DNA from: Nitrospinota bacterium
GTDB lineage: Bacteria; Nitrospinota; Nitrospinia; Nitrospinales; VA-1
Assembly (NCBI GenBank): GCA_038108555.1
Contig: JAYNIA010000067.1
Span: 1-11,151, forward strand
Direction: 5' to 3'
DNA: 11,151 nt
Shown here: positions 1 to 11,151 of the stretch, piece after piece
Layout: the number at the start of each line of letters is the position of its first letter
Position numbering within the stretch: position 1 is the first letter of the stretch
Notes under the pieces: generated by a model
What the model saw: the letters and a program-made list of their open reading frames with translations, nothing else
The model's database searches: none
What the model was told of the DNA's origin: nothing
Translations under genes and position numbers: made by a program

Positions 1-1
1 T

Positions 2-1675
2 TGCTCTTACTACTGTCATCAAGCCTCTGGAGTGGGACTTCAGCAAAGCCTGGGAACCGGGACAGCAACTGTTGACCTGGACGATCTCGATCACACGGAT
101 TTGATTTTTCTTGCGGGTGCCAACCCGGCTTCCAACCACCCCCGGTTTTTACGTATCTTAATGGACCTTCGCAGGAGAGGCGGTAAGGTTGTCGTTATCA
201 ATCCCGCCCGGGAACGCGGTTTGGAAAATTTCAGTGTTCCATCAGACCTCCGCAGCCTTTTATTTGGGTCAGATATTGCCAGTGTATACCTCCAACCCCG
301 AATCGGAGGAGATATCGCTCTCTTCACAGGTATCGCAAAAGCCATCCTGGAAATGGCAGAATCGGATTCAGCTATTCTAAGCCGTGAGTTTATTTCCAAC
401 CACACAGAAAATTTTGAGGAACTGGAAAACGATATAAAAAATATACCATGGGAAACCCTGGAATCCTCGTCAGGATTATCCAGACAGGAAATTGAGAATA
501 CTGCAAAAATTTATGCCAAAAGTAAAAATACCGTTTTTGCCTGGGCTATGGGAATCACACATCATGCCTTTGGCGTAGACAATGTTCAATCAATTGTTAA
601 TCTGGCTTTGTTACGTGGAATGGTCGGGAGAAAGCATGCGGGCTTGTTACCCCTAAGGGGCCATAGCAACGTTCAGGGAATCGGATCGGTTGGTTTTACT
701 CCACAATTGAAAAAAGCCATGCTGGAAAAACTGGAATCAAAATTTCCAGTTACAATTCCATCAGAATCCGGCCTCGACACCTTGGGATGCATGGAGGCGG
801 CGCAGGAAGGGAAGTTTGAGTTCGCGTGGAACCTGGGTGGAAATTTATATGGATCGAATCCAGATTCAGTATTTGCCAAAGAAGCCCTGTCAAAAGTCGG
901 TTTCATGCTCTATCTCAACACAACATTGAATCAGGGCCATTTTTTGGGAAGAGGAAAAACGACCCTTATCCTTCCCGTCCTCGCCCGAGACGAAGAACCC
1001 GAAGCCACCACACAGGAAAGTATGTTCAGCTTTGTTCGACTCAGCGAAGGCGGTCCATCACGCTACCCGGGTCCTAGAAGCGAAGTAAGAATTATTGCTG
1101 AAATAGCAGAAAAAGTCCTTTCCAACGATCCCTTTCCCTGGAACGAATTTGGAAAAACAGGAAATATTCGTCAACTGATTGGAGAAACAATTCCAGGCTT
1201 TGAAAAAATGAAAGAATTGGAGGAAACTGGAAAAGAATTCCATATTGGAGGCCGAATTCTCCACAATCCCGGATTTTCCACTGCTACAGGTAAAGCTTCT
1301 TTTAAAGTCTGTCCAATCCCTGCCGTTAGGGAGAATAGCCATAATGGGTTCATTTTAATGACCGTTCGATCTGAAGGCCAGTTCAATACCGTGGTTTATG
1401 ATACGGAGGACCGTTATCGGGGAATTTCCTCCAGAAATGTGGTGATGATGAACCCCAAAGATATCGAAAGGTTAAACCTTCAAGAAGGAAGCAGAGTAAC
1501 GGTAAAAAATGATACGGGTAAGATTGCGCAACAGAAGGTGGTTGCCTATCCCATTAAAACAGGAAATATTATGATGTACTACCCGGAGAGTAACCAACTG
1601 GTACCCAGGAATATTGATCCAAAATCTAAAACTCCTTCATTTAAATCTGTTGAAGTGACAGTGGAAGCGGAATGA
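2..1675 (+). CDS. FdhF/YdeP-family molybdopterin oxidoreductase (formate dehydrogenase alpha-like), 5'-truncated by the window edge
   Basis: The frame is open from position 2 (CSYYCHQASGVGL, with the Cys-His of the Mo-ligand motif), so GTG 32 is not the true start. Family motifs: GANPASNHPR, VINP, WAMGITHH, PLRGHSNVQG, and C-terminal molybdopterin-dinucleotide-binding segments LMTVRSEGQFNT and PESNQLV...SKTPSFKS. Stop TGA at 1673-1675. Confidence 0.93.
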   Translation, partial: CSYYCHQASGVGLQQSLGTGTATVDLDDLDHTDLIFLAGANPASNHPRFLRILMDLRRRGGKVVVINPARERGLENFSVPSDLRSLLFGSDIASVYLQPRIGGDIALFTGIAKAILEMAESDSAILSREFISNHTENFEELENDIKNIPWETLESSSGLSRQEIENTAKIYAKSKNTVFAWAMGITHHAFGVDNVQSIVNLALLRGMVGRKHAGLLPLRGHSNVQGIGSVGFTPQLKKAMLEKLESKFPVTIPSESGLDTLGCMEAAQEGKFEFAWNLGGNLYGSNPDSVFAKEALSKVGFMLYLNTTLNQGHFLGRGKTTLILPVLARDEEPEATTQESMFSFVRLSEGGPSRYPGPRSEVRIIAEIAEKVLSNDPFPWNEFGKTGNIRQLIGETIPGFEKMKELEETGKEFHIGGRILHNPGFSTATGKASFKVCPIPAVRENSHNGFILMTVRSEGQFNTVVYDTEDRYRGISSRNVVMMNPKDIERLNLQEGSRVTVKNDTGKIAQQKVVAYPIKTGNIMMYYPESNQLVPRNIDPKSKTPSFKSVEVTVEAE

Positions 1676-2415
1676 TGAAAAACCCAAAAGCCTACTTGAA
1701 GAAACTATCTATCAACTTAATATTGGCAGGACTTCTGTTATTTACATCCTCCCCAATATCCCTGGCTGGAGAGCCCTTTGTAAATAAGATTCGCGTAAAG
1801 GGTAATACGTTGATAGATCCACAATCTTTAAAAGATCATTTTGATCTGGGAAATGGATTAAAAATGAATCCATACATCATGGATCTGGCAGCCAGTGAAT
1901 TGAGGTCTGTTTACCGCTATCATGGCCACCCGGATGTGGATTCCTATACGGTTATGAATAAAAGGAATGGAGTTTTAACCTTAAAGGTAAATGAAGAACG
2001 GGAATATCGATATGGCGCGGCCCGGGCAGAGCTGGCGGTATATAACCTGGACTGGGACTTCAACATGAAAACCACTGAAGCTCAAAAAGATGAAGCCATA
2101 AGGAAGTTAGTTCAAGGCTATAAAAAGATCACCCTCAATGAAAAAGTGGTCACCTCTTTCCTCATTAAAGGGCAAAGAGAACGCATTGAAGAGATTCATT
2201 CCGAAGAGAAAAAAGCCATGAGGGAAAAAATTGCCCGGGCGGTTAAAGACTTTAAAGAAAGAAACCTAGCCAAGGAAAAAGAATGGGCTCTGAAACTTGA
2301 AGAAATGAAAAAGCGTGTTCGAGCTGCAAAAATGAAAAAAGAAATGGCTGAAATGAACAAACCAAAGGAAAGGGAGTTCGGAGAAATAACTCCCTTTGAA
2401 AGAAGCGCTTTTTAA
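1672..2415 (+). CDS. Secreted/periplasmic hypothetical protein with an N-terminal POTRA-like (ShlB-type) domain and a charged helical C-terminus
   Basis: ATGA overlap with the upstream stop. Basic N-terminus, hydrophobic stretch and SLA cleavage site form a signal peptide. FVNKIRVKGNTLID...LRSVYRYHGH resembles a POTRA_2 pattern. The C-terminal ~80 aa are K/E-rich and coiled-coil-like. The ORF is likely real; the domain call is tentative. Confidence 0.65.
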   Translation: MMKNPKAYLKKLSINLILAGLLLFTSSPISLAGEPFVNKIRVKGNTLIDPQSLKDHFDLGNGLKMNPYIMDLAASELRSVYRYHGHPDVDSYTVMNKRNGVLTLKVNEEREYRYGAARAELAVYNLDWDFNMKTTEAQKDEAIRKLVQGYKKITLNEKVVTSFLIKGQRERIEEIHSEEKKAMREKIARAVKDFKERNLAKEKEWALKLEEMKKRVRAAKMKKEMAEMNKPKEREFGEITPFERSAF

Positions 2416-2428
2416 ACCAAAACCTTTT

Positions 2429-2839
2429 TTATTTCAGAGCTGAAAGAAATCCTGTAATTTGTGCTCTTTTCGTCGTATCCCCATCCCTGTAAATTTCTAC
2501 AAGATTTTCAACCAGGGTCTTCAGCTTTTTGTCTTGCATTAAATATAAAAAATCTTCATACAACTGCGAAGTTTCGGTGGTTTTTTCAATATCCGGATCA
2601 TTCTTTTTATGAACCGGCCCCTTCCCTGTCAAAAGCCAAAATATATTTAGGTCTGTTTTTAAAGAAAGGTTTGCCAACCTAGTGGCTGAGGGCAGTGACT
2701 TGTCATTTTCCAGGTCCGAAAGTGATCCCTGTGACACCTGAATTTTTTCTGACAATTCCATCAGTTTGAATGGTACCGATTTTCTCCAGGCACGTAACCT
2801 TTGTCCAGTTGTTTTCCCGTTATCCGCTTCCTTAACCAT
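2429..2839 (-). CDS. XRE/Cro-C1 family helix-turn-helix transcriptional regulator
   Basis: GQRLRAWRK...LMELSEKIQVSQGSLSDLENDKSLPS...NIFWLLTGKG is a typical HTH_3 domain. A strong SD (GGAGAGGA) lies just upstream of the ATG on the minus strand. Confidence 0.9.
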   Translation of the reverse strand: MVKEADNGKTTGQRLRAWRKSVPFKLMELSEKIQVSQGSLSDLENDKSLPSATRLANLSLKTDLNIFWLLTGKGPVHKKNDPDIEKTTETSQLYEDFLYLMQDKKLKTLVENLVEIYRDGDTTKRAQITGFLSALK

Positions 2840-3072
2840 AACTCATCCTCTCCAATAATGATCTTAAAACGACCTCCGGATTAGGCACTCTGATTATCCG
2901 GCGACAGGGATCATCATAGGGATATTTTGTTAAAGAAGAATCAAGGGCAAGTTACAATTTCGTCAAGCTATCAATAAAAACAGACAGTTTTAGAAAGGTG
3001 GGGCTTCTGATAATCGATAAATACTGAAAGAATCTTGAGGAAGGTTAAAAAAGTGGAAGGAGGATTGCAGGA

Positions 3073-3768
3073 TCAGTCACTATATTCAAACCTGTATCCA
3101 ACCTCACGTACAGTTTTTATATATTTTCCTGCATCGTTTAATTTGGCTCTTAACCTTTGAATATGGGTATCAATGGTCCTTGAAAAAACTCCATCCCCAT
3201 ATTCCCAAATTTGCTCTAAAAGAAAATCGCGGGTTTTAATTTTTCCCTGGTTTTGAATCAAGTGAGCCAGAAGTTTGAACTCAGTCAAAGTTAACTCAAC
3301 CACCTCACCCTTGACTTGAACCTCATGTTTACCCAGGTCAATGGACAAAGCCCCAATCTCAAAGAGGTTCTTGGTATCTGGAGAGTTTTGGACAGGAAAA
3401 ATTCTTTTTAGTAACGCTTTGACTCTAAGAATTAATTCCCGGGCATTATAAGGTTTAGTGACATAGTCATCTGCGCCAAACTCTAAACCTAAAACACGAT
3501 CAATTTCGTCATCCCTTGCGGTTAACATAATAACGGCAAGATCGCGAGTCTGCTAATCCGAGCGAAGAGCTTTACAAACTTCCATTCCATTCAACTTGGG
3601 CATATTGACATCTAAAATAACCAAATCAGGAAGTTTTTTTCTGATAATTTCCAGAGCAACTTCTCCATCAGGAGCCGTTTCTATTTCAAAACCCTCTTTA
3701 CCCAGTTTGAGCTCTAAAGCCGCTAAAAGTTCCGGGTCATCATCAACTAAAAGAATCCGGTTGTGCAT
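3073..3768 (-). pseudogene. OmpR/PhoB-family DNA-binding response regulator interrupted by one in-frame TAG (3553-3555)
   Basis: ORFs 3553..3768 and 3073..3528 share a frame and join as ...CKALRSD*QTRDLAVIMLTARDDE..., 232 codons in total. Receiver motifs ILLVDDD, DLVILDVNMP (phosphoacceptor Asp), MLTA and GADDYVTKP are intact. Winged-helix motifs LTLTEFKLL, RTIDTHIQRLRAKL and TVREVGYRF are also intact. It could be a sequencing error rather than a true pseudogene. Confidence 0.85.
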
Positions 3769-3858
3769 GGGAATCCCAATTTCTTATTAAAATCTATCAA
3801 ACATTTTAGGCCTGCCAATATTTGGCAATATTTAAGTCATTTTTGTCAAATCAAATTA

Positions 3859-3880
3859 CAAATGTCAAGCACGACATTTG
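3859..3880. terminator. Perfect 8-bp inverted repeat; possible intrinsic terminator of ampG-esterase or an operator for the response regulator
   Basis: CAAATGTC-AAGCAC-GACATTTG begins 7 nt after the esterase stop on the minus strand and is followed by a weak T-rich tract (TAATTTGATTT). Confidence 0.4.
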
Positions 3881-3887
3881 GTTTAAA

Positions 3888-4526
3888 TCATAATATATCT
3901 TGGGCCCTGAAAAAATCAAGACAGTCTTCAACAATCCATTCAACGCATGACAATAAACCATGATCACTATCTAACTCCTTCAACATACAATAAGAACGTT
4001 CCCTCGCATAATTTCTGGACTCTTCAATGCTTACAGTTTCGTCATGCAAGCCATGGGCGATTCTTATAGGAATATTCCTATCCAGGGACTGAGATTCCCA
4101 GATTTCCGCATCTCTAAATAATTGGGTATTCAATAATACTTCCTCATTATACCGGTAATGGAAAACCGGAATAAATTCTTGCGGGGACTCAGACAAGTTC
4201 AACTTTTCACTCCAGCGGGTTAGGAAATTGAATCCAGGAGCCATAAGATATAAGGCTTTTACCTGCTCCCGAGTTTGGGCAATTAATGTGGCTAAATATC
4301 CCCCCATACTGCTTCCAATTAAACCAAATGCATTGTCCTGCATCTCATCAATGATGGATTGGACCAATAGTATCTGGCGAGATAAAGTCAAATTTTCGAA
4401 ATCGTCTTCCTGTAAATCAGGAATATGAAGGGAAATATTCAACCGTTCAAAATGTTTTTTAAAAACCCTGGCCTTATTAGAATTGGGTCCCGAAGCAAAT
4501 CCATGCAGATAAATAAATTCTGTCAT
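3888..4526 (-). CDS. YqiA/YcfP (UPF0227)-family alpha/beta hydrolase, probable esterase (212 aa)
   Basis: Start reassigned to ATG 4526 (MTEFIYLHGFASGPNSNKA), which overlaps the ampG stop as ATGA. Nucleophile elbow LIGSSMGGY, acid residue in HGLHDETV, His in DSDHGL. Confidence 0.88.
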   Translation of the reverse strand: MTEFIYLHGFASGPNSNKARVFKKHFERLNISLHIPDLQEDDFENLTLSRQILLVQSIIDEMQDNAFGLIGSSMGGYLATLIAQTREQVKALYLMAPGFNFLTRWSEKLNLSESPQEFIPVFHYRYNEEVLLNTQLFRDAEIWESQSLDRNIPIRIAHGLHDETVSIEESRNYARERSYCMLKELDSDHGLLSCVEWIVEDCLDFFRAQDIL

Positions 4527-5752
4527 TGTCCGTGGGTATGTCCATTCATGTTTACCACATCTCTCATAGTCCATAACAAAATCAGACCGGGTAAAGCGAA
4601 AAGAAAAGTGGAAAAGAAAAATGTCGACCAACCCAATTCATCTACCAGAACCCCGGACATAGGCCCTACAAAAACCCGCCCCAATGAAGCCAGGGCGGAA
4701 AGTAGGGCAAATTGGGTTGCTGTGAAATTGTGGTTACATAATGCCATTAAAAAAGCCACAAATGCCGCTGTTCCCATTCCTCCTGACAGGTTTTCAAAGG
4801 CAATGGTAAAAATCATCAGCGGATAATTTTTACCCACCAAAGCCAAAACGAAAAACGACAAATTCGATACCGCTTGCAATATTCCAAAGAACAGTAAAGA
4901 TTTAAATAAACGCAACCGGGCCATAAGCACCCCCCCAAACAGGGCACCTATGATGGTGGATGCCAATCCCATTCCCTTATTGATAGCTCCCACTTCCCCT
5001 ACCGAAAAATGGACTCCCCGAATCAGAAAGGTGGTGGTCAAACTACCTGCAAAAGCATCTCCCAGCTTGTATAAAACGATTAAAGCCAACAAAGACCACG
5101 CACCAGTGCGGGAGAAAAATTCAGCAAAAGGTCCTGCCACGGCCTCCTTCATAGAAGCTGGAGGAGTCCCGGGATCTTCCGGTTCGGGACCAAACCAAAC
5201 GGCCACCACCACCACAGACATGATCGCCGCCATTAACATATAGGTAGCTTTCCAGCCCAGATATTCCGATAATATTAAAGCCAGTGCCCCTGAAACCAAC
5301 ATGGCAATTCGATAACCGGTGACCGAAACTGCAGCACCTATCCCTCGCTCAGGCTCCTTTAGAACCTCTGTCCGGTAAGCATCTATAGCGATATCCTGTG
5401 AAGCAGATAAAAAGGTAAGGCAAAAGGCCAGGAAAGCCAGGATTCCTAAAGCATTTTGCGGAGAAGTGACACTCATTCCAAAAATGAGGCCTGTCAATGC
5501 AACCTGGCTTAGAAATATCCATCCTCGACGCCTCCCCAAAACAGGAATCACAAACCGATCCATTAGAGGCGACCACAAAAACTTTAGAGTATAGGGCAAA
5601 CCCACCAGACTGAATAACCCAATAGTCTTAATATCCACCCCCTCCACCGTAAGCCAAGCCTGTAAAGTTCCCCCGGATAACGCCAAAGGAAGGCCCGAGG
5701 AGAATCCCAGAAACAGGACGGTGACCACTCTTCCATTCAAAAAATAATTCAT
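4523..5752 (-). CDS. ampG: AmpG-family muropeptide MFS permease
   Basis: Signature segments LGFSSGLPLALSGGTLQAW, PYTLKFLWSPLMDR, GRRRGW, SASQDIAIDAYR, GYRIAML, LYKLGDAFA, ENLSGGMGTAAFVA and TATQFALLSAL. About 12 hydrophobic segments in 409 aa. Confidence 0.96.
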   Translation of the reverse strand: MNYFLNGRVVTVLFLGFSSGLPLALSGGTLQAWLTVEGVDIKTIGLFSLVGLPYTLKFLWSPLMDRFVIPVLGRRRGWIFLSQVALTGLIFGMSVTSPQNALGILAFLAFCLTFLSASQDIAIDAYRTEVLKEPERGIGAAVSVTGYRIAMLVSGALALILSEYLGWKATYMLMAAIMSVVVVAVWFGPEPEDPGTPPASMKEAVAGPFAEFFSRTGAWSLLALIVLYKLGDAFAGSLTTTFLIRGVHFSVGEVGAINKGMGLASTIIGALFGGVLMARLRLFKSLLFFGILQAVSNLSFFVLALVGKNYPLMIFTIAFENLSGGMGTAAFVAFLMALCNHNFTATQFALLSALASLGRVFVGPMSGVLVDELGWSTFFFSTFLFALPGLILLWTMRDVVNMNGHTHGQ

Positions 5753-6023
5753 ATTTTATTATTTACTTTCAACAATTTAGCAAATATTTCCTAATTTAAA
5801 ATATTAATATAATAAATATGAGTTACCCTATATAGCATTAAAGCTGAATAATTTTTTATTTATTTCATCCAAAATCTTTAGCGGATTGTTATTATAGAAG
5901 GTGAGCAACGACTCAAGACCTTTCAGCAAAATTCTATCATTATTTCAGTCTGGCAAATAGGCTATAAATTATTGTTTTTTTATAACCTTTTTCTTATTTT
6001 TGTCCGATAAACTACTGAAATAA
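5753..6023. promoter_or_regulatory. AT-rich divergent intergenic region (ampG / motB-like gene)
   Basis: 271-bp, very AT-rich non-coding gap between divergently oriented genes, expected to carry both promoters. Confidence 0.6.
5983..6010 (+). promoter_or_regulatory. Candidate sigma-28 (FliA/SigD)-type promoter
   Basis: TAACCTTT-N12-TCCGATAA compared with the consensus TAAAGTTT-N11/12-GCCGATAA gives 6/8 and 7/8 matches. It lies directly upstream of the motB-like gene. Confidence 0.4.
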
Positions 6024-7625
6024 GTGACCATTATGCAAAATTCCGAATCCATTCAAATGATCAAGGAGCAGCTCAAAATTAAGACGGTAGAGTTGCGCAA
6101 AGCCACCGAGGAAAACGGCAAGGTTACCAAAAAAGTCCGAGATCTGATTGAATTCAACAAAGACGAAACCAAAAAGTTAAAAGAAGAAATTAAAAAGGCC
6201 CAGGAAGAAGCAGAAGAACAGAGAAATGAGGCCGCAGCCGCACGCTTGGCAAAACATGCGGGTGTTGAAGCTGGTAAAAAGGAAAAGGAAGAAGAGGAAG
6301 CCATGCTGACCAAAGAGCTTGAAGAGAAGTTAAACAAAAAAATGGCCGGCAAGCTCGAAGAACTAAAAACCCGCACCAAAACCCTGAGAGATAGAATCGA
6401 AGACGAAAAAAAATCCAACAAAAAGTTCCAGAGGGAACGTGATGTTTTGATGAAAGAATTAAAACGTCTTCGAGAAGACACAGGCACGGTCGACAACCTT
6501 AAGAAAAAGGTTGAACTGCTGAAAGTCGAATTAAATAAAGCTAAAAAATCCTCCAAAGCTTCCGGTGTAGTGACAGAAGATATTGTCAAAGAGAAAGATA
6601 CCCTGATCAAAAAATACGAAGACATGCTGTACGGCGGTCTGGATGCAGGTGAAGACGGCATGCTGCCTTCGGAGATCATTCAGGAGCTTAAGGAAGAAGT
6701 AGAAGATCTTGAAAAAGAGCGGCGGACCATGATTGTCGAACTCGAAATGTTGAGGGAAGACAATGCTGAAATGGATATGAAAATCACCCTGCTAGAAGAG
6801 GAAAAAGGCCGTGGGGGTAAGGGGGGGGATGAAGGTGGATTAAGGCCGGTAGAAAGTCGCGCTGCTCAAACTGCAGAATTCTCCGCCGGGCTGGAAAACT
6901 TCCTGATCACCTATTCCGATATGATCACCCTTCTCCTGGTTATCTTTGTACTGATGTATACCGTATCAAAGCTGGACGAAAACAGGTTTGCTGAGGCTTT
7001 GTCTTCCTTTCAAACCAAAAGAATGCGCATAGAAAGCGTTAATGTACGGTTGAGCAAAGATGAACTGAAAATGCTGCAACGCGTACGAGAACTGGTTAAA
7101 GACAATGTTGATGCAGAAAGTCTTGTTCGAAGTGACACAAGAACCATTTTGCATCGATTGCCCACATCCGACCTTTTTGCACCGGGTGAAGCATTCTTTA
7201 ATGAAGGTGCGCAAGACCTGATTATCAGCACTATCCAGGAAGACATGAAAGAAGGGGTCAAACAGCTTCTTGTGGATGGACACACAGACAATGTACCCAT
7301 CAAAAGTGCCAAATTTCCATCTAACTGGGAACTTTCTGCAGCCAGGGCTTCAAAGGTTGCTCGCTTTATAATTGAAAAAATGCGATTCCCACCGGAAAGA
7401 ATGGTGGTCACCGGATATGGGGAATTCCGACCCCTTTTGGAAAATACAAATGATGACAATCGCGCCGCAAACCGTCGCGTTGAAATTAAAATTCTGAAAG
7501 CCCTTGAAGTTGCGGACAAAGAGGCGAAAGAAGCAGGTAAAGAAAAAGGAGGACAAATGGGTGGAAATATGACGGATAAAAAGACATCCGAAGCACCCAC
7601 TTCGCCCCCGGCGGCAAATAAATAA
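6024..7625 (+). CDS. motB: MotB/PomB-family stator subunit with a long N-terminal cytoplasmic coiled coil and a C-terminal OmpA-like peptidoglycan-binding domain
   Basis: TM helix FLITYSDMITLLLVIFVLMY starts at 6900, with the conserved ion-binding Asp at 6918-6920 (residue 299). Plug-like SKLDENRFAEALSSF follows. OmpA-like motifs GHTDNVP, SNWELSAARA, GYGEFRP and RAANRRVEI are present. The ~290 preceding residues are K/E-rich heptad-like sequence. The start is uncertain (GTG 6024, ATG 6033 or ATG 6057). Confidence 0.9.
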   Translation: MTIMQNSESIQMIKEQLKIKTVELRKATEENGKVTKKVRDLIEFNKDETKKLKEEIKKAQEEAEEQRNEAAAARLAKHAGVEAGKKEKEEEEAMLTKELEEKLNKKMAGKLEELKTRTKTLRDRIEDEKKSNKKFQRERDVLMKELKRLREDTGTVDNLKKKVELLKVELNKAKKSSKASGVVTEDIVKEKDTLIKKYEDMLYGGLDAGEDGMLPSEIIQELKEEVEDLEKERRTMIVELEMLREDNAEMDMKITLLEEEKGRGGKGGDEGGLRPVESRAAQTAEFSAGLENFLITYSDMITLLLVIFVLMYTVSKLDENRFAEALSSFQTKRMRIESVNVRLSKDELKMLQRVRELVKDNVDAESLVRSDTRTILHRLPTSDLFAPGEAFFNEGAQDLIISTIQEDMKEGVKQLLVDGHTDNVPIKSAKFPSNWELSAARASKVARFIIEKMRFPPERMVVTGYGEFRPLLENTNDDNRAANRRVEIKILKALEVADKEAKEAGKEKGGQMGGNMTDKKTSEAPTSPPAANK

Positions 7626-7710
7626 CAACATTTATTCTATTTGATTAAGCTCTATTTTTTTATAAAATGTAATTAAATTCATTTACCCATTTTTAAAAGG
7701 CAGGGCAAAA

Positions 7711-9918
7711 ATGGATACCCATGAAGACACAAAAGTAGAAAATATAGAAACCACCGATTCGACCGAAAATGGCAAGGATAACCCCTTAAATCTCTCTGAG
7801 GAGCAGATTAAAAAGGCCCGGAAAAAACTAGCGATAGAAAACAAAAAGAATAGTTTGTCCGACGAAGAAACCCTTTTTTACAACCGGCAGGCCTTTTTAA
7901 GATTTAATAGATTCAAGATAGATCGCACCCTCGTCACTTTATCCGAAATCGACAGAACCATCTTCCTGATTGTGCCTCGATTGCTGCATGTTCATCAGGA
8001 AGGGTTGCCCGGCTATTTTGAAGGAAATCCCCCTTGCGGAATCCATAACTTCCAACTGGATATGGAAGCGCAATACGCGATGGAGAAAATGTTTCCAGAT
8101 GTGATTATCCGTAGAAACCCGGAACTAAAACCAGTCATCCACACAGCCCTTTTAATGGGTAGTGTGGGGTCCATCGCGCAAACCAAAAAGTCCGATTTAG
8201 ACTACACGCTTCTTGTAGACAAGAGGGATTTTACAGAAGAGAGCATGAAGCTTTTCCAGAAAAAGCTGAACCTCATTGAACAATGGACATGGGATAACTA
8301 CAACCTGGAAACCCACTTCTTCATAAACGATTATGAAGAGGTAAAAAACAATATCTTTGGTGAAAGTGATAGTGAAAGTACTGGGTCGGCACTTGCCAAA
8401 CTTCTCAAAGAAGAGATGTACCGAACCATGATTATTGTTACGGGAAAAGTTCCCTTTTGGTTGATCTCCCCTGTGGATGCCGATGATGACAGATATTATG
8501 AGCTGTACCAAAAATTATTAAATGGAAATACGCTTCTCAAAAAAGAAGAATTCATTGATATGGGTAACGTTGATGATATCTCACAAGGGGAATTCTTTGG
8601 GGGTTCCATTTGGGCATTGATTAAATCATTCAAATCCCCGTTCAAAACCCTTATGAAAATGGGTGTCCTCGAGGAATATATGTTTGGAGATACAAAATCC
8701 AACCTCCTGTGCCACCAAATTAAGGATAAATATTTTGGGGATACCCCTTATCTGGATATCGACCCCTACCTTGGTATGTTCGAACGGGTACAGCAGTTCT
8801 TTAAGGATGAAAAAGATGAGGATGCCCTGGATGCTCTGCGAACGGCTTTTTACTTGAAAGTGGGCACCCGTGTAGAACCAGAAGAACTGGAAAAAGGCAG
8901 CAAAAACTGGAAAAAGAATACTCTGGTTAAAATGCTCAACGACTGGGAATGGGATGCGGAAAAAGTTGAACGCCTCAACGATTATGGGAACTGGCAAATG
9001 ATGCATAAAGTTGACCTGGGTAACCGGATCAACAAAATCCTGATGGCATCTTATAAAAATATCTCCGAGAAAAATAAAACCCTGGATCCAAGCGAAAGTT
9101 TAATTACCGAAAAAGACACTCACCTTCTCGGTCGAAAACTATTCAGCTTTTACAGGACAGCACCTAACAAGGTAGATAACCTGGGAGCACTGGTAGATGG
9201 TAAAACTGCTGAGACTGAATTGACATTCCTACAGGAGAAAAAATCCTCGCGGGAAAAAGCAACCTGGTATCTCATTCGAGGAAAAACAAGGGCCTATCTG
9301 GAGCAAATTGATCCGGACAACATCATCAAAAAATCCAGCACCCTCCCATTTTTAATGGCTTTTACGGTTTTCAACCATCTTTATAATGATGAAACCCAGA
9401 TTATGGTAAGGGCCGAGGGCAACTCTATGAAAGATGGTGATGTCGAGAATTTGCTCGGTCAGTTGAGCCAATTTATAGCATCTGTAAACATTGCAGCCCT
9501 ATCCAACGAAGACCTGATGGCCGAAGCAAAGGTCAACCAGCTATTTATGCTAATAGACTTTGGCACCCCTCCCCCACCAGAAATTACGATGGGAAACATC
9601 AACGACTGCAAAAATAACGATGAATTGAACAAATTCATCTCCAGACGAATTGACCGGATAAAAAGCATCACAACAACTTATCTCACATCGTGGGGAGAGC
9701 TTTTTTGTAAAACCTATACAGGGTTAAACTGTATGGCTCGGTGTATTGGTGAGTTGACCCCCCAATTGGCACCTGAAAAGGTTGAAAAACCGGATTTTCT
9801 TAAGGTTTATATTCCGAGTGGCCGAAAAGAAATACTACAAATAGCTTGGTTGAATAACTATATTATCCGCTCCCTGCTGATCAAGTCACAAGCTCAAGCA
9901 GAGAAGGTCGCCAGCTAA
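7711..9918 (+). CDS. cyaA: Class I adenylate cyclase
   Basis: Nucleotidyltransferase-type catalytic motif MGSVGSIAQTKKSDLDY (8155-8205; GS plus DxD). Collinear class I blocks: LLHVHQEGLPGY, ETHFF, ESTGSA..LLKEEMYRT, EFFGGSIWALIKSFKSPFK, DPY, LRTAFYLK, LLGRKLFSFY..APNKV and TSWGELF. Confidence 0.92.
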   Translation: MDTHEDTKVENIETTDSTENGKDNPLNLSEEQIKKARKKLAIENKKNSLSDEETLFYNRQAFLRFNRFKIDRTLVTLSEIDRTIFLIVPRLLHVHQEGLPGYFEGNPPCGIHNFQLDMEAQYAMEKMFPDVIIRRNPELKPVIHTALLMGSVGSIAQTKKSDLDYTLLVDKRDFTEESMKLFQKKLNLIEQWTWDNYNLETHFFINDYEEVKNNIFGESDSESTGSALAKLLKEEMYRTMIIVTGKVPFWLISPVDADDDRYYELYQKLLNGNTLLKKEEFIDMGNVDDISQGEFFGGSIWALIKSFKSPFKTLMKMGVLEEYMFGDTKSNLLCHQIKDKYFGDTPYLDIDPYLGMFERVQQFFKDEKDEDALDALRTAFYLKVGTRVEPEELEKGSKNWKKNTLVKMLNDWEWDAEKVERLNDYGNWQMMHKVDLGNRINKILMASYKNISEKNKTLDPSESLITEKDTHLLGRKLFSFYRTAPNKVDNLGALVDGKTAETELTFLQEKKSSREKATWYLIRGKTRAYLEQIDPDNIIKKSSTLPFLMAFTVFNHLYNDETQIMVRAEGNSMKDGDVENLLGQLSQFIASVNIAALSNEDLMAEAKVNQLFMLIDFGTPPPPEITMGNINDCKNNDELNKFISRRIDRIKSITTTYLTSWGELFCKTYTGLNCMARCIGELTPQLAPEKVEKPDFLKVYIPSGRKEILQIAWLNNYIIRSLLIKSQAQAEKVAS

Positions 9919-9948
9919 AAAAATAAATTTAAGCGCAAATAAAGCCGT

Positions 9949-10773
9949 ATGGCAGCAGCAACACAAGAAGCAGAGGCACCCGCAGGTGCAGAACAGGAAG
10001 AACGTCAGGAAACAGGAATCGACACCGGCACATTGCTGGGTGTACTTTCTGGCGTGTTTCTCATTGTTATCGCAATCATCAGGGGGGGAGATGCGGCCAT
10101 TTTTGTAAACCTTAACAGCGCATTGATAGTTGTTGGCGGTACCGTAGCCACAGGCTTTATTGCATTTCCCTCTAAAAGGATTACGGTAATGATCCCGGTC
10201 ATCCAGAATGCCTTTAAACCTGGAGTATACGAACCGGAAGACTATGTAGACGATATTATGAGACTGGCCTCCCGATACCGTTCCGGGGGAATGAAACAGC
10301 TCGAAAACGAAGAAAGCAAACTGGACAACCGGTTTCTAAAGAGTGGCGTTGCCATGATCGTGGACGGATACAATGCCAAAGAAATCCATGAGCTCATGGA
10401 AAGGGAGTTGAATGCCATGCTGGATAGGCATAACTCAGGGCAAAAAGTTTTAAGGTTCATGTCTGTACAGGCTCCGGTATTTGGAATGGCAGGAACTCTC
10501 ATTGGTCTCATTCAAATGTTGATGCACATTGATCACCCGTCCACCATTGGACCGGCCCTGGCAACAGCATTGATTACGACATTCTATGGGCTTTTATTAG
10601 CAAACTTGATTTTAACTCCATTAGCAGCCAAATTGGGTTCCCGAACAGATATGGAAGGAACCCTGTTTCGAGCGATCAGGGTAGGAATTATGGGCATCCA
10701 TGACCGGGTGAATCCGCAAAAAATTCAACGCACCATGAACGCACTACTTCCACCCTCACAACAGCGAGAATAA
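9949..10773 (+). CDS. motA: MotA/PomA/MotP-family stator subunit
   Basis: N-terminal hydrophobic hairpin with SALIVVGGT. Cytoplasmic YRSGGMKQLE and FLKSGVAMIVDG. TM3 APVFGMAGTLIGLIQML and TM4 GPALATALITTFYGLLLANLILTPLAAKL, with both conserved prolines. Confidence 0.94.
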   Translation: MAAATQEAEAPAGAEQEERQETGIDTGTLLGVLSGVFLIVIAIIRGGDAAIFVNLNSALIVVGGTVATGFIAFPSKRITVMIPVIQNAFKPGVYEPEDYVDDIMRLASRYRSGGMKQLENEESKLDNRFLKSGVAMIVDGYNAKEIHELMERELNAMLDRHNSGQKVLRFMSVQAPVFGMAGTLIGLIQMLMHIDHPSTIGPALATALITTFYGLLLANLILTPLAAKLGSRTDMEGTLFRAIRVGIMGIHDRVNPQKIQRTMNALLPPSQQRE

Positions 10774-10778
10774 TTTAA

Positions 10779-11151
10779 ATGTCAAATGTAGATGAAATTA
10801 TTTCTTTAGTTCTTAAGGAGCCCAAACAAGATGGCGCAGATTTCAGCGGCTTCGACCTTAAAGGGGTGAGCCTGAATGGTGCCAGCTTTGTCTTTGCAAC
10901 ATTGTTGGATGTTGTAATGGAAGATGCGGAACTCCGCGAAATTGATTTCTCACAGGCTTCTTTAGACAAAAGCTCCTTTAAAAATGCAAAAATAAAAGGT
11001 GAGGCATTTTTTGACAATAAATTACTTTTTAATCAAAGCAACTATCATACCGCTAAATTTAGGGGCCATGAAATAGGAATGATCTTTCAGGACCCCATGA
11101 CCTCGCTTAATCCTTATCTAACCATTGAAGAACAGCTTGGCCTTGTATTGA
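10779..11151 (+). CDS. Pentapeptide-repeat protein, 3'-truncated; its last ~55 codons resemble an OppD/DppD-type ABC ATPase
   Basis: Absent from the ORF track because it has no stop in the window. ATG is 5 nt after the motA stop and the frame is open to the end. Translation: MSNVDEIISLVLKEPKQDG-ADFSG-FDLKG-VSLNG-ASFVF-ATLLD-VVMED-AELRE-IDFSQ-ASLDK-SSFKN-AKIKG-EAFFDNKLLFNQSNYHTAKFRGHEIGMIFQDPMTSLNPYLTIEEQLGLVL. Confidence 0.8.
   Translation, partial: MSNVDEIISLVLKEPKQDGADFSGFDLKGVSLNGASFVFATLLDVVMEDAELREIDFSQASLDKSSFKNAKIKGEAFFDNKLLFNQSNYHTAKFRGHEIGMIFQDPMTSLNPYLTIEEQLGLVL

Follow-up and report, generated by a model that had tools for sequence, protein, structure and literature searches.

Why should a gene for a class I adenylate cyclase lie between the two genes for a flagellar-type stator? 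The window, i.e. the whole stretch of DNA analyzed here, comprises 11,151 nt of contig JAYNIA010000067.1 (assembly GCA_038108555.1) from a Nitrospinota bacterium. Its + strand holds the three co-oriented genes that the original prediction had described in the order B-cyclase-A, and we confirm this layout: (i) a motB/pomB-like gene for a stator B subunit (6033..7625; 530 aa from the ATG at 6033, the start common to the orthologues, or 533 aa from the GTG at 6024), (ii) cya, encoding a soluble class I adenylate cyclase homologue of 735 aa (7711..9918), and (iii) a motA/pomA-like gene for a stator A subunit (9949..10773), with gaps of 85 nt between motB and cya and 30 nt between cya and motA. The unit has a fourth member on the same strand, a pentapeptide-repeat gene that starts 5 nt after motA and of whose 283 codons the window contains the first 77 (10779..11009); residues 75-283 of the protein are encoded at the start of a second contig, C43. 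This gene had been overlooked before, as had a long arm on MotB, a sigma-28-type promoter and a Thr residue at the position of W118 of E. coli CyaA in the cyclase. None of the nine other long open reading frames tested in the window is flagellar, as had been noted originally.

The A subunit matches the MotA_ExbB Pfam model above the cut-off and aligns over its full length with residues 2-238 of PomA (E 5e-46) with a single two-residue insertion; its best matches are PomA and MotP, with scores below the NCBIfam cut-offs. The available portion of a study on PomA describes R88, E96 and D114 as indispensable for rotor contact and assigns a Na+-site role to the triad T158, T185 and T186 (PMC10374538). 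The counterparts in our MotA are R111, E119 and D139 (R111 in 53/53 orthologues and E119 in 50/53, being the R90- and E98-equivalents, and D139 invariant in 49 rows) and T183, T210 and T211 (53/53, 51/53 and 53/53, respectively). The accessory PomA residues K89 and R232 are replaced, and Y110 and K116, which lie beside the rotor-contact Arg, are invariant and specific to this clade. Because the rotor-contact and Na+-site residues are retained, the stator is PomAB/MotPS-like and predicted to be Na+-driven. As far as the accessible sections of the sources go, it shares with PomAB of Vibrio, MotPS of Bacillus and the flagellar ion transporters termed 'TGI4' the rotor charges, the Thr triad, the channel Asp, the plug and the OmpA-like domain, and the expanded MotA cytoplasmic domain with a torque-generating interface that is described for 'TGI4' is predicted from the alignment for our MotA as well (PMC12505986). 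In a typical stator operon, according to the same partial source, the B gene lies immediately downstream of the gene for A; here the order is B, cya, A, a departure from a typical trait and not from a structural definition. Sister MotA types likewise have B before A; this order is a trait of this MotA clade, and cya is placed between the two genes.

The B subunit matches MotB_plug (PF13677) and OmpA (PF00691) above the Pfam cut-offs, and its best PDB matches are MotB, MotS and PomB. A single transmembrane helix (6900..6956, +), recognized by hydropathy, a motif table and a model, carries the channel Asp (codon 6918-6920) and is followed by the plug helix and by an OmpA-like peptidoglycan-binding domain (7176..7475, +; PF00691, E 1.5e-13). 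The channel Asp, D296 from the ATG, is the D299 that the original prediction had counted from the GTG; it is invariant in 70 rows of the MotB alignment, and the plug and the peptidoglycan-binding domain are intact, as had been proposed. In contrast to PomAB and MotPS, MotB has an N-terminal coiled-coil arm of about 275 aa (aa 1-275; 6033..6857, +), so that the channel Asp lies at position 296 instead of at positions 18-45 as in the ordinary MotBs compared. The arm is 48% charged, consists of long helices with a heptad pattern, contains no membrane segment and would measure about 32 nm if extended; by MotB topology, it is inferred to be cytoplasmic. It is homologous to, and has motifs in common with, the arm of a paralogue encoded in a motA-motB-pilZ locus, and a third long MotB carries a receiver domain at its tip. 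Across the order, long-armed stator B subunits are present as two or three paralogues. A fold search with MotB matched periplasmic domains only, and word-index searches, one of which had a length floor that excluded even known proteins of 500-580 aa, returned no fused forms of greater length for MotA or for the MotB arm. Even a cautious reading thus leaves a flagellar stator whose B subunit is predicted to extend a large arm into the cytoplasm.

Is the complex a flagellar stator at all? The original prediction had considered a repurposed motor, and a 5:2 ion motor or sensor outside the flagellum, comparable to ZorAB or ExbBD and dedicated to the cyclase, would fit the unusual arm, the clade-specific residues in the rotor-facing loop and the observation that this MotA clade evolves faster than the other two Nitrospinales stator clades (in a quick tree with a midpoint root). 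We consider it very unlikely given that the best matches of MotA are flagellar with no match to ZorA, that the rotor-contact residues are retained, that a sigma-28 motif lies upstream, that the host is flagellated, and that this stator is found in none of eight near-complete genomes lacking both FliG and cya.

The cyclase contains Adenyl_cycl_N (PF12633, 162 bits) and Adenylate_cycl (PF01295, 257 bits), both with cut-offs of 27, and the GS...SDLD motif is intact, as was originally stated. NCBIfam models of class I cyclases match with E values down to 3e-131 but with scores below their cut-offs. The residues that we take to be the catalytic positions of E. coli CyaA (S103, S113, D114, D116, E185, W200, K260, K264, D300 and K332) are all invariant in 88/88 Nitrospinales rows, some of which are redundant. 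The exception concerns W118, which we presume to be essential in E. coli CyaA although our literature search found no primary paper on its role: Thr166 occupies this position in the window cyclase, and Thr is found in 88/88 Nitrospinales rows versus Trp in 15/18 other rows. We file the protein as a class I homologue whose likely product is cAMP. This substitution could be read as altered chemistry, i.e. synthesis of another cyclic nucleotide or nucleotidyl transfer onto the stator or the pentapeptide-repeat protein, and the fold search, which retrieved generic nucleotidyltransferases only, lists adenylyltransferases among the fold neighbours. With the other catalytic positions invariant and the cyclase gene tracking the number of cNMP-binding domains, such a change of reaction seems highly improbable. 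The Nitrospinales cyclase further differs from E. coli CyaA in lacking about the last 150 aa and in being encoded inside a stator operon together with a pentapeptide-repeat gene. It has no transmembrane segment (maximum hydropathy 1.26) and no sequence match in the PDB.

How, then, is the unit expressed? Scored against the published E. coli consensus as given in the accessible part of PMC2859248, a candidate sigma-28 (FliA) promoter precedes motB (5983..6010, +), with 6/8 and 7/8 box matches and a spacer that is 1 nt longer. A second candidate, sigma-70-like, lies in the motB-cya gap (7641..7668, +) and comes from a generic promoter scan that performs at chance level overall. The sigma-28 motif recurs at the same position in 23/35 motB upstream regions (shuffle mean 0.15, maximum 2) and the box TA[TA]AAT in 26/34 motB-cya gaps (shuffle mean 10.3, maximum 16), counts that come from related and hence not independent genomes and from patterns composed after the sequences had been inspected. 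For each of four control genes, the sigma-28 motif is found in 0 of 38-41 upstream regions, and the same motif precedes flagellin genes of the host genome. Genome-wide, a loose sigma-28 pattern is not enriched (75 occurrences versus 64-74 in three shuffles) and, therefore, the case for this promoter rests on positional conservation.

The gene-neighbourhood search that had been proposed revealed that the arrangement is conserved across the Nitrospinales: the order of the unit is retained in four families, and the median gaps are 107 nt for motB-cya, 24 nt for cya-motA and, at 41 loci, 3 nt for motA and the pentapeptide-repeat gene. Because 63 of 65 motA orthologues lie directly downstream of cya, the arrangement is not due to chance. 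Conserved order alone proves little, however, because ampG, yqiA and the FGE gene on the flanks are as syntenic as the unit itself. This synteny of the whole neighbourhood would be expected if a cya-pentapeptide pair simply sits inside a B-before-A stator operon, held there by flagellar-regulon expression and slow change in gene order with no cross-talk between the proteins. In line with such a shared promoter, cya lies away from mot genes in 19/19 stretches that belong to the phylum's other families, and the stator genes have been lost stepwise and repeatedly. We nevertheless regard co-expression as the sole reason as unlikely: a rearranged variant operon, motB-motB'-motA-cya, has another stator beside cya, a hint that the stator-cyclase pairing is under selection, and every other stator locus examined also adjoins a signaling gene (a PilZ gene, a REC-HD gene or a fused REC domain).

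The distribution of the genes ties the unit to motility. As the original prediction had suggested checking, the host, a member of the Nitrospinaceae, is flagellated (FliG, flagellins, FlhA and FliA are present) and has three further motA/motB loci. Among 58 genomes that are at least 90% complete, FliG is present in 47/49 with cya and missing in 8/9 without it, and in 5/5 examined genomes lacking FliG and motA the interval from ampG to the FGE gene is devoid of the whole block. Genomes with cya encode a median of 14 cNMP-binding domains, those without a median of 3. We found no genome that has this stator yet demonstrably lacks cya; the reverse, loss of the stator genes with retention of cya, has occurred in at least five lineages. 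In the largest of these, genera g21/g22, a sigma-28 site precedes cya in 8/9 loci and the cyclase shows normal divergence and no relaxation. In genus g12, the cyclase and the pentapeptide-repeat protein are accelerated after stator loss (distance 0.89 versus 0.46-0.72 in the other 50 loci; for the cyclase also in a quick, midpoint-rooted tree), which fits the loss of a partner.

These patterns bear on the central proposal of the original prediction, that stator and cyclase constitute a module in which the stator controls cAMP synthesis. A conserved, motility-tied unit is upheld by the order in four families, the block deletion and the sigma-28-type promoter, whereas obligatory control of the cyclase by the stator is weakened by the persistence of the cyclase after stator loss, by its own candidate promoter, by the occurrence of the arm at loci other than that of the cyclase and by the lack of a common loss of residues: of 166 conserved cyclase sites, genus g12 has changes at 9 and g21/g22 at 2, with 0 common to both. 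We also looked for a cyclase surface whose conservation is confined to genomes with the stator, and there was none.

A looser form of direct linkage between motor and enzyme is possible, in which the cyclase docks on the cytoplasmic face of MotA or on the MotB arm, has a basal, stator-independent activity and is modulated by engagement, rotation or Na+ flux. The interleaved order retained at 63/65 loci, the stator next to cya in the rearranged variant, the absence of this stator without cya and the acceleration in g12 are consistent with docking, and the missing C-terminal region could be taken to mean that some other input is needed. A precedent exists in Pseudomonas, where a second stator set is likewise linked to second-messenger signaling: the part of the report available describes stimulation of SadC, a membrane diguanylate cyclase, by MotC, to which it binds via its transmembrane region (10.1101/483339). 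The Nitrospinales cyclase, by contrast, is a soluble class I enzyme with no membrane segment to serve as such an interaction region, and its link to a stator is a genomic one. Together with the at least five stator losses, the disjoint sets of changed sites, the arm motifs common to the PilZ-linked stator and the candidate separate promoter of cya, this makes direct coupling doubtful. In a bolder version, which we likewise consider doubtful, the Nitrospinales would have evolved a family of stators whose ~30-nm cytoplasmic MotB arm projects from the MotA ring to form a fixed signaling mast. In the paralogue studied here, the mast or MotA would hold the cyclase and its pentapeptide partner, with engagement or Na+ flux directly translated into cAMP; if correct, the complex would be a motor-coupled nucleotide cyclase.

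Combining these data, we somewhat favor a model in which the locus is a sigma-28-driven four-gene motility operon that encodes an accessory flagellar stator together with a cyclase that supplies cAMP and functions without need of the stator. In this model, completion of the flagellum would allow sigma-28 to transcribe the operon from the motB promoter, and the internal promoter would provide basal expression of cya, motA and the pentapeptide-repeat gene; since the latter serves these three genes, the supply of MotB would gate assembly of this stator. The MotA5B2 complex would engage FliG, being one among a set of three or four exchangeable stators, and the dimeric MotB arm may act as a cytoplasmic handle for regulating or positioning it, a role suggested by the occurrence of the arm on the PilZ-linked paralogue and by the receiver domain at the tip of the third long MotB. 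The cyclase would supply cAMP to the many cyclic-nucleotide receptors of the cell, and cAMP may tune motility via stand-alone cNMP-binding proteins; in this scheme, the stator is more likely to be the target of the signal than to trigger it.

Related effects of cAMP have been described elsewhere. In the FlhF/FimV-cAMP-MotAB surface response of Pseudomonas, the available part of the source states that cAMP can affect the rotor only if the MotAB stator is there (PMC6855561). In Vibrio cholerae AJ10, the class I cyclase CyaA raises Na+-powered motility, and the sodium-motive force mediates this action of cAMP; the accessible sections describe no stator-cyclase operon of the kind found here (PMC13079933). 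In the open-licence literature, we found no description of a long-armed stator B subunit or of a class I cyclase in a putative sigma-28 regulon. The unit occurs in many members of an order of abundant marine nitrite oxidizers and points to how class I cyclases are controlled beyond the PTS scheme of the enterobacteria. Should stator and cyclase be directly coupled, the unit would offer a compact system, amenable to reconstitution, in which to study how flagellar load is converted into a second-messenger signal.

ZorAB of Zorya is another member of the 5:2 motor family with a long cytoplasmic coiled coil, the tail of ZorA; our stator differs in bearing the arm on the B subunit and in retaining the rotor-contact residues. 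Assignment to Zorya was rejected, with 0 PADLOC families for MotA and the cyclase and no ZorA model matched; MotB matches ZorB models through the common MotB domains. In an ESM Atlas search, all matches scored <0.8 and the named ones were mostly from Nitrospinota.

The open reading frames, the gaps of 85 and 30 nt and the motifs that the original prediction had described for motB, the class I cyclase gene (cya) and motA are present as stated there in the window, which is the entire contig C67 of a 2.9 Mb genome. A fourth gene, for a pentapeptide-repeat protein (283 aa in relatives), starts 5 nt after motA, and the host copy carries on in contig C43. At 11010-11151 of the window this gene breaks off into approximately 140 nt without a match elsewhere in the genome, which resemble a fragment of an oligopeptide ABC-transporter ATPase and are probably an assembly tail, and the gene picks up again at the start of C43. 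Further upstream (3073-3768, minus strand) lies an OmpR-type response regulator gene with an internal stop, which is intact (231 aa) in relatives. The channel Asp of MotB is residue 296 and not near residue 30 because an N-terminal region of approximately 275 residues precedes it. This arm is 48% charged and without a membrane segment; the monomer model (pTM 0.33), reliable for local structure only, shows long helices (3-77, 86-175, 179-199 and 212-259) with a heptad pattern. In the portions of the open-licence literature that were accessible, we found neither a motB-cya-motA-pentapeptide operon nor a MotB with a long arm in the cytoplasm described, and the accessible part of PMC12505986 mentions neither Nitrospinota nor cyclases.

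All 17 close cyclase loci returned are Nitrospinaceae/Nitrospinota records, and a class I cyclase is found in 95 of 120 genomes of the phylum; for the order alone the figure is 83 of 102. The adjacency of cyclase and MotA is kept across genomes: in 63 of 65 cases the motA orthologue (identity of 59% or more) comes immediately after cya, and the remaining two are at contig edges. Median gaps are 107 nt for motB-cya (37 loci), 24 nt for cya-motA (41) and 3 nt for motA-pentapeptide (41). In a partial metagenome scan (80 of 593 loci kept; 7 of 64 parts), cya is a neighbour in 6 of the 7 loci whose MotA has 64% identity or more, and in 0 of 73 others. No mot gene occurs in the 19 cyclase stretches outside the order, several of which are on short contigs. 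Since the flanking genes are equally syntenic, conserved order alone is weak evidence.

We lean towards an operon under sigma-28 control that serves motility. In this model, (i) an accessory Na+ stator and a motility cyclase would be expressed together, (ii) a promoter inside the operon would sustain a basal level of cyclase, (iii) the MotB arm would act as a regulatory handle, and (iv) the stator would more likely receive the cAMP signal than set it off. In published work, cAMP effects on the rotor in Pseudomonas require one stator set (PMC6855561) and a class I cyclase raises Na+ motility (PMC13079933).

Of 35 loci, 23 have a candidate match to the sigma-28 consensus quoted in PMC2859248, with its end approximately 20 nt upstream of the motB start (three further motB loci, in which the start could not be placed, were left out). 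In shuffled sequences the average was 0.15 and the highest count 2. The motif is absent before four control genes (0/41, 0/38, 0/39 and 0/40) and before PilZ-linked motA genes (0/14). It also lies upstream of the host flagellin genes and of other host ORFs that we take to be flgM- and fliD-like. Of 34 motB-cya gaps, 26 contain a TA[TA]AAT box (mean in shuffles 10.3, maximum 16). In the stator-less genera g21/g22 the sigma-28 site precedes cya in 8 of 9 loci and the box in 9 of 9; after stator loss in the two loci of genus g12 and in genome G057 the box is retained and the sigma-28 site is not. These patterns were drawn up after the sequences had been seen and the kin are non-independent; the contrast is nonetheless large. 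Judged from sequence, the cyclase would belong to the flagellar regulon independently of the stator, of which the retained promoter sites are the clearest sign. That a shared promoter alone explains the arrangement is improbable to us.

In the 58 genomes with a completeness of 90% or more, FliG is present in 47 of 49 with cya; the nine without cya lack motA in 9/9 and FliG in 8/9 and represent few events, because they are confined to four genera. The median number of cNMP domains is 14 with cya versus 3 without, and in 5 of 5 cya-less genomes examined all four genes are missing between ampG and the FGE gene. An orthologous motA is absent from 19 of the 83 cya genomes. In three of these the locus is fragmentary; another, G055, has a variant operon, motB-motB'-motA-cya-pentapeptide, of which G068 is a second, partial case and whose stator type is also found without cya. 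Both stator genes were cleanly lost, and cya and the pentapeptide gene kept, in g12, g21/g22 and G057; genome G093 lost motA and kept cya, and these four are placed apart from one another in the cyclase tree. At locus L016 cya is present and motB absent. In G057 an IS1595-family transposase (L092 10860-11528) occupies the former place of motB. Most genomes of the stator-less genera retain FliG, and each of the 6 near-complete ones has only 2 flagellin-type matches. Cyclase divergence following stator loss was normal in g21/g22 (0.62-0.64 versus 0.66-0.69 in the same family) and faster in g12 (0.89), there along with that of the pentapeptide protein; of 166 conserved cyclase sites, 9 are changed in g12, 2 in g21/g22 and 0 in both. 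A direct coupling of stator and cyclase in the manner of MotC-SadC would fit the kept adjacency and is doubtful given cyclases that persist without a stator.

Both class I Pfam domains of the cyclase exceed their cut-offs, and the confident model (pLDDT 89, pTM 0.85) has a nucleotidyltransferase fold. In an alignment to E. coli CyaA, 88 of 88 Nitrospinales rows, some of them redundant, show no variation at the catalytic positions known from mutagenesis. The exception is W118: all 88 carry Thr there, and Trp occurs in 15 of 18 rows of other families. Approximately 150 C-terminal residues of CyaA are absent from the window's cyclase. The protein likely makes cAMP; the W118 replacement might point to altered enzyme chemistry, which next to the invariant positions we regard as hardly credible. 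The host also encodes one class III cyclase domain and 21 cNMP-binding domains, and several of the latter make up small genes of their own that lie in clusters. At L135 8826-10337 and L136 6000-7629 three or four such genes (120-145 aa) stand in tandem, and genomes of the order have up to 41 such domains.

The stator looks flagellar and of the Na+ type. MotA aligns to PomA along its length; equivalents of E. coli R90 and E98 occur in 53/53 and 50/53 orthologues, and those of PomA T158/T185/T186 in 53/53, 51/53 and 53/53. In PomA, according to PMC10374538, R88, E96 and D114 are indispensable for rotor contact and T158/T185/T186 form the Na+ filter. Against a plain stator count the replacement of PomA K89 and R232 in the window's MotA, the clade-specific invariants Y110 and K116, and a branch length exceeding that of both other stator clades of Nitrospinales. 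A non-flagellar motor, to which these departures could be ascribed, is very unlikely in our view given the conserved rotor-contact positions, and PADLOC gave no ZorA match for MotA.

A separate motAB and a flagellum, for which a check had been proposed, are both encoded by the host: it has two FliG, several flagellins, FlhA and FliA, and among four motA homologues an ordinary motA-motB after a REC-HD gene. The full fliG genes are at C20 23894-24214 and C1 3521-3841; several relatives in the genus have two or three, and a single flhA was found in the host. A quick tree groups the cyclase-linked MotAs in one clade (SH-aLRT 97) within a larger one (SH-aLRT 98) whose other members are likewise B-before-A, so this order is a clade trait. 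Nor is the arm specific to the cyclase locus, because the MotB of a motA-motB-pilZ locus carries a homologous one; this locus is broken in the host, with both stator genes interrupted, and whole in most relatives, and its MotB has at least 470 aa in 28 of 30 loci. As a second long-arm stator it is conserved across the order (L139-L168; host copy L088 2409-5194, contig C50). In a further host stator, MotB has a receiver domain and coiled coil ahead of the membrane helix, its gene preceding motA (L094 1922-3745, L089 362-2918; 607 aa in genome G100, in pieces in the host), which suggests a phosphorylation-controlled stator. Upstream, G100 also has an HD-domain gene. Two different long-arm motB genes followed by one motA occur at L137 3664-10253, L091, L176 and L177, and in G057 such a set is convergent with the sole fliG found there.

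Follow-up and report, generated by a model that had tools for sequence, protein, structure and literature searches.

By what route a flagellar stator passes on load or the touching of a surface to second messengers is an open question. Most approaches to it go by way of contacts that are weak and indirect, and the locus described here raises it in a concrete form. In the window, by which we mean the whole stretch of 11,151 nucleotides that was analysed, a gene for a MotB with about 290 residues ahead of its membrane helix stands directly before a gene for a class I adenylate cyclase. Is this tail genuine, does it belong to a flagellar motor, and is the cyclase its partner?

Genes of the long-tailed stator

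The long-tailed motB lies at 6033..7625 on the forward strand and encodes 530 residues from a conserved ATG, and its frame is open from a GTG at 6024 (533 aa). Because the Met of ATG 6033 is invariant in 23/23 aligned tails, this is the likelier start, with the channel Asp at residue 296 (vs 299 from the GTG); residue numbers throughout are those of the 533-aa form from GTG 6024. A sequence-only reading of this DNA had claimed a MotB with a cytoplasmic tail of about 290 residues ahead of Asp299, and the open reading frame 6024-7625 (+) bears this out. One membrane helix (residues 293-311, Asp299 at 6918-6920) and the plug to residue 331 occupy 6900..7016 according to Pfam (MotB_plug, 291-331) and hydropathy, and an OmpA-like peptidoglycan-binding domain follows at residues 385-484 (7176..7475, Pfam). 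The K/E-rich region ahead of the Asp was also correctly described as free of hydrophobic segments: K and E make up 34% of residues 1-290, and the hydropathy of 19-residue windows reaches at most 0.35 there vs 2.28 for the sole membrane helix at 293. By analogy with the topology of the MotB family, this N-terminal part would be cytoplasmic. Compared with the FIT-clade criteria in PMC12505986, the protein has the membrane Asp, the plug plus linker and the OmpA-like domain of flagellar-stator B subunits, and its variant feature is the N-terminus, which is not short.

Downstream of motB follow genes for a class I adenylate cyclase, a MotA and a pentapeptide-repeat protein, separated by gaps of 85, 30 and 5 nt. 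The putative cyclase (7711..9918, +, 735 aa) matches both Adenyl_cycl_N and Adenylate_cycl of Pfam above cut-off, without the last third of the C-terminal profile, and scores under the NCBIfam equivalog cut-offs. With these domains and a nucleotidyltransferase S-D-L-D (D-x-D) motif that is invariant in 23/23 cyclases, the predicted product has the features of a class I adenylate cyclase.

The MotA (9949..10773, +, 274 aa) is PomA/MotP-like and closest to PomA in the alignment, and PomAB/MotPS and Clostridium MotAB were the best solved-structure matches for both subunits. It keeps the equivalents of PomA R88, E96 and D114, reported as indispensable for motility (PMC10374538), together with the Na+-site threonines. 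Among 39 MotA proteins of the kind found in the window, here called type 1, R88 is kept in 39, E96 in 35 and D114 in 39, and the Na+-site residues T158, T185 and T186 are kept in 39, 37 and 39, respectively. The same source uses these three threonines as a criterion for a Na+-coupled stator (PMC10374538); judged by its residues, the type 1 stator is probably Na+-driven.

The pentapeptide-repeat gene is represented by its 5' part (10779..11001, +; 283 aa in relatives). Within 10779-11151 its open reading frame passes into oppD-like sequence near 11001, where a contig of another run continues differently, and the sequence past about 11001 is likely a misjoin at the contig end. Promoter-like sites occurred at chance level (10 found vs 9.8 expected). 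Elsewhere in the window, at 3073-3768 (-), an OmpR-type response regulator of about 234 aa, whole in relatives, is split into frames of 71 and 151 aa.

Architecture and distribution of the tail

An alignment-based heptad test found heptad periodicity (peak 3.45-3.55) in separate segments at residues ~8-70, 105-178, 186-203 and 213-260, split by non-heptad breaks at 75-100, 204-212 and 261-285. The long coiled-coil tail proposed earlier is thus real, conserved and coiled-coil in character, but it is not continuous: since these breaks divide it, the predicted coiled coil is segmented, and its segments sum to ~220 helical residues, or ~32 nm at most if straight. The tail starts with the tip and coil segment 1 (residues 4-70, 6033..6233), which carries a KEQL motif common to type 1 and a PilZ-linked paralogue, its E and Q being invariant in 31/31. 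Then come a variable non-heptad linker that holds insertions in relatives (75-100, 6246..6323), coil segment 2 (105-178, 6336..6557), a short helix with a conserved Gly/Pro kink that is a candidate hairpin or binding knob (186-212, 6579..6659), coil segment 4 (213-260, 6660..6803), and a non-heptad linker with a juxtamembrane motif (261-292, 6804..6899), all on the forward strand. A Gly-rich hinge had been noted in this last stretch. The non-heptad linker is indeed conserved at that place, but its Gly-rich composition is confined to close relatives, and 11/23 relatives have a single Gly there. A PDB sequence search with the tail profile returned weak generic coiled coils alone (best E 0.0045), an ESM Atlas search with the tail gave no usable match, and among the other proteins of the source genome (G000) neither the tip nor the kink motif was found outside the tailed MotBs.

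Two outcomes that the sequence-only reading had named as damaging to it, an assembly artefact and a tail that is a separate gene in homologues, were not found. The same study yielded, from another sample, a contig that covers 6402-8091 with the tail/membrane junction ungapped, and 114 among the 120 homologues listed cover at least 89% of the long MotB; the fusion is therefore not an assembly artefact. Those homologues that are listed with taxon names all belong to Nitrospina, Nitrospinales or Nitrospinota. Split copies of tailed MotBs do exist (type 1 in G024; type 2 in G000, G004 and G034; type 3 in G000), interrupted by stops or frameshifts. Their breakpoints differ, so they reflect scattered lesions or errors in the sequence instead of a split that is conserved, and a separate tail gene was rejected.

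Conservation of the extension, which had been put forward as a check, holds at the level of the order: a tail-only profile built from 31 sequences matched 77/102 genomes of Nitrospinales. It matched 0/18 genomes in the rest of the phylum, where MotBs occur in frames of 228-349 aa (43 matches, 9/10 genomes tested). The profile missed the diverged tail of G076, which was later detected by family search, so an absent tail is to be read as one that this profile did not find. A search of 1.84 billion cluster representatives with the profile gave 130 matches, and scanning 46 of the longer ones identified 33 with a MotB plug domain, 4 tail-like pieces without a plug and 9 weak matches that are generic coils. 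As the cluster library carries no taxonomy, the restriction to the order rests on the phylum genome scan. The Asp is found at residues 284-315 in 33 type 1 proteins, and in MotBs of other bacteria (79 fetched, 70 parsed, 9 not parsed) at a median of residue 23 and at or before residue 70, except for one protein with a duplicated OmpA domain. A Ca. Troglogloeales genome (L226:3596-5038) carries a tandem motB pair and a MotB with an extra OmpA domain ahead of the membrane helix.

Tailed stators, the cyclase and the flagellum

The source genome G000 has four motAB loci. Type 2 consists of motA, a long motB and a PilZ gene; its tail is homologous to that of type 1, with identical tip and kink motifs, its PilZ has RxxxR in 20/20, and there was no cyclase in the flanks fetched. 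Type 3, a receiver-coil-MotB fusion, has an intact copy in G013 and a broken one in G000, and type 4, the commonest stator, has a short tail-less MotB after a receiver-HD gene. Types 2 and 3 of G000 are broken by an in-frame stop and frameshifts (C50:15778-18193 and C80:362-2918), and types 1 and 4 are intact. Long tails were also found on E. coli-like MotBs in two genomes, with 380-500 residues before the Asp and a receiver domain in one. These H+-type proteins (L166-L168, in G076 and G074) are 600-711 aa long and form long coils, the receiver being N-terminal, and 3 relatives were found. Homology of their tails to the type 1 tail was not detected (hhalign probability 2%). Two unrelated MotB cores carry receiver-coil-MotB fusions in which the phospho-site motifs are intact, and a quick-search tree of MotB cores placed long tails on three separate clades, with the relation between the type 1 and type 2 cores left open.

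Co-occurrence of the extension with the cyclase, another check suggested beforehand, was confirmed for type 1: 56/58 matches (counted after dropping three rows of the type 3 paralogue) stand directly before the cyclase, and the remaining two are at contig ends. A tail dedicated to the cyclase, as had been supposed, did not survive, since long-tailed MotBs occur regardless of the cyclase on the PilZ-linked type 2 stator. In the other direction, the cyclase is kept without a type 1 match in 8 near-complete genomes. At 7/7 inspected loci with the cyclase and without an intact motB, motA was lost too, leaving the cyclase and the pentapeptide gene. Relaxed selection on the cyclase following stator loss was not seen, conservation being unrelaxed in 6/7 genomes and the seventh (G017) being diverged throughout. 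Because a homologous tail serves type 2 and the cyclase is kept where the type 1 stator is lost, these comparisons indicate that the tail is not cyclase-specific. The cyclase is also older than the tail, and in other orders it is not beside motAB in 14/14 loci.

The pentapeptide-repeat gene stays directly 3' of the cyclase after stator-gene loss (L071, L072, L074, L119, L122-L124), and because it remains there its product may be the closer partner of the cyclase. In G074 the cyclase at this locus (L120:8495-12753) follows two tailed MotBs of 500 and 530 aa, unlike each other and highly diverged, and a MotA, which suggests a heterodimeric axle.

Among 51 near-complete genomes of the order, 7 have no flhA and 1 has a broken flhA, and in these 8 neither the cyclase nor a MotB plug was found above cut-off. 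The other 43 have flagellar genes, the cyclase, and a tailed MotB or its remnant; they include G032, which has fliG and flagellins and no flhA, G022, with its cyclase at a contig edge, G004, with its tailed MotB only as broken copies, and G076, whose tailed MotB came from the family search. Since the 8 genomes without intact flhA lack the cyclase and every MotB, the gene distribution identifies the long-tailed MotB system as flagellar, not Zorya-like, and both its occurrence with flagellar genes and the charges R88, E96 and D114 at the torque interface agree with a stator. These 8 genomes come from only three genera, so they amount to few independent events, and as they are streamlined, a general shedding of genes may account for part of the joint loss of flagellum, cyclase and MotB. 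A 2015 paper reports that flagella and motility had never been seen in Nitrospina cultures (PMC5029188), which speaks against a flagellar stator.

Matches to cNMP-binding domains numbered 0-4 in 5 flagellum-free genomes, 8-32 in 5 flagellated ones and 24 in G000, which encodes roughly a dozen free-standing cNMP-binding proteins (110-180 aa), several of them clustered in tandem. G000 gave no CheW match despite its flagellar genes. That the tails replace chemotaxis was rejected as a general rule: CheW is missing in G000 and in 4/4 genomes of one genus, but is present in 71/120 genomes of the phylum. A stand-alone second fliG, ~65% identical to the operon copy, was also observed (G000:C20:23234-24241; L097; L207); a copy is kept in the flagellum-free G023, and one adjoins a divergent tailed stator in G076.

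A role for the tail among known stator systems

We propose, with a probability of about one half, that type 1 is an accessory flagellar stator of Nitrospinales in which the MotB tail serves as a stationary docking rod for regulators. In its MotA and MotB, the residues of the ion channel, the plug and wall binding are kept, as are most of those that contact the rotor. Stator structures place the MotB N-termini inside the cytoplasmic ring of MotA, and they have led to the proposal that MotB is tethered to peptidoglycan and MotA rotates around it (10.1101/2020.05.12.089201). The MotB dimer would accordingly continue beneath the MotA ring as a rod of segmented coiled coil, and the ~30-residue non-heptad linker before the membrane helix would fit threading through the MotA cytoplasmic pore. 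Because MotB is the wall-anchored axle with its N-terminus in the cytoplasmic lumen of MotA, the tail would leave through the ring without rotating, which gives no support to a rotating transmission rod. The rod may be a general docking arm whose partner varies by paralogue, namely the cyclase for type 1, a c-di-GMP-type PilZ for type 2, and a fused receiver for type 3 and the E. coli-like stator. Gene order and the analogy to P. aeruginosa MotC, which stimulates the cyclase SadC (10.1101/483339), make the cyclase the likely partner of the type 1 tail. Least surely, the tail might hold or tune the cyclase at the motor, such that stator engagement alters cAMP; this would feed the large set of cNMP-binding proteins, the link being optional for the cyclase. 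The accessory-stator reading is weakened by the coexisting type 4 stator, which could drive the motor alone.

The tail could instead be a structural tether by which stators are anchored at the motor or pole or directed there, as a second, cytoplasmic anchor or as a cross-link between stators, with the cyclase in the operon for co-expression only. We consider this possible. Tip and kink motifs common to paralogues with different neighbours would imply one common partner, the long coils of the E. coli-like stator without detectable homology look as if any added stator needs one, the cyclase is unaffected by stator loss, and the PilZ-fold protein FlgX of Campylobacter is a structural cytoplasmic stator support (PMC11725899). 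However, the commonest stator is tail-less, regulation is suggested by receiver domains fused twice at the tail end and by c-di-GMP motifs in the PilZ, and in four families the cyclase gene keeps its place between motB and motA.

A stronger form of the docking-rod proposal strikes us as rather doubtful. It holds that a modular input/output port on the stationary stator axle evolved in Nitrospinales, with tails on at least three stator lineages, each leading to a different signal (cAMP synthesis, c-di-GMP or phosphorelay), and that the type 1 tail would physically couple stator engagement or load to the class I adenylate cyclase, forming a genetically hard-wired mechanosensor of the flagellum whose output drives a large cAMP network. 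If true, a stator would drive such a network in globally abundant nitrite oxidisers.

That tailed stators act as a regulated decoy or brake, filling rotor sites or staying plugged until a tail signal releases them, and thus slowing or parking the motor without outward signalling, seems improbable. At the position of PomA E96, 23/23 type 2 MotAs carry Ser or Gly, and type 1 MotA does not keep the equivalents of K89 and R232 in the alignment (R232 aligns to Gln257), which also counts against an accessory stator. MotB N-termini have been proposed as a path that runs from cytoplasm to plug, and receiver fusions imply signal flow into the stator. Yet type 1 retains R88, E96, D114 and the ion-site residues, and a brake leaves unexplained why an output enzyme such as the cyclase sits in the operon.

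Just as hard to sustain is the model of the sequence-only reading, a flagellum-independent, Zorya-like sensor with the MotB tail as a dedicated rod activating the cyclase: it fits a self-contained operon away from the flagellar cluster, the tight linkage of type 1 to the cyclase and the recurrence of tailed MotBs and MotA before the cyclase in G074, but the system was never found without flagellar genes, rotor-contact residues are kept, the tail occurs without the cyclase and the cyclase without the type 1 stator, and MotB is the non-rotating part.

As judged from its sequence, then, the long-tailed MotB is a real, conserved variant of a flagellar, Na+-type stator that departs from the tested stator features only by its long N-terminus. 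A literature search taking in a minority of the subscription papers found no description of such a MotB tail, of a receiver-MotB fusion or of a motB-cya-motA operon, and the main text of the stator survey (PMC12505986) makes no mention of Nitrospina or coiled coils. Across an entire order of bacteria, the stator axle has gained a large, separable domain at its cytoplasmic end, with a cyclase, PilZ or receiver beside or on it. The docking-rod reading offers a small testable system of tail, cyclase and chimeric stator, predicts visible extra density under the stator ring, and is relevant to motility among marine nitrite oxidisers, a group in which flagellar genes have received little study.

Compared with the A5B2 stators PomAB, MotPS and Clostridium MotAB, the type 1 stator keeps the Asp, plug and OmpA domain and the equivalents of R88/E96/D114 and T158/T185/T186, but its B subunit has ~290 cytoplasmic residues vs ~20-40 there, and its gene order is B, cyclase, A. 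With Zorya ZorAB it would share an A5B2-type architecture and a long, helical tail on the cytoplasmic side that would contact soluble partners (PMC11946911). The ZorA tail, however, is part of the rotating pentameric A subunit, with which it turns and recruits effectors (PMC11946911), and measures 70 nm, whereas the tail here is on the anchored dimeric B subunit. Its MotA is 274 aa long without a long tail or a PADLOC match to ZorA, no ZorC/D/E effector genes were found in the locus, where cyclase and pentapeptide protein have no PADLOC match either, and the system co-occurs strictly with flagella; the suggestion of an inverted counterpart of the ZorA tail is hence not supported. Campylobacter FlgX resembles the predicted tail in adding protein mass at the cytoplasmic face of each stator (PMC11725899). 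FlgX is a separate tetrameric PilZ protein without c-di-GMP motifs that binds MotA, whereas the extra mass here would belong to MotB itself, and c-di-GMP motifs are present in the type 2 PilZ. A possible parallel is P. aeruginosa MotCD-SadC with FlgZ, where an additional stator set is coupled to a nucleotide cyclase (10.1101/483339) and to a PilZ protein. There the contact runs through membrane segments, by which the A subunit binds a diguanylate cyclase of the membrane (10.1101/483339), whereas here the co-encoded enzyme is a soluble class I adenylate cyclase, with the tail of the B subunit as the candidate link.
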